DNA of 59,253 nt, counting the filler, from Candidatus Coatesbacteria bacterium (GTDB lineage Bacteria; JAFGND01), in assembly GCA_016927185.1 (NCBI GenBank). It is 3 parts of 3 records of this genome, joined end to end, with 100 filler letters (N's around TTAATTAATTAA, not from the genome) between each part and the next. Parts side by side here need not be neighbours in the genome. Positions count along the whole stretch, not along the records: positions 48,628 to 59,253 come from JAFGND010000054.1; 2 more parts are not named here. One strand, written 5' to 3'. Position numbers and translations under genes: made by a program. Positions 1 through 59,253 of the stretch are shown in pieces. Under the pieces are notes generated by a model, which ran no database searches, was not told the origin of the DNA, and saw only the letters and a program-made list of their open reading frames with translations. Position 1 is the stretch's first letter. Each line of letters starts with the position of its first letter.

Positions 1-270
1 ATAAAGCAGCAGATATCAAGTGTTGTCAATGGTGGCAAGGGTAATATAAGAAGATTATATAATGATTATACGAAGCGTGGTGCAAAGATTGAAGGCAAAC
101 TTGATGTAATGATAATTATCTCACCTGAGGGTGGCAAGGATGTCAAGTTGCTTGGCTCACTGCCTGAAGATTTCAAATCAGCAGTAATGAGTTCCATAAG
201 AGGCTGGCAATTCCCCAAACCTGGCTCCAGAGTGACATTGAGATTCAGCTTCACTTTTGTACAGATGTAA
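1..270 (+). CDS. 3' end of a TonB-C-like (AgmX/PglI C-terminal-like) domain protein, 5'-truncated by the window
   Basis: Open frame 1 translated by hand: IKQQISSVVNGGKGNIRRLYNDYTKRGAKIEGKLDVMIIISPEG...AVMSSIRGWQFPKPGSRVTLRFSFTFVQM*. The pattern I..lY...l......G.v.v...I.p.G ... i..W.Fp ... F.F is typical of this domain. Confidence 0.65.
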   Translation: MKQQISSVVNGGKGNIRRLYNDYTKRGAKIEGKLDVMIIISPEGGKDVKLLGSLPEDFKSAVMSSIRGWQFPKPGSRVTLRFSFTFVQM

Positions 271-320
271 ATATAAGGGGAGGAGAATGTTCCTTCCCTG
301 TTGAAATAGGAAAGGGATCT

Positions 321-752
321 ATGATAAAAATGTTTACTTACCTGATTGTTTTTGCCCTGGTGTCTTTTTCTTGCGGTTCAACTCCGAAAGATGCACCAAA
401 ACAGCTGGATGAAAGCTTCTTCAGTAAAACAAGAAATACCTGGGTCAAGGAAGATATCATGTTTGTTGTAGATGCTCACAAACCAATATTGACAGAGATA
501 TATGAATATTTTTTGAAAAAATATCCCAAATCGGAATTCAAGGGAACAGTCCAGGTTTTAATGGAGATACAGCCAGATGGATTGGTAAAAGCTAATTCTG
601 TTCAGCTTAAATCGGATGATCTTGAGAAATTCAAGTCATTTATTTCCAGGATAAAGATAGAAATAGAAAAATGGAGATTTGCAAAGGTAAAGACAGAGAA
701 AAATGCAAAAATCAACTTCAATCTGTTATTTGAGCCGAAACAGCAAGAATAG
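321..752 (+). CDS. Lipoprotein with AgmX/PglI C-terminal (TonB-C-like) domain
   Basis: Lipobox-like signal (SFSC). Motifs IYEYFLKKYP...GTVQVLMEIQPDG...IEKWRF...INFNLLF. Confidence 0.6.
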   Translation: MIKMFTYLIVFALVSFSCGSTPKDAPKQLDESFFSKTRNTWVKEDIMFVVDAHKPILTEIYEYFLKKYPKSEFKGTVQVLMEIQPDGLVKANSVQLKSDDLEKFKSFISRIKIEIEKWRFAKVKTEKNAKINFNLLFEPKQQE

Positions 753-757
753 GTGAT

Positions 758-2299
758 GTGATGAAATATAGAGTTTGTTTATACTTGGTATTGTTTTCAT
801 TTATTCCATTATACTCTTTCATGCAAACCAGCAGTATAATTTATTTGCCTGACACAGATGTAATGGGAACACTTGGGGATGGCGTTTTCGAAGTAGGTTC
901 ATTCTTTATTGTGAATGATAAAAGCAAATTTGAGGCCGCTGGAAAAGTCAATGTTGGCTTCCTTCATAGAATGGAACTGGGATTAACTGTAAGAGGAAAA
1001 AACTATGTTTCAGGAAATGCAAAGGTTCTCCTCCTTCAGGAATATGGATCTAAACCGGCAATAGCTGCAGGAATAATGGATATATCAACTACTCCGAATA
1101 TTGGAAGAGCCAGATTTGTTGATTTTAGCGATAGTCTTGCAACAAATCCTACAAATTCAGCAGGATATGTTGTTATAAGCAAATTCATTGCACCTGTTAG
1201 TGATGTTTATCTTGGTTTTACAACCAGAACATTAGGAAACAGCGAGACATTAAAGAATCTGGGTGGAGTATATTTCGGAGTAGCAAGAAGAATCTGGAAA
1301 ATAAGATTGATGGGTGAAGTTGGAAGCAAGGGAATTAATCTGGGAACCGGATTTAATATCTGGTGGATAAATATGCAGATGGCAATGACTCAGTTACAGA
1401 ATCTTGGTTCTAGTGATGGAAAATCACCTTATTTTGCAGCTTCCTTGAGCATAACAAACATGGAGATAAAAAGGGAAGAGCAGGAAAGATTGAAGAGGCT
1501 GGCAAATGAAAAATATTTGCAGCAGATTGGAAAACGTCCGCCGATAGCACCAACTTTGCCTTTCAGACCATTCATGGGTCATCCCGGTGGACCATTTGGT
1601 GCAACAACAAGTATAGTGACAGTTCCTAATACTATTACATTGCCTAAAAATACGATGCTTGTTTCATCTGGAGGATTGATATCATATAAAGGTGATTATT
1701 GGGGATCCAATTTCAATATTGGTTACGGGATAATGAGTTTCATGGAAGCAGGCATAAGTATAGTGAACTTTAATGATGAATTATATTATCAAGGTCAGAT
1801 TAAGGCTACTATTCTCAGGGAACAACAGAATTATCCTGCTATAGCTGCAGGAGTTGAGAACATAACATGGCAGGGAGATATTGATCCAACAAAAGAAGGC
1901 AGCAGATTTCAGGGTGAGACATGGTATGAAAGCAGAAATACCTTTTTCCAGGACAGATCATTTTCACCGTTTGCTGTATTCTCAAAGCATTTTGGATATG
2001 GCTTGACAGCATATATTGGTGCAGGTGCAAGAAGCTTTACCGGATATGGCAGAACAACACATAAGTTCCAGGGAATGTTTTTTGGAGTAGAAAAGGATTT
2101 AGGTCCTGTTACATTATCAGGTGAAATGGGTGGTCGTGATTTCAATGCAGGCATTTCATACAGATACAAGAAGTTAAGAATATCCGCTGCAATTCTGGAA
2201 GCTCAACATATCCCATATATTAATGACATATACTATCCTTATTTCGGAGTTGGTGTCAGCTATATTATTCCTTTCAAGAAAGCAGAGCCAATAGACTAG
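758..2299 (+). CDS. Outer-membrane protein with two tandem YjbH-like domains
   Basis: Signal peptide. The duplicated motif AKVLLLQEYGSKPAIAAGIMDI / IKATILREQQNYPAIAAGVENI resembles YjbH (K..ll.E....PAiAvG..D). Beta-strand-rich halves are joined by a charged/Pro linker. Confidence 0.6.
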   Translation: MMKYRVCLYLVLFSFIPLYSFMQTSSIIYLPDTDVMGTLGDGVFEVGSFFIVNDKSKFEAAGKVNVGFLHRMELGLTVRGKNYVSGNAKVLLLQEYGSKPAIAAGIMDISTTPNIGRARFVDFSDSLATNPTNSAGYVVISKFIAPVSDVYLGFTTRTLGNSETLKNLGGVYFGVARRIWKIRLMGEVGSKGINLGTGFNIWWINMQMAMTQLQNLGSSDGKSPYFAASLSITNMEIKREEQERLKRLANEKYLQQIGKRPPIAPTLPFRPFMGHPGGPFGATTSIVTVPNTITLPKNTMLVSSGGLISYKGDYWGSNFNIGYGIMSFMEAGISIVNFNDELYYQGQIKATILREQQNYPAIAAGVENITWQGDIDPTKEGSRFQGETWYESRNTFFQDRSFSPFAVFSKHFGYGLTAYIGAGARSFTGYGRTTHKFQGMFFGVEKDLGPVTLSGEMGGRDFNAGISYRYKKLRISAAILEAQHIPYINDIYYPYFGVGVSYIIPFKKAEPID

Positions 2300-2328
2300 T
2301 TTTCAAGTTGTAATATTATTATAAATAG

Positions 2329-2350
2329 AAAGGGATTTTTCCCTTTTTAT
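2329..2350 (+). terminator. Probable intrinsic terminator
   Basis: AAAGGGA-TTTT-TCCCTTT hairpin followed by a T-run after the 758-2299 gene. Confidence 0.55.
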
Positions 2351-2449
2351 TTTAATCTGGAAATTATAAAACTATACTTGACTAAAAATTTCTTGTCAAA
2401 TATTTAAGAACTACAAAGCTTTGCGAATAAAAAAGAAAGGAGTTTAATT

Positions 2450-2788
2450 ATGAAGATTGCTTTTGAAGCAGATAACAAGATGGTTTATATCTTGCTTGGT
2501 CTTGTTGGAGTTTTGCTGCTTTTAAATCTTATTTCTCCGTTGTTCAACAGCAAGCAACTGACGGCAAATGGAGTGCCAGATGAACCAGCACCAAAGGTGA
2601 GGGTTTTCAGGGCTCCAGAAAAAGCATTTGCTATCAACTTGAATGAATATCCAAATGTTCATATTTTCAAGATGGATGGGGATCAGCTTCATTGTCTAGG
2701 GATGCTGAAAGTTGATGAGAAAAAGCGTACCTATTTATTTGAATCATACTCTGAAGAAGGTGGAGAAAAAACCGCCAAGAAGAAATAG
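2450..2788 (+). CDS. Hypothetical membrane-anchored protein
   Basis: AAGGAG RBS, one N-terminal TM helix, first gene of the fab operon. No recognised family. Confidence 0.7.
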   Translation: MKIAFEADNKMVYILLGLVGVLLLLNLISPLFNSKQLTANGVPDEPAPKVRVFRAPEKAFAINLNEYPNVHIFKMDGDQLHCLGMLKVDEKKRTYLFESYSEEGGEKTAKKK

Positions 2789-2789
2789 C

Positions 2790-3728
2790 ATGAATTTTGT
2801 CTATCTTTTTCCAGGTCAAGGCAGTCAATATGTTGGTATGGCTGCAAGTGTAATTGAGAACTGGAGTAGAGGTAAGGATTTAATATCTCAATCTTCTGAT
2901 ATTCTTGGTTATGACTTGGAAAATATTATGAAAAATGGTCCAGCAGAAATTCTTCAGCAGACATTGTATACTCAACCTGCTCTTTTCGTATCAAGCATGA
3001 TAGTTAAAACCTGGCTGGAAGAAAATTTACCATCTATTGAGCCTGAAATGGTAGCAGGACATAGTCTTGGTGAGCTATCCGCATTATGTTCTTGTGGAGC
3101 GCTTTCCTTTACGGGTGCACTTAATTTGGTTAAAAAGAGGGCAGAATTGATGCAGGAAGCGAATTCTCAGGGAGTTGGTGGCATGGCAGCAATACTGGGT
3201 TTATCTGCTGAAAAAATTGAAAACATATGCAACCAGTTCCAGGAACTTTCGATTGCAAATTATAATAGTCCCAATCAGATCGTGATAACAGGTTCCTTGA
3301 AAGCAATGGAAATCTCTGAAGCAGCTTTCAGGGAAGCGGGAGCAAAACGATTTATCAGGTTAAATGTTGGCGGGGCTTTTCATTCTTACCTGATGCAGAA
3401 TGCCTGTGAAGAATTTTCCAGTGAAGTAGACAAGATAATCTTCTCAGATCCCAGATGCCCGATAATAAGTAATTATGATGCAAAACCAAGTTCTATTTCT
3501 GATGAGATAAAATTCAAATTGAAGAAACAGATGATATCTTCAGTAAGATGGACTGAAACTATGTATTATTTAAGAGACAACCTTATTGATACAGTCTTGC
3601 TTGAAATTGGTTCTGGTAGTGTATTAAAGGGATTGGCTAAGCAGGCAGCAGGAGAGATGAAATGCGCCAGTCTTGATAAATGGGAGGATTTAGTATCTTT
3701 TAAAACGGAGATGGAGAGTAATGGATAA
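2790..3728 (+). CDS. fabD: Malonyl-CoA-ACP transacylase
   Basis: FPGQGSQ, GHSLGE and GAFHS motifs. Start moved to ATG 2790, directly after the upstream stop. Confidence 0.96.
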   Translation: MNFVYLFPGQGSQYVGMAASVIENWSRGKDLISQSSDILGYDLENIMKNGPAEILQQTLYTQPALFVSSMIVKTWLEENLPSIEPEMVAGHSLGELSALCSCGALSFTGALNLVKKRAELMQEANSQGVGGMAAILGLSAEKIENICNQFQELSIANYNSPNQIVITGSLKAMEISEAAFREAGAKRFIRLNVGGAFHSYLMQNACEEFSSEVDKIIFSDPRCPIISNYDAKPSSISDEIKFKLKKQMISSVRWTETMYYLRDNLIDTVLLEIGSGSVLKGLAKQAAGEMKCASLDKWEDLVSFKTEMESNG

Positions 3729-4452
3729 AATAGCTTTAGTAACAGGTGGTGCAGCAGGAATTGGATTGGAGATTTCGAGGCATTTGTTGCATAAGGGCAT
3801 CAAGGTTTACATAGGGGATGTTTCAGAAAAAGCACTTAATACTGCCAGTGAGGAGCTGAAATCATTTGGAAATTTTGCGGGGATAGTCTGTTTCAATGTA
3901 TCTGCTTTCGCTGACACAACTAGAGCAATTGATGAAATACTGCAAAAGGAGGGAGTTATTCACATACTTATCAACAATGCAGGAATAACTCGAGATAATT
4001 TGCTTCTGAGAATGCCAGAATGCGATTGGGATAGTGTTTTATCAGTAAATCTTAAAGGAGTTTTCAATTGTACGAAAGCTGTATTAAGACCTTTACTTAA
4101 AGCCAGATGGGGAAGAATAGTAAACATTTCATCAGTAATAGGAATAATGGGTAATGCAGGACAGGCAAACTATGCAGCCAGTAAAGCAGGTATAATAGGA
4201 TTTACAAAATCCATCGCCAGGGAAGTTGCTTCAAGAGGAGTTACAGTAAATGCAATTGCTCCTGGCTTCATAAAAACTTCAATGACTGATGCCTTGACAA
4301 AAGAAATACAAGACCAATATCTGGCATCCATTCCATTAGGAAGATTTGGCTTGCCAGAAGACATTGCGAAAACAGTGTTATTTTTAATATCTGATGATGC
4401 GTCTTATATAACAGGGCAGGTTATCCACATTGATGGTGGATTGGTAATGTAA
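3721..4452 (+). CDS. fabG: 3-oxoacyl-ACP reductase
   Basis: TGGAAGIG, NNAGITRD, YAASK; lies between fabD and acpP. Confidence 0.96.
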   Translation: MDKIALVTGGAAGIGLEISRHLLHKGIKVYIGDVSEKALNTASEELKSFGNFAGIVCFNVSAFADTTRAIDEILQKEGVIHILINNAGITRDNLLLRMPECDWDSVLSVNLKGVFNCTKAVLRPLLKARWGRIVNISSVIGIMGNAGQANYAASKAGIIGFTKSIAREVASRGVTVNAIAPGFIKTSMTDALTKEIQDQYLASIPLGRFGLPEDIAKTVLFLISDDASYITGQVIHIDGGLVM

Positions 4453-4488
4453 TAGAGTTGTAAATAGTTTATAGGGAGGACAGAAAAA

Positions 4489-4725
4489 ATGGTAGATGCA
4501 GAAGCCATTAAAAAAGTAATAGCTGAAAAGCTAGAGGTTGATATCAAGAAATTGGTTCCTGAAGCAGATTTTATTCAGGATTTGGGAGCAGATTCTCTGG
4601 ATATTGTAGAGCTGATTATGGCTCTAGAGGAAGAGTTTGGATTACAGATTCCTGACAGTGATGCGGAAACTCTTAAATCAGTAGGTGAAGCAATCAAATA
4701 TATTCAGGAGAATGCAAAAGGTTAG
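4489..4725 (+). CDS. acpP: Acyl carrier protein
   Basis: [20 protein letters not shown] motif. Confidence 0.97.
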
Positions 4726-4740
4726 ATTCAGGAGTAAAGA

Positions 4741-5979
4741 ATGCCAAAGCGCGTCGCTATTACTGGTTTAGGTGTTATATCTCCTTTGGGACTTGATACG
4801 AAATCCTTCTGGGATGGATTAAAGGAAGGTCTTTGCGGAATTAGAAGAATAACATATTTTGATGCAAGTGAGTATTCTTCACAGATAGCAGGTGAAGTAA
4901 AGGATTTCGATCCGACAATATGGATGAGCAGCAAAGAAGCCAGGAAGATGGATCTGTTCTGCAGATATGCAATTGCTGCATCTCAATTGGCTATAGATGA
5001 TAGTGGAGTAGATTTAAGTGAAATTGAAAAGGAAAGGTTTGGAGTTATTATAGGCAGCGGGATTGGTGGAATAATTACCCTGGAAGAACAGCATAGGATA
5101 CTCATTGAAAAGGGACCAAGAAGAATAAGCCCGTTTTTCATTCCCATGATGATTTCAGATATGGCAAGTGGTTTAATAGCGATTAGATATGAAGCCAAGG
5201 GAATAAACTATTCAACCGTTTCTGCATGCGCTTCTGGAGCACACTCCTTGACAGCTGCGTTCAGATCTATCAAATATGGAGAAAGCGATATGGTTCTATG
5301 TGGTGGAACCGAAGCTACAATATCACCATTATCAGTAGCTGGTTTTTGCTCAATGAAAGCTCTTTCAACAAGAAATGATAATCCAGGAAAATCATCAAGA
5401 CCATTTGACAAGGAACGAGATGGATTCATAATGGCAGAAGGATCAGGCATAGTATTATTTGAAGAAGTCGAACATGCAAAAAAAAGAGGAGCTAGAATTT
5501 ATGCAGAGGTTATTGGTGCAGGTGCAACAGCAGATGCATATCATATTACTGCTCCAGCCCCTGAAGGAGAAGGAGCAAGAAGAGCAATGAACCTTGCGAT
5601 TCAAGAGGGAGAAATATCGCTTGAGAATGTTGATTATATTAATGCTCATGGTACTTCAACTGAACTTAATGATAAAGAGGAAACTCTTGCAATAAAGCTG
5701 CTTTTCAAGGAACATTCAAGAAGAATAAAAATAAGCAGTATCAAATCCATGGTTGGTCATATGCTTGGAGCTGCTGGAGGAGTTGAATGTGCAGCAACAG
5801 CACTTTCGTTATATCATGGAATCATTCCTCCAACTATAAATTATGAATTTCCTGATCCTGACTGTGACCTGGATTATGTACCAAATGTTACTCAGGAATT
5901 GAAAATAAATTATGCATTGAGTAATTCATTTGGTTTTGGTGGACATAATGTTTCATTGCTTCTCAAGAAATTTGAATAG
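4741..5979 (+). CDS. fabF: Beta-ketoacyl-ACP synthase II
   Basis: SACASG, HGTST, GHMLGAAG, SNSFGFGG motifs. Confidence 0.97.
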   Translation: MPKRVAITGLGVISPLGLDTKSFWDGLKEGLCGIRRITYFDASEYSSQIAGEVKDFDPTIWMSSKEARKMDLFCRYAIAASQLAIDDSGVDLSEIEKERFGVIIGSGIGGIITLEEQHRILIEKGPRRISPFFIPMMISDMASGLIAIRYEAKGINYSTVSACASGAHSLTAAFRSIKYGESDMVLCGGTEATISPLSVAGFCSMKALSTRNDNPGKSSRPFDKERDGFIMAEGSGIVLFEEVEHAKKRGARIYAEVIGAGATADAYHITAPAPEGEGARRAMNLAIQEGEISLENVDYINAHGTSTELNDKEETLAIKLLFKEHSRRIKISSIKSMVGHMLGAAGGVECAATALSLYHGIIPPTINYEFPDPDCDLDYVPNVTQELKINYALSNSFGFGGHNVSLLLKKFE

Positions 5980-5986
5980 TAAAAAA

Positions 5987-6760
5987 GTGATAAATCTACT
6001 AAAAAGAATACTTGGAAAGAGAGACAATGATAGTGGAAAGCTATCACGCAACAGGATTGATGAGTTGAGTAAACTCAAGGAAGAGTTGAACATTGATCTT
6101 GCTGATGACTTTTTGCTAAATAAAGCTTTTTGTCACAGATCTACTTATCCTCATAATGATAGCAATGAACGGCTGGAGTTTCTTGGAGACGCCATTATAG
6201 GAGCAATAATTGCCAGATACCTTTATGAAACATATGCTGAAGCAAGTGAGGGGGAACTTACCAAAATGAAATCATATCTGGTAAGCGAGATAATGCTTGC
6301 AAAAAGAGCAAAGATATCTTCATTGGGAGACTACATGCTCCTTTCAAAAAGCGAAGAACAGAATGATGGAAGAAAAAGGCAATCACTTCTTGCTGATGCA
6401 TTTGAAGCTCTTTTAGGAGTGATTTTCATACAAAAAGGATTTGATAAGACATATGAATTTATAATGGAGCAGTTCAAAGATGAGCTTGATAATCTGGATT
6501 CAATAGTCCCGATTTATAATTATAAGAGTTCCCTTCAAGAGCATTTTCAGAAGAAGTATCATTGTAATCCAATATACAAGATAAAAGATGAGATGGGTCC
6601 CGAACATGCAAAAACCTATTATGTTGAGGTATTTCTAAAAGGCAGAAAGCTGGGCAGTGGCAAGGGCAGTTCAAGGAAGACTGCAGAACAATATGCTGCT
6701 GCTGAAGCGATTTCGAATTTAGGTATTGACATAAAAGGGGGATTTTTAGAAAAGCCTTGA
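5987..6760 (+). CDS. rnc: Ribonuclease III
   Basis: NERLEFLGDA, ADAFEA and a C-terminal dsRBD (YKSSLQE...GPEH...G.G.SRK.AEQ). GTG start at 5987 is inferred. Confidence 0.95.
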   Translation: MINLLKRILGKRDNDSGKLSRNRIDELSKLKEELNIDLADDFLLNKAFCHRSTYPHNDSNERLEFLGDAIIGAIIARYLYETYAEASEGELTKMKSYLVSEIMLAKRAKISSLGDYMLLSKSEEQNDGRKRQSLLADAFEALLGVIFIQKGFDKTYEFIMEQFKDELDNLDSIVPIYNYKSSLQEHFQKKYHCNPIYKIKDEMGPEHAKTYYVEVFLKGRKLGSGKGSSRKTAEQYAAAEAISNLGIDIKGGFLEKP

Positions 6761-6784
6761 CAAAATAACAGTGTAATATAAAAT
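6757..6784 (+). promoter_or_regulatory. Sigma70-type promoter for the lipoprotein-LysM operon
   Basis: TTGACA-N16-TAAAAT upstream of an AAGGAGG RBS. Confidence 0.55.
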
Positions 6785-6827
6785 GGTCAAAAAGAAAATG
6801 AGTAAATATATGAAAGGAGGGCAACGG

Positions 6828-7109
6828 ATGAAGAAGGTTGCAGTATTGTGGAAAGTATTGGCTTTATGCATACTCATTGCAATATTACTAGGTTGCAAAT
6901 GCCAGAAGTATTCAAATGAAGAAATTGACGCCTGGAAGAAAAAGTATGATGAACGTGCGGCAGCACTAACAGAACTTAGAAATGAGATGGGGCAACTTGA
7001 ATCTAGCATATCAACCTATAACTCAAAAAAGAGCGAAATAAATGGTTTAATTGATGAAATTAAGAAATGGCAAGACAGAATTAACAAGAAATGTGAGCAG
7101 ATCCAATAG
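6828..7109 (+). CDS. Small coiled-coil lipoprotein
   Basis: AAGGAGG RBS before ATG 6828; lipobox LLGC; the rest is heptad-like coiled coil. Confidence 0.7.
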   Translation: MKKVAVLWKVLALCILIAILLGCKCQKYSNEEIDAWKKKYDERAAALTELRNEMGQLESSISTYNSKKSEINGLIDEIKKWQDRINKKCEQIQ

Positions 7110-7125
7110 AGAGGAGGGGAGTTAA

Positions 7126-8271
7126 ATGCGCGCAAGTTTAATAGTAGCATTGATAATTATAGCTTCATATACATTAGCAATAGCAGATGTTGTACAAGAA
7201 GCAGAAACCTTAATCAAGCAAAGTGATGCTAAAATAGCAGATGCTAACACAGTTGTTCAAGAAGTAAATGCGTTCTTGAATGATATTTCAGGAAAAGAAT
7301 CTGAAGTTACCGGCTTGATAGAAAACTGGGATAATCTTAGTTATAAAGAAAGAGACAAAATTGTTTTCAAGTTTGTTTCTATTTATATTGGTCAGGAAAA
7401 TGCCGAGAATGTAGAACATACACCAGATACAATTGCTTTACCAGAACATATTGCCAAAGCAAAAGAACTGATTGATAAAGTAAGAAAGCATAAGGAAGTT
7501 GTAAATGACATTATTGCAAAAGAAGATGTCATGATTGCAAAGTTAAGAGCAGAGATAAAAATGCTTGAAGAAATGTATAATTCAAAGCAATGTGCTAATT
7601 ATGTAATGTACGAATACAAACGTTACGATAATAATAAAGCTGTTGCTGAGAAAGCTTATACTCCAATCAAATACCATTATGCAGAAGATAAGAAACCATA
7701 CCTTAGAGATGAGGAAATGGCTGTATTCATTAAGGAAATGGTTCTTACTCATGGCCATAATAGTGAATACTATGGAAAATATACTGATAGTGGTAAGTTA
7801 AGAAAACTTCACAAGAAAAACTGGATTTGGCAGTATAACTGGCATATTTTCAAGGATTACAGAGGTCTCAAGCGTGAATTAGCTTTCCGCTGGGGTACAT
7901 GGCGCAAAGACAAAGCTTTGTGGATAGCTATTCCAAAACGTCAGCACCTTGACTGGGACGGCAAATATAGCCAGGCATTCTGGTATGGAGTTCGCAAAGG
8001 AGAATCCCTCAAGAGAATTGCTGGATATGATTTCATGTATGGCAATCCAAGAGCATGGCGCTTGATTTGGCGTAACATGATAACAGAACCATATGGTCAT
8101 GACTATAGTTACTTAGCCAAGATTGATCCTATAAAACCAGGTGTGAAGAAAGGTTATATAGTTGTAGCACCATACGCTGGAGTTAAATTTAACAGAATAA
8201 GGCTTAACTGGGTTCCAGAAGATGATAACATGGATACTCCAGGTACTTTCCAGCATTCAACACACAAATAA
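7126..8271 (+). CDS. Secreted coiled-coil protein with C-terminal LysM-like peptidoglycan-binding domain
   Basis: Signal peptide, N-terminal coiled coil, and YGVRKGESLKRIAGYDFMYGNPRAWRLIW...PIKPG, which matches the Y.V.kGdsL..IA...YG....W..I LysM variant. Confidence 0.6.
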   Translation: MRASLIVALIIIASYTLAIADVVQEAETLIKQSDAKIADANTVVQEVNAFLNDISGKESEVTGLIENWDNLSYKERDKIVFKFVSIYIGQENAENVEHTPDTIALPEHIAKAKELIDKVRKHKEVVNDIIAKEDVMIAKLRAEIKMLEEMYNSKQCANYVMYEYKRYDNNKAVAEKAYTPIKYHYAEDKKPYLRDEEMAVFIKEMVLTHGHNSEYYGKYTDSGKLRKLHKKNWIWQYNWHIFKDYRGLKRELAFRWGTWRKDKALWIAIPKRQHLDWDGKYSQAFWYGVRKGESLKRIAGYDFMYGNPRAWRLIWRNMITEPYGHDYSYLAKIDPIKPGVKKGYIVVAPYAGVKFNRIRLNWVPEDDNMDTPGTFQHSTHK

Positions 8272-8287
8272 TTAACAATAATCTTGA

Positions 8288-8319
8288 ATAAAAACCCTCC
8301 TTCATGGAGGGTTTTTTAT
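8288..8319. terminator. Intrinsic terminator (bidirectional shape)
   Basis: AAAAACCCTCC-TTCAT-GGAGGGTTTTT perfect hairpin flanked by A and T tracts. Confidence 0.85.
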
Positions 8320-8382
8320 TCTCATGAAACGCGAATTCTGTGGACAGATTTATATTGTTATGTTACTCAAATCCATGTAAAT

Positions 8383-10482
8383 ATGAATAAGATATACTTC
8401 ATTTTGGGTGTTCATAACCATCAACCAGTTGGTAATTTCGGATTCATCTTTGAGAAAGCTCTTAAAGAAGCATATATTCCATTTACAGAAGAACTATTAA
8501 AGCATGATGATATCAAATTTGTTGTTCACACAAGCGGTTGTTTGTGGGATTATATAAAAAATAGCAATAGTGAATATATGGACTTGATAAAGGAAGGCAC
8601 AAAAAAATCCCAAATTGAGCTTATTGGTAGCGGTTATCAAGAACCACTATTACCAGTGATACCAGAAAGAGATGCATATGGACAGCTCGATAAAATGAGA
8701 GATTTCATGCATGAAAATTTCGGATTGCAAATGAATGGTTGCTGGCTAACAGAAAGAGTATGGGAACCTAATTTAGCTAAGATTTTATTCAATGCCAGGA
8801 TCAAGTATACTTTTCTTGATGACTATCATTTTCTTACTGCAGGAATAAAGAAAAGGGAACTTTATAAATCATTTATTACAGAATATAATGGTTTTCCGGT
8901 AATAATATTTCCTATCTCTGAAAAACTGAGATATCTGATTCCGTTTTCTGAACTTGACGAACTCAAGAAATACCTTGTTAGTATAAGTGAGGAAGGGGAA
9001 GATAATCTTCTTGTTCTGATTGATGATGGAGAGAAGTTCGGACTTTGGCCAGGAACATATGATTGGGTTTATAATAAGGAATATCTTAAAAGGTTGATAG
9101 TGTTTCTTGAAGATAATAATGACTGGATTGAAACAATTCTTCCTGGAGAATATACTAAAAAAATCCCTGCAGAAAATACTGTTTATTTTCCAACAACTGC
9201 ATACAGGGAAATGGGTGAATGGTCATTAAGAGCGGAGAAGAGTGCAGTTTACAAGAAACTCTGGAATAGTCTTGATAAGGATATTGCATTACCTTTTGTT
9301 AGAGGCGGCTATTGGCGTAATTTTCTGGAAAAATATCCTGAAAGCAACTATTTATATAGAAGAATGCTCAAGGAAAGTGATGCTCTGGCAAAGGCAGAGC
9401 ATGAAAAACTACTGCCTGAGAAGGATTTGCAGGAAGCAAGGAATTATTTATACAAATCACAATGTAATTGCGCTTATTGGCATGGAGTTTTCGGTGGTTT
9501 GTACTTGAATTACTTAAGGAATTCCATTTATGAAAATCTTCTGCAAATTGATAATATACTCTGTAAGAAAGTTGATTTTTCAATCAAGACAGATGAAGAA
9601 GATTCCTTGCAGAGGCTGATTTATGGGATAGGTAAAATATCAAGGTTTACTATAAATCCAAGAGGATCCTCTTTCATGGAGTTGTCTTTCTATCCATGTA
9701 GATTCAATATGCTTGATACAGTATCAAGGAAATATGAAGCATATCATGAGCACTTGAAGCATAGTGACTTTAATGGAGTTAATTCAGATCATGCATCAAT
9801 CCATGATAGTGTAGTAAACAACACATATAAAAGGTTTGAGGAACTAATTTTTGATTCTGAATTACGTTATTCCAATATTGATTATCTATTCAGGGATGAC
9901 TTTCATTATAGTGATTTTGAGGAAAACAGTCAGTTCTTTAAATCTTCAAGTTTATCTAAGAATCTTTATGAATATCTAATAAAAGACAGGAGAATAGAAT
10001 TTCAGACTCTTGCAGATATGGATAGAAAAATCATTATTAAGAAGAATATATCAATAGAAGAAGATATGGTAAGTCTTTCAACCAGGATAAAGATTGATTT
10101 ATTGATTGATGGTCTGGGAAACCTGGAAAAACCTGGATTCGCATCATTATGGAATTTGACATTGCTGGCAGATAATGCAGATGACAGGTATTTCATTCTT
10201 CCTTATGATGGTGAAAGGCATTATAATATGAATTACAAGGGCTCCTGGCAGAGGCAGGGGATACTTATTCTGAAAGATGATTACATGAAAATGCTGTTGT
10301 TTTTCACTTTCAAGAAACCATGTCAGATATGGTCTATGCCTATATATACAATATCTTTATCAGAGTCTGGCATAGAGGAAACTTACCAGGGAACTGCCTT
10401 TTTGTTTATCTGGAATGACTTGCCTAAAACTGATATTTTCGAGAATACTATAGAGTTATTAATAAAAAAAGAGGATGTTTGA
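8383..10482 (+). CDS. GH57 4-alpha-glucanotransferase / alpha-amylase
   Basis: HNHQP, WLTERVWEP, DDGEKFG, SQCNCAYWHGVFGGLY motifs; next to glgC. Start set at 8383, after the terminator. Confidence 0.92.
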   Translation: MNKIYFILGVHNHQPVGNFGFIFEKALKEAYIPFTEELLKHDDIKFVVHTSGCLWDYIKNSNSEYMDLIKEGTKKSQIELIGSGYQEPLLPVIPERDAYGQLDKMRDFMHENFGLQMNGCWLTERVWEPNLAKILFNARIKYTFLDDYHFLTAGIKKRELYKSFITEYNGFPVIIFPISEKLRYLIPFSELDELKKYLVSISEEGEDNLLVLIDDGEKFGLWPGTYDWVYNKEYLKRLIVFLEDNNDWIETILPGEYTKKIPAENTVYFPTTAYREMGEWSLRAEKSAVYKKLWNSLDKDIALPFVRGGYWRNFLEKYPESNYLYRRMLKESDALAKAEHEKLLPEKDLQEARNYLYKSQCNCAYWHGVFGGLYLNYLRNSIYENLLQIDNILCKKVDFSIKTDEEDSLQRLIYGIGKISRFTINPRGSSFMELSFYPCRFNMLDTVSRKYEAYHEHLKHSDFNGVNSDHASIHDSVVNNTYKRFEELIFDSELRYSNIDYLFRDDFHYSDFEENSQFFKSSSLSKNLYEYLIKDRRIEFQTLADMDRKIIIKKNISIEEDMVSLSTRIKIDLLIDGLGNLEKPGFASLWNLTLLADNADDRYFILPYDGERHYNMNYKGSWQRQGILILKDDYMKMLLFFTFKKPCQIWSMPIYTISLSESGIEETYQGTAFLFIWNDLPKTDIFENTIELLIKKEDV

Positions 10483-10483
10483 T

Positions 10484-11707
10484 ATGAGAATATTAGGAAT
10501 GATACTTGCAGGAGGTATAGGTAAGCGTCTCTGGCCATTAACTAAAGACAGAGCTAAACCAGCAGTTCCTTTTGGTGGACAATACAGAATTATTGATTTT
10601 GTCCTTAATAATTTCATAAACTCTAATATTTTCAGATTAAAGGTGTTAACGCAGTTTAAAAGTGATTCCTTGATAAGACATATAGGTTTAGGTTACAGGA
10701 TGAGCAGAAGCCTTGATCAATACTGCGATGTAGTTCCTGCTCAGATGAGAACAGGAGAAAGATGGTATGAAGGAACAGCTGATGCCATATATCAGAATTT
10801 GAATACGATAATTGATATAAGCCCAGATATAGTTGCAGTTTTTGGTGGAGATCATATATATAAGATGGATATACAGCAAATGCTGGATTTTCATATTTCA
10901 AAGGATGCTGATTTAACAATATCTGCAATCCCTCGCAAATTGGAAGAAGCTTCATCATTTGGAGTTATTCAAACCAACAGGGATGATAACATAGTTGGAT
11001 TTCAAGAGAAACCCAAGAATCCTACCCCAATTCCATCAAGGATTGATATGGCTTATATATCAATGGGGAATTACTTGTTCAACAAGGAAATCCTGGTAAG
11101 AATGCTCAGGGATGATGAAGCTAATAAAGACAGTTCTCATGATTTTGGAAATGATATAATTCCAATGATGGTTAAAGAAGGTCACAGGGTCTTTGCTTAT
11201 GATTTCACGAAGAATGAAATACCAAATATGACAGAACAGGAAAGAGGTTACTGGAGAGATGTCGGAACAATAGATGCTTACTATTCTGCAAATATGGACT
11301 TGAGATCTGTTTCTCCAGTTTTCAATTTATACAATGCGAAATGGCCAATAAGAACTGCTCATAGTGATGAACCTCCAGCAAAATTCGTATTTGCTGATTA
11401 CGGGGAGAGATGTGGAATAGCTCTTGATTCTCTTGTTAGTCATGGATGCATAATTTCAGGAGCATTAGTTCAAGACAGTATAGTTTCTCCAGGTGTTTTC
11501 ATTCACTCTTACTCTGAAATCAAGAAGAGCATAATAATGCAGGGAGTTCAAATAGGACGAAATTGCAGGATTCAGAATGCAATAATAGATAAAGCTGTTA
11601 AAATACCACCTGAAACGATTATAGGATTTGATAAAACAAAGGATAAAAAGAAGTTTACGGTATCTCCTGAAGGAATAGTTGTTATTCCCAAGAATTACAG
11701 GTTTTAA
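10484..11707 (+). CDS. glgC: Glucose-1-phosphate adenylyltransferase
   Basis: LAGGIGKRLWPLTKDRAKPAVPFGG, GTADAIYQN, GDHIYKMD, YWRDVGT. Confidence 0.96.
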   Translation: MRILGMILAGGIGKRLWPLTKDRAKPAVPFGGQYRIIDFVLNNFINSNIFRLKVLTQFKSDSLIRHIGLGYRMSRSLDQYCDVVPAQMRTGERWYEGTADAIYQNLNTIIDISPDIVAVFGGDHIYKMDIQQMLDFHISKDADLTISAIPRKLEEASSFGVIQTNRDDNIVGFQEKPKNPTPIPSRIDMAYISMGNYLFNKEILVRMLRDDEANKDSSHDFGNDIIPMMVKEGHRVFAYDFTKNEIPNMTEQERGYWRDVGTIDAYYSANMDLRSVSPVFNLYNAKWPIRTAHSDEPPAKFVFADYGERCGIALDSLVSHGCIISGALVQDSIVSPGVFIHSYSEIKKSIIMQGVQIGRNCRIQNAIIDKAVKIPPETIIGFDKTKDKKKFTVSPEGIVVIPKNYRF

Positions 11708-11717
11708 TGAGGTGATC

Positions 11718-12584
11718 ATGGAAAGAAAAAAGTATTCTCTTCAAGAATTGATAGAAGGATTGAATAGATTCTGGGTGCTTAATGGTTGTTTTATCGAACA
11801 GCCTTATGATTTTCCAGCTGGTGCAGGTACTTTCCATCCTTCCTGTTTTTTTGGCTCTCTCAATAATAAAGACATTTCTGTCTCATATGTTGCACCTTCA
11901 AGAAGACCAAAAGATGGAAGATATGGTGAGAATCCAAACAGATGGCAAAGATATTTTCAATATCAGGTGTTGATAAAACCTCCTCCTGAAGACATACAGC
12001 AACTTTATTTCAAGAGTCTTGCTAGTGTTGGTATACCTGTATATGAACATGATATAAGATTCGTGGAAGATGATTGGGAATCCCCAACGCTGGGTGCAAC
12101 AGGATTAGGTTGGCAGGTTTGGCTTGATGGAATAGAAATATCACAGTTTACTTATTTCCAGAAAATGGGAGGACAAAAACTCAACAAGGTATCTGTAGAA
12201 ATAACCTATGGTCTGGAAAGAATATCAATGTTTCAGCAGGAAGTTTCTGATATAAAACATATTAACTGGTCTGACAAATTTATTTACGGTGCAATTAACC
12301 TTGATATGGAAAAAGACAATTGCAGGTTCAATTTTATTGAAGCAGATATAGAATCCCTTAAAGCACACTACAGTTTATGGAAAAAAGATACCACAATATT
12401 GATAGATAAAGATCTTCTTTATCCTGCTTATGATAACTTGCTTTGCTTGTCTCATTATTTCAATATTCTGGATGCAAGAGGAGTATTGGGCATAAAAGAA
12501 AGACAGGGATATATACAGGAAATAAGGGAATTAGCTAAAGGAATTGCAACTCAGTATATCAAAAAAGCAAACAAGGTAGAATAA
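11718..12584 (+). CDS. glyQ: Glycine--tRNA ligase alpha subunit
   Basis: GAGTFHP, PSRRPKDGRYGENPNR, FVEDDWESPTLGA, EITYGLER; GAGGTG RBS before ATG 11718. Confidence 0.95.
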   Translation: MERKKYSLQELIEGLNRFWVLNGCFIEQPYDFPAGAGTFHPSCFFGSLNNKDISVSYVAPSRRPKDGRYGENPNRWQRYFQYQVLIKPPPEDIQQLYFKSLASVGIPVYEHDIRFVEDDWESPTLGATGLGWQVWLDGIEISQFTYFQKMGGQKLNKVSVEITYGLERISMFQQEVSDIKHINWSDKFIYGAINLDMEKDNCRFNFIEADIESLKAHYSLWKKDTTILIDKDLLYPAYDNLLCLSHYFNILDARGVLGIKERQGYIQEIRELAKGIATQYIKKANKVE

Positions 12585-12642
12585 AATTGACAATTCAGTA
12601 TTAAAATTATTGACTTAAAACGCATGCTTTTTGCTTCTGCTA

Positions 12643-12660
12643 TTGTTTATGTTTTTACAA
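12643..12660. promoter_or_regulatory. Candidate Rex (NADH/NAD+ sensor) operator upstream of nfnAB
   Basis: TTGTTTATGTTTTTACAA, 18 bp, two mismatches to TTGTTAA-N4-TTAACAA. Confidence 0.45.
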
Positions 12661-12682
12661 ATCTCATAAATCGGGGAGATAA

Positions 12683-13510
12683 ATGAGCAGAATACTTAGT
12701 AAAGAAAGACTTTCTGAAAATGTAGTAAAACTTGAGATGGATGCTCCTCTTATTGCAAGAAAGGCCAAAGCAGGTCAGTTTATTATAATAAGAATAGATG
12801 AAAACGGAGAAAGAATTCCCTTAACAATTGCTGATAGTAATTCAGAAACAGGGATCTTGACGATTATTTTCCAGGAAGTAGGAAAATCTACTTTTCAGCT
12901 TGGCAAGAAGAAAGCAGGTGAAGAGCTTGCTGATTTAGTAGGTCCTCTTGGAACTCAATCTGAGATAGAGAATTATGGAACAGTTATCTGTGTTGGTGGA
13001 GGAATTGGTATAGCACCAATTTATCCAATAACAAAAGCTCTCAAGGCAATCGGAAATAATGTCATTGGAATAATTGGTGCAAGATGCAAGAACCTGTTAT
13101 TCTGGGAAGATAAAATGAGAGAGGTTACAGATGAACTTATAGTAACAACTGATGATGGATCATATGCAAGGAAAGCACTTGTTACAGAACCTCTGAAAGA
13201 GCTCATGGAAAGCAGGAAGATAGACAGGATAGTAGCAATAGGTCCAGCAATAATGATGAAATTCGTATCCCTTACTACCAAACCATATAATATACCGACA
13301 ATAGTAAGTTTGAATACTATCATGGTTGATGCGACAGGTATGTGCGGAGCTTGCAGATGCAGTGTTGATGGAAAAACAAAATTTGCATGTGTTGACGGAC
13401 CAGAGTTTGATGGTCATAAGGTAGACTGGGATGAGGTTTTAAAGCGTTCGCAAATGTACAGGGAAGAAGAAAAAATAGCTCTGAAACGTTTTGAAAGGGG
13501 TGAAGCATAA
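12683..13510 (+). CDS. nfnA: NfnA-type FAD/NAD-binding [2Fe-2S] subunit (sulfide/dihydroorotate dehydrogenase-like)
   Basis: GERIPLTIAD, GGGIGIAP, MVDATGMCGACR...CVDGPEFDGH; translationally coupled to the GltA-like gene. Confidence 0.88.
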   Translation: MSRILSKERLSENVVKLEMDAPLIARKAKAGQFIIIRIDENGERIPLTIADSNSETGILTIIFQEVGKSTFQLGKKKAGEELADLVGPLGTQSEIENYGTVICVGGGIGIAPIYPITKALKAIGNNVIGIIGARCKNLLFWEDKMREVTDELIVTTDDGSYARKALVTEPLKELMESRKIDRIVAIGPAIMMKFVSLTTKPYNIPTIVSLNTIMVDATGMCGACRCSVDGKTKFACVDGPEFDGHKVDWDEVLKRSQMYREEEKIALKRFERGEA

Positions 13511-14904
13511 TGCCAAGACCTCCAAGAAATGATATGCCAAGGCAGGAACCTGAAATCAGAGCTCACAACTTTCTGGAAGTTGCCATGGGTTATTCTGAGG
13601 AAACGGCTGTTATTGAAGCCAGCAGGTGCTTATTATGCAAGAAGCCTCAATGTGTAACAGGCTGTCCTGTTGAAGTTGATATTCCGGGATTTATTTCGCT
13701 TGTAAAGGAAGGAAAATTTATCGAGGCAGCAAGGCATATAAAGAAAACAAATGCATTACCTGCTGTTTGTGGAAGAGTATGTCCTCAGGAAGATCAGTGC
13801 GAAAAACTATGCGTACTTGGAAAAAAAGAAGAACCAGTTGCAATAGGCAGACTGGAGAGATTTGTTGCTGATTATGAAAGCAAATTCGGGGAAATCAAGA
13901 TACCTGAAATCCCTCCCCAGACTGGTTTCAAGATTGCAGTTGTTGGTTCAGGGCCATCAGGCTTGACAGTAGCAGGAGATTTAGCGCAATCAGGTCATGA
14001 AGTTCATATTTTTGAAGCACTGCACAAGCCAGGGGGAGTTCTTGTATATGGCATACCAGAATTCAGACTTCCCAAAACTATTGTTGCAAGAGAAGTTGAT
14101 TATATCCAGAAACTAGGAGTCAAATTAAATACTTCTTTTGTAATAGGAAAGACCTTGACTGTTGATGAATTATTCGAAGAAGATGGTTTTCATGCGGTTT
14201 TCCTTGGTAATGGTGCAGGACTTCCATATTTTCTGGGAGTTCCGGGTGAAAACCTAAACAACGTTTATAGTGCAAATGAATTCCTTACTCGTTCCAATCT
14301 GATGAAAGCTTATGATTTCCCGAATTATGATACTCCAATAAAGATAGGCAAGAAGGTGGCAATATTTGGAGGTGGAAATGTTGCCATGGATAGTGCTAGA
14401 ACAGCATTGAGATTAGGGGCAGATGAAGTTTATATTGTTTACAGAAGATCAAAGCAAGAGCTTCCTGCAAGAGCTGAAGAGATTGAGAATGCAGAAGAAG
14501 AAGGGATAATTTTCAAATTTCTTACAAATCCACTTAAGATTCTGGGAAATGATGATGGTTATGTTGTAGGAATTCAATGCCAGCAGATGCAATTAGGAGA
14601 ACCAGACGCCTCTGGAAGAAGACGTCCAATGCCTGTAAAAGACAGTGAATTCATTATTGATATTGATCTGGTTGTAGTTGCCATAGGTCAGGGAGCAAAT
14701 CCTCTTGTTGCAAGCACTACAACTAATCTTGAAACAAACAAGTGGGGATATATTGTTGCTGACGAAGAGACTGGTGCAACAAGCAGACCTGGAGTCTATG
14801 CGGGAGGCGATATAGTAACCGGAGCAGCAACAGTCATATTGGCAATGGGAGCTGGACGTAAAGCTGCAAAAGCGATTAATAATTATTTAAAGACATTAAA
14901 ATAG
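13510..14904 (+). CDS. nfnB: NfnB-type subunit of electron-bifurcating NADH-dependent ferredoxin:NADP+ oxidoreductase (often annotated gltA)
   Basis: EASRCLLC..P.C..GCPV, CGRVCPQE.QCE, GSGPSG, YGIPEFRLPK, GGGNVAMD, GGDIVTGAATVILAMGAG. Confidence 0.88.
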   Translation: MPRPPRNDMPRQEPEIRAHNFLEVAMGYSEETAVIEASRCLLCKKPQCVTGCPVEVDIPGFISLVKEGKFIEAARHIKKTNALPAVCGRVCPQEDQCEKLCVLGKKEEPVAIGRLERFVADYESKFGEIKIPEIPPQTGFKIAVVGSGPSGLTVAGDLAQSGHEVHIFEALHKPGGVLVYGIPEFRLPKTIVAREVDYIQKLGVKLNTSFVIGKTLTVDELFEEDGFHAVFLGNGAGLPYFLGVPGENLNNVYSANEFLTRSNLMKAYDFPNYDTPIKIGKKVAIFGGGNVAMDSARTALRLGADEVYIVYRRSKQELPARAEEIENAEEEGIIFKFLTNPLKILGNDDGYVVGIQCQQMQLGEPDASGRRRPMPVKDSEFIIDIDLVVVAIGQGANPLVASTTTNLETNKWGYIVADEETGATSRPGVYAGGDIVTGAATVILAMGAGRKAAKAINNYLKTLK

Positions 14905-14927
14905 AAGGAATATAAAAAGGAGTAATT

Positions 14928-15110
14928 ATGCCTGTTCCGAAAAGAAAGGTAAGTAAACAAAGAAAGAGGAAGCGTTTGACTCATTACAAGATAAGCCTTC
15001 CAACCATCATTCAGTGTCCAAAGTGTAAAATGTATATTAGACCGCATACTGTTTGTCGCCATTGTGGTTTCTATGGTGGTGATAGACTCCACGAGGTTAA
15101 GGAGAAATGA
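14928..15110 (+). CDS. rpmF: 50S ribosomal protein L32
   Basis: MPVPKRKVSK...CPKC...RPHTVCRHCGFY. Confidence 0.96.
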   Translation: MPVPKRKVSKQRKRKRLTHYKISLPTIIQCPKCKMYIRPHTVCRHCGFYGGDRLHEVKEK

Positions 15111-16075
15111 CATTAAGAATAGCAATTGATGCTATGGGGGGAGATAATTTCCCATCCCCCAATATAAAAGCTGCATTAGAGCTAGTAAACGAAGAGAGCA
15201 TAGAGATAGTTCTTGTTGGGAAAAAAGACCTTCTTAAAAAAAACCTTCCTGATAGCTTTCCAGAAAGCATATCAATAGTACATGCTCCTGAAATGGTAGA
15301 CATGAATGAGTCTCCAACAGCTGTTTTCAGAAAGAAAAAAGAAGCATCAATAAATGTTGCCATGAATTTGATGTTTAATGGCAGAGTTGATGCAGTTGTT
15401 TCTGCAGGTAATACTGGAGCAGCTATGGCTTCAGCAACATTCACTTTGGGTAGGCTACAAGGGATTACAAGACCAGCGATACCAATATTGATACCTGGTA
15501 TACATGGTAGAACTGTAATGATAGATGCTGGTGCAAATGTTGATTGCAAACCTAATCATTTGCTTGAATTTGCAGTAATGGGTAAATATTATGCTAAATT
15601 AATAATGGGCAAGGAGGATCCAACAATTGCCTTGCTTAATATTGGCGAAGAAGAAAGCAAGGGTGACAACTTGACAGTTTCAGCATATAGATTACTTGAA
15701 GGCAATCTTGAAGGTTTTATAGGTAATGTGGAAGGTCATCAGATAATTACTGGAGAACAAGATGTGGTAGTTTGTGATGGTTTTATAGGAAATGTGTTAT
15801 TGAAATTTATTGAAGGTATTGTTTCTGGATTAGTTGGCATGTTTTTTGATAGGCAAAATGAAAGAGATAATGAAATCTTGAAACAGATTTCTTATAAATT
15901 CGAGTATGATGAAACAGGAGGAGCTCCATTACTCGGAGTTAATGGTGTAGTTATAATAAGTCATGGAAAAAGCAATTCCAAGGCTATAAAAAATGCTGTT
16001 TTACTTGCTAAGCAGTTAATAGAACATGATATTAATAGGCGAATAAGCATGGAAATGGAAAAAATGGTGATATAA
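15107..16075 (+). CDS. plsX: Phosphate acyltransferase
   Basis: IDAMGGD, SAGNTGA, DAGANVD, CDGFIGN, GGAPLLG, ISHGKS. Confidence 0.96.
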   Translation: MTLRIAIDAMGGDNFPSPNIKAALELVNEESIEIVLVGKKDLLKKNLPDSFPESISIVHAPEMVDMNESPTAVFRKKKEASINVAMNLMFNGRVDAVVSAGNTGAAMASATFTLGRLQGITRPAIPILIPGIHGRTVMIDAGANVDCKPNHLLEFAVMGKYYAKLIMGKEDPTIALLNIGEEESKGDNLTVSAYRLLEGNLEGFIGNVEGHQIITGEQDVVVCDGFIGNVLLKFIEGIVSGLVGMFFDRQNERDNEILKQISYKFEYDETGGAPLLGVNGVVIISHGKSNSKAIKNAVLLAKQLIEHDINRRISMEMEKMVI

Positions 16076-17064
16076 TGGCAACTAAAGCTCATATTATTGG
16101 AATAGGAAGTTATCTTCCTCCCAAAATCCTTACAAATGAGGATCTGGAAAAACTGGTTGATACATCGGATGAATGGATAGTATCAAGATCCGGTATAAAA
16201 ACAAGACATATTGCTGAAGATGAAACTACCTCATCCATGGCAATCAAGGCTTCTGAAATAGCAATAAAAGATGCCGGAATAGATCCATCTGAAATTAACC
16301 TGATATTAGTGGCAACTGTAACACCTGATATGAGTTTCCCTTCAACTTCTTGTATACTTCAGGATGCATTGAAACTTAAGAGCTCAGCAGCATTTGATAT
16401 ATCAGCAGGTTGCACAGGCTTTATATATGCTTTGCATACAGCAAGAGCAATGATTGAATCAGGAATTCATAAATGCATATTGGTATTGGGAGTTGAAAAG
16501 CTGACTGCAATAACTAACTGGAAAGACAGGACAACATGTGTTCTTTTTGGAGACGGGGCAGGTGCTGTGGTTATCAAGGGAAAAGAAGATGAAGAAGGAT
16601 TGATATCTTCAGTGATAGCAAGCGATGGCTCTTTAGGGTATCTGCTTGACAAACCTGCAGGAGGTACAGCAATACCTATTACACATGAGAATTTGGATAG
16701 TGATTTGCTTTTCATAAGAATGAAGGGAAACGAGGTTTTCAGGTATGCTGTTACCTTGATGGTAGAAGCAGCCTTGAATTGTCTTAAGAAAAGCAGTTAT
16801 ACTGAACAGGATTTGAGATGGGTAATACCTCATCAAGCTAATATAAGAATAATTGATGCAATAAGGAAGCGAATGAATTTGCCTCAGGAAAAGGTTTTTT
16901 CTAATATTCATAAGACGGGGAATACTTCAGCAGCTTCAATTCCTTTGGCTCTTGATGATTTATATAAAGAGGGTAATGTAAAGAAAGGTGATTTAATAGA
17001 ATTGGTAGCTTTTGGAGCTGGATTTACTTGGGGAGCAACTTTATTACGTTGGACAAAGGAGTAA
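16075..17064 (+). CDS. fabH: Beta-ketoacyl-ACP synthase III
   Basis: AGCTGF, FGDGAGA, PHQAN, GNTSAAS, FGAGFTWG. Confidence 0.96.
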   Translation: MATKAHIIGIGSYLPPKILTNEDLEKLVDTSDEWIVSRSGIKTRHIAEDETTSSMAIKASEIAIKDAGIDPSEINLILVATVTPDMSFPSTSCILQDALKLKSSAAFDISAGCTGFIYALHTARAMIESGIHKCILVLGVEKLTAITNWKDRTTCVLFGDGAGAVVIKGKEDEEGLISSVIASDGSLGYLLDKPAGGTAIPITHENLDSDLLFIRMKGNEVFRYAVTLMVEAALNCLKKSSYTEQDLRWVIPHQANIRIIDAIRKRMNLPQEKVFSNIHKTGNTSAASIPLALDDLYKEGNVKKGDLIELVAFGAGFTWGATLLRWTKE

Positions 17065-17068
17065 TGAA

Positions 17069-18115
17069 ATGAAAAGTAAATCCTTGAAAAAAATAATCGT
17101 ATGCTTGTTTATTTTGACAAGTATATTCAAACTTTTTGCAGATGAACCAAGAGAGCAACCTGCGGTTGTCTGGTTAATGATAGAACCAGGAGCAAAAGCT
17201 AGTGGCATGGGTGAAGCTTATGTAGCAATAGCAGATGATGCAACTGCATCATTCTGGAATCCAGCCGGGATGGCATTCATAAAAAAGCGCGAGTTGAGTT
17301 TAATGCATTCGAATTGGCTTCCACAATTAACTGATGATCTTTATTATGAGTATTTCGGTTTTGTCAATGAGATCAAGGATCTGGGTGGCTTGGGAGGTAA
17401 TATAACATTCATGTCGGAAGGTGAGCAAACAGAAACCAATGAAAGAGGGGAAGAATTAGGGAAATTCTGGACCTATGAAGGTGCAATAACTGCAGCATTT
17501 GGCACGCAGGTAATGAAGAATATGGGTGTCGGGATTGGTGTCAAATTCATATATTCACATTTATATCATAAAGCTAGCGGAACTGGGATTGGTTTCGGAG
17601 TGGATTTAGGTTATTTACATAAATTGCCAGGTGAGATGTTTCCATCATTTATGCATAAGTTTACAAAAGAAATATCTTATGGAGTATGCTTGCAGAATTT
17701 AGGACCAAATATAGTCTACAGTGATGCAGAAAATTCTTCGCCAATTCCAACAAATTTGAAGATAGGAATAGCTTATAAATTCCTGGAAGATAATATTTTC
17801 GAGTTAAAAGGAGTATTCGACTATAACAAGTCTCTTGTTGGTATTCAAGAGGGCTTAATGGACGAGTTGAAGCTTGGAATTGAGAATTTTGGATTTGATT
17901 TTACATATTATAAATTGCTTTCAGTAAGATTAGGTTATATAAATGATTCTGAGGGACGAATACAGGGAATGACCTATGGAATGGGAGTGAGATATAACAT
18001 AAAGAAAAAGATAGATATGAGATTTGATTTTGCCGGTGTTTATGCAGGTGAATTTGCAACAGGAAACATACTTGAAAAAACAAACAAGAAATTCTCCTTT
18101 TCATTAAATTTTTAG
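17069..18115 (+). CDS. PorV/PorQ-family (UPF0164) outer-membrane beta-barrel
   Basis: Signal peptide; L.I.PGAKASGMGEAYVAIADDATASFWNPAGMAF, QNLGP.I.Y, P..LKIG, LRLGY motifs; C-terminal Phe. Confidence 0.85.
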   Translation: MKSKSLKKIIVCLFILTSIFKLFADEPREQPAVVWLMIEPGAKASGMGEAYVAIADDATASFWNPAGMAFIKKRELSLMHSNWLPQLTDDLYYEYFGFVNEIKDLGGLGGNITFMSEGEQTETNERGEELGKFWTYEGAITAAFGTQVMKNMGVGIGVKFIYSHLYHKASGTGIGFGVDLGYLHKLPGEMFPSFMHKFTKEISYGVCLQNLGPNIVYSDAENSSPIPTNLKIGIAYKFLEDNIFELKGVFDYNKSLVGIQEGLMDELKLGIENFGFDFTYYKLLSVRLGYINDSEGRIQGMTYGMGVRYNIKKKIDMRFDFAGVYAGEFATGNILEKTNKKFSFSLNF

Positions 18116-18129
18116 CGAATTATCAAGCA

Positions 18130-19059
18130 ATGCGAGTAGCTGTTATTGGTGTTGGCCATCTTGGCAGATATCATGTACAAAATCTAATCAACATTAGGAA
18201 AGCAGATGTTTGTGGTATTTATGATATACAGAAAGATAGAAGTCTGGCAGTTGCAGAGGAATTTGATGTAAGAGTGTTTGATGATTTGGATTCTTTGCTT
18301 GATTCTTGTGACGTAGTAAGTCTGGCAACTCCTGCAACCACTCATTATTCAATTGCAGGGCAAATACTTGAAAAAGGTAAGGATTTATTTGTTGAAAAAC
18401 CTCTTTGCTGCAGTTCTTCACAAGCGAAAGAGATAATAAACCTTGCAGAAAAGAAAGGATGCATTTTGCAGGTTGGACATATCGAAAGATATAATCCTGC
18501 AATAGTAGCTTTGAATCCCTTACTGGATAATCCGAAGTATCTGGAATTCTTCAGAATAGCTCCTTTCAATAATAGAGGCACTGATACTTCTGTTATAATG
18601 GATTTGATGATACATGACATTGACTTATTGAATTATATATTAGGTTACAGGAAACCTGAGAAAATTGTGGCACATGGTGCTTCTTTATTTTCTGAAGAAT
18701 ATGATCTAGTTAAGGCTCATTTTTCCTATATTGATGGTGTTTGGGCTGAATGCACTGCCAGTAGAGTAAGTCTGGAATCCAAGAGGAAACTCAGGATATT
18801 CCAGCAAGGTGAACTAATAGATATAGATCTTTCTGACTCTTCAGTAAGGGACATCAAAATAAAGGATTATGCCAGACAGGAGATAGAGATAGAGGATCTT
18901 AAAATAAAAAAATCGAATTACTTGCTTAATGAACTTAATGATTTTATTACAAATGTAAATAATAGAACCAAACCACTAACAGGGGGCAGTGAAGCATTGT
19001 TCGCAATTGAAATAGCTGAGGAAATAACATGTATATTAAAAAAGCAGCACAGTCATTAA
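18130..19059 (+). CDS. Gfo/Idh/MocA family oxidoreductase
   Basis: IGVGHLG, VEKP, VGHIERYNPA, DLMIHDID. Confidence 0.9.
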   Translation: MRVAVIGVGHLGRYHVQNLINIRKADVCGIYDIQKDRSLAVAEEFDVRVFDDLDSLLDSCDVVSLATPATTHYSIAGQILEKGKDLFVEKPLCCSSSQAKEIINLAEKKGCILQVGHIERYNPAIVALNPLLDNPKYLEFFRIAPFNNRGTDTSVIMDLMIHDIDLLNYILGYRKPEKIVAHGASLFSEEYDLVKAHFSYIDGVWAECTASRVSLESKRKLRIFQQGELIDIDLSDSSVRDIKIKDYARQEIEIEDLKIKKSNYLLNELNDFITNVNNRTKPLTGGSEALFAIEIAEEITCILKKQHSH

Positions 19060-19061
19060 TA

Positions 19062-20018
19062 ATGTTTCTCCAGGATGATCCTCTTGCTGACTGCAAGAAA
19101 AAAGCTGGTGGACAAGCTGTAATAGAAGGCATTATGATGAGAGGTCCATTGGGTATTGCAACAGCAGTTAGAGCTCCAGATGGCAATATCATTATTAACA
19201 AGAAAAATTATGTATCATGGACTAAAAGGTTTTTTTTCGGTAACTGGCCATTTGTGAGAGGAGGATTAATTTTAATAGAAAGCCTTCTCCTTGGTTTATT
19301 ATCTCTTGAATGGTCAGCAAGCATTGCAATGCCCGACGAAGAAAAAGCAATCTCAGAAAAGAAAAGTGAGAGAAGAAGAAAAATTGAGATGTATATAATG
19401 ATGTTCATATCTTTTGCAGTGGGTTTGGGATTGTTCTTCTTAATTCCTTTGTTTTTGACAAAACTTACTCAGAATTATTTTGTAAATACCCAATTCATGC
19501 AAGGTTCAATAATGTTCAATCTTATTGATGCAATAATAAGATTGGCATTTTTCCTGATATACATTATCGTTATTTCAAGACTGCCTGAAATTCAGCGAGT
19601 CTTTCAATATCATGGTGCAGAGCATAAGACAATATTTACTTATGAGGAAGACAAGGAACTCAAACTGGAAAACATCCGACCTAATCCAATAAGACATCCA
19701 CGTTGCGGAACAAGCTTCCTGATATTTGTCATGATAGTGTCGTTTATTGTTTTTGTTCTTATAGGAAAACCTGACACATTTTTCTTGATTGCAAGCAGAA
19801 TATTGTTGCTTCCAGTTATCGCAGGAATAAGTTATGAAATTATTCGTTTTGCTGGAAATCATATGGATAAAAAATGGGTAAGGATTTTTATTGCACCAGG
19901 TATATGGCTTCAGCATTTTACAACCAGAGAACCTGATGATAAGCAGATTGAAGTGGGAATAGAGAGTCTCAAGGCAGTCATAGATCCATCATACTATGAA
20001 AAGGTAAATAATGATTGA
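19062..20018 (+). CDS. DUF1385 (YqhQ-like) membrane metal-binding protein
   Basis: [38 protein letters not shown]; lies upstream of prfA as usual. Start uncertain (19029 or 19062). Confidence 0.9.
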
Positions 20019-21081
20019 AGAGAAATTGTCCAAATTGGAAGCAAGATTCAATGAGATAAACATTCAACTATCAGATCCATTAATTCTCAAGGATCAGAAG
20101 CAAGTACAGGTATTATCAAAAGAGCGTTCTAGATTACATCCAATAATTGAACTTTATAAAGAATACAAGAAGAACAAGAAAGGTCTGGAAGATTCTGAGG
20201 AAATGCTCAAGGATTCGGAATTAAGAGATCTTGCAGAAGAGGAAATATCAAGAATAAAGCATAGACAGGAAGAACTTAATGAAGAAATAAAATATGCGCT
20301 ACTTCCAAAAGATCCAAATGATGACAGGAATACAATTGTGGAAATAAGAGGAGGAACAGGAGGAGCGGAAGCAAACCTGTTTGCATCAGATTTATTCAAG
20401 ATGTACAAGAAATTTGCTGAAATAAAGGGATGGAAAATCGAAGTTCTGGATCTTCATGAAACTGATCTGGGAGGTCTTAAGGAGGCAATTTTCAGCATAC
20501 AAGGGAAAGGTGCATATTCCTTACTTAAATTTGAAAGTGGCATTCACAGGGTGCAGAGGATTCCCGTAACAGAATCTTCTGGAAGAATACATACAAGTGC
20601 AGTTACTGTTGCAGTATTACCTGAGGCAGAGGAAGTTGATATTGAAATTGATCCCGAAGAACTGAGAATTGATATATTCCGTTCAACCGGTCCAGGAGGG
20701 CAAAGCGTCAATACAACTGATAGTGCTGTCAGGATAACTCATATTCCTTCAGGCATAGTAGTTTCAATTCAGGACGAAAAATCACAGCACAAGAATAAGG
20801 CAAAAGCACTTAAAATACTACGTTCACGCTTGCTTGAGCTGAAGCAGAGAGAAGCAGAAGAAGAAAGAGCATCTTCCAGACGCTCACAGGTTGGCAGGGG
20901 AGACAGATCAGAAAAAATAAGAACATACAATTTCCCGCAATCAAGAGTAACAGATCACAGGATAAATTTTTCATTATATAAACTGGATGCAGTCTTGAAT
21001 GGTGACTTGCAGGAAATTATCGATAAATTGATAATAGCTGATAGAGCAGAAAGACTTGCGATAGCAACAGAAATTAGTTGA
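20011..21081 (+). CDS. prfA: Peptide chain release factor 1
   Basis: PVT anticodon motif (QRIPVTE), GGQ motif, [12 protein letters not shown]. Confidence 0.97.
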
Positions 21082-21106
21082 AAGAGGGATTTCACTCCCT
21101 CTTTTT
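21081..21106. terminator. Bidirectional terminator between convergent prfA and beta-propeller gene
   Basis: AAAGAGGGA-TTTCAC-TCCCTCTTT hairpin. Confidence 0.75.
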
Positions 21107-22377
21107 CAGTCAATTTTGATTATTTTTCTGATATCATCTTTGGTCTTGATTAGATATATACCGCTCTTCCATGTATTTGTATTTATTTCTGTCTCTCCCT
21201 TATCAAGATTCAATACCAGTTTTCCTTCAAGTGTATAAATTGCACCAGTTGAAGGAAGCGATATTTTTACTTGATTAGAGAAAGGATTTGGATAAGCTTC
21301 TATGGATCTTTTTGGAAGGTTTCTTGATGATTGTTCTTGATTGAAACCCTGATATCCATAAGTTTCTATTGCATATAAATAGTAATCATCACTACCTATA
21401 TATACAACTCCTCCAGAGACGGTTGCTGAGGAATAAATGTAATTATCTGTCTTGTAAGTCCAATCCAGTGATCCGCTATTGCTGTCCACAACATAAAGGA
21501 AGCCATCAAAGCTGCCAACATAAACCTTATCATTACTTACAAAAGGTGATGAAACTAAGTAATTTGCTGTTTGATACTTCCATTTGTGTGTACCATCTGA
21601 CTCATTAAGTTTGTAAAGGTAGTGATCATGACTCCCTACATACAGGAAACCTCCTGTAGAGAATGGTGATGAATGAACTTGACCACCTGTTTGATATTTC
21701 CAGAAGGAAGAACCACTTGAATTATTAACTGCATGAATATAGTAATCATAGCTGCCGACATAAATAATTCCATTCTTATAATAAGGTGTAGATCTTACAG
21801 CAGCTCCTGTCTGGTATTTCCATCTCAATGATCCATCTGAAATATTCAAAGCATATAGATAATGATCATCACATCCAACATATACTAATCCACTATATAC
21901 TGTTGGTGATGATCTAACTGCATCTGAAGTGAGATATTTCCATTTTAGCGTTGAATCCAGGTTTATTGCATAAACATATCCATCATTGCTGCCTATATAC
22001 AGAACATTCTGATCTATCGCAGGTGATGAATAAATCTGATTTCCTGTTTTGTATCTCCATGAGACATTACCGCTGGAAAGATTTATTGAATAAATGTAAG
22101 AATCAAATCCTCCTATATAAACAGATTCGTTCAGTATACAAGGTGAAGCTTCAACGTAGTTTCCTGTAAGGAATTTCCACTTCAATGAACCATCTTCAGT
22201 ATTGAGTGCATATACATAATGATCATCACTGCCGAAATATACAACATTGTTGTTGACTTTGGGAGTTGATCTGATATACCCTTCAGTTTTATATCTCCAG
22301 ACAAGATCTCCTGGTGTTGAAAAAACAGTAGTGGAAAATAACATAATCAGGATGAGAAAACTAAACAAAAACTTCAT
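21106..22377 (-). CDS. Secreted 8-blade PQQ/BamB-like beta-propeller protein with T9SS type A-like C-terminal sorting domain
   Basis: Signal peptide; eight ~40-aa repeats W.Y.T...V.SSP....VYVGS.D.YLYA; tail AYPNPFS...W.SGIYLIK......K.IK. Confidence 0.88.
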   Translation of the reverse strand: MKFLFSFLILIMLFSTTVFSTPGDLVWRYKTEGYIRSTPKVNNNVVYFGSDDHYVYALNTEDGSLKWKFLTGNYVEASPCILNESVYIGGFDSYIYSINLSSGNVSWRYKTGNQIYSSPAIDQNVLYIGSNDGYVYAINLDSTLKWKYLTSDAVRSSPTVYSGLVYVGCDDHYLYALNISDGSLRWKYQTGAAVRSTPYYKNGIIYVGSYDYYIHAVNNSSGSSFWKYQTGGQVHSSPFSTGGFLYVGSHDHYLYKLNESDGTHKWKYQTANYLVSSPFVSNDKVYVGSFDGFLYVVDSNSGSLDWTYKTDNYIYSSATVSGGVVYIGSDDYYLYAIETYGYQGFNQEQSSRNLPKRSIEAYPNPFSNQVKISLPSTGAIYTLEGKLVLNLDKGETEINTNTWKSGIYLIKTKDDIRKIIKID

Positions 22378-22464
22378 ATTTACTCCTTTCAGTTAATAAT
22401 CTATGATTTGAAATATTTCTGTCATAAGAAAAGTCAAGCTTAAATTTTGAAAGTGAGTAATTGA

Positions 22465-22492
22465 AAGAGCTCGCTTTTTTTAGCGCGCTCTT
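22465..22492 (-). terminator. Probable terminator of the PAP2-pspA unit
   Basis: AAGAGCTCGCT...AGCGCGCTCTT 11-bp stem with one mismatch, just past the pspA-like stop. Confidence 0.55.
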
Positions 22493-22500
22493 ATTAATTC

Positions 22501-23256
22501 CTATCCTAAATCTCTTTTTTCTTCAGCTTCTTTTATTTCAGCTGCTTTTTCTTGCCTTTGTTTCAATAGCTCTTCGAATTTCGTGGAAGCGATTTTCTCT
22601 TTGCCCATTTGAGCATATTCCCTGTCTTGTATTTCTACATTTGTATGACCCAGTTCGGATGCGATTTTTGCTTTTGCCTTCATTTTTGCTATTTTTTCTC
22701 TTATTGCAACTATAGCTTCATCTTCAACACTCTGCCCTAATCCCTGCAAGCGATTTTCAAGCTGTACGATTTGTTGACTGGATATAAAATCAGCGACGCT
22801 TTCACCCATTTCTCTTTCAAGATTCTTGATTTCCTCCTGGAAACGGGTCAGTTTTAATTTGTATTCTTCCACTTTTGATGTCTGGACTTCAAGATCCTTA
22901 TTCAACTGATCCTGGCGAAGATTAATTTCATCCAGTCTCTTTATATATCTTTCTCCAGCTTGTTTATGCTTTATGTTTTCAGGATCTTTTTCAGCTGCTA
23001 CCAAAGCACCTTCCAGATTCTGTTTCAGCTGAATTTCCTCTCCATCTATCTTTTGAAGCTCAGCAATTGTTCTCTCTCTCTGAGCTGCAAGCTGTGCAAC
23101 AGCATCAAACATGATTTGATATTCATTTTTTGCTTTATGGATCGCAGCACGATAAGTTGCCTTGACTGCACTTGGGCTTCCAGATACAACATCATCCCCA
23201 GCTTCGAGAAATATACCAGTTATTCTTATCCATAGTTTCTTCAGGAAATCAAACAT
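22501..23256 (-). CDS. PspA/IM30 (bacterial ESCRT-III superfamily)-like coiled-coil protein
   Basis: N-terminal amphipathic helix (MFDFLKKLWIRITG), a P..v....Y..AI segment, long coiled coils and a C-terminal .FEELLKQR helix; 251 aa. Confidence 0.7.
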   Translation of the reverse strand: MFDFLKKLWIRITGIFLEAGDDVVSGSPSAVKATYRAAIHKAKNEYQIMFDAVAQLAAQRERTIAELQKIDGEEIQLKQNLEGALVAAEKDPENIKHKQAGERYIKRLDEINLRQDQLNKDLEVQTSKVEEYKLKLTRFQEEIKNLEREMGESVADFISSQQIVQLENRLQGLGQSVEDEAIVAIREKIAKMKAKAKIASELGHTNVEIQDREYAQMGKEKIASTKFEELLKQRQEKAAEIKEAEEKRDLG

Positions 23257-23830
23257 TTTTGTCCTCCTTGAACTCTTTATTGCCTATATCTATATATTTA
23301 TATATTAGGTCAAGCAACTCTTTGAATAAAAAAGCGATTATCAATCCCCACAATATTCCAGAGATAACATCTAGCGGATAGTGCTTTCCTAGATATATTC
23401 TTGAATATGATATTATCAAGGGAAAAGGTAATAAATATATTATTCTGGTTGATAATAATAAAGCCATGATGGTAAAGCATGCTGTGCTATTTGCAGCATG
23501 ATTGGATGGAAATCCAAACCAACCACCAGATCCTTCAGGAAGCCTTGGTTTATTGCTAATTGTATATGCAGGTCTGGGTTTGCTTATCACGGGCTTCCAT
23601 AAATAAGTGCATGTAAGATCCGAAGCAGATACTGTTAATAAAATCATTAATGGCAGGATTATTATATTTTTCCTGTTTTTCTTATAAGATTTGATTAAAA
23701 AGAAGGCAATAACTGGAATGAAAATCAGGGGATTGCTTAACAATATAAAAACATGATCCAGAAACTTTGAAGACAGGCTTTTGTTAATCAAAACAAACAG
23801 GGATTTATCAACAGAGATTATTAATTCCAT
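23249..23830 (-). CDS. PAP2 family phosphatase (undecaprenyl-PP/lipid phosphatase-like)
   Basis: K....PRP, FPSNHA, SRIYLGKHYPLDV. Start ATG 23830 (MELIIS) inferred. Confidence 0.9.
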   Translation of the reverse strand: MELIISVDKSLFVLINKSLSSKFLDHVFILLSNPLIFIPVIAFFLIKSYKKNRKNIIILPLMILLTVSASDLTCTYLWKPVISKPRPAYTISNKPRLPEGSGGWFGFPSNHAANSTACFTIMALLLSTRIIYLLPFPLIISYSRIYLGKHYPLDVISGILWGLIIAFLFKELLDLIYKYIDIGNKEFKEDKNV

Positions 23831-23910
23831 TTTTTTGTTTATGCACTTTTTCTTTGTCAAGTAAATATAGAATAACAAACTTGTCCATATTGAAATAAAA
23901 GAAAGGGCTA

Positions 23911-24873
23911 ATGAGTTTACCTTTTATCATTGATGGTCATACGGACATCTTATTGAGAATTGATGTGGAAAAACAAACCAATCTCCAATCTCATCCAGAC
24001 GATTCAATTAAAGGTGGAGTTGGAATGCAGATTACAGCGATATTCACACCTGATGAATACCTGGAAAACGCTTATGATTTTGCTATTAATATACTGGATA
24101 ACCTTTTCTTAATGGTCAAAACTAATCATCCAAAATACTGGATTTACCAAGGTAACAATGATATAAAGAAAATAGAGCAGGAATATAAACAAAGGTTCAA
24201 GGCAAATTATGAGAAGAAGATAGGTTTTCTTGTATCTCTTGAAGGAGCAGAACCATTAGGAGATGATCCTTTCAAGATAGAGGAATTCCATAAGTTAGGT
24301 ATAAGACTGGTTACTATTGCCTGGTCAAGACCAAATGCATTTGGGTGCGGAGTTGGTCCTGCAAATAACCACAAGGGATTGACGTCAAAGGGAAAGCAGC
24401 TTATCAAATTAATGAACAAACTGGGCATTATTATTGATGTGAGCCATCTTAACAGGGAAGGAATCCTGGATACTCTAGAAATATCTGATAAACCTGTTAT
24501 AGCTACACATAGTAATGTATATTCAATTTGTGATAATGCAAGAAACCTTACAGATGATTTAATAAGACTTATTGCAGAAAAGGGAGGTTTTCTTGGAATG
24601 TGCTTTAATCAACCTTTTCTTGTAAAAACTAAACCTGCAAGGATTGAAGATCTTGAGAAACATATAAGATACATGCTGGATAATTTCAGCTCTGATAGTA
24701 TAGCATGGGGAAGTGATTTTGACGGAATAACAGGCTGGCTTTTAGAGATAGAGAATTCTTCAGAAAGGAGAATAATAACTGATTATTTATCAGATAACAT
24801 GCGATTGCCATCTGACATAATTGATAAGATCAATTATAAAAACTGGTTAAGAATTCTTTCCAGGTGCACCTAA
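23911..24873 (+). CDS. Membrane dipeptidase (peptidase M19)
   Basis: IDGHTD, SLEGA, IDVSHL, ATHSN, RNLTD, GSDFDG. Confidence 0.92.
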   Translation: MSLPFIIDGHTDILLRIDVEKQTNLQSHPDDSIKGGVGMQITAIFTPDEYLENAYDFAINILDNLFLMVKTNHPKYWIYQGNNDIKKIEQEYKQRFKANYEKKIGFLVSLEGAEPLGDDPFKIEEFHKLGIRLVTIAWSRPNAFGCGVGPANNHKGLTSKGKQLIKLMNKLGIIIDVSHLNREGILDTLEISDKPVIATHSNVYSICDNARNLTDDLIRLIAEKGGFLGMCFNQPFLVKTKPARIEDLEKHIRYMLDNFSSDSIAWGSDFDGITGWLLEIENSSERRIITDYLSDNMRLPSDIIDKINYKNWLRILSRCT

Positions 24874-27198
24874 TCACTTAGTCCATATCCATGAAACTGG
24901 ATTTAGCAATCCCAATACTCTTCTCCATAAAGGGACATTGCTTTTTACCCATATATTGATACTATTTTTCAGCTTTTTACATTGATAAGCTTGAAATTCC
25001 TTCCTTGATCTCAGGGGATTTCCAAGTTTGTTGAAAACCTGCAATTTTGTAATCTCAATGAATTCAATGAGACCTATCCTTTCAGCGAATGCAGTTCTGG
25101 TTTCTCCATAATTTCTCACAAAACCTGCTTCTCCCAGTTTATCAAGAGAAGCTCTGTATGAAAGTGCAAGTCTGGATTTCTGGGAATATGAAGGTATCAT
25201 CCTGCGGTAGATCTTGACTGAATACAGCAAAAAAACGGTAATAATAAGAAATAATCCGACAATACTGATAACAGAATGCAAAAGATCAGATATGTTTATA
25301 TCAGGGAGCTGTTGCTTTTTAATTTCCTGATTTGCCTTCTTTTCCATTTCCTGATCCCCTCTAGCCATTTCTCCCATTATTCTCTGCAAATCTTGATCTG
25401 GGGCTTGCAGTTGGTCTTCATCTCTTTTCTCAGGAGATATATCAAAAACAAGCCATCCATAACCCTCTAGATATATTTCAGGCCAGGCATGAGCATTACC
25501 AGATCTTATCAGGATGGAACTTCCTCTTCCGCGATGTTTCTCTGGAACTGTATAACCAGCTCCTACTCTTGACGGTATGTTCTTTGTTCTGAGAAGCATT
25601 ACAAGTGCATGTGCGAAATGAACACAGTATCCTGTCTTGTCACCGAAGAGAAAATGTGCTGTTGGATCTTCATAATCTGCATGAACATTTTTTCTGGAAT
25701 ATGTACCGTTTTTTTCAAGATAGTTTATGAAAATAAGGGAAAGAGCGACTGGATCGTTTCTCCATTCAGGTTTGAGCAGCATTGAAAGAGAGTCAGCAAG
25801 ATGCTTATACCTTATATCATCTGAAGCTAGTGTATAATGTGAAAAGGTCTGCTTGTTCCATTTTGAAGAACCAGCCTTTAATCCAAGAAAATTATTATAA
25901 TTACCATTAAAGGATATACTATTAACTTTGTATGCTCTTGTAAACATCTGTGTATTGGGATTTGTTGTGGAATTATAGATAATACCAGTTGTCAGCCCAA
26001 AAGGTTGTGTATGATCCGCTATCAAAGCTACTGTTGTTTCAACTCTCTTGAAATCCTTCATCTCAAAGTGAAGCGTGTCTATCGGGACTTTTTTTTCAGT
26101 TGAGGGGAAAAAATCAATCAAATCGTTATCTACCGAACCTTCAACAGCTTTGACAAGTTTCCTTCCATTCCAGAGGCTGAATGCAGTTTGTCTGAAGTAA
26201 AACATCTTTGATGGAGGAGTGTATGGATCGTGAAGAATTACTACTGCAACAGGTGCATTTGAAGGTTCGGGGTATTCATTCTTCATTTCAAGCTCGTCCA
26301 TTGAGTTCCTTGATTGCGAATTAGAACCGCCACCTGAAGAGCTTCCTCCATTTTGCTTGTCCTGATCATCTGACTTTCCTGATGACCCTTGTCCCTTTCC
26401 TCTTTGTTGCGATTTTCCTTCCTTTCCCTTTTTTTCCTCATCTTTCTTGCTTTTCTCCTCTTTTCCCTTGCCAGTCAGTCCCAGGCTTGAACGAATGAAG
26501 TGCAGGGGAGTACCTACTTTGCTTATGATGAACAACAGCATCAAAGCAATTACTATAATGATTGTGAAATTCAACCATGGGTGAGGAATTCTTTTTCTTG
26601 AAGTAAGAAGAATAACTAGTGATATTCCAAAAATGCTGCCTAGTATCAGGAAAACAATCAATGGAGAATAGCCTTGCATGAATGCCCAATCTATAAGCTC
26701 CAGTGGTCTATCAAGATTGCCGTCCCTATGATCTGCTATCAAGGCTGTCAGAATAGACGCTGCAATACCTACTTCCAGCAACATGAAAACAGATTTTCTG
26801 ACTGAAAGAGACCTTAGTAATGTTATTGAAAAGAATGGTACTGCAAGCCAGAAAATTAAATCAGAGAACCAGTGCAGGGAATATGCATCAAATGAACTGG
26901 CAAGCAAGAGTGAAGATTTAGCGAAATTGGAAACAAACAAGGTAACTAGCAATAAAAGTACTGCCATTACTGCCATCAGATAGCTGCGAATTTTAGTATG
27001 GGCAAGATACCATCCGCTTATTATTCCAATCCATGAGCTTAGAACAGCAAAAATTGTAATGCTTGCATAGGTTAGCTGTACTGATGCAGAAGCAATAACG
27101 GCTCCCCAGACAAAAAGACTCAGAACAGACAGTAGTATGCCAGGCATTTTTCCATATTTGACACTTGGCACCTGTGAAACAAGTCTTTCTTTTTTCAT
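24874..27198 (-). CDS. Multi-pass membrane protein with transglutaminase-like domain
   Basis: About 7 N-terminal TM helices, a K/G/S-rich linker, catalytic triad motifs GYCVHFA, AHAWPEI and FDISP, then a further TM helix. Confidence 0.88.
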   Translation of the reverse strand: MKKERLVSQVPSVKYGKMPGILLSVLSLFVWGAVIASASVQLTYASITIFAVLSSWIGIISGWYLAHTKIRSYLMAVMAVLLLLVTLFVSNFAKSSLLLASSFDAYSLHWFSDLIFWLAVPFFSITLLRSLSVRKSVFMLLEVGIAASILTALIADHRDGNLDRPLELIDWAFMQGYSPLIVFLILGSIFGISLVILLTSRKRIPHPWLNFTIIIVIALMLLFIISKVGTPLHFIRSSLGLTGKGKEEKSKKDEEKKGKEGKSQQRGKGQGSSGKSDDQDKQNGGSSSGGGSNSQSRNSMDELEMKNEYPEPSNAPVAVVILHDPYTPPSKMFYFRQTAFSLWNGRKLVKAVEGSVDNDLIDFFPSTEKKVPIDTLHFEMKDFKRVETTVALIADHTQPFGLTTGIIYNSTTNPNTQMFTRAYKVNSISFNGNYNNFLGLKAGSSKWNKQTFSHYTLASDDIRYKHLADSLSMLLKPEWRNDPVALSLIFINYLEKNGTYSRKNVHADYEDPTAHFLFGDKTGYCVHFAHALVMLLRTKNIPSRVGAGYTVPEKHRGRGSSILIRSGNAHAWPEIYLEGYGWLVFDISPEKRDEDQLQAPDQDLQRIMGEMARGDQEMEKKANQEIKKQQLPDINISDLLHSVISIVGLFLIITVFLLYSVKIYRRMIPSYSQKSRLALSYRASLDKLGEAGFVRNYGETRTAFAERIGLIEFIEITKLQVFNKLGNPLRSRKEFQAYQCKKLKNSINIWVKSNVPLWRRVLGLLNPVSWIWTK

Positions 27199-28460
27199 GT
27201 CCTGGTGATTTTTCCTGTTTGTCTGTTGATAACATTAACCTTTCTTGTAAATTTATTCAACCTGTTCAGAATAGATAAATAGTCATTCTGGCTGAGTTCA
27301 TTCTCTCTGTTGTTGAATATGAATTTCATCCACCAATCAAAAGGTGTTTTTCTGACTTCATTATCCAGAACCATTACAATGGAGACATCAAGGAAAGGAT
27401 CGTTCTTGAGAAGTTCTATTTTTGTCTCCCATTTCCCTTTCCTGCATGGAACAAAAAGCAGCAAATTATGATTACCATGACTTCTTGAAACTTTGAGATA
27501 TGTCTTAAAAAAGCTTATTTCATCATCAATAGGGAAATTACCGCTTTCAGCTATTATATTCAGTGCCTTGTCTACATTATCAGTATAATCAAAAGTTCCA
27601 TCAGCTCCAAATAACCAGTCTTTTCCTAGTAATCCTGATTCTATGACAAATCTGGCAAAACCGGCAGATGCTTCGTCACCTTCTCCATTAAAGAGGAATG
27701 CAGACGTTTTGGGAGCTGAAGCAATTGCTCTTTCAGGTATCCTGACCATAAGCTTTCTGGAATGTGCATATACTTTCCATAGTATCCTTCTTGGGGAATC
27801 TCCTGGAACATATCTTCTCATATCTACCAGATCACCAATCGGTTCTCCCTTGGGGTGAGAAATATCTTCACCTTTTACAAGTGTAGGCAGAACTGTGAAT
27901 GTTGAGAGTTTACCTTTGTTAGGTAGTATTGTAATATTTGTATTGTAAGTGCTTGACCATCTTATTTCTGACAATCCCAGTACATCCGAAAGGACATATT
28001 TCCTCTTGATTACCTGAAAAAGACCTCTTCTGTGAGCAACTATTTCTTCATCCCTGTAAGCACCTTTCCCAGTGTAATTTACGTCAATGAAATCCGGATA
28101 TTCCCAGTAGATTTTCAAAGTAATCAAGGGCCAGTATCTCAACGCAGGAATCTTGTATCCGGTTCTTGAAAGTGCTTCAGTTTCAAAGAATTGAAGGCTT
28201 TCCATGAATTTTCTTCTCATCCTGAATCTTATGATTGCATAACTAACTAAAGTCCATAGAGTTAGCGAAAGAATTAAAGCCCATGATAATAATGTCATGA
28301 CAAAATAAGCAAGGTCAAAGTGTTTCAAGGCAAAATACCAGAAAGCAAATGATGTAAGTGAAATAAGCATTATTCCGAATGAAGTGAATGGGAACTTGTC
28401 AGTTATTTTCCTGTAAATATCTTTGAGCTTTGATATGGCGGACTTTATTTTGTTTTTCAT
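27195..28460 (-). CDS. DUF58 domain protein
   Basis: Two N-terminal TM helices; RRG.F, D.LGL, DMRRYVPGDSPRRILWKVYAHS.KLMVR. Confidence 0.88.
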   Translation of the reverse strand: MKNKIKSAISKLKDIYRKITDKFPFTSFGIMLISLTSFAFWYFALKHFDLAYFVMTLLSWALILSLTLWTLVSYAIIRFRMRRKFMESLQFFETEALSRTGYKIPALRYWPLITLKIYWEYPDFIDVNYTGKGAYRDEEIVAHRRGLFQVIKRKYVLSDVLGLSEIRWSSTYNTNITILPNKGKLSTFTVLPTLVKGEDISHPKGEPIGDLVDMRRYVPGDSPRRILWKVYAHSRKLMVRIPERAIASAPKTSAFLFNGEGDEASAGFARFVIESGLLGKDWLFGADGTFDYTDNVDKALNIIAESGNFPIDDEISFFKTYLKVSRSHGNHNLLLFVPCRKGKWETKIELLKNDPFLDVSIVMVLDNEVRKTPFDWWMKFIFNNRENELSQNDYLSILNRLNKFTRKVNVINRQTGKITRT

Positions 28461-28473
28461 GGATTTTGGGAAA

Positions 28474-29004
28474 CTACTTTTTTTCTTTTAACTTGTTTAG
28501 CCTGTTGTTGTTCCTTATTGCAGACAAAGGAGCATCAATAATTGAATAAATGTATGTACCAGATATAATTATTGCAACAGAACCAGTCAGGAAATTATCA
28601 GTTTTTGTTGAATCAGTTTCTCCAAGATAGTTTATCCCAAGTACAATAAGACCGGAATAAATAATTGTTCCGAAAATAATGCCTTTCTTGTAGTCACCAT
28701 TATAGAACTGTCCTGAAGAAGGCAATATGAAGGAACCTATCCCAGCTATCCATGGACTTCTCAGTTTAGATGAATCGTACAATTGTGTTGATTTTATTTC
28801 CTTGATTATTGATTTATCAATGAGGAATTCCTTGCCATCCCATGTTTTGAATAATATCTTGCCTTTTTCAGTAGTGGGAAAGCTTTTCCCCTTGAGGGTA
28901 ATTCCGTCAGTAAAAATTATCTGCTCTTCTTCTTCAAGCTTATATGCATGAATAAATGACATGAAAACAAGAATTATTAAAATTTCATACTTCAGCAATG
29001 TCAA
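28474..29004 (-). CDS. Hypothetical membrane protein (TM2/DUF5683-like C-terminal region)
   Basis: SPWIAGIGSFILPSSGQFYNG.YKKG ... YIYSIIDA motif. Start uncertain (TTG 29004, ATG 28962 or GTG 29064). Confidence 0.6.
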   Translation of the reverse strand: MTLLKYEILIILVFMSFIHAYKLEEEEQIIFTDGITLKGKSFPTTEKGKILFKTWDGKEFLIDKSIIKEIKSTQLYDSSKLRSPWIAGIGSFILPSSGQFYNGDYKKGIIFGTIIYSGLIVLGINYLGETDSTKTDNFLTGSVAIIISGTYIYSIIDAPLSAIRNNNRLNKLKEKK

Positions 29005-29005
29005 T

Positions 29006-29899
29006 TTAAATCCTTGGTTTTCTTGGGGCAAATGAAATCTCGCTAATATCTTTACTAAGAACACCTTGCTTCAAAGTTTCAATTCTGCCTTCCTCATTAA
29101 TTATTGTAATATCTGGTTCAAACAATCCTTTCAGGGAATTTCTCTCCTTGAAAGGTTGATCCTCTTTCACGAATAATCCATTATCAACGTATAGATGTTT
29201 CCCGCGGAGTGTTATTTTTTCCTGCGGGGTATGCCCGACAATCTGGGGAAACCTGTCTGAAATGTGATTTCTTGTCCAAACAGTATTGAAAACGGGATGA
29301 TCAAACTGTTTTTTTCTGTAAGCTTCTTCAAAAACATTATTCAGATTATTGGTGATTTCTATGACTGACATATCATCCCAACTCAATTGATTGATCAGCT
29401 CATCAGTAATTCCTGCATGTGTAAGAAGCCAGCCGAATTCTGAATGAGCAAGCTTAATCCTGCCAAGATTTACCCATTTAATTACAAGTGACCTGTATTT
29501 CCTCATATACTTGAACAGTGTATCAACAATCGCTTTCTCTTTTTGATTTCCTTTAATCAAACCTGTCACGAGTTGCAGGCAGTCATAGGATTTCAAAGAA
29601 AGTGACTTCCCTGTATCCTTTTTATAGAACTCCCTCAAGGATGATATTCTGTTATTGTAGATAATATGGAAATAGTCCTCCTGAAGATAGAATAGCTCAT
29701 GGTTACCAAGCAGAATTGTCATGTTATATTTCTTGAACATATCCTCCAGCATTTTGCAGACTTCTTCATGCTCGCCACCTCTATCCAGAAAGTCTCCTAC
29801 CTGTATTATCTTGTCTTCATCAGTTATCCGGATTTTATCAAGAAGCTTGAGGATATTGGAATGAGCATGAATATCACCGATCACGATTAATCTTTTCAT
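29006..29899 (-). CDS. Calcineurin-like metallophosphoesterase
   Basis: IGDIH, GDFLDRG, LGNHE, THAG, VGHTP. Confidence 0.88.
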   Translation of the reverse strand: MKRLIVIGDIHAHSNILKLLDKIRITDEDKIIQVGDFLDRGGEHEEVCKMLEDMFKKYNMTILLGNHELFYLQEDYFHIIYNNRISSLREFYKKDTGKSLSLKSYDCLQLVTGLIKGNQKEKAIVDTLFKYMRKYRSLVIKWVNLGRIKLAHSEFGWLLTHAGITDELINQLSWDDMSVIEITNNLNNVFEEAYRKKQFDHPVFNTVWTRNHISDRFPQIVGHTPQEKITLRGKHLYVDNGLFVKEDQPFKERNSLKGLFEPDITIINEEGRIETLKQGVLSKDISEISFAPRKPRI

Positions 29900-29908
29900 A
29901 TACAGCCT

Positions 29909-30889
29909 TTACAAATGGAGTTCAATAACATCACCTTCATTGAGAATATAATCTTTTGCAACCTGCTGACCTTCAAAGCAGACCTTTCCCCAAATCCTTG
30001 CAAATTTAAGATTTTCAGAGAAATCCTTGTGAACCGCTTGTGCAAAGTCCAGTAATGTGTCACCTTTTTTCATTACAAAAGGTTGATCCATATCTGGTTT
30101 CTTGCCAGGGATTTTTGAATAAACTCTCAAAATATTCAACAAATTGTAAATCTTTTCCTTAAATCCTTCATACTTCCCGGGATCAGTTGCTGAAAATTTC
30201 AAAACATCAACAGGTTTTGAAGCATCAACAAGAAGATTAAATAATTCCTCATCATAATTTATATCAAATTTTGTGCCAAGAACTAAAGCTGGTTTCGCAG
30301 GAAGAGTTTCAGCAACAGGATCATACTGAAGAAAACCAGGAATATTCAAATGATATGAATGGAGTTTGCTTTTCAGAAACTCAAGATCCGATAAGAAATC
30401 ACTTGTTAAATCAATTAATAACAGGTACAGATCTCCTCTCTTGACTATATCTGCAACCCAGGTTTCCATATATTCCTTGCTGAATGGAGGCAGATCAATA
30501 AGCTGGAAGAATATATCCTTATAGGGCATCATTGCAGGAAAGGGAATTCTTGTTGTATATTCATATTCAGCTACTTCTGTTTTTGAATTAGTGAATGCAG
30601 ATACGAGTGATGATTTTCCTGAATTTGGAAGTCCAATAACCGGGATTTGTCCTGCACCTTCCTTTGGTATTGTATATGTAAAACCTCGTTTCTTTGACTT
30701 ACTCGCTTCAAGTTCTGCTTTGAGTTTGGACATTCTTCTCTTGATATCTGCCTGCATCTTCTCAGTGCCTTTATGTTTGGGAAGAAGTGCCCACATTTCT
30801 TCAAGGGCAGCAATTTTTTCAGGCAATTCTTTTGCCTGAAAAAAGCGTTTTTCAGCATCAATATACATTGGACTGACGTTTGCAGGCAT
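29909..30889 (-). CDS. DRG/OBG-family GTPase with C-terminal TGS domain
   Basis: MPAN start, PKHKGTEK, GLPNSGKSS, YEYTT, DLPP, TKFD; TGS region VH.DF...LKFARIWG...GQ.V..D..L.EGDVIELH. Confidence 0.88.
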   Translation of the reverse strand: MPANVSPMYIDAEKRFFQAKELPEKIAALEEMWALLPKHKGTEKMQADIKRRMSKLKAELEASKSKKRGFTYTIPKEGAGQIPVIGLPNSGKSSLVSAFTNSKTEVAEYEYTTRIPFPAMMPYKDIFFQLIDLPPFSKEYMETWVADIVKRGDLYLLLIDLTSDFLSDLEFLKSKLHSYHLNIPGFLQYDPVAETLPAKPALVLGTKFDINYDEELFNLLVDASKPVDVLKFSATDPGKYEGFKEKIYNLLNILRVYSKIPGKKPDMDQPFVMKKGDTLLDFAQAVHKDFSENLKFARIWGKVCFEGQQVAKDYILNEGDVIELHL

Positions 30890-31086
30890 GAGCCAAGTCC
30901 CTTTTTATATATATCAATAAGTCAAGGATTTTATTGAAAATGCAACTGATTGAATGCATACAATGTCTTGCTTATAATTAATATATTTTGTGAATCTGAT
31001 TGACAAATATTGCATGATTGTATCTTAAATAATTATGAAATACAAAATGCAGAAACTCAATAAAAAGATAATCTAAGGAGCATAGA

Positions 31087-31293
31087 ATGCGCATCTTTAT
31101 AATGATTTTGGTGGGATTTTCGGTGCTTTGGGGAGAGCATTTCTGGTCAGATTTCAGAAGCAATTGCAGACAGGATGGACTTGCTAAATGTGTCGGCCCA
31201 AGGGATCCTAATTTTTTATGGGAAATTACTTTCAAACCAACAGGTAATAATGAAAGTACCCCAGAAAATAAAAGTATTGGATTCTATACCCCC
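31087..31293 (+). CDS. 5' fragment of a secreted (probable PQQ-like beta-propeller) protein, cut by the contig end
   Basis: AAGGAG RBS, signal peptide, W..FR.N.RQDG....GP....LWE N-terminal motif; paralog of 48628-48873. Confidence 0.7.
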
Positions 31294-31393
31294 NNNNNNN
31301 NNNNNNNNNNNNNNNNNNNNNNNNNNNNNNNNNNNNNTTAATTAATTAANNNNNNNNNNNNNNNNNNNNNNNNNNNNNNNNNNNNNNNNNNNN
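31294..31393. other. Artificial contig-joining spacer
   Basis: N44-TTAATTAATTAA-N44; the 12-mer puts stop codons in all six frames. Confidence 0.97.
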
Positions 31394-31838
31394 ATATCAT
31401 AACCCTGCCTTCATTCGGACATTGCCATTCTACTGTCTGATGAGAACCTACCTCCCAGCTCTCTCCTCCATTAGGCTTGATTACCTTTATATATTTTTTC
31501 TGTGCTATTGTGAAAGCTCTATTACTAGTATCCCAAGCATCATAATAACCATCATACCAATGCAATCTGACAAAACAGTTACTTGATGGGGTATCAGGAA
31601 TTGTCCATGGCCACTGGAAATCACCTGCCCATACATTCCTTGCAACAGTAGTCCAGGGTCCGCCTGAACCAGTTGTTGAATACATAACATCAACTCCCCC
31701 CATTTCTTCACAATAAGTCCATTTTACATATTCAATATCTCCAACATACCATACTTCACCTCCATTAGGCGCAACTACCTGTATGGAATAAACTTGTGTA
31801 ACAAGAATAAACAAAATTAGGAAAAGCAATTTTCTCAT
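31394..31838 (-). CDS. Secreted protein with tandem PNGGE Ig-like (Kre9/GPI-anchored-like) domains, 3'-truncated
   Basis: Signal peptide; V.APNGGE.W..G....V.W ... WTIPDTPS..C.VR, then a second PNGGE unit running into the gap. Confidence 0.75.
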
Positions 31839-31904
31839 ATACCACTCCTTTATTTGTTTATTCCCTTAAATTACTTGATATAAAAGTCAAGTAGATTATT
31901 GGAT

Positions 31905-32429
31905 TTAATCATTAGATTGTATTAATGAATAATCTTTCATGAATTTTGATACAATTATTGAACTTAATATTATCAAGGGAATTGATATCAACCATCTTAT
32001 TACAGTGAACTCAATTCCCAGATAAGTAGCTTCGAAAATTGTCATGGGAATTCTGCAAACGCATGATGTTCCTATGAAAGTCAATACAACTGGCATGCTT
32101 GCCCCTTTTTTGTGTAAGGTGACTGCTACAGGAAGAGAAACAGCGAGTCCTCCAACGATAGTGCTTGAAAGAAGGATTACCCAGAAATAACCTTTTATTC
32201 CACTTTCTTCACCAAGATGCTTCATTACTGTCTCTTTTTTCACCCATACTTCAAACAGCTTTGTAACTACGATTACAGGAGGCAATATTAATGCCATACT
32301 CAGCATATATTCCCAGAAATTCACTGCTATTTTCTTGCCGGGAGTGAAATTAATAATATATGAAAGAGTTATGAATAGACACCAGATGAAGGCCATTATA
32401 ATGAACTTGTATTTCTTCAGTACATTCAT
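31905..32429 (-). CDS. Permease half (DUF318/ArsP-like)
   Basis: Hydrophobic; EVWV.KE.VMKHLGEESG.KG, GG..V.LP.A..L.KKGA, IP...FE...LG..F...R. Confidence 0.75.
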   Translation of the reverse strand: MNVLKKYKFIIMAFIWCLFITLSYIINFTPGKKIAVNFWEYMLSMALILPPVIVVTKLFEVWVKKETVMKHLGEESGIKGYFWVILLSSTIVGGLAVSLPVAVTLHKKGASMPVVLTFIGTSCVCRIPMTIFEATYLGIEFTVIRWLISIPLIILSSIIVSKFMKDYSLIQSND

Positions 32430-32926
32430 AAAATCAATCCTATTATCAAGGCAATTATTATTGTAATAACAAAAGATACAATATTCCTGATTAATGCTAG
32501 TTTTGTCCCAAGATATTTTTTCTCCAGTGGAAATGTAAGAACCCCAACCAGCATCAATGAGTTAGTGAATGCTGCAATGACACTCCATGATACATTCATT
32601 TTCCGGAAAACAGATGCAAGAGGGAAAGCAATGAATCCGGGTATTGCAGCAATTGAACCGACTAACGCTGATACCAGGACACTCTTGAAATCCGAAGATG
32701 TTCCGATGAATTCCATAAGTCTTTCCTTTGAAAAAAAGAAAAGAGACAGTGATACGAGAATTATAATCAACAGAAAGAAACCTGCTATTTTCCTGAATTC
32801 ATTAAGTGTCTTTTCTAATGCAGTAATGGTTTTCTTTTTATCAACCCAAAAGGAAATTGCTATAAGTATTAATGCAATTGTATAGAAAATGACTGCCTGA
32901 AACAAAAACATCATGCCTTGTTTCAT
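32426..32926 (-). CDS. Permease half (DUF318/ArsP-like)
   Basis: DKKKT..AL, GSIAAIPGFIAFPLA, VG.LT.P.EKKYLG.K.A..RN; overlaps its partner by ATGA. Confidence 0.75.
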   Translation of the reverse strand: MKQGMMFLFQAVIFYTIALILIAISFWVDKKKTITALEKTLNEFRKIAGFFLLIIILVSLSLFFFSKERLMEFIGTSSDFKSVLVSALVGSIAAIPGFIAFPLASVFRKMNVSWSVIAAFTNSLMLVGVLTFPLEKKYLGTKLALIRNIVSFVITIIIALIIGLIL

Positions 32927-32997
32927 AATCTAATTGTTTTTTTCCAGATATTTCTAAGAATCCCCTTGACGTAACTTTCATAAAGTCAGGACATAAA

Positions 32998-34908
32998 ATG
33001 TATAATAATATGGATTTAACTCATCTGATACTCTGCAAAAGAAGAGATAATGACAAGATCATACAGTATTCCTGCAGTGAATCATTGCAGCCATGGGCAG
33101 ATATTATTGATGAGCTGAAAGCAGAAGTCCCAAGCTGGATAAGCACTTCAGAAAAAGAATATTATGCATTGTTCTGGTGTGATAAAACATGGGCTCATTG
33201 GGCTTTCCATATTCCAAAACCTGATGGTGAATATAAGGCATATATACCAATTTATCTTCTGAGAAGAAAACTATTCAGAAAACTCGCAGACTGGTCACTA
33301 GCTCTTGAGTGGCCTTCAGAAAATGTTGATTTGAAGGATCTTGAGGACTATTCCATTGCAGACATTATAAGACGGGATGATGATAATCGCGACAACAACA
33401 AATTCATAATGAGAGAGGATTTATTGAATAGATTCAGGACACTCTTCAATGAACAAGAAAACTTCGTGATATATTGCAGGAATGATGAAAGAGATTTCCT
33501 CAAGATCGCTCTGGAAAGAATTCCAATACCAGAAAGACATATGGCATCTTTCATAATGGCAAAAGATATTATGAGAAACAGTTCATTTAAAATCAATTTT
33601 GCTTCCGTGAAAACAGAAAACTCTTCCAGATATGAAAGCATTGCTCTTGATAAGGAATATAATGAAACAGATCACGCAAACAGCAAGACTGATGCATTCG
33701 ATAATACTGTTAGACTTGCAGAAGAGCTTTTCGTATTGCAGAGTGGCAAAGTAGATATTGATTTGAGGAAAGAGCTGATAAGGGTATTGAATCACCCAGG
33801 AGGACCTGAGAGGCTATTCAATCTTCTTGGCATCTATGATTTCCTCAAACATCCATTTCTCCTGTCGACTTTAGGACACAGTTTTTTCATGGAACATTCA
33901 GATGATATTTTAGCTGGATTGAAGGATATATGGCCAGAGCTTTCAATCAATGTGAGGAAGGATTATTTCAATTATCTGTATTCACAGCGACACATTACTC
34001 CAATGAAATGGCCTGATTTCCTTTCTGCAGCTTTGTTCGAGAATTTCATACATTGGGCTCCTCCTGCTGATGAATACAGAAACGAGAAAGCGCTCTTGAT
34101 AACAGATTATTTGCTAAAAAATAGCGGAGTAGATGAGGCAAGCTTGTTTTTAATGGCTCATTTCAGCAAGGAAGAGCAAAGCAATTTCAGTTCCCTGGTT
34201 CAGGAATTCAACATGCAAATGAATAATTATAAAGTTCCAGCCAGAAGAAGGCTGAAATCCCTGCTAGATATCTTTGTAAGTGGTTTTGGAGTACATAGCA
34301 GGACTTTTTCAAGAGGAGTTGAAGAGAAAATATACAATCTTCTTGAGCAGACAGTAATCTCAATAGAATGGTATGGAATTCAAATTAGAAACTTCTGGGA
34401 AGAAGAGATTCTGTCAAAAGAGGGCAGGGCATCATCCTGTTTTGAAGAAATACTGCTCGTTACATTGATAAAACAGGAAAACCTGGAATTTTATGAGGAA
34501 AAGGAGTTTTTTCTGGGACGATTAACCAGAATCCTTCCCAATATAACTCTGGAATTCAGCACTAATGAGATTCCCTTGAATACCATTTCACTTGAAGCCA
34601 GTCTTCAGACTCCATTCCTGCCGGAAAGTGTTTTTACTTATAATTTCCTGAGATTGACAGAAAATGAGCAAAAGCTTTTGCTACCACTTTTATGCAATCA
34701 GATAAGCTATTCTAATGAGGTATATTTTCCGACATTGCAGTTCTATATTGATGAAGCAGACATAGAAGCATTGATAATTATGGAGCAGAATTTGACAGAA
34801 GTTTATTCAAGAAAACTCAATCTCGAAAATGTAATAATTTCAAGACTTCCGATTGGAAAGAGAATATCAAAAAGTCTCAAGAAACATATAAAGGATATAC
34901 TTGGATAA
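32998..34908 (+). CDS. Large hypothetical cytoplasmic protein
   Basis: 636-aa ORF with normal codon usage, its own CTTGAC promoter and no signal peptide. No confident family. Confidence 0.75.
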   Translation: MYNNMDLTHLILCKRRDNDKIIQYSCSESLQPWADIIDELKAEVPSWISTSEKEYYALFWCDKTWAHWAFHIPKPDGEYKAYIPIYLLRRKLFRKLADWSLALEWPSENVDLKDLEDYSIADIIRRDDDNRDNNKFIMREDLLNRFRTLFNEQENFVIYCRNDERDFLKIALERIPIPERHMASFIMAKDIMRNSSFKINFASVKTENSSRYESIALDKEYNETDHANSKTDAFDNTVRLAEELFVLQSGKVDIDLRKELIRVLNHPGGPERLFNLLGIYDFLKHPFLLSTLGHSFFMEHSDDILAGLKDIWPELSINVRKDYFNYLYSQRHITPMKWPDFLSAALFENFIHWAPPADEYRNEKALLITDYLLKNSGVDEASLFLMAHFSKEEQSNFSSLVQEFNMQMNNYKVPARRRLKSLLDIFVSGFGVHSRTFSRGVEEKIYNLLEQTVISIEWYGIQIRNFWEEEILSKEGRASSCFEEILLVTLIKQENLEFYEEKEFFLGRLTRILPNITLEFSTNEIPLNTISLEASLQTPFLPESVFTYNFLRLTENEQKLLLPLLCNQISYSNEVYFPTLQFYIDEADIEALIIMEQNLTEVYSRKLNLENVIISRLPIGKRISKSLKKHIKDILG

Positions 34909-34936
34909 TATCTGAAGACTTGCTTTTTGAGAAAAT

Positions 34937-36049
34937 TTATTTCATTACATCATCAATAATATCCCTGGCAGCAAAAGGTTTGCTTGCATTTATTGCAGCA
35001 TTCTTCATATCCGAAAGCCTTGATGGATTTTCAATCAAGCTTTTCAGTTTATATGCTATAGATGAAGGATTATATGCCTTGATTCCAGCTCCTGATTCAA
35101 GAAGAAAAGTGGCATTTCTTTCTTCCTGTCCAGGAATTGGTGACACAACTATGATTGGAATGCCAACTGCAAGAGCTTCTGATGTTGTAAGTCCACCCGA
35201 TTTTGCTATCATCACATCACAGGATCTCATAAGTATTTCCATGTTTCTTGCAAAACCAACAGGCATGAGATTTGGATATATCTTTGCCAGTTTTTCGAGA
35301 GCTGAAAGTGTTTTATGGTTATTCCCGGCAACTGCAATTACCTTTATTCCGGGATTTACCTTGAAGCATTGCTCCGAGGCTATTACTATATTTCCTGTGC
35401 CTTCCCCACCTGAAGAAATAAGTACAACTTTATCCTCAGGGTTCAATCCCAGCTGTCTTCTTGCTTCTTCCTTTGTTGGCAGTGACAGGTATTTTGGATG
35501 AATGGGTATGCCTGTAACTCTTATCCTTGAATTAGAGACTTTCTTGTCTGATAAAATGTAAGCTACTTCTTCATTTGATACAAAGTATTTATCTATAAGG
35601 TTATCAACCCAGTATCTGTGAACATCATGATCTGTCACTACGCAATACAAGGGCACCTTGATCTTGTTTTTTTCTTTCAACCTTGTTATCATATGGACAG
35701 GAAAAAAGTGAGTTGCTATGATAGCATCTGGAGAGAATTTTTCTATTTCCTTCGATGCCTTCAAGGTATTCATGCTCCCTATCCAGTCATGGATTTCCTC
35801 TTCTATCTTTGAAGGAGGATTCTTTTCTGTCTGATCATAGAAATATCCCCAAAGTTCAGGTAAATGTTTTGCCATAAGGATATATGTTCCTGGATAGGTT
35901 TTCTTGAACAGAGGAGTTGCAAAATCCAGGATATCGAAATGCCTGAATTCACTGTCTTTATAAAGCATTTCCCCCTGTTTTTTAAGAGCTTCACTTGCAG
36001 CTTTATGACCTCCGCCAGCTCCTACCGAAATAATCAATATTTTTTTCAT
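34937..36049 (-). CDS. MGDG synthase/UgtP-like glycosyltransferase
   Basis: GGGHKAAS, THFFP, VVTDHDVH.YW, TGIPI, KSGGLTTSEAL, PIPGQEERNA. Confidence 0.9.
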   Translation of the reverse strand: MKKILIISVGAGGGHKAASEALKKQGEMLYKDSEFRHFDILDFATPLFKKTYPGTYILMAKHLPELWGYFYDQTEKNPPSKIEEEIHDWIGSMNTLKASKEIEKFSPDAIIATHFFPVHMITRLKEKNKIKVPLYCVVTDHDVHRYWVDNLIDKYFVSNEEVAYILSDKKVSNSRIRVTGIPIHPKYLSLPTKEEARRQLGLNPEDKVVLISSGGEGTGNIVIASEQCFKVNPGIKVIAVAGNNHKTLSALEKLAKIYPNLMPVGFARNMEILMRSCDVMIAKSGGLTTSEALAVGIPIIVVSPIPGQEERNATFLLESGAGIKAYNPSSIAYKLKSLIENPSRLSDMKNAAINASKPFAARDIIDDVMK

Positions 36050-36061
36050 TTTTTCCTCTAT

Positions 36062-36760
36062 TTATATTTTTGTCAATAATTCTGACAGACTTCCAATTCT
36101 CTCTATTTCCTGCAACTTATTATGGATTCCTCTCCTGTCAATCAGTATAGGTTTTATTCCTGCTTCCTTGCATCCATTTATATCCTTCAGGGGATCGTCT
36201 CCTATATATAAAATCTCTTCCTTTGGAATGGAGGGATGGTCTTTTAATGCTATTTCGAATATCTTTATGGAAGGTTTTTCTACTCCAACAGAGGCTGATG
36301 CAATAACAGGATTGAAGTAATCAAGAAGTTTGTTGCCTCTGAGAATGCTTTTCAGCCTGCTATCCCAATTGGAGACTATTCCCAGTTTAATGCCTCTTGC
36401 CAAAAGATTTTCTAAAGTTGATATTGTGTCAGGATATAGTATCCAGGCATCTGGATTTCCGAAACTATCATCCAGTTTTTCTGCAAATCCTTCAGGGAGG
36501 CTGTCAACCCCCAGTTCACTGAAAGTCTTGCTGACTATTATTGTCCAGAAATTCCTTGCTCCTCCCCAGTAAGAAAATCTGTCAATTCCGTAAGGTGTTT
36601 CTGAATCAACTTCCTTCCAGATCTTCAAATAGGCTTGCTGGCAATCTTCGCCGGAGACCTCAATTCCATATCTTATTGCGAATTCAGAATAAAACTGACC
36701 TATCTTCAGTCTTGGTTTGAGAAGTGTCCAGCCAACATCAAACAGGATAAGAGATATCAT
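36062..36760 (-). CDS. HAD-IA family hydrolase (REG-2/HDHD3-like)
   Basis: FDVGWTL, VSNWD, EKP..IF, IGDD..KD. Confidence 0.9.
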   Translation of the reverse strand: MISLILFDVGWTLLKPRLKIGQFYSEFAIRYGIEVSGEDCQQAYLKIWKEVDSETPYGIDRFSYWGGARNFWTIIVSKTFSELGVDSLPEGFAEKLDDSFGNPDAWILYPDTISTLENLLARGIKLGIVSNWDSRLKSILRGNKLLDYFNPVIASASVGVEKPSIKIFEIALKDHPSIPKEEILYIGDDPLKDINGCKEAGIKPILIDRRGIHNKLQEIERIGSLSELLTKI

Positions 36761-36903
36761 GCTCGCTTCAAGACAAATACCTTGTTTGTTTAGTCAAGAG
36801 GAATGAATAAATGCAAATAGCCCAATGCATGATCTATATAATCAAAGCTTCTTTATTCTGGATTAAACAAAAGCGTTTACAGTTTTTCAATGCATAAGAA
36901 TTC

Positions 36904-37635
36904 TTAGAAGCTTATTATCGTTCCAATTGAAACGAAATGTATCAAGGTGAAATTGTAGACTTCATCTACATCTGCACCACCTTCTATAAGTCTGTAACCT
37001 GCTTTTATGGCAAATTTCTCAGATCTGTTATACAAGAGACCCAGAAAAACATCTTCAGCTCGTCCCTGTTTTGCTGCAAGTGCATCACCCTCGAAAAGAA
37101 GCGAGAATGGATAAGCGAATTTATATTTGAAATCGAAATTTATGAGAGGAACAAATCCTGTATTGGTCTTTTCTGATTTCTGATTGTTTCCCTCTATGCT
37201 GATTGATGCATCCCTTATTTTTGCAGTTACACCCAGCGAAAGTGTGGCTTTTTCCTTTTCAAGCAATGAATATTGATAACCTGCTCTGTAAGAGTCAAAC
37301 CTGTACCTTGCTTCAAGGTCAGTATTTGCTGCAAATGTCCTGTCTTCAAAGAATATATCCCTGTCAAGTTTACCTTTTGCCTTCAGCCTTAATGGAGACG
37401 CAAAAAGCCAGAACTTATGTTTCTTGTTAAGTTTATAGATAAATTTAGCCCTGAAAAAATAACCGGGATCGGTTTTAAGCTCATCATAAAGAGAGAATTC
37501 TGTTCCAGTATCACCAGGTATTCTTACATCATTGTATCCGCTGAAAACAGCTCCGTTTTCAAAGTCTATGCCGAAAGAATTGTACGATAAATTGAACATA
37601 AAAAGAATTAACAACCAACTCATATTTGTTATCAC
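36904..37635 (-). CDS. Hypothetical outer-membrane beta-barrel protein
   Basis: Signal-like N-terminus, amphipathic beta strands, C-terminal Phe; YND.RIPG..GT.FSL and GYR..EGGAD.DEVYNF segments. Confidence 0.6.
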   Translation of the reverse strand: MITNMSWLLILFMFNLSYNSFGIDFENGAVFSGYNDVRIPGDTGTEFSLYDELKTDPGYFFRAKFIYKLNKKHKFWLFASPLRLKAKGKLDRDIFFEDRTFAANTDLEARYRFDSYRAGYQYSLLEKEKATLSLGVTAKIRDASISIEGNNQKSEKTNTGFVPLINFDFKYKFAYPFSLLFEGDALAAKQGRAEDVFLGLLYNRSEKFAIKAGYRLIEGGADVDEVYNFTLIHFVSIGTIISF

Positions 37636-37643
37636 TCCTTATT

Positions 37644-38219
37644 CTATTGTTCCTTCACAGTTATCACAACTGCTTTTCTCAGCACCCTGTCACCTTTGAT
37701 ATAACCATTCTTTACAACTTCTACTATTTCAAAAGGTTTCTTTCCAGGATTTTCAACAGCAGCAATTGCTTCATGAAAATTCGGATTTAATATCTGTCCA
37801 TAGGGTTTTATCGGTTTTATGTTAAGCTCCTTCATTCTTATTTCCGTATGTCTGTATAGGGATGATATCTGGTCTGCCAATGGATTATTGAAACTTGTTT
37901 TCGCAAATGTCTGAAGCTGCTCAATCAAGTCGAATATATCAAGAAGTTCATTCTGCATATTCTGTTCATCTTTTATAATTCTCTTGATATCAGATTTAAG
38001 GGCCCTTATTTGTTCCCTCTTATCCTCAACCTGTTCTTCCAGCAAATTCATTGCTTTCTTGAGCTCTTCATTGCTTTTACTGTCTATGGAAAGTTTGTCT
38101 GCAAATGCAGCATAAATATCATTTATCTGCTGAAGCAGGCTCTCTGCTATGTGAGGTTCTTCAACATTTTCCGCCATTTGTATTGGTTGAAGTGATTCTA
38201 TTTCCTTCTTGATGTCCAT
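37644..38219 (-). CDS. GrpE-like nucleotide exchange factor (divergent, stand-alone)
   Basis: C-terminal G...NPNFHEAI...IVEVVKNGY..GDRVLRKAVV motif plus an N-terminal coiled coil. Confidence 0.75.
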   Translation of the reverse strand: MDIKKEIESLQPIQMAENVEEPHIAESLLQQINDIYAAFADKLSIDSKSNEELKKAMNLLEEQVEDKREQIRALKSDIKRIIKDEQNMQNELLDIFDLIEQLQTFAKTSFNNPLADQISSLYRHTEIRMKELNIKPIKPYGQILNPNFHEAIAAVENPGKKPFEIVEVVKNGYIKGDRVLRKAVVITVKEQ

Positions 38220-38728
38220 TAGCTCTTGCTTTCCCCCTTGCCTGAATCTTTTGGAGTATCTTCCTTAACTTCCACTTTCTGCTCAGCACAGAAGGACTTG
38301 AATGCAGTGTTAAACTCCTCCTGTTTTGTTTTAGCTATCTCAAGCTGTTTTACAAGATTATCTCTTTTCTCATTATAATTCTCCTTGGTAATCTCTTTAA
38401 CGAAATCCTGATAACTTTCAAGAAGATATTTTCTTGCTTTTATGTTTTTTGCATGGACAAGTTGTAGGTTTTTGTCATTTATCTTCACGGTTTCCAGATA
38501 CTTGACTGAGGCATCAACAGTGGGTATAAGCTCCTTATTGACTTTCTCAATATAGGTTTTCATCTCTATCTCATCCTTGAATTTCTCTGCAGTAGTCCAG
38601 TTTGAAAAGAACTTGTCCAGTTTCTGGTTATCATCTGAAATCTGTCTTGCATAATTGGCAAGTTCCTCATTCTTGTTGCCGCATGAAATAAAGACTATTC
38701 CGATTAGAAGAATTAATATTTTTTTCAT
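38219..38728 (-). CDS. Hypothetical alpha-helical lipoprotein
   Basis: MKKILILLIGIVFISC lipobox; helical-bundle-like sequence. Confidence 0.75.
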   Translation of the reverse strand: MKKILILLIGIVFISCGNKNEELANYARQISDDNQKLDKFFSNWTTAEKFKDEIEMKTYIEKVNKELIPTVDASVKYLETVKINDKNLQLVHAKNIKARKYLLESYQDFVKEITKENYNEKRDNLVKQLEIAKTKQEEFNTAFKSFCAEQKVEVKEDTPKDSGKGESKS

Positions 38729-39876
38729 TCCTTTTCCTCCAAAATCCTTTTTACCTTAATAGCTGATGATATAATGCTTTCAACCTCTCCATCAATTATT
38801 GCTGCCACATCAATTTCAAAAAGCCCCTTGCTTTTTCTGCCAATTACAGATGGATCTGAAAGCCTGAATAATCTTGCAACTTTTTCTATGGGATAATCTT
38901 TTTCGTCAAGTGCAACTGCAAAAGAAGGCAAATCATGCATTGGCAAGGCACCACTTCCAAGCCTCCCTATACTTTCAACCAAGGTTGCCTTGAAACCGAT
39001 TTCCTGAAATGATACTGCAATTTTTTCTGCTATTTTTTTCCTGTCATTTATGTTCCGGTAAATCAGTTCATGTGACAAAGTCGGATATTTCTTAAAGGAC
39101 AGATAATTATCAAGAGTGAATCCTAGCAGAAGAGCAGTTATCTTATCTATTCTTACAGCTCTTGCGATAGGATTCTTCCGCACTCTGCTTATTATATACT
39201 TGTCTGCTACAATTATTCCACATTGAGGACCTCCCAGGAGTTTGTCTCCACTGAAACATACCGCAGAAAGACCTATACCTGATAGATTTTTTATGCATTC
39301 CTCTGGGATATCTCCTGTAATCTGGCCACTTCCTATATCATATATGACCTGGATGTTCCTTTCCCGCCCAATCTCGATAGATTCCTTTAACAGAGGAAAT
39401 GATGACATTGTTTCAATCCTGTAGTTGGATGTATGAGTTTTCAGGATTAATTCCGGTTTAATCTCATCAACTGCTTTCCTTAACTCATCAAGTGAGCATC
39501 CATCCATTGCACCAACCGGGAATAAACTAGCTTGTGACATTTCGACAACTTCAGGAACCCTGAATGATCCTCCGATTGCTACAAGTTCAGATCTCAATGC
39601 AAGGACTTTTTTCCCTCTTGCAAGTGTTGAAATAAGTGCTAACAGTGCTCCAGCATTATTGTTGAAAATAGCTGCACTTTCGAAACCTGTCAGTCTTGTT
39701 ATCCTGTTTTCAAGTTCTTCCTGTCTTTCACCCCGTTCCCCAGTATCAAGATTGAATTCCAGGTCAAGATAACCAGATGCCATATCTGACAATTTTTCAA
39801 TGATATCCTTGCCAAGAGGAGCTCTTCCGAGACCGGTATGAAGTATCACTCCTGTTGCATTTATTACTTTTCTCAT
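38725..39876 (-). CDS. selA: L-seryl-tRNA(Sec) selenium transferase-like protein lacking the N-terminal domain
   Basis: VINATGVILHTGLGRAPL, NNNAGA, IGGSFR.P, H.SNY, D.GSG, SGDKLLGGPQ.G (PLP lysine), RA.R.DK; only 383 aa. Confidence 0.8.
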   Translation of the reverse strand: MRKVINATGVILHTGLGRAPLGKDIIEKLSDMASGYLDLEFNLDTGERGERQEELENRITRLTGFESAAIFNNNAGALLALISTLARGKKVLALRSELVAIGGSFRVPEVVEMSQASLFPVGAMDGCSLDELRKAVDEIKPELILKTHTSNYRIETMSSFPLLKESIEIGRERNIQVIYDIGSGQITGDIPEECIKNLSGIGLSAVCFSGDKLLGGPQCGIIVADKYIISRVRKNPIARAVRIDKITALLLGFTLDNYLSFKKYPTLSHELIYRNINDRKKIAEKIAVSFQEIGFKATLVESIGRLGSGALPMHDLPSFAVALDEKDYPIEKVARLFRLSDPSVIGRKSKGLFEIDVAAIIDGEVESIISSAIKVKRILEEKE

Positions 39877-40256
39877 ATATCTTCTTCCATGCTGAATGCA
39901 TTTTCAAGGTGCTCAATACTATAGGGTTCTTTACTCATATCTATTGCTATAACATCAAATCTGTATGAATTTCTGTCAGATGTATTCATCAGAAAAGAAT
40001 TTGCTGCTGCAATTATATTACTCATCTTGTTCTTTGTTATCCTGTACTGAGCTTCGCCGAATTGCTTGCTGCTTACTGATTTTACTTCTACGAATACTAT
40101 GTAATCATCAGGACTTTTTGCTATAATATCTATATCAAAATGACTTGCATGAAACCTTTTCTCTATTATTTCGTAATCCTTTTCAAGAAGATATTTCTCG
40201 GCAATCCTTTCCGATTCTATTCCAATTGAGTAGGAAGTTCTCTTTTTTTCATTCAT
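39873..40256 (-). CDS. yraN: YraN family (UPF0102) nuclease-like protein
   Basis: G...E..A..YL...Y.I, DIDIIA, VFVEVK, RFDVIAI, HLENAF. Confidence 0.88.
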   Translation of the reverse strand: MNEKKRTSYSIGIESERIAEKYLLEKDYEIIEKRFHASHFDIDIIAKSPDDYIVFVEVKSVSSKQFGEAQYRITKNKMSNIIAAANSFLMNTSDRNSYRFDVIAIDMSKEPYSIEHLENAFSMEEDI

Positions 40257-40343
40257 TCTGTTTTCCTGAGACGCAATACAAGATAAGACTTGATCTTATC
40301 TGAATATTTTATGTCAAGTATCTATTGGAAGCCGCAATTCATT

Positions 40344-41132
40344 TCAGGTTCTGTGTTTAAGTACTTCCTCTATTTTTATATCAGGATTCTGAAACCTTTT
40401 CCTGTCTCTTGTCTTGTCTGAATATTCGATTGCCAGCGAAGGGCACCATTGAATGCAAGCCATGCAAAGCTCACATTTATGCTGCCATGTTGGTCTGTCG
40501 TCTTCAATCACAATATTATTGACAGGGCAAATGCGTTCGCATAATCTGCATGAAGTGCATTTATCATTTACCTCGAAATTGTTATCATATGTTGAGAACT
40601 TATTGGCATAAATTCTATGTATTCCTGACAGAAACCAGCTGTATATTACAGATGAAGTTTCTATTGCAGTTGCCTTCTTTTGTTTAACAATACCTGCGAT
40701 TTCTTTTATTCTCTTTTTTTCCTGGATATAAATGCCTTTCTGTTTTTCAGTATCCCATGCGCCATACATCGGGATATAATTACCTGGCATCAAGACTATG
40801 AAACCAGCACTTAGTTTCAAGCCCTGCTTTTCAAGAGCAGATGCAGTATTTTTCAAGGCATTGCCTGCAACACTACCTGCATTAGCAATACTAAAGATAT
40901 ACTTCTTTTCATCACCCTTGAGACTTCCTATGAAACTCTTTACTATATTGGGCATACCGAAATAATAAACGGGATACAATATTCCTGTTATATCTGAGTC
41001 AATCTCTATTTCTTCCTCCCTTGCTGCTTTTGCAATGTCAACAAGCTCGCATTCTGAAAACTCAGCCGCAAGATCTTTCGCAATAGATAAAGTATTACCT
41101 GTTCCAGTGAAAAAATAGATTCTTGTACTCAT
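40344..41132 (-). CDS. EFR1 family flavodoxin-ferredoxin fusion
   Basis: YFFTGTGNT, PVYYFG.P, MPGNY; CTSCRLCERICP and CELCMACIQWCP [4Fe-4S] motifs; AGGAG RBS before ATG 41132. Confidence 0.9.
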   Translation of the reverse strand: MSTRIYFFTGTGNTLSIAKDLAAEFSECELVDIAKAAREEEIEIDSDITGILYPVYYFGMPNIVKSFIGSLKGDEKKYIFSIANAGSVAGNALKNTASALEKQGLKLSAGFIVLMPGNYIPMYGAWDTEKQKGIYIQEKKRIKEIAGIVKQKKATAIETSSVIYSWFLSGIHRIYANKFSTYDNNFEVNDKCTSCRLCERICPVNNIVIEDDRPTWQHKCELCMACIQWCPSLAIEYSDKTRDRKRFQNPDIKIEEVLKHRT

Positions 41133-41251
41133 AAAACTCCTTTTGAGCTGCATGCAGCTTTTATATCAGGCTTTAATGTCAATGATTTATAATTTCCTCT
41201 TGACATAATGCAAATAAGATAATTTCAAGAAATAAACATTAAAGGAGGGAT

Positions 41252-41611
41252 ATGTTTAGTGAACAGATTATAATGAAAAACATGCAATTCTATGCTTTTC
41301 ATGGAATTAGGGAAACAGAGAAAATAGAAGGACAGCTTTTTCAAATGGATCTTATAATAAGTGCAAACCTGGAAATGGCTGCTGAAAAAGATGATTTGAA
41401 GGAAACAATCAATTATGAAGCAGTTTATAAATTAGTTGACAGGATTGTAAAGACGAATAAATTTCATCTGCTTGAAGCTTTGGCAAATTCAGTTGCAAAA
41501 CAAATAAAACAGGAATATGCGAATGTTCTGGAAGTGGAGGTCACAGTAAGAAAACCCAAGGTTTCAATAAATGCAATAATGGATTATGTTGCCATCAAAG
41601 TAAAAAGATAG
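41252..41611 (+). CDS. folB: Dihydroneopterin aldolase
   Basis: FYAFHG...E...GQ.F..DL, DDL.ETINY, LLEALA, V.VRKP. Confidence 0.93.
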   Translation: MFSEQIIMKNMQFYAFHGIRETEKIEGQLFQMDLIISANLEMAAEKDDLKETINYEAVYKLVDRIVKTNKFHLLEALANSVAKQIKQEYANVLEVEVTVRKPKVSINAIMDYVAIKVKR

Positions 41612-41665
41612 ACTTCCTTTTTCTTTGTGAATATGTTACTTAAAGGAAATTAAACAGGAAATACT

Positions 41666-41968
41666 ATGTCCTTATCTTTCAAAAAAGGCGAAATAGCTGC
41701 TGAAAGGATTTTTACATTGACTATGGGAGAGGCAGATGAGCACAGAATGGAGATGGCCTGTATTTATCTTGAGGATTCAGGTTTGTACAGCGTATTCAGA
41801 CTAAAAACAAAAATATATGTAATCTGGAATGATGAAGAAACAACGCCAATTCATCCTGCCTTTTTTGTTAATGGCAAATATGCAACGGATCCTCCAAACC
41901 TTTCATGGTATGAAAACAAGCCTGGAGAAAGAATAATAATAAAGAATTACAAGGTGATTTTGAAATAA
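41666..41968 (+). CDS. Hypothetical protein
   Basis: 100-aa ORF translationally coupled (TAATG) to the folK fusion; no recognised motif. Confidence 0.6.
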   Translation: MSLSFKKGEIAAERIFTLTMGEADEHRMEMACIYLEDSGLYSVFRLKTKIYVIWNDEETTPIHPAFFVNGKYATDPPNLSWYENKPGERIIIKNYKVILK

Positions 41969-42918
41969 TGGCAGAAATAGTACTTAACCTTGGCAGTAAT
42001 ATCAAGCCAAGAATGCAGCATATAAGACGGGCTATAGGATTGTTGTCCAGAGAAAATGAAATATCAGCAATCTCCTGTTATTATGAAACAGAGCCAATTT
42101 TACTTCAGGATGATGGAGGCAACTTTCTCAATATATCGCTTTGCCTTAATACAAAGAACTCTCTGGAAAAGGTGTTTTCGGAATGCCGTCTTGTTGAAAA
42201 TATCATTGAAAAAAGGGAAAAGGGTAATTACCTGTCTAGAGCTATTGATATTGACTTGATATATGCAGGCAACTTGACAGCAGATACAGAAGAATTGAAA
42301 GTTCCTCACAGGGGAATAACAGAAAGAAGTTTTTTTCTTTATCCTTTGTTCGATTTGAAGCCATCAGCAATAGATCCTGACACTGGCAAGACATATTTCA
42401 CATCAAACTGGCAGAAAGCTTCCCCACCGATATTGAGAAGTTTCAATTATACTTTAAAACAGAATCCGCTTCGCATATTGATAATATGCTCTGGAAACAT
42501 TTGCAGAAGTCCTTTTGCAGAAGCAGTTTTGAGAGAGATGATGAGAGATTCAGCTATAGTCAAAAGCGCTGGGATTCTTGGAATAGAAAATGAGAAAGCA
42601 AGTCCTTATGCATTCTCAGAAGCAAGAAAAAGAGGTTATGATCTCAGTTTTCATAAGTCAACAGCACTTATTAAGGAAACAGTGGACTGGGCTGACTTAA
42701 TTCTCGTAATGGATGAATCTCATTTCAAGCATATCAAGAAGAACTATCCTGCTGCCCTTTATAGAACCAGGTTCCTTGCAGGATGGAATGATATGATATC
42801 AATACAGGATCCTTATGGTGGAGATCTGGAAACCTACAGAAAGGCTTTTGATGAGATTGAGAAGTGTCTTTCTAAAATCAAAGACAGATTAGTAGATCTC
42901 AGGAATGATTTGTGTTAG
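41968..42918 (+). CDS. folK: FolK (HPPK) fused to a low-molecular-weight protein tyrosine/arginine phosphatase domain
   Basis: N-half LGSNI, YETEP, FLN, RAIDIDL, VPH...ERSF.L.PL. C-half CSGNICRSPFAE, SAG, ADLILVMD, I.DPYGG. Confidence 0.88.
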   Translation: MAEIVLNLGSNIKPRMQHIRRAIGLLSRENEISAISCYYETEPILLQDDGGNFLNISLCLNTKNSLEKVFSECRLVENIIEKREKGNYLSRAIDIDLIYAGNLTADTEELKVPHRGITERSFFLYPLFDLKPSAIDPDTGKTYFTSNWQKASPPILRSFNYTLKQNPLRILIICSGNICRSPFAEAVLREMMRDSAIVKSAGILGIENEKASPYAFSEARKRGYDLSFHKSTALIKETVDWADLILVMDESHFKHIKKNYPAALYRTRFLAGWNDMISIQDPYGGDLETYRKAFDEIEKCLSKIKDRLVDLRNDLC

Positions 42919-44563
42919 GTTTTGATAATTCCCTTTTGATGATACCTATATTTTTCCTGATGCTGCTATCAGATGGTTCTATTTCAAGAGCATCTTCGTA
43001 CATTTCAAGAGCTTCACGAAACTTATCTCTTGAATAGTAGATAGTGCCAGATTGTGTTATCAAAAGCATCAGTCTCCTCCTTGCAACTTTGTCTTCGCTG
43101 AAGTCCAGATGTTCCTTCAATTCAAGAAGTTTCCTCTTGTGATATGCAACATCGAAATCATTGAATTCTGATGAATCAATCCTGTGAAGCAATCCTGATG
43201 GTTTCAGGAAGCTGGCTTTTATAATGAAAAGATCACTTGGATTATATCTTATCAGATAATTCAGGTTTTTCTTCATGATTTTATCTGTGAAAGCATTATA
43301 AGGTTCTTTCTGGAATCTATATTTCCTGTATGGAATATACAACAAATCTGCATCTTTTCTCATTCCCTTGACATGCTTCATATAAGTGCAGCCAAAATAG
43401 ACTATGGAATTCTCAGTTGCCAGCAACCCCTTGAAAGGAATTTCAGAAAGATTCTTCCTTGCATAGAGCTCGGGTGAGCTTGTTGTTTTTACATATTCTG
43501 TCTTATAAATCATGCTGAACATAATTATCAACAAGACTGCATAATAGTATTTTTCACTTATTGCAAATCTGTTTGCAATGTTTTTAAGTCCGAAGATCGT
43601 AATATAGACTGCTAAACCATAAACGGGAATAAGATAAGCATCAAGTGCAAGAGAGTTACCCCAGAAATATAATGAAGTAAAAAGGTGGATAAAGAGTAAA
43701 GACAAGGCAAAAAAGATATTCCCGCTTCCATGAAAACTACTTGATTTGCCTGCTTTCAATCCCCTCTTTACGAATATGCCAATAAAGGCTATCAGGAAGG
43801 CAAAAATTAATCCCAAAGGAAACCAGCCTTTAGAAATCAATGCATTAACAAAACCTTCCTTGTTGAGTGAATGTCCAGTCAATTTTGAAGAGAATTCTCT
43901 TGCAAGAGTAAGATTAAGGAAATCCCTCAAGTTGTCTGGTGTCATCCAGTTCAATTCAGGATTCTGCACTGATCTGATGGGTATATAGATATATAATGTC
44001 ATTGCTGCAAGAAACAAGACTGATCCTGTAGTCAGTTTTCTCAAGTCCTTGAGTTCCTTTTTGAAGGGAATAAGAAGTACTGGCAAAGTAAATATATGCG
44101 ATGGATTATTGCATAAAGACAGACCAGTGAAATAGCAAAAAGCAAGAAAGTTCTTTTTCAGGATTGTAATGTAGATAATGCAAATAAGAAGAAAATGAAG
44201 GGAATATACTTCTCCCTGGAGTGAATTCATAGCAAGATATGGATTTGTGAAAAGCATGACAGCGAAAAAAGCAGAGGAAAGAGATATTTCTTTCTCGAGA
44301 TTTGATGACATCAAGAAGACAGCAAAAATTGAGGCAAGAAGCGGGAAAAGCAGCCAGGAATTTCCTGTCCCTCCCATAAGTAATGTAAAAAACCTGCCAA
44401 TCAATATGAAAAGAGGATGTCCAGGACTATGTGAAATTCCCATGGTAAATGAGGCAGTCATGAATTCTCCAGCATCATCCCAGTAAAGGGGATTACGCAA
44501 TCCTGACATATATAATGCCAATACTGATAATGTTATCAAGACCAGGATAATCCTTGTTTTCAC
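42899..44563 (-). CDS. DUF2723 (TMEM260-like GT-C glycosyltransferase) membrane protein with C-terminal TPR
   Basis: YWDDAGEF.....MGISHSPGHPLF, EVYSL, Y.YIPIRS..NP.LNW..P; TPR-like tail. GTG 44563 start inferred. Confidence 0.82.
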   Translation of the reverse strand: MKTRIILVLITLSVLALYMSGLRNPLYWDDAGEFMTASFTMGISHSPGHPLFILIGRFFTLLMGGTGNSWLLFPLLASIFAVFLMSSNLEKEISLSSAFFAVMLFTNPYLAMNSLQGEVYSLHFLLICIIYITILKKNFLAFCYFTGLSLCNNPSHIFTLPVLLIPFKKELKDLRKLTTGSVLFLAAMTLYIYIPIRSVQNPELNWMTPDNLRDFLNLTLAREFSSKLTGHSLNKEGFVNALISKGWFPLGLIFAFLIAFIGIFVKRGLKAGKSSSFHGSGNIFFALSLLFIHLFTSLYFWGNSLALDAYLIPVYGLAVYITIFGLKNIANRFAISEKYYYAVLLIIMFSMIYKTEYVKTTSSPELYARKNLSEIPFKGLLATENSIVYFGCTYMKHVKGMRKDADLLYIPYRKYRFQKEPYNAFTDKIMKKNLNYLIRYNPSDLFIIKASFLKPSGLLHRIDSSEFNDFDVAYHKRKLLELKEHLDFSEDKVARRRLMLLITQSGTIYYSRDKFREALEMYEDALEIEPSDSSIRKNIGIIKRELSKPNTNHS

Positions 44564-44686
44564 GAAGTAAAGACATTCATATATATTGATTTCTATGCAA
44601 GCTAAGAAATTACTTGTCAAAAAAAATAATTCCATGAACTTTAGTAATTAATAAAAAATATATGCAGGGAAGTAAGTGGAGAGCAA

Positions 44687-45859
44687 ATGATTGTAAAAGG
44701 AAGGAAAAGATTAGTATTTAAGCTGCTAATTTTGCTGCTATTAGTAGTTTTCATTGAAGGGGCATCAAGATTAGTATTTTATGCATTCAAGACTTCAAGA
44801 GCAGCACAATCCAAGAAATTCAGAGCAGTTTCAGATGAGAGAAGAAGCAGAATCAATAATCCAGTAAGAGCATTTGATTATCCTTATCTTCCTTTTATTC
44901 CAAAGCAGAACACAAATCCTGTTCATAATGCCAGCAAGAAAGGCTTCAGGGGAAAGGATTTCAAGAAGGAAAAAGCAGAGGGAAACTACAGAATATTCTG
45001 TCTTGGAGGCTCTACTACATATGGAATATCGTTGAAAGAGGAAGAAACATATCCCCATAATCTGGAAGTCTTTCTGAATGAATACTTCAAAAGCAAGATT
45101 AAAGGGAAGATAGAGGTCATAAATGCAGGTGAGATAAGCTGGACAAGCATGGAGTTATTGATACAGATGTCTGTAAGATGTATGCAATATGATCCAGATT
45201 TGTTCATTTATTATGAAGGGATTAATGATGTATCACCTGCTTTTGTAAATGCAGGCATGAAGTTCTCTGGAGATTATTCCCATTACAGATCAGGGGAATT
45301 CAATCCTCCAAAATTGTCCTTCTTCGATAAAGTTCCCAGATGTCTTGATTATTCTGCCTTGTTTACATTGATAAGATGGAGAATTCTGAGAAAAGATCCT
45401 ACAATGGGGCTTTTATGGACAAATCAAGCAGGTGCTGGATTAGAGAAATACAAACCTGTTATCAAGAAAGAGAATTACGTTGGACTGGAAGTTCTAAGGA
45501 GAAATCTTGTATCGATGGCAGGGATAGCAAGTATTCACAAGATACCTCTTGTTTTCTTTCCTCAGTTTTATCAACAACGAGGAAGCGGCAGGAGTTCGGG
45601 AGCAAATATCTGGGGTTCTGAAGAAATAACAAATGCAATGAAAGAGAATTATGAAATACAGAAAGATGTTGCAAAGCAATTTACTGACTGGGTAATTTAT
45701 ATTGATATACTTAAAGAATTCAATGAAGTGAAAGAGGAGCTTACAGATGCTATTCATTTCACTCCCAAGGGAAGTGCAAAATTAGCTGTAATAATGGGTA
45801 ATCATCTTGTTCCTGTTTTGGATAAGGAATTCAAGAGAAAAGGATTGTATAAAGAATAA
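44687..45859 (+). CDS. Membrane-anchored SGNH/GDSL hydrolase
   Basis: N-terminal TM helix; GFRG, IFCLGGSTTYG, EVINAG, GIND, DAIHFT. Confidence 0.85.
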   Translation: MIVKGRKRLVFKLLILLLLVVFIEGASRLVFYAFKTSRAAQSKKFRAVSDERRSRINNPVRAFDYPYLPFIPKQNTNPVHNASKKGFRGKDFKKEKAEGNYRIFCLGGSTTYGISLKEEETYPHNLEVFLNEYFKSKIKGKIEVINAGEISWTSMELLIQMSVRCMQYDPDLFIYYEGINDVSPAFVNAGMKFSGDYSHYRSGEFNPPKLSFFDKVPRCLDYSALFTLIRWRILRKDPTMGLLWTNQAGAGLEKYKPVIKKENYVGLEVLRRNLVSMAGIASIHKIPLVFFPQFYQQRGSGRSSGANIWGSEEITNAMKENYEIQKDVAKQFTDWVIYIDILKEFNEVKEELTDAIHFTPKGSAKLAVIMGNHLVPVLDKEFKRKGLYKE

Positions 45860-45872
45860 ACAAGGCTTCTTT

Positions 45873-46067
45873 ATGAGAAAAGCAGTTTTCATTATTCTTA
45901 CCTTTATTATGGTAATAGTATTGATAGAAGGTTCTTCAAGAGCGGTATTCTACTTATCAGTAACTTCATGCTCAGATGAATCTGAAAAATTCTGGTTACT
46001 TGCCAGAGATAGGAAGGAAGAAGTCATAAACACTGGAGATGTAAGCTGGAATAACCAGGAATTATAG
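45873..46067 (+). pseudogene. Internally deleted remnant of a third SGNH paralog
   Basis: MRKAVFIILTFIMVIVLIEGSSRAVFY..TS..ES.KFWL joins directly to EVINTGDVSWN, then stops. The catalytic GGS block and the C-terminus are missing. Confidence 0.75.
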
Positions 46068-46107
46068 ATAAGATAATAGAAGAAAGGATTTTTTTCAGGA
46101 AAGAGAA

Positions 46108-47280
46108 ATGCATATGAGTAAATTGAAAAAAATGATCTTTGTTTTTTTCACGATATTATTCATGATTGTATTAATAGAGGCAACTTGCAGGATTGTTTTC
46201 TATTGTTTCAAGACTTCAAGAGCAGCGGAATCCAAGAAATTCTGGTTGTTTTCAATGATAAGAAAGAATTCCAACAAAAATCCACATTATTATAGCTTTC
46301 CATATCTGCCATATATACCTCATCAAAACAAAACCCCAAACACCTACACTAATTCAAAATCATTCAGGGGTTATGAATTCAATGAAAAGAAGGGAAAAGA
46401 TGACATAAGGATTTTCTGTCTAGGCGGTTCAACAACATATGGATATGATCATGAAATAGAAAGCACTTATCCTTATATGCTGGAAAAGAAGCTAAATGAA
46501 TATTATAAAGGCAAGTTAAAAGGCAAGATAGAAGTTATAAATGCTGGTGATCTTGGCTGGAACAGCATGGAGTTATTGATACAGATGTCTGTAAGATGCT
46601 TGCAGTATGATCCAGATTTATTCATATTTTATGAAGCAATAAATGATTGCACGCCAGCTTTTCTCAATAAAGACAAGGGGGTTACTGTTTTTGAAGGCGA
46701 TTTCAGTCATTGCAGAAGGAAACTTAAACCGCAAGACAAAACCTGCTTTGATACTCTTCCAAGATGGCTTGATTATTCAGCCTTGTTCACTATGGTAAGA
46801 TGGCGGGTTCTATTGGATACCAAGTTTATGGGATTAGTCTGGGCAACACAAGCAGGATGTGAAAAGTATTATCCAGTTTACAACAACGAGAATTTTGTTA
46901 CTCTTGAGGTGACAAAAAGAAATCTGAAAACAATGGCTGGAATCTCTAAAGCCCACAGAATTCCTATTGTATATATAACTCAATTCTATGCAGAGGATCA
47001 TTACAAGAAGGGAGAGAGGAGATGTTTTTTGTGGAGTTACCCAGTACTCACTGAAAAGATAAAAGAAATTTACCAAATGCAAAAGCAAATAGCTGATGAG
47101 AATCCTGATTGGGTTTATTATATTGATATTATTGAAGATATGAAGCCTTATTCTACCGAAGTAACAGATGCTGTCCATATGACAATAAAAGGGAACGACA
47201 TACTGACTGAATTGATGAAGAAAAAGCTTATCCCTGTTATAGATACAATATTACTTAGAAAGGCAGAAGAAAAGCAATAA
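46108..47280 (+). CDS. Membrane-anchored SGNH/GDSL hydrolase (paralog of 44687-45859)
   Basis: Same length (390 aa) and same blocks: LGGSTTYG, EVINAG, AIND, DAVH. Confidence 0.85.
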   Translation: MHMSKLKKMIFVFFTILFMIVLIEATCRIVFYCFKTSRAAESKKFWLFSMIRKNSNKNPHYYSFPYLPYIPHQNKTPNTYTNSKSFRGYEFNEKKGKDDIRIFCLGGSTTYGYDHEIESTYPYMLEKKLNEYYKGKLKGKIEVINAGDLGWNSMELLIQMSVRCLQYDPDLFIFYEAINDCTPAFLNKDKGVTVFEGDFSHCRRKLKPQDKTCFDTLPRWLDYSALFTMVRWRVLLDTKFMGLVWATQAGCEKYYPVYNNENFVTLEVTKRNLKTMAGISKAHRIPIVYITQFYAEDHYKKGERRCFLWSYPVLTEKIKEIYQMQKQIADENPDWVYYIDIIEDMKPYSTEVTDAVHMTIKGNDILTELMKKKLIPVIDTILLRKAEEKQ

Positions 47281-47294
47281 ATATAGTCGTTACC

Positions 47295-48527
47295 TTATAC
47301 ATATTTAACGAATCTCAAAGCCTTGAAGCACATCTTTAACAGCCAGATTCCGTTTTCTATTCTCTTATTGATTTTTGTTTCACCATAAGTTCTGTCTCTG
47401 TAATGAATTGGAAGGTCAATAATCTTCAGATGGAGGTTTGCTGCCCCGAAAAGAAGCTCGAAATCCCCGAACTTGTCGAAATCTCCCCAGAATTTCCTGA
47501 AATACTTCAATCTCTCATAATCTCTCCTGAAAAGAACTTTTGTTCCACAGAGAGTATCTTTGACTCTCTGACCAAGCAGGAAAGTGAAAGCATAACCAAA
47601 GAACTTGTTTGCAATTATGTTGGCTGCACGCATTGCCTGGCTTTCCATTGGATAGATAAGCCTGCTCCCATTAACAAATTCTGCATAACCCTTGTAAATC
47701 GGTTCAAGAAAACTCGGGATTTCCTCAGGAGCAACAGTCAGATCCGCATCCAGAATCAAGACTATATCACCTTTTGCATTATCAAAGCCAACCCAGTCAC
47801 TCTGGGCTTTTCCCTTTTGAGGTCCCATGAAAAGCTTTATGTCTTTTTCAGGATATGCATCTATAACTCTTTTTATCTCATCTGCAGTTCCGTCAGGTGA
47901 ATAATCATCAACGAAGATGATTTCAGTATGAGATCCAAGCTCAGACAGTCTTGTCACTGCAGGTTCAACGTTCCCCTTCTCATTCATGCAGGGAATTATG
48001 ACACTTACTGAAAACTTTTCATTGCTTCTATCCTTCACCATCCTTGCAACTGTAACCTCAAGGAAATTAAAAGGTTGCATGCACGGGAATCTTCCGAAGA
48101 ATTTATTCACTACGGAAGACAGAAGTGGAACATGAAAAGGCATAAGCAATGCTCTGTGTGTTTTAATTGATTGAAATCCAGTAAGATATAACAGATTATC
48201 CAGGTCATTGGCTGACACCCAGTTACCAGAAGGGTGTTCAAGTTTCAATTTCAGGGATTCTGTTATTGATGCTATAGGTTCCCATAAATAATTATAGGTG
48301 ATACATATAATTCTTGTTTTGTCTGTACATACTTTTCTGAGATTTTCGAAAAAGCCCTGCAAATCAAGTATAATTTCAGCAGCATTAATCATGAATATGT
48401 AATCAAATGTCTCATCAATATTTATCTCCTCAGGCTCCTGCAGAAGAAAAGTAAGTTCAGGATATTGCTCCTTTGCCAGTCCTATTGAAGTAGGTCTGTT
48501 ATCTATACCAACTCCATAAGCTGGTTC
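47295..48527 (-). CDS. Class I SAM methyltransferase-like domain + GT2 (DPM1-like) glycosyltransferase, 5'-truncated by the contig end
   Basis: Frame stays open to the gap (EPAYGVGID...AKEQYP...ETFDYI); GT2 motifs VIIPCMNE, VDD.S.DGT, ILDADL, DTLCGTK, GDFELLFGA, Y.DRTYGETK. Confidence 0.85.
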   Translation of the reverse strand, partial: EPAYGVGIDNRPTSIGLAKEQYPELTFLLQEPEEINIDETFDYIFMINAAEIILDLQGFFENLRKVCTDKTRIICITYNYLWEPIASITESLKLKLEHPSGNWVSANDLDNLLYLTGFQSIKTHRALLMPFHVPLLSSVVNKFFGRFPCMQPFNFLEVTVARMVKDRSNEKFSVSVIIPCMNEKGNVEPAVTRLSELGSHTEIIFVDDYSPDGTADEIKRVIDAYPEKDIKLFMGPQKGKAQSDWVGFDNAKGDIVLILDADLTVAPEEIPSFLEPIYKGYAEFVNGSRLIYPMESQAMRAANIIANKFFGYAFTFLLGQRVKDTLCGTKVLFRRDYERLKYFRKFWGDFDKFGDFELLFGAANLHLKIIDLPIHYRDRTYGETKINKRIENGIWLLKMCFKALRFVKYV

Positions 48528-48627
48528 NNNNNNNNNNNNNNNNNNNNNNNNNNNNNNNNNNNNNNNNNNNNTTAATTAATTAANNNNNNNNNNNNNNNNN
48601 NNNNNNNNNNNNNNNNNNNNNNNNNNN
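48528..48627. other. Artificial contig-joining spacer
   Basis: N44-TTAATTAATTAA-N44, identical to 31294-31393. Confidence 0.97.
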
Positions 48628-48873
48628 AGTATATAACGTACTATCTGCAGAGATTACAGCTGATACATCTTGAAAATAATATGGATTTCCTAAATTATTC
48701 TTTTTACTCTCTTTTCCAACAGTCTTAAACCTATATTCCCACAAAAAATTAGGATCCCTGGGACCTATTAATGGAGATAATCCATCCTGCCTGTAATTGC
48801 TTCTCCAATCTGACCAGAAATGTTCTCCATAAAGTACCGAAAATCCCACCAAAATCATTATAAAGATACGCAT
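48628..48873 (-). CDS. 5' fragment of a secreted (probable PQQ-like beta-propeller) protein, cut by the contig end
   Basis: AAGGAGCATAGA-ATG; MRIFIMILVGFSVLYGEHFWSDWRSNYRQDGLSPLIGPRDPNFLWE...; paralog of 31087-31293. Confidence 0.72.
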
Positions 48874-48893
48874 TCTATGCTCCTTTGCTATCG

Positions 48894-50444
48894 CTACCTT
48901 ATCTTCACCACCCTCTTGCATTCCTTCCCAGACTTCACAATATAAACTCCCTCTCTCCATTTGCTGGTGTCAATAGAGTGTTTGCCTTGGGGAAGGTTCA
49001 TGATTAGCTGACCTGTAAGGGAATAGACTGCTCCTGAGGATGGAAGAGAAATCGTAAGTCTGTCAGTGAATGGATTGGGATTGGCGGAAAAAGATTTGGC
49101 TGGAATATATGATGCTGATTTGTTATCTTTGAAACCATATCTCTCTGCTATTGTAAATGTGCTGTCACTTGTATCAGTTGCATTACCTTTTACATCATCT
49201 ATTCTTACAAGACAGTCTTCTGAAGGAGTGTCTGGAATTGTCCATGAATATTTTCCTTCATTAGCTGACATCTTTACTATCTCTGTCCATAAACTTCCAC
49301 CATCTGAGGTAAACTTTACAGAAACAGTATCAACATTCAATGATGTCCATGTAATATCATGAACAGAGCTAACATCCCATTCTTCTCCTCCATTGGGAGA
49401 TGATACAGAAATAAAAGCAGAATCTATTGTCTCTATTGCGTACAGGTAAGTATCATCACTACCAATATATACTACATTATTTTTAACACATGGAGATGAA
49501 CTTACCCTATTACCTGTCATATATTTCCAGATCAAATCCCCATTAGATCTGTTTATTGCATAGACGTAATAATCATTACTACCAACGTATACAATCCCAG
49601 CTGAAATACAAGGAGAGGAGAAAATTCTTCCACCTGTCTGATATCTCCATATAAGAGTTCCATCTGAGCAGTTTATTGCATAGAGATAGTAATCATTACT
49701 CCCGACATATACAACTCCGTCAGAAACGCAAGGAGAAGAGTTAACAGTACTACCTGTCTTGTATCTCCATTTAAGAGTTCCGGTTGATTTGTCTATTGCA
49801 TAAAGATAATCATCATTACTTCCAATATAAACTGTACTTTCTGAGATAAAAGGGGAAGACCAGATGTCATAATCTGTTTCATATTTCCATTTAAGAGTTC
49901 CATCTGAGCAGTTTATTGCATAGAGGAAGTGATCAAAGCTACCTACATAAACAATTTCATCTGAAATACAAGGAGAGGAGAAAATACAATCATTTGTCTT
50001 ATATCTCCATTTAAGAGACCCCGATGAGCAGTATATTGCATAAAGATAATTATCATAGCTTCCTACATAGACAACTCCATCAGAAATATAAGGAGTAGAA
50101 TTAACTTCACTTCCAGTTCCATATCTCCATTTTAGAGCCCCATCCAAACTATTTATTGCATAAAGATAATAATCCCAACTTCCTACAAAAATAGTCTCAT
50201 CTTCGAAATCAGGAGAGGAATCAATTGCATAATTTGTTTTATATCTCCATTTAAGAGTCCCATCTGAGCAGTTTATTGCATATAGATAGTAATCCCTACT
50301 TCCTACAAAAACAACCACGTCTGATACGCAAGGAGAGGAGCTAACAAACATCTCTGTTTTATATCTCCATAACAACTCACCGGGTGCTGAAAAAAGCAGA
50401 CTGGATAATGATATCAGAATTATGATGATTATAAGCTTTCTCAT
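48894..50444 (-). CDS. Secreted 8-blade PQQ/BamB-like beta-propeller + PNGGE Ig-like domain + T9SS type A-like C-terminal domain
   Basis: Signal peptide; eight exact 40-aa repeats; SPNGGE...WTIPDTPS domain; tail ANPNPFT...YSLTGQ.I...W.EGVYIVK......VVK. Confidence 0.9.
   Translation of the reverse strand: MRKLIIIIILISLSSLLFSAPGELLWRYKTEMFVSSSPCVSDVVVFVGSRDYYLYAINCSDGTLKWRYKTNYAIDSSPDFEDETIFVGSWDYYLYAINSLDGALKWRYGTGSEVNSTPYISDGVVYVGSYDNYLYAIYCSSGSLKWRYKTNDCIFSSPCISDEIVYVGSFDHFLYAINCSDGTLKWKYETDYDIWSSPFISESTVYIGSNDDYLYAIDKSTGTLKWRYKTGSTVNSSPCVSDGVVYVGSNDYYLYAINCSDGTLIWRYQTGGRIFSSPCISAGIVYVGSNDYYVYAINRSNGDLIWKYMTGNRVSSSPCVKNNVVYIGSDDTYLYAIETIDSAFISVSSPNGGEEWDVSSVHDITWTSLNVDTVSVKFTSDGGSLWTEIVKMSANEGKYSWTIPDTPSEDCLVRIDDVKGNATDTSDSTFTIAERYGFKDNKSASYIPAKSFSANPNPFTDRLTISLPSSGAVYSLTGQLIMNLPQGKHSIDTSKWREGVYIVKSGKECKRVVKIR
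49435..50370. repeat. Eight tandem 120-bp coding repeats (propeller blades)
   Basis: Period of exactly 120 nt, with recurring ATATCTCCAT, GTTTATTGCATA and AGGAGAGGA at constant phase. Confidence 0.92.
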
Positions 50445-50586
50445 AATAGCCTCCCTACTATAACCATGGTCTTCCCTTTCATATATATTTCACTTTAAAA
50501 ATTGGCAGGATTTATAGTCAAGGATTTTCCAAGAATTTTCTAATGGAAGTTAAGACTGATTTATCTTAATAGTTTCTGAAGCTGAT

Positions 50587-50739
50587 TTAACTTGAAGAAT
50601 CAGCACAAACCATCGTTATTTTCCCTCTTCCCAAAAATTCCTCTCTGCAACCTTCATAATCTTTAGCATAATACATATAATCTTCACAGCTGAGTGCAGT
50701 TTTTTCGAATACATATTCAGAAATTATTACTGGCTTCAT
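50587..50739 (-). CDS. Small Cys/Tyr-rich peptide, candidate RiPP precursor (below the ORF-track cutoff)
   Basis: Hand translation: MKPVIISEYVFEKTALSCEDYMYYAKDYEGCREEFLGRGKITMVCADSSS*. In-frame upstream codons give EKKKQY. AAGGAG at 50757-50762. Confidence 0.6.
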   Translation of the reverse strand: MKPVIISEYVFEKTALSCEDYMYYAKDYEGCREEFLGRGKITMVCADSSS

Positions 50740-50790
50740 ATATTGTTTCTTTTTTTCTCCTTCAATTATGAGAATCTGTAAATGCTCTTG

Positions 50791-51108
50791 TTAATCAATC
50801 AGTCCTTTGTCTATAAGTTTCTTGAGCAGAGAATATATATCATGTTTGTCTCCCTGCTTTCTTATTCCGATTGCTATAATATAAACCAAGACTTCTTCGT
50901 TTTCAATCTTATAGATTATCCTGTATCTTTCGTCAGAAACATGAATGCTTCTGAAGCCCTTAAGTTCTCCCAGAAGTGCTTTCCCCCGAAGATCGGGATT
51001 TTCCTTGAGTCCTTCAATTCTTTTCTTTATCTGTCCTGAAATTCTCTTTTCCTTGATTTTTTTAATTGAGTTGAAGGCAGTATTTGTTAAAAGAATTCTA
51101 TAACTCAA
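50791..51108 (-). CDS. Type II toxin, RelE/ParE family
   Basis: Y.I.L...A...IKKI, L.ENP...GK.L.GEL.GFRS.....YRIIY.I......V.IIAIG.R. Confidence 0.9.
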   Translation of the reverse strand: MSYRILLTNTAFNSIKKIKEKRISGQIKKRIEGLKENPDLRGKALLGELKGFRSIHVSDERYRIIYKIENEEVLVYIIAIGIRKQGDKHDIYSLLKKLIDKGLID

Positions 51109-51370
51109 TTTGCTTCACTGCTTCTTCCCAGGAAATCATTTTTTTGTTCTTCAAGTCCCTAATTCCTGCTTTCAACATATTCATCATTTCAGGATCACCC
51201 ATTATATCTATTGTTTCCACCAATGCCTCATACAGTTCATATGGAATTAGAACCATTACAGGCTTTCCTCTTCTTGTTACCTCAATTGTGCCATCAGATC
51301 CCATAACACCTGGAAGAGAAGTTAGGAGTTTTCTTGCTTCAACCATACTCATCTGCTTGATTGTTCTCAT
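51098..51370 (-). CDS. Type II antitoxin, Phd/YefM family
   Basis: S..EAR..L..L, I.VTRRGKPV.VL..YE.YE.L.ET..IM.DP; overlaps the toxin start. Confidence 0.92.
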   Translation of the reverse strand: MRTIKQMSMVEARKLLTSLPGVMGSDGTIEVTRRGKPVMVLIPYELYEALVETIDIMGDPEMMNMLKAGIRDLKNKKMISWEEAVKQIEL

Positions 51371-51386
51371 ATCACCTGCCTTTAAT

Positions 51387-51426
51387 ATTACATTTAACTG
51401 TACATATATATTATAAGTTTGTCAAG
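51387..51426 (-). promoter_or_regulatory. TA operon promoter with YefM-type operator
   Basis: TTGACA-N17-TACAGT on the minus strand. Palindrome TGTACA (51399-51404) overlaps the -10; a degenerate ATTACA lies 12 bp away (51387-51392). Confidence 0.55.
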
Positions 51427-51564
51427 TGAAAAATAAAAGTGAGGTAATCTAGCCCCTATAAATGCCAGATTTAATGAAGATATCTTTATTTTCTTCTTTC
51501 ATGACAAATTTCAAGGGACCTGTTTATTCATATTTTATAGGGCAAGTATCCCATGAATGAATAT

Positions 51565-52377
51565 CTAGTAATGAACTAGTGTTCCTTCCTTCTTTGCATA
51601 TTTGACTGCATAAGAGAAGGAGATAAGCCCCAGCGGAAGGAGAATTACAAGGAATATGGTAAGCACGCTTAGCTCAGGCAATATATCCTGAAATGTTGCC
51701 CTTACAAGCAATGCCTTCCTGAAGCCTTCTATTCCGTATGTTATTGGCAGGATCTTTGAAAAAGGCTGCAACCACAAGGGAAGTACTGCAATTGGATAGA
51801 AAACTCCCCCAAGTAAACCTGAACTTGCTCCCATAAGAAAATCGAGGGGATTCCCTTCCTTGAAAATGAGTATGAAGCTTGCACTTATCATTCCTATTCC
51901 CATGAATGAAAGCAATGTAACAAGAAGTATCAGAAGCCCTGCCAGTAATCCCTCAAGAGAGAAATTCAAATTCATTCCGAACAGGAAATAGCCTGTTAAT
52001 ACGTAAACAAGAACCCTGAAACTTGTGAATCCGAAGTTCCAGAGTGCTGATGAGAAAATTATCAAAGAGAGCGGAGTTCTTGTTACAAGCATTGCCTCAA
52101 GTGTTCCCTGAAGCTGCTCTCTTCTTATAATGCCGGCAAGGGATGACAGACCAACTCCCAGAAAGCTGTTGAATGCCATGCCTACAATTGCGAATGCGAA
52201 ATAATCACCTCTGTATTTTGTCAGGTATTGTGCTGCACCAGTTCCAACCACTTTTGAAATGAAGAAGAAGGTTGCAACTCCGAAGAAAATTCCGAAGAAC
52301 TGTCCGACAAATCCCATTTTGTAGGAAACTGCTTGAAGAGCATCTCTTTTTATGAATGCCCATATCTTACTCAACAT
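51565..52377 (-). CDS. ABC-2 type exporter permease
   Basis: Six TM helices; AF.KRD...SY, E...GTLE.MLVT, G.FYP..VLP.WLQ.....LPITY; AGGAG RBS before ATG 52377. Confidence 0.9.
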   Translation of the reverse strand: MLSKIWAFIKRDALQAVSYKMGFVGQFFGIFFGVATFFFISKVVGTGAAQYLTKYRGDYFAFAIVGMAFNSFLGVGLSSLAGIIRREQLQGTLEAMLVTRTPLSLIIFSSALWNFGFTSFRVLVYVLTGYFLFGMNLNFSLEGLLAGLLILLVTLLSFMGIGMISASFILIFKEGNPLDFLMGASSGLLGGVFYPIAVLPLWLQPFSKILPITYGIEGFRKALLVRATFQDILPELSVLTIFLVILLPLGLISFSYAVKYAKKEGTLVHY

Positions 52378-53347
52378 TTTTCTTCTCCTTGACAAGCCCT
52401 GAAAAAATCTCTTCAAGAGAGAGTGTCTTCTTCTCCATCTCGCATTCAGGAAGCCATTTTGTAATGTCCTTCAGAATGGGGATTATCTCTTCCTCACTCC
52501 CTGCAAACCATTTAAGCAATGGTGGATCCTTCTGGTAGGACGTATTTTCAGGAAGCCTTTCAATGTCATTGCTGTCAAGTTCCTTCTTGAACTTGAATGT
52601 CAACTCAATCCTGCCTCCAAGCCTTGAAGACAGTTCTTTCACGCTTCCCTCTGCAATAAGCTTTCCCTTGTTTATTATTGCAACCTTGTCACTCAATTCC
52701 TCTGCTTCATAAAGATTATGAGTTGCAAGAATTACTGTTTTTCCCTGTTTCTTTATAAGGTCTTCTGTCATGAATTGCCTTATCTGGGAAGAAACCAGAG
52801 GATCAAGACTTCTTGTTGGCTCATCCATTATTATTATTTCAGGCTCATGAAGCAATCCCCTTGCAATGGCAAGCTTCTGTCTCATTCCCGTGGAATATGT
52901 CTGGAACTGTCTGTCAGCTGCTTCAAGCATGCCAAGCATTTCCAGATTCCTGTTTATCCTTTCTCCAAGCTGCCTTCTGTTTATTCCTTGAAGCGAGCCA
53001 TAAAATTCCAGATTCTGCCTTCCAGTAAGCCTCCAGTAAAAGCTTCTTTCATCTGACTGGACAAGACCAATTGCAGCTCTTATCGCAGCTCCATCCTTGT
53101 AAATGGAGAAATTGTTCACGAAAACCTCACCGAAATCAGGCAGTATGAGTGTAGAAACTATCTTGAGAAGTGTAGTTTTACCAGCACCATTTGGACCAAG
53201 CAGAGAATACAGTTTCCCCTTTTCAATGTGACCAGTAATTCCAAGCAATGCCTCAACTTTCTCTCTCCTTCTGAATGGATGCAGTACAGTTTCCTTCAAG
53301 GTTTTTGCCTTGTGGAATGTCTTTTTTACGTTTTCGAACCTTATCAT
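52367..53347 (-). CDS. ABC exporter ATP-binding protein
   Basis: GPNGAGKTT, ERSFYWRLTGRQNL, YSTGMRQKL, MDEPT, ATH. Confidence 0.93.
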   Translation of the reverse strand: MIRFENVKKTFHKAKTLKETVLHPFRRREKVEALLGITGHIEKGKLYSLLGPNGAGKTTLLKIVSTLILPDFGEVFVNNFSIYKDGAAIRAAIGLVQSDERSFYWRLTGRQNLEFYGSLQGINRRQLGERINRNLEMLGMLEAADRQFQTYSTGMRQKLAIARGLLHEPEIIIMDEPTRSLDPLVSSQIRQFMTEDLIKKQGKTVILATHNLYEAEELSDKVAIINKGKLIAEGSVKELSSRLGGRIELTFKFKKELDSNDIERLPENTSYQKDPPLLKWFAGSEEEIIPILKDITKWLPECEMEKKTLSLEEIFSGLVKEKKNVE

Positions 53348-54441
53348 TTGAGTATTCTCAGCAATTCCTTTCTTATTATTAGATCTGACTCAGGGAGATT
53401 AATATTCCCCATTCTCTTTCTCATATCTTCCAATATTTTCGTATCTCTTTTTATTTCAAGAAGATATCCCTTCAGATCACCAGGCTTTAACCAGCCATCC
53501 ACTATTCCATTTTTCTTCAGGAAGTGAACATTGCCTTCCTCGTGACCAGGAATTGGTGGAAGAAGTACAAGAGGTGTTTTTATTGTCAATGCCTCAGTTA
53601 TTGTTACTCCACCTGGCTTGGTTATGTAAAAATCACATGCCTCTATGTAATCTGCTGAATTCTCTATCATTGGCAGAATAATTACATTACTTCCATCATT
53701 ATCCTTACTCAGTTTTTTATACAGCTTCTTGTTTGAACCGCAGAAGACAACAACTTTTATTTCAAGCTCTTCAAGAAGTCTTGTTACCTTTGCAAGAGGT
53801 CCTAATCCAAGTCCACCACCTCCGACAAGTGCATAAAGGCTATCTTCTTGCATTCCAAGGGATTTCCGAAGAAGTAATTTTCCAACTGGATTTCTGAATC
53901 GTGGAGATACAGGAATTCCACTAACTACACAGTTTCTGAAATCCCTCTTCTCGAATTCCTCTTTAATTTCTTCAGTTGAAACAAATGCAAGTGGCTGTGC
54001 AGGATGAAGCCAGTGGCTGTGAAATTCATAATTCATTACAAGAGTTGCCCACTTGTATTTTTCGGGAAGAAATGAGCATACTGCTGCAGGAACAGGATGC
54101 GTTGGGATTGCAAGATCTATTTTTTCCTTATCCAACAAAGGTATCAGGTATTTCTCAGCCCTTTTCCTGTAGGACGCAGCAAATTGACCAGACCATTTCT
54201 GTTTCTCTCTTTCCTTCCTGTAGAGGTTCCTGTATAATTGTGGGAAGTGACGCAATATGAAGAGATAGATGGACTTTATTATGCTGCTTGTGGTTTTCCC
54301 GAGATACTGCTCTGCTGAAATAATTGTGCAGTCAGCTTCGTCCTGCATCGAACTGGCAATCACCCTCGATACGCTCAAATGCGCCCTTCCATAAGGCACA
54401 CTCAGGAATGCTATTCTTTTCTTAGCAGAATTGCCTTCCAA
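53344..54441 (-). CDS. MGDG synthase/UgtP-like glycosyltransferase
   Basis: YGRAH, THP.P, H..W, SGIPV, GGGLGLG, TKPGG.T.TEA, PIPGHE.GN. Confidence 0.82.
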   Translation of the reverse strand: MEGNSAKKRIAFLSVPYGRAHLSVSRVIASSMQDEADCTIISAEQYLGKTTSSIIKSIYLFILRHFPQLYRNLYRKEREKQKWSGQFAASYRKRAEKYLIPLLDKEKIDLAIPTHPVPAAVCSFLPEKYKWATLVMNYEFHSHWLHPAQPLAFVSTEEIKEEFEKRDFRNCVVSGIPVSPRFRNPVGKLLLRKSLGMQEDSLYALVGGGGLGLGPLAKVTRLLEELEIKVVVFCGSNKKLYKKLSKDNDGSNVIILPMIENSADYIEACDFYITKPGGVTITEALTIKTPLVLLPPIPGHEEGNVHFLKKNGIVDGWLKPGDLKGYLLEIKRDTKILEDMRKRMGNINLPESDLIIRKELLRILK

Positions 54442-55709
54442 TAATCCATCCTCTCCTTGATTTTCTTCTCTACTCCGCTGTCAGCAGGTACATAATATAT
54501 CCCTGGTTCCATGTTTTCAGGAAAATGCTGCTGGTTTACGATACCCTCATCTATATGGGGAGCATATTGATAGCCTTCCCCGTATCCAAGATTCTTCATA
54601 AGTCCAGTCGGGGCATTCCTTATCACTTTCGGAACAGGCAGCTCGCTTGTCTCCTGAGCATGAGTAGTAGCCTTTGACCATGCTTCATAAGTCCTGTTGC
54701 TCTTTGGAGCGGAACCAAGGTAAATTACTGTCATGGCAAGAGCAATATCACCTTCCGGACTTCCAAGAAACCTGTATGTCTCAAGAGAATTAATTGCTAT
54801 CTGAAGAGCATTAGGATCAGCAAGACCTATGTCCTCTATTGCAAAACGTATAAGTCTCCTTAGAACATAAAGCGGACTTTCTCCTGAGATTATCATTCTT
54901 GCACACCAGTATAATGAAGCCTGCACATCGCTGTCCCTCAATGACTTATGAAGGGCTGATATCTGGTTGTAATGCTCCTCCCTGTCCTTGTCATAAACAG
55001 CTGTCTTTCTTGACATTGCCTGCTGGACATGAGAAATTTCTATATTCTTGTTGCCGAACAATGAAAGAACAGTTTCAATCTGCCGCAATGCTATCCTTGC
55101 ATCACCAGAAGATAAATCAGCAATGTACTTCTTTACTTCATCCTTGAATGAATATTCCTGCTTGAGTATTTTCAAGGCTCTGTCAATTATCTGCATAATC
55201 TCGGAAGGATTCAGCTGTTCAAGCACGTAAATCTGTACTCTTGAAATCAAAGCCCTGTTCAGGTAAAAGCTTGGGTTTTCTGTAGTTGCACCGATGAAAG
55301 TTATGGTGCCATTCTCTATATGCGGGAGAAAGGCATCCTGCTGAGTCTTGTTGAAATGATGTATCTCATCAACAAACAATATGGTTCCCTTGCCCTGACG
55401 ATTAAGATATTTGGCTTTTTCTATTACAAGTTTCACATCTTTTATTCCACTTGAAACAGCAGAAAAAGCCTCCCAGTTCTTTGATGAATACCTTGAAATT
55501 ATATATGCAATAGTTGTCTTGCCGCATCCGGGAGGTCCCCATAGAACACACGAAGGAACATTATCTTCCTCTATCTGCTTTTTCAATACCCCTTCAGCAC
55601 CTAACAGATGATCCTGCCCGACTACTTCGGAAAGAAGTTTGGGTCTTATTCTTGCTGCAAGAGGAAGGTCTTCCCTTGACTTGCCTTCAAACAAATCTGG
55701 TGCATTCAT
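54411..55709 (-). CDS. rarA: Replication-associated recombination protein A (MgsA)
   Basis: PLAARIRP, WGPPGCGKTT, DEIHHFNKTQQD, GATTENPSF, SALHKS.R, EDIGLADP, RNAPT.LMK.LGYG. Confidence 0.95.
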   Translation of the reverse strand: MNAPDLFEGKSREDLPLAARIRPKLLSEVVGQDHLLGAEGVLKKQIEEDNVPSCVLWGPPGCGKTTIAYIISRYSSKNWEAFSAVSSGIKDVKLVIEKAKYLNRQGKGTILFVDEIHHFNKTQQDAFLPHIENGTITFIGATTENPSFYLNRALISRVQIYVLEQLNPSEIMQIIDRALKILKQEYSFKDEVKKYIADLSSGDARIALRQIETVLSLFGNKNIEISHVQQAMSRKTAVYDKDREEHYNQISALHKSLRDSDVQASLYWCARMIISGESPLYVLRRLIRFAIEDIGLADPNALQIAINSLETYRFLGSPEGDIALAMTVIYLGSAPKSNRTYEAWSKATTHAQETSELPVPKVIRNAPTGLMKNLGYGEGYQYAPHIDEGIVNQQHFPENMEPGIYYVPADSGVEKKIKERMDYWKAILLRKE

Positions 55710-55831
55710 GCAGGAAAGAGGGAGATAGAGAGTTTTTTTGGTCAAGCATAAAGCTTATTGCAGAAGTCAACTGCTTGCCTGAAAGCATCTTCATGAACAA
55801 GTTATTTCTCAATCCTGAAAAACAAGTCTTT

Positions 55832-56287
55832 CTATTTCCCGTAAGTATATTTGAAGAAATCAGGATCAAATGCAATTGCAGCAAGCCATTTATCTCCGAA
55901 TATTACTCCAATCCATGTCTCTCCGCGCTTCCAGTATGCACTTGTCAAGGTAACTTCCTCAGGCTCACCAAGTTCTTCCCTGAACAAATTGTATATCTTG
56001 ACTGTTGTTGTCAAGTCAGCATTCTTTGCATACATGTACATTGCACCTATCTTGTACTGCTTGTTCTTGTCCAGGAAAACTGCAACTCTCCTGTATGGAA
56101 CTTCATGATCAGTTATATCTACAGCACAGAAATAGAATTCCTTGTTCTCGCTTTCCTCAAGGCTGGGATATTTCTGCTGTGCAATGGCAAGTGTTTCCCC
56201 AATCTTGACTCCGAAAATATCTGCTATGCTTGTAGCCGAAAAAAGGCATGCAGAAGTCAGCAAGATAAAGAATATGACTTTATTCAT
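55832..56287 (-). CDS. Hypothetical secreted protein
   Basis: GAGGTG RBS, signal peptide, FG.K.G.T...A motif; no family assigned. Confidence 0.65.
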   Translation of the reverse strand: MNKVIFFILLTSACLFSATSIADIFGVKIGETLAIAQQKYPSLEESENKEFYFCAVDITDHEVPYRRVAVFLDKNKQYKIGAMYMYAKNADLTTTVKIYNLFREELGEPEEVTLTSAYWKRGETWIGVIFGDKWLAAIAFDPDFFKYTYGK

Positions 56288-56342
56288 TTGCACCTCTCTT
56301 TATATTTTGTTTAACCAAAAAGGCAATTTTATTCTACATTAT

Positions 56343-57014
56343 TTATATACGGTCAGTTTTTACTTGAATCTCGTTTTTATCTTTGTCAATTGCCTGCATG
56401 GAGAAAATATCCTTTGCAATGTAACCTATTTTCCTGCAAGCATATGCGTCAATACCTCCAGAAATAACACTTCCTGCTACAGGTATTATCTTGCTCATGC
56501 TTGCTATGCTTTTCTCTCCTGTCTTTGCAACAAGCCTGTATCCAACTTTCTTGTTTATCTCAATCAAGACACTTGATGGCGTCCTGATTAATATCTGCGT
56601 TAATGTCCTGTTTGTGATTTTCACCCCTGCGTTTTTTAATATTTTCTTTATATCATCACCCTGAAGGCATAATATTAAAAGGGTCTTTACGCTATCCTCC
56701 CTTATATCATGACCGTAAATTATCGCAATTGCTCCAACCATTCTTGCCTGAATAAGCCATGCAGCTGCAAGGGATCCTGGAACACTTAATGGAATGGTAA
56801 TCAATCCACCCAGTCCTGTAAGGAAACCTGTGGTGAAATTCTTTGATGCTTCCCACTTTATAAGCGATTTCACCCTTCTGTCATTATCAGCAAATTTCTC
56901 ATTCTTAATATATCTTGAAGCGAGTTTTTCTGCTGAGCTTAATGGAGGGAATCCGTTTATTGAATGATGGGTAATCCACTCAAGAAGTTTTAGGGTTCTG
57001 CTTTGCTTTTCCAT
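56343..57014 (-). CDS. EcsC family protein
   Basis: TTGFLTGLGGLIT.P..VP, Q.RM..AIA..YG.D, INKKVG.RL..K.G.K....K.IP..G..I.G..D. Confidence 0.88.
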   Translation of the reverse strand: MEKQSRTLKLLEWITHHSINGFPPLSSAEKLASRYIKNEKFADNDRRVKSLIKWEASKNFTTGFLTGLGGLITIPLSVPGSLAAAWLIQARMVGAIAIIYGHDIREDSVKTLLILCLQGDDIKKILKNAGVKITNRTLTQILIRTPSSVLIEINKKVGYRLVAKTGEKSIASMSKIIPVAGSVISGGIDAYACRKIGYIAKDIFSMQAIDKDKNEIQVKTDRI

Positions 57015-57079
57015 ATGCTTTCTATAAACTCCCGACTTCTTGAATCAAATCTGTAATAACTGTCATGAAAGGTTTTCAC

Positions 57080-59011
57080 TCAGGGCATGTATAGTATCTT
57101 TCCTGAAGCAACATTCTTTCCGAACACAATTTTGTAGTAATAAACTCCAGCACTTCTTCTTTCAAGTATTCTCCTTGCCGGGATTGCCAATCTTGAAAAG
57201 TCCCTGTCTGATTTTATTTTTAGCGGTTTGCCAATATGTCTTCCTGACACATCGTAAAATACAATATAACCAGTGTTTTCAGGAATATTCTTCTTTCTTA
57301 TCACAAGAGTCAATTCATTCCTGACAGGATTGGGACAGGAAGACAGAATTGTCAGAACAGGTTTTCTGACAGATTTCATGCTTCCCTTTCTCTTCAGGTC
57401 ATTCACCGTAATTGAAAGCCTGTATGAAGGAATTTTGCCTATTGCAATTGATATCCTGTCTATCGATAATCCTGATTCAGCAAGCTGTGAGAAAGAATCA
57501 TTATACCAGTTGGAATTGGGATTGGTAGATGCATTGAAAACAGGGGAAGGATGGGTTATCTGGAAGAAGTGGGGGCATCCATATGACCATTGCCAGTAAG
57601 GATGTTCTCCATTTTCCCATATTGAGCCATACAATACTCCACCTACTGAAAGCGAATCAGTGAGGGATCTGAACCAGAAATCCAGATCATCATAACCGCT
57701 TGCTGGATTTGGTTGTCTGTCACTCATGAAGGGAGGTTTGTCCCACATGCCATTTGCACATTCTATATCAACTATCTTGTGATGTTCATTGTTCATGTCA
57801 CCACCAAGCTCATCAACATGATAAATAGTGATACCACCTTGCTTCATATCATCTGTATATTCCTCTAAAGGTAGAGGATATCTCTGATGATATAAATCAG
57901 GAACATATCCATGCTTCTTGCCCAGTTTAAGCTCTATAAGGAAATATTCACATTCATTACCAGGTCTTGTGAATTTAAGAACCGAAGGAGTTTCTCTAGA
58001 ATCTATGGGATATATTATATATTCTCCTGATTCTGTTATCTCTCTTATATCACTCCCTTTTTTCCAGCCAAGCTTGCATAAACTGAATGCAGAAAGAGGT
58101 CCAGGTACTCTATGAATATCTGATGCATCAGCAAATGGACATTGTGTATGGCACATTATATCCCATTTTCCAATTCCAGCATTATCAGTCCCGAAATAGC
58201 CTTCTGTTATATTAAATCCGCTAGTATACAAATCCTCAAGCCCGAGATAATGACAGAATTCATGCATCATGCGATGAGACATAATGGACATCACATTTTC
58301 CTCTTCATTGTTGTCTTCACAGTAATTATGTTCTATATAAACCACTGCAGATCTGTCAGGATCTATTGTTACGCTGTCCCGTTCGTGCTGGAAACCCATG
58401 TGAGATGGATAATATCCTGAACCTTCATTAGGATCCTTGCAATCTGTTGTTGCTATTATGAAAATGAAACCTACTTTCGCTGTATCATTTTCCACTGTTG
58501 CAAATTTCCTGTAATCAACAACTCTGTCTACTTCATCCCAGAACTTCACATAATCAGGTTTTCCCTGTTGCCATCCTCTTGAATATGCAGTGAAAAACTG
58601 GTTGAAAAGGACAATTTCTCCCCTTATATGGTACTTGTCAAAAGAGAGTTTTGATGCATAATCGCTTAAACTCCTGAAAGGATAGCTTAGTTTCATTGGA
58701 ACCAGTTTCTTGTAAATACAAGAACATCTATCCTCAAAGCTGTTATCACCTTCCCTGAGATTGATTCCCCAGCCAAGAATCCTGCTGAATTTCTTGACAT
58801 TCTTGTGGGGAGTCGGCACGCCCAGACTATTATTTGAATAAACAAGTATACCAACAGCTTTTATTGTATCAATTGTTGTTTGTGCATCTTTAAGATTATG
58901 GTTACCATATGGATATATATCCATATCCGGCAGGGCAGAAAGCATTTCAGGAAAGACTGCTGCAATAATCAGTAAAATCTTCATGCTGCAAAGCACTTTT
59001 CTGTTATTCAT
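57080..59011 (-). CDS. Secreted M6 (immune inhibitor A-like) zinc metalloprotease with T9SS-like C-terminal domain
   Basis: HEFCHYLGLEDLY, GIGKWDIM, P..LSAF....LGW, EYFLIE, G..IYHVDE; tail PNP.....YDVSGR...SAGVYYY.......K. Confidence 0.85.
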   Translation of the reverse strand: MNNRKVLCSMKILLIIAAVFPEMLSALPDMDIYPYGNHNLKDAQTTIDTIKAVGILVYSNNSLGVPTPHKNVKKFSRILGWGINLREGDNSFEDRCSCIYKKLVPMKLSYPFRSLSDYASKLSFDKYHIRGEIVLFNQFFTAYSRGWQQGKPDYVKFWDEVDRVVDYRKFATVENDTAKVGFIFIIATTDCKDPNEGSGYYPSHMGFQHERDSVTIDPDRSAVVYIEHNYCEDNNEEENVMSIMSHRMMHEFCHYLGLEDLYTSGFNITEGYFGTDNAGIGKWDIMCHTQCPFADASDIHRVPGPLSAFSLCKLGWKKGSDIREITESGEYIIYPIDSRETPSVLKFTRPGNECEYFLIELKLGKKHGYVPDLYHQRYPLPLEEYTDDMKQGGITIYHVDELGGDMNNEHHKIVDIECANGMWDKPPFMSDRQPNPASGYDDLDFWFRSLTDSLSVGGVLYGSIWENGEHPYWQWSYGCPHFFQITHPSPVFNASTNPNSNWYNDSFSQLAESGLSIDRISIAIGKIPSYRLSITVNDLKRKGSMKSVRKPVLTILSSCPNPVRNELTLVIRKKNIPENTGYIVFYDVSGRHIGKPLKIKSDRDFSRLAIPARRILERRSAGVYYYKIVFGKNVASGKILYMP

Positions 59012-59239
59012 TCAATCTACTCCTTGCTAAACTGTTCCATTATAAATAAAAGCATTAAATATTGTCAAGATTTCTTTGTCTATATAATGTAACAGATACG
59101 GAATTCTTGATTACAGATCTATAGAATAGTTGTTTATAAACTCAAAGATAGCTTATTGAATTTGATGGGGATTCTTCTTGACTAAAAAAACTGAATCCTT
59201 CCAATGTTGAAATAACAAGAAGAAAATGGAGGTAAATGT

Positions 59240-59253
59240 ATGAAAGCGTTGAT
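59240..59253 (+). CDS. Start of a gene running off the window
   Basis: GGAGGT RBS, ATG AAA GCG TTG, and an upstream CTTGAC at 59177. Confidence 0.45.

Follow-up and report, generated by a model that had tools for sequence, protein, structure and literature searches.

Dispersed small peptides in a Candidatus Coatesbacteria genome are candidate precursors of a radical SAM/SPASM RiPP system

A short minus-strand open reading frame (ORF) in a Candidatus Coatesbacteria genome (assembly GCA_016927185.1) is likely one of 11 dispersed precursors, each ~54 aa long, of an RRE-dependent radical SAM/SPASM RiPP system. The ORF belongs to what is almost certainly a real, conserved small-gene family, whose peptides are rich in cysteine and tyrosine and which is very rare outside this genome. 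Leaders matching the first 22 residues of the family (MKxYxKPxIxSExVFEKTALxC) are found on peptides whose cores differ widely from that of the family, several of them encoded beside maturase genes, and we regard it as probable that the family consists of RiPP precursors. The copy from which we started has lost its start codon, at least as assembled.

The open reading frame and its locus

The analyzed stretch of DNA (the window, 59,253 nt) consists of three contigs (C75, C83 and C90) joined by N spacers, and the real context of the ORF is confined to positions 48628–59253 (C90). As assembled, the ORF encodes 50 aa on the minus strand (50587..50739), from the ATG at 50739 to the stop codon at 50587–50589, as taken from the ORF list and the sequence. 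The translation, the cysteines at positions 18, 31 and 45, the four tyrosines after Cys18 and the SSS end all agreed with the preliminary description of this frame. The same was true for the AAGGAG at 50762–50757, 17 nt before the ATG, and for the in-frame codons E-K-K-K-Q-Y upstream. Between AAGGAG and the ATG there is an A7 run (50756–50750, minus strand).

The gap was correctly described as intergenic. On C90 it is flanked on one side by a ParE/Phd toxin-antitoxin pair (50791–51370) and on the other by a PQQ-like beta-propeller gene with a T9SS tail (48894–50444). The propeller matched the BamB/PQQ_2 repeat type and not the dehydrogenase models. Genes for an ABC-2 transporter and a glycosyltransferase were found farther upstream on the same contig. 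A promoter and terminator scan around the ORF gave results near those of shuffled sequences (8 vs 5.3 ± 2.4). The peptide was matched by no Pfam or NCBIfam model, even at E values of 1–10, and in the ESM Atlas it retrieved unnamed clusters alone, with scores (0.84–0.85) under the lead threshold.

A paralogue family in the same genome

Small homologous ORFs with a conserved leader, which the preliminary description had named as support, were present in the genome, 11 copies in total. Searching the genome (2.99 Mb, 109 contigs) by tblastn with the peptide gave 10 further copies, with E values from 1e-21 to 3e-9. They were located on C16, C18 (two), C100, C6 (three in tandem), C106 (two) and C70, the window copy being on C90. 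Nine of the 10 were intact, for example the canonical copy at C18:31181–31345, and one (C106:35487–35650) was frameshifted in an A run. A profile of 10 copies recovered the window copy at E 1.5e-30.

The family consensus is MKxYxKPEIISExVFEKTALxCEDYxYYxKxYEGCRDEYLGRGKxxxxCAxTxS, with 14 invariant columns across the ten intact own copies and a C-terminal Ser in nine out of ten. The family is under purifying selection: pN was lower than pS in all 45 paralogue pairs, and dN/dS was 0.15–0.61 over the 22 pairs with unsaturated dS. A Shine-Dalgarno sequence (GGAG or AGGGG) was found 4–8 nt ahead of the ATG in each of the nine other intact copies.

Projected on the window copy (minus strand), the leader-like part (family residues 1–21) occupies 50689..50751 and carries Y4, P7, I9, S11, E12, E16 and L20 of the leader alignment A4. 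The core-like part (family residues 22–54) occupies 50590..50688, with C22, Y28, C35, G41, G43, K44 and C49, invariant in alignment A2, and the C-terminal Ser. The preliminary description had named as support a conserved leader in front of variable Cys-rich cores. The leader is indeed shared, but within the family core and leader are conserved to the same degree, and cores vary only across the wider class of leader-bearing peptides described below. In this respect the family is unlike hypervariable multi-copy RiPP precursors.

Rarity outside the genome

When 5.77 billion proteins were searched with a profile, 308 candidates yielded 15 matches, nine from the own genome and six foreign, none of them functionally named. 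In a full HMMER pass over 1.84 billion representatives, 19 matches reached E ≤ 0.001. Thirteen of these were peptides of 53–74 aa, aligned end to end, and in two (P0028 and P0030) the match was confined to the N-terminal part. The other four were long proteins that matched in short repeated stretches; of these, P0027 was examined and found to be unrelated. In a 24-member alignment (A2), P7, E16, L20, C22, Y28, C35, G41, G43, K44 and C49 were invariant.

Among 40 other genomes the family was absent, the sole partial match being in G014 (E 4e-4). Alignment A1 found no relative among genome contigs or metagenome contigs; alignment A3 found nothing among genome contigs and three loci among metagenome contigs, including L035, described below. 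The source genome is the only species of its phylum among 199,900 species genomes.

A short frame without family annotation, in an AT-rich intergenic gap, could also be a chance open frame or a decayed piece of a larger known protein. The paralogues, the purifying selection and the foreign homologues, which reach E 1e-23, refute this explanation, and the full-length matches were all proteins of 53–74 aa. We give this explanation practically no weight.

Start codon of the window copy

The window copy has AAG at 50751–50749 (minus strand) where 9/9 other intact copies have ATG. According to the paralogue alignment and the upstream DNA, its in-frame codons K-K-Q-Y (50740..50751, minus strand) correspond to family residues 1–4 (M-K-x-Y). 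The AAGGAG Shine-Dalgarno-like site (50757..50762, minus strand) is 5 nt ahead of the lost start and 17 nt ahead of the ATG at 50739. A start at the latter is five residues late and gives a product without the motif Tyr.

A related strain was detected in two sequencing runs from biogas fermenters of another study (X2 and X3), where Logan contigs covered 50644–51400 at ~97% identity. Compared to the window, these contigs had T>A at plus-strand position 50750 and one base fewer at 50751, which places an ATG exactly at the family start. The related strain differed from the window at 10 of 96 positions in the peptide part and at about 11 of 660 in the flank. Five of the eight changed codons altered the residue, mostly at variable family positions. 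Contigs from a possible source run (X1) were without cover of 50707–51150, which leaves room for an assembly error at the AAG.

The preliminary description had called the start ambiguous and pointed to an upstream TTG. This TTG exists (50765–50763, 26 nt before the ATG) and would be in frame with one more A; the cause of the ambiguity, judging by the family and the related strain, is the AAG that replaced the ATG. With AAG in place of the ATG behind an intact ribosome-binding site, the window copy as assembled would either go untranslated or start late, and it is probably either decaying or an assembly error. If the sequence is right, it is probably poorly translated or truncated.

Whether the family may work while this particular locus, as a pseudogene or an assembly artefact, makes no product is a close call, which we lean slightly toward accepting. 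The Shine-Dalgarno site is spaced for 50751–50749, a position where the nine other copies and the X2/X3 strain all have ATG, and the next ATG, 17 nt from the site, costs the motif Tyr. The frameshift in the A run of C106:35487–35650 shows that copies decay, or that A runs are misassembled. Against a loss of function, the window frame is otherwise intact, all 10 family-wide invariant residues within it are retained, and the upstream in-frame K-K-Q-Y is kept. The gap in X1 cover also counts here, as the AAG may be an assembly error and the gene intact.

A leader shared with cluster-encoded precursors

In lasso leaders, YxxPxL is the B1/RRE recognition motif, as stated in sections of PMC10368454. 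We built a leader-only profile (A4; 22 positions, 15 sequences), in which Y4, P7, S11, E12, E16, L20 and C22 were invariant, and ran it over 400 further genomes, all related to the source at domain level only. Matches at E ≤ 0.05 were found in 16 of the 400. At E ≤ 1e-3 there were nine loci in six genomes: G014 (2.8e-10), G080 (8.7e-9), G323 (two), G169 (three), G318 and G164, with E values over the six ranging from 3e-10 to 8e-4. The leader-bearing peptides had at least five unrelated core types behind ...FE(K/T)(T/S/A)AL-x-C. All had a Cys 5–9 residues from the end, and 13 of the 14 compared ended in Ser, the one on metagenome contig L034 ending in Thr.

Many of these peptides were encoded next to maturase-type genes. 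Metagenome contig L035 had genes for an HPr-kinase-like P-loop protein, a PqqD, a radical SAM/SPASM enzyme and two 62-aa precursors, and further encoded a 180-aa protein, a fusion of an S26-like domain with NTP_transf_5, and an ABC exporter. The G014 cluster comprised PqqD, radical SAM/SPASM, a 49-aa precursor and an S24-like peptidase. On G323:C326 and G169:C207 a radical SAM/SPASM gene was directly upstream of the precursor. In G164 and G318 an HprK-like protein and NTP_transf_5 were encoded within 1.3 kb of the peptide. Immediately upstream of the G272 peptide (A4 E 0.0035) were genes for an HprK-like protein and PqqD. The preliminary description had assigned the leader to the RRE/radical SAM type, and its presence on cluster-encoded precursors in L035, G014, G323, G169, G164, G318 and G272 supports that assignment.

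The G080 locus had only an NrdG-type activase alongside, probably unrelated to the peptide, and G323:C53, G169:C105 and G169:C4 had no maturase-type genes nearby. Overall, five of the nine A4 loci were clustered and three to four were orphan, the orphans being in genomes that also held a clustered copy (one clustered and two orphan copies in G169, one of each in G323). The window's genome shows this pattern, too.

A candidate maturation cassette in the same genome

No maturase gene lies beside the peptide, and contigs C75, C83 and C90 gave no PqqD or SPASM match, in keeping with the orphan or dispersed precursor that had been proposed. Maturase genes were nevertheless found in the same genome, distributed over the two contigs C107 and C50. 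On C107 we annotated an NTP_transf_5 gene (3280–4440, E 2e-30), an HPr-kinase-like P-loop protein of 222 aa (4506–5174; hhalign probability 98.6%, E 1e-15), a PqqD (5171–5449, E 3e-17) and a radical SAM/SPASM gene cut by the contig end (5436–6302), with its probable continuation at C50:2–214. An S24/S26-like peptidase followed at C50:382–741. The homologues of the 222-aa P-loop protein in the hhalign comparison were the HprK-like proteins of L035, L041, L042 and L043.

C50 was first reached through a weak S24-like match. It starts with an open frame whose C-x2-C-x5-C-x3-C aligns to the last SPASM cysteines, just past the C107 break, and this frame matches ScmF positions 293–340 (E 1.2e-4). The gene order on C50 is SPASM tail, a 66-aa precursor with seven Cys (beginning MKEKYSKPQII), and the S24/S26-like peptidase. 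Alignment and gene order together suggest that C107 and C50 form one cassette with its own precursor. There was no overlap between the C107 and C50 ends, and tblastn of radical SAM C-termini against the contig ends revealed no C107 continuation.

A six-frame motif scan of the whole genome found KxYxKPxI together with at least two Cys only in the family and in the 66-aa peptide. The leader of the latter has nothing in common with that of the family beyond KYxKPxII and the distance to the first Cys. No family copy was beside a PqqD gene, either at the eight own loci or on metagenome contigs L033 and L034. Because the cassette has a cis-encoded 66-aa precursor, the processing of the dispersed copies in trans is something that we infer, and the chances that the cassette matures them, besides its own precursor, appear evenly balanced.

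The C107 radical SAM enzyme shared only 29% identity with its L035 and G014 counterparts, and another one, on C99, was closer to the L035 and G014 maturases. The C99 enzyme was rejected as the maturase, having polysaccharide-type neighbors, no PqqD gene and no leader-bearing peptide. A second NTP_transf_5 gene on C91 and HprK-like matches on C38 and C11 were likewise discarded, their contexts not being RiPP-like.

These results also bear on an alternative explanation, by which the family would be small unmodified Cys-containing proteins (disulfide-stabilized regulators, immunity factors or binding partners), left unprocessed although they have an N-terminal motif in common with RiPP leaders. 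Conservation extends over the whole family length, including GxGK and the three Cys; no copy has a PqqD gene beside it; and the C107+C50 cassette, having its own precursor, may not have the family as a substrate. On the other hand, the match of the 22-residue N-terminus to cluster-encoded precursors extends even to where the first Cys lies, the predicted model of the peptide (pLDDT 42–46) does not suggest a stable fold, and G169 (1 + 2) and G323 (1 + 1) likewise pair one clustered copy with orphans. We consider unmodified proteins unlikely, and RiPP precursors the better reading of the family.

Neighborhood of the copies

Four of the eight peptide loci (C90, C16, C100 and C6) were ~140–155 nt from a PQQ-like propeller gene. 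The genome (3 Mb) had about 73 PQQ-like beta-propeller regions, many of them at contig ends. By a rough estimate, a random place would be that near a propeller ~4% of the time, and C90, C16 and C100 share flank sequence and are not independent. The orientation of the peptide relative to the propeller differed among the four loci. We treat the proximity of peptide and propeller as an association and no more. A more far-reaching reading would make the peptides the source of a small molecule or ligand acting with the greatly expanded secreted PQQ-like beta-propellers of this genome. It would amount to a PQQ-like logic (a Tyr- and acid-rich peptide, PqqD and a PqqE-like radical SAM/SPASM enzyme) combined with C-terminal phospho(glyco)serine chemistry; we hold this to be quite improbable.

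The copy at C106:9946–10113 (C106a) follows a radical SAM/SPASM and GT2 pair, with no PqqD there. The pair was rejected as its maturase, one adjacency in eight loci not being beyond chance when the genome has 19 SPASM matches (estimate ~0.2). Mycofactocin was rejected as well for this locus, the GT2 scoring 95 bits vs 280 for MftF and the mycofactocin radical SAM model not being among the 25 best matches listed for the neighboring radical SAM enzyme. After the three C6 copies a P-loop gene begins, of which a 36-aa fragment matched generic P-loop families only.

Proposed maturation

As RiPP precursors, the peptides would be matured as follows. The N-terminal 20–21 residues would be the leader, and its Y-x-K-P-x-I would be bound by the PqqD-type chaperone (C107:5171–5449). 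Y4, P7 and I9 place position +1 at residue 21–22, where conservation across core types stops. A predicted complex of PqqD and peptide favors this binding weakly: it scored 0.49 vs 0.23 for the best control, in a range (up to 0.60) where passes are more often wrong unless the pair was likely beforehand. The mark applied to this score was met by 58/80 solved complexes and 2/110 mismatched pairs; the runs shared at least 74% of contacts, and the partner pLDDT was at least 42.

The chaperone would hand the core to the radical SAM/SPASM enzyme (C107:5436–6302 plus C50:2–214). The nearest solved relatives of the L035 radical SAM enzyme were SkfB (E 4e-23), SuiB, CteB and PqqE, and for this reason the enzyme would most likely form thioether cross-links from the three invariant cysteines.

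The C-terminal Ser would be phosphorylated by the HPr-kinase-like P-loop protein (C107:4506–5174). The phosphoserine would perhaps be extended by the NTP_transf_5 nucleotidyltransferase (C107:3280–4440), as in phosphorylated and phosphoglycosylated lasso peptides. According to sections of the review PMC8498205, lasso precursors receive a phosphate on the C-terminal Ser from HPr-kinase homologues, and a hexose is added to this phosphate by a nucleotidyltransferase that is in some cases fused with the leader protease. Such tailoring is consistent with the C-terminal Ser, with the genes for the HprK-like protein and NTP_transf_5, and with the fusion of S26 and NTP_transf_5 in L035. The leader would be cut off by the S24/S26-like peptidase (C50:382–741). 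We infer every one of these chemical steps, by analogy.

Comparison with known systems

The phosphorylated and phosphoglycosylated lasso systems (paeninodin, pseudomycoidin and Bradymonas BsfA) are alike in the Y-x-x-P-x-(L/I) leader, the PqqD-type RRE and the terminal Ser. They also share the HPr-kinase homologue and the nucleotidyltransferase, the latter fused to B2 in lasso systems and to an S26-like domain in L035. Where lasso systems have a B2 protease and an Asn-synthetase-like cyclase, we found a radical SAM/SPASM enzyme and S24/S26-like peptidases. Compared with a lasso core, that of the family has more residues (33 aa) and three invariant Cys, and no ring-forming acidic residue occurs at 7–9.

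These likenesses raise the question of whether the peptides are lasso precursors themselves. In favor of this, the leader carries a YxxPx(L/I) motif of the lasso type, lasso PqqD chaperones are among the best NCBIfam matches of the PqqD proteins, and kinase, nucleotidyltransferase and C-terminal Ser recur in phosphorylated lasso systems. The genome, however, has no lasso B2 protease, the best PF13471 match, in a 538-aa frame of C97, scoring 17.6 bits vs a cut-off of 26. No Asn-synthetase-like cyclase was found in L035, L021 or C107+C50. PF00733 matches occurred on C39, C1, C67, C60, C81 and others, and none on C107, C50 or C90; the four full-length Asn_synthase homologues were on contigs other than those of the cassette, and a weak PF00733 match (C16:13753–13920, 18.2 bits, below the cut-off) was 18 kb from a peptide copy. 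Asp and Glu are absent from positions 7–9 of the 33-residue core (counted from C22, these are Y, x and K), and the conserved Thr is 3–4 residues before the junction, compared to −2 for the lasso Thr. A lasso identity is therefore very improbable, and radical SAM/SPASM maturation is the reading that we retain.

Sactipeptides and ranthipeptides (SkfB, CteB, PapB) are alike in having a PqqD-type RRE and a radical SAM/SPASM enzyme beside Cys-containing precursors. The PapB, StsB and AlbA models gave weak matches, and all NCBIfam scores were far under the cut-offs. Compared with thioether-forming radical SAM RiPPs, the RRE is here a separate protein. In our literature search, kinase and NTP_transf_5 partners and a conserved C-terminal Ser were not found reported for sactipeptides or ranthipeptides.

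A matching set of genes is found in the SynChlorMet (SCM) and GeoRSP cassettes known from NCBIfam/TIGRFAM models, which also combine an HPr-kinase-related protein, a PqqD relative and radical SAM/SPASM. Scores with the SCM models were well under the equivalog cut-offs (ScmC 15–44 vs 125 bits; ScmD 32–40 vs 100; ScmE 93–110 vs 400; ScmF 22–90 vs 400), and by these scores the cassette proteins are relatives, not members, of the SCM equivalogs. To our knowledge, the SCM model descriptions identify no precursor.

PQQ biosynthesis (PqqA, PqqD, PqqE) is alike in its small Glu/Tyr-containing peptide, PqqD chaperone and radical SAM/SPASM enzyme. The PQQ equivalogs were not reached either (PqqE model 59 bits vs 381; PqqD TIGR03859 43 bits vs 46). 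Judged by sequence models and gene content, the system is thus outside the lasso peptides, the SCM equivalogs, PQQ and mycofactocin. Within the open literature, including passages of PMC10288494 and PMC7470986, no paper joined an HPr-kinase-like enzyme with a radical SAM/SPASM RiPP.

Implications

With respect to annotation, the gain is a small-gene family matched by no Pfam or NCBIfam model. If the proposed reading is true, the peptides would belong to an uncharacterized RiPP class, in which lasso-type leader recognition and C-terminal Ser kinase/nucleotidyltransferase tailoring are combined with radical SAM/SPASM cross-linking and not with lasso cyclization. This class would comprise several core families across unrelated bacterial lineages, with members in 6 of the 400 other genomes sampled, and would offer cassettes of the SCM/GeoRSP type a set of candidate substrates. 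In the Coatesbacteria genome, one cassette facing 11 or more dispersed conserved precursors would be a testable case of trans-acting maturation.

Composition of the window

Contigs C75, C83 and C90 of G000, the Candidatus Coatesbacteria genome studied here, were joined in the window by N44-TTAATTAATTAA-N44 spacers at 31294-31393 and 48528-48627, so that adjacency across these two positions is artificial. G000 was the sole representative of its phylum among the 199,900 species genomes covered, and the kinship of the 400 comparison genomes to it was at domain level only.

Proposed RiPP cassette and other PqqD-like and rSAM/SPASM genes

The RiPP cassette, the candidate maturation system of the peptide family, was treated as one unit split over two contigs of G000 (C107:3280-6302, locus L019, and C50:2-741, locus L061). 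It comprised genes for an NTP_transf_5 protein, a HprK-like protein, PqqD, a rSAM/SPASM protein, a 66-aa precursor with seven Cys and a C-terminal Thr, and a S24/S26-like peptidase, which was followed by a Kelch-repeat protein. On C106 (9946-12271, L012), a family copy was found on the same strand as, and 66 nt downstream of, an overlapping pair formed by a rSAM/SPASM gene (359 aa) and a GT2 gene. The latter was MftF-like, with a score of 95 bits, below the cut-off.

Apart from the PqqD gene of the cassette, G000 had another stand-alone PqqD-like gene on C21 (570-872, L063; PF05402, E 2.5e-6), flanked by a propeller gene fragment and by a 1246-aa protein with cyclase, AAA_16 and TPR domains. 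A similar AAA_16/TPR protein (1475 aa) was encoded 1 kb upstream of the two family copies on C18.

Genomic neighborhood of the family copies

PQQ-like beta-propeller genes (BamB/PQQ_2) were hugely expanded in G000, with about 73 regions, many of them located at contig ends, and the expanded genes carried T9SS sorting tails. One such gene was found in the window (48894-50444, minus strand). Peptide locus and propeller gene were ~150 nt apart at four of the eight peptide loci, in differing orientations. Three family copies in tandem (C6:1-697, L017) had three propeller genes upstream of them. The contig end truncated a P-loop gene that began 30 nt past these copies and gave only generic P-loop matches.

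The leader closest in likeness to that of the window copy (YMKPVIISE) belonged to a copy on C106 (35487-35650, L013) whose reading frame is broken within an A run, where it shifts by one base.

Directly upstream of the window copy we annotated two overlapping minus-strand genes (50791-51370), for a toxin of the ParE family (105 aa, PF05016, E 9e-11) and an antitoxin of Phd/YefM type (90 aa, PF02604, E 1e-11). Between the window and the related strain in the biogas-fermenter runs X2 and X3 of a separate study (contigs compared over 50644-51400), the peptide gene diverged at ~10% of positions, and the adjoining toxin-antitoxin genes by ~1.5%.

Foreign family member

One foreign family member, on the 3.4-kb metagenome contig L034 (472-2357), had an N-terminal extension and was encoded directly behind an ORF that, by reading of its sequence, resembled a DnaB-type helicase. 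L034 may represent a mobile element.
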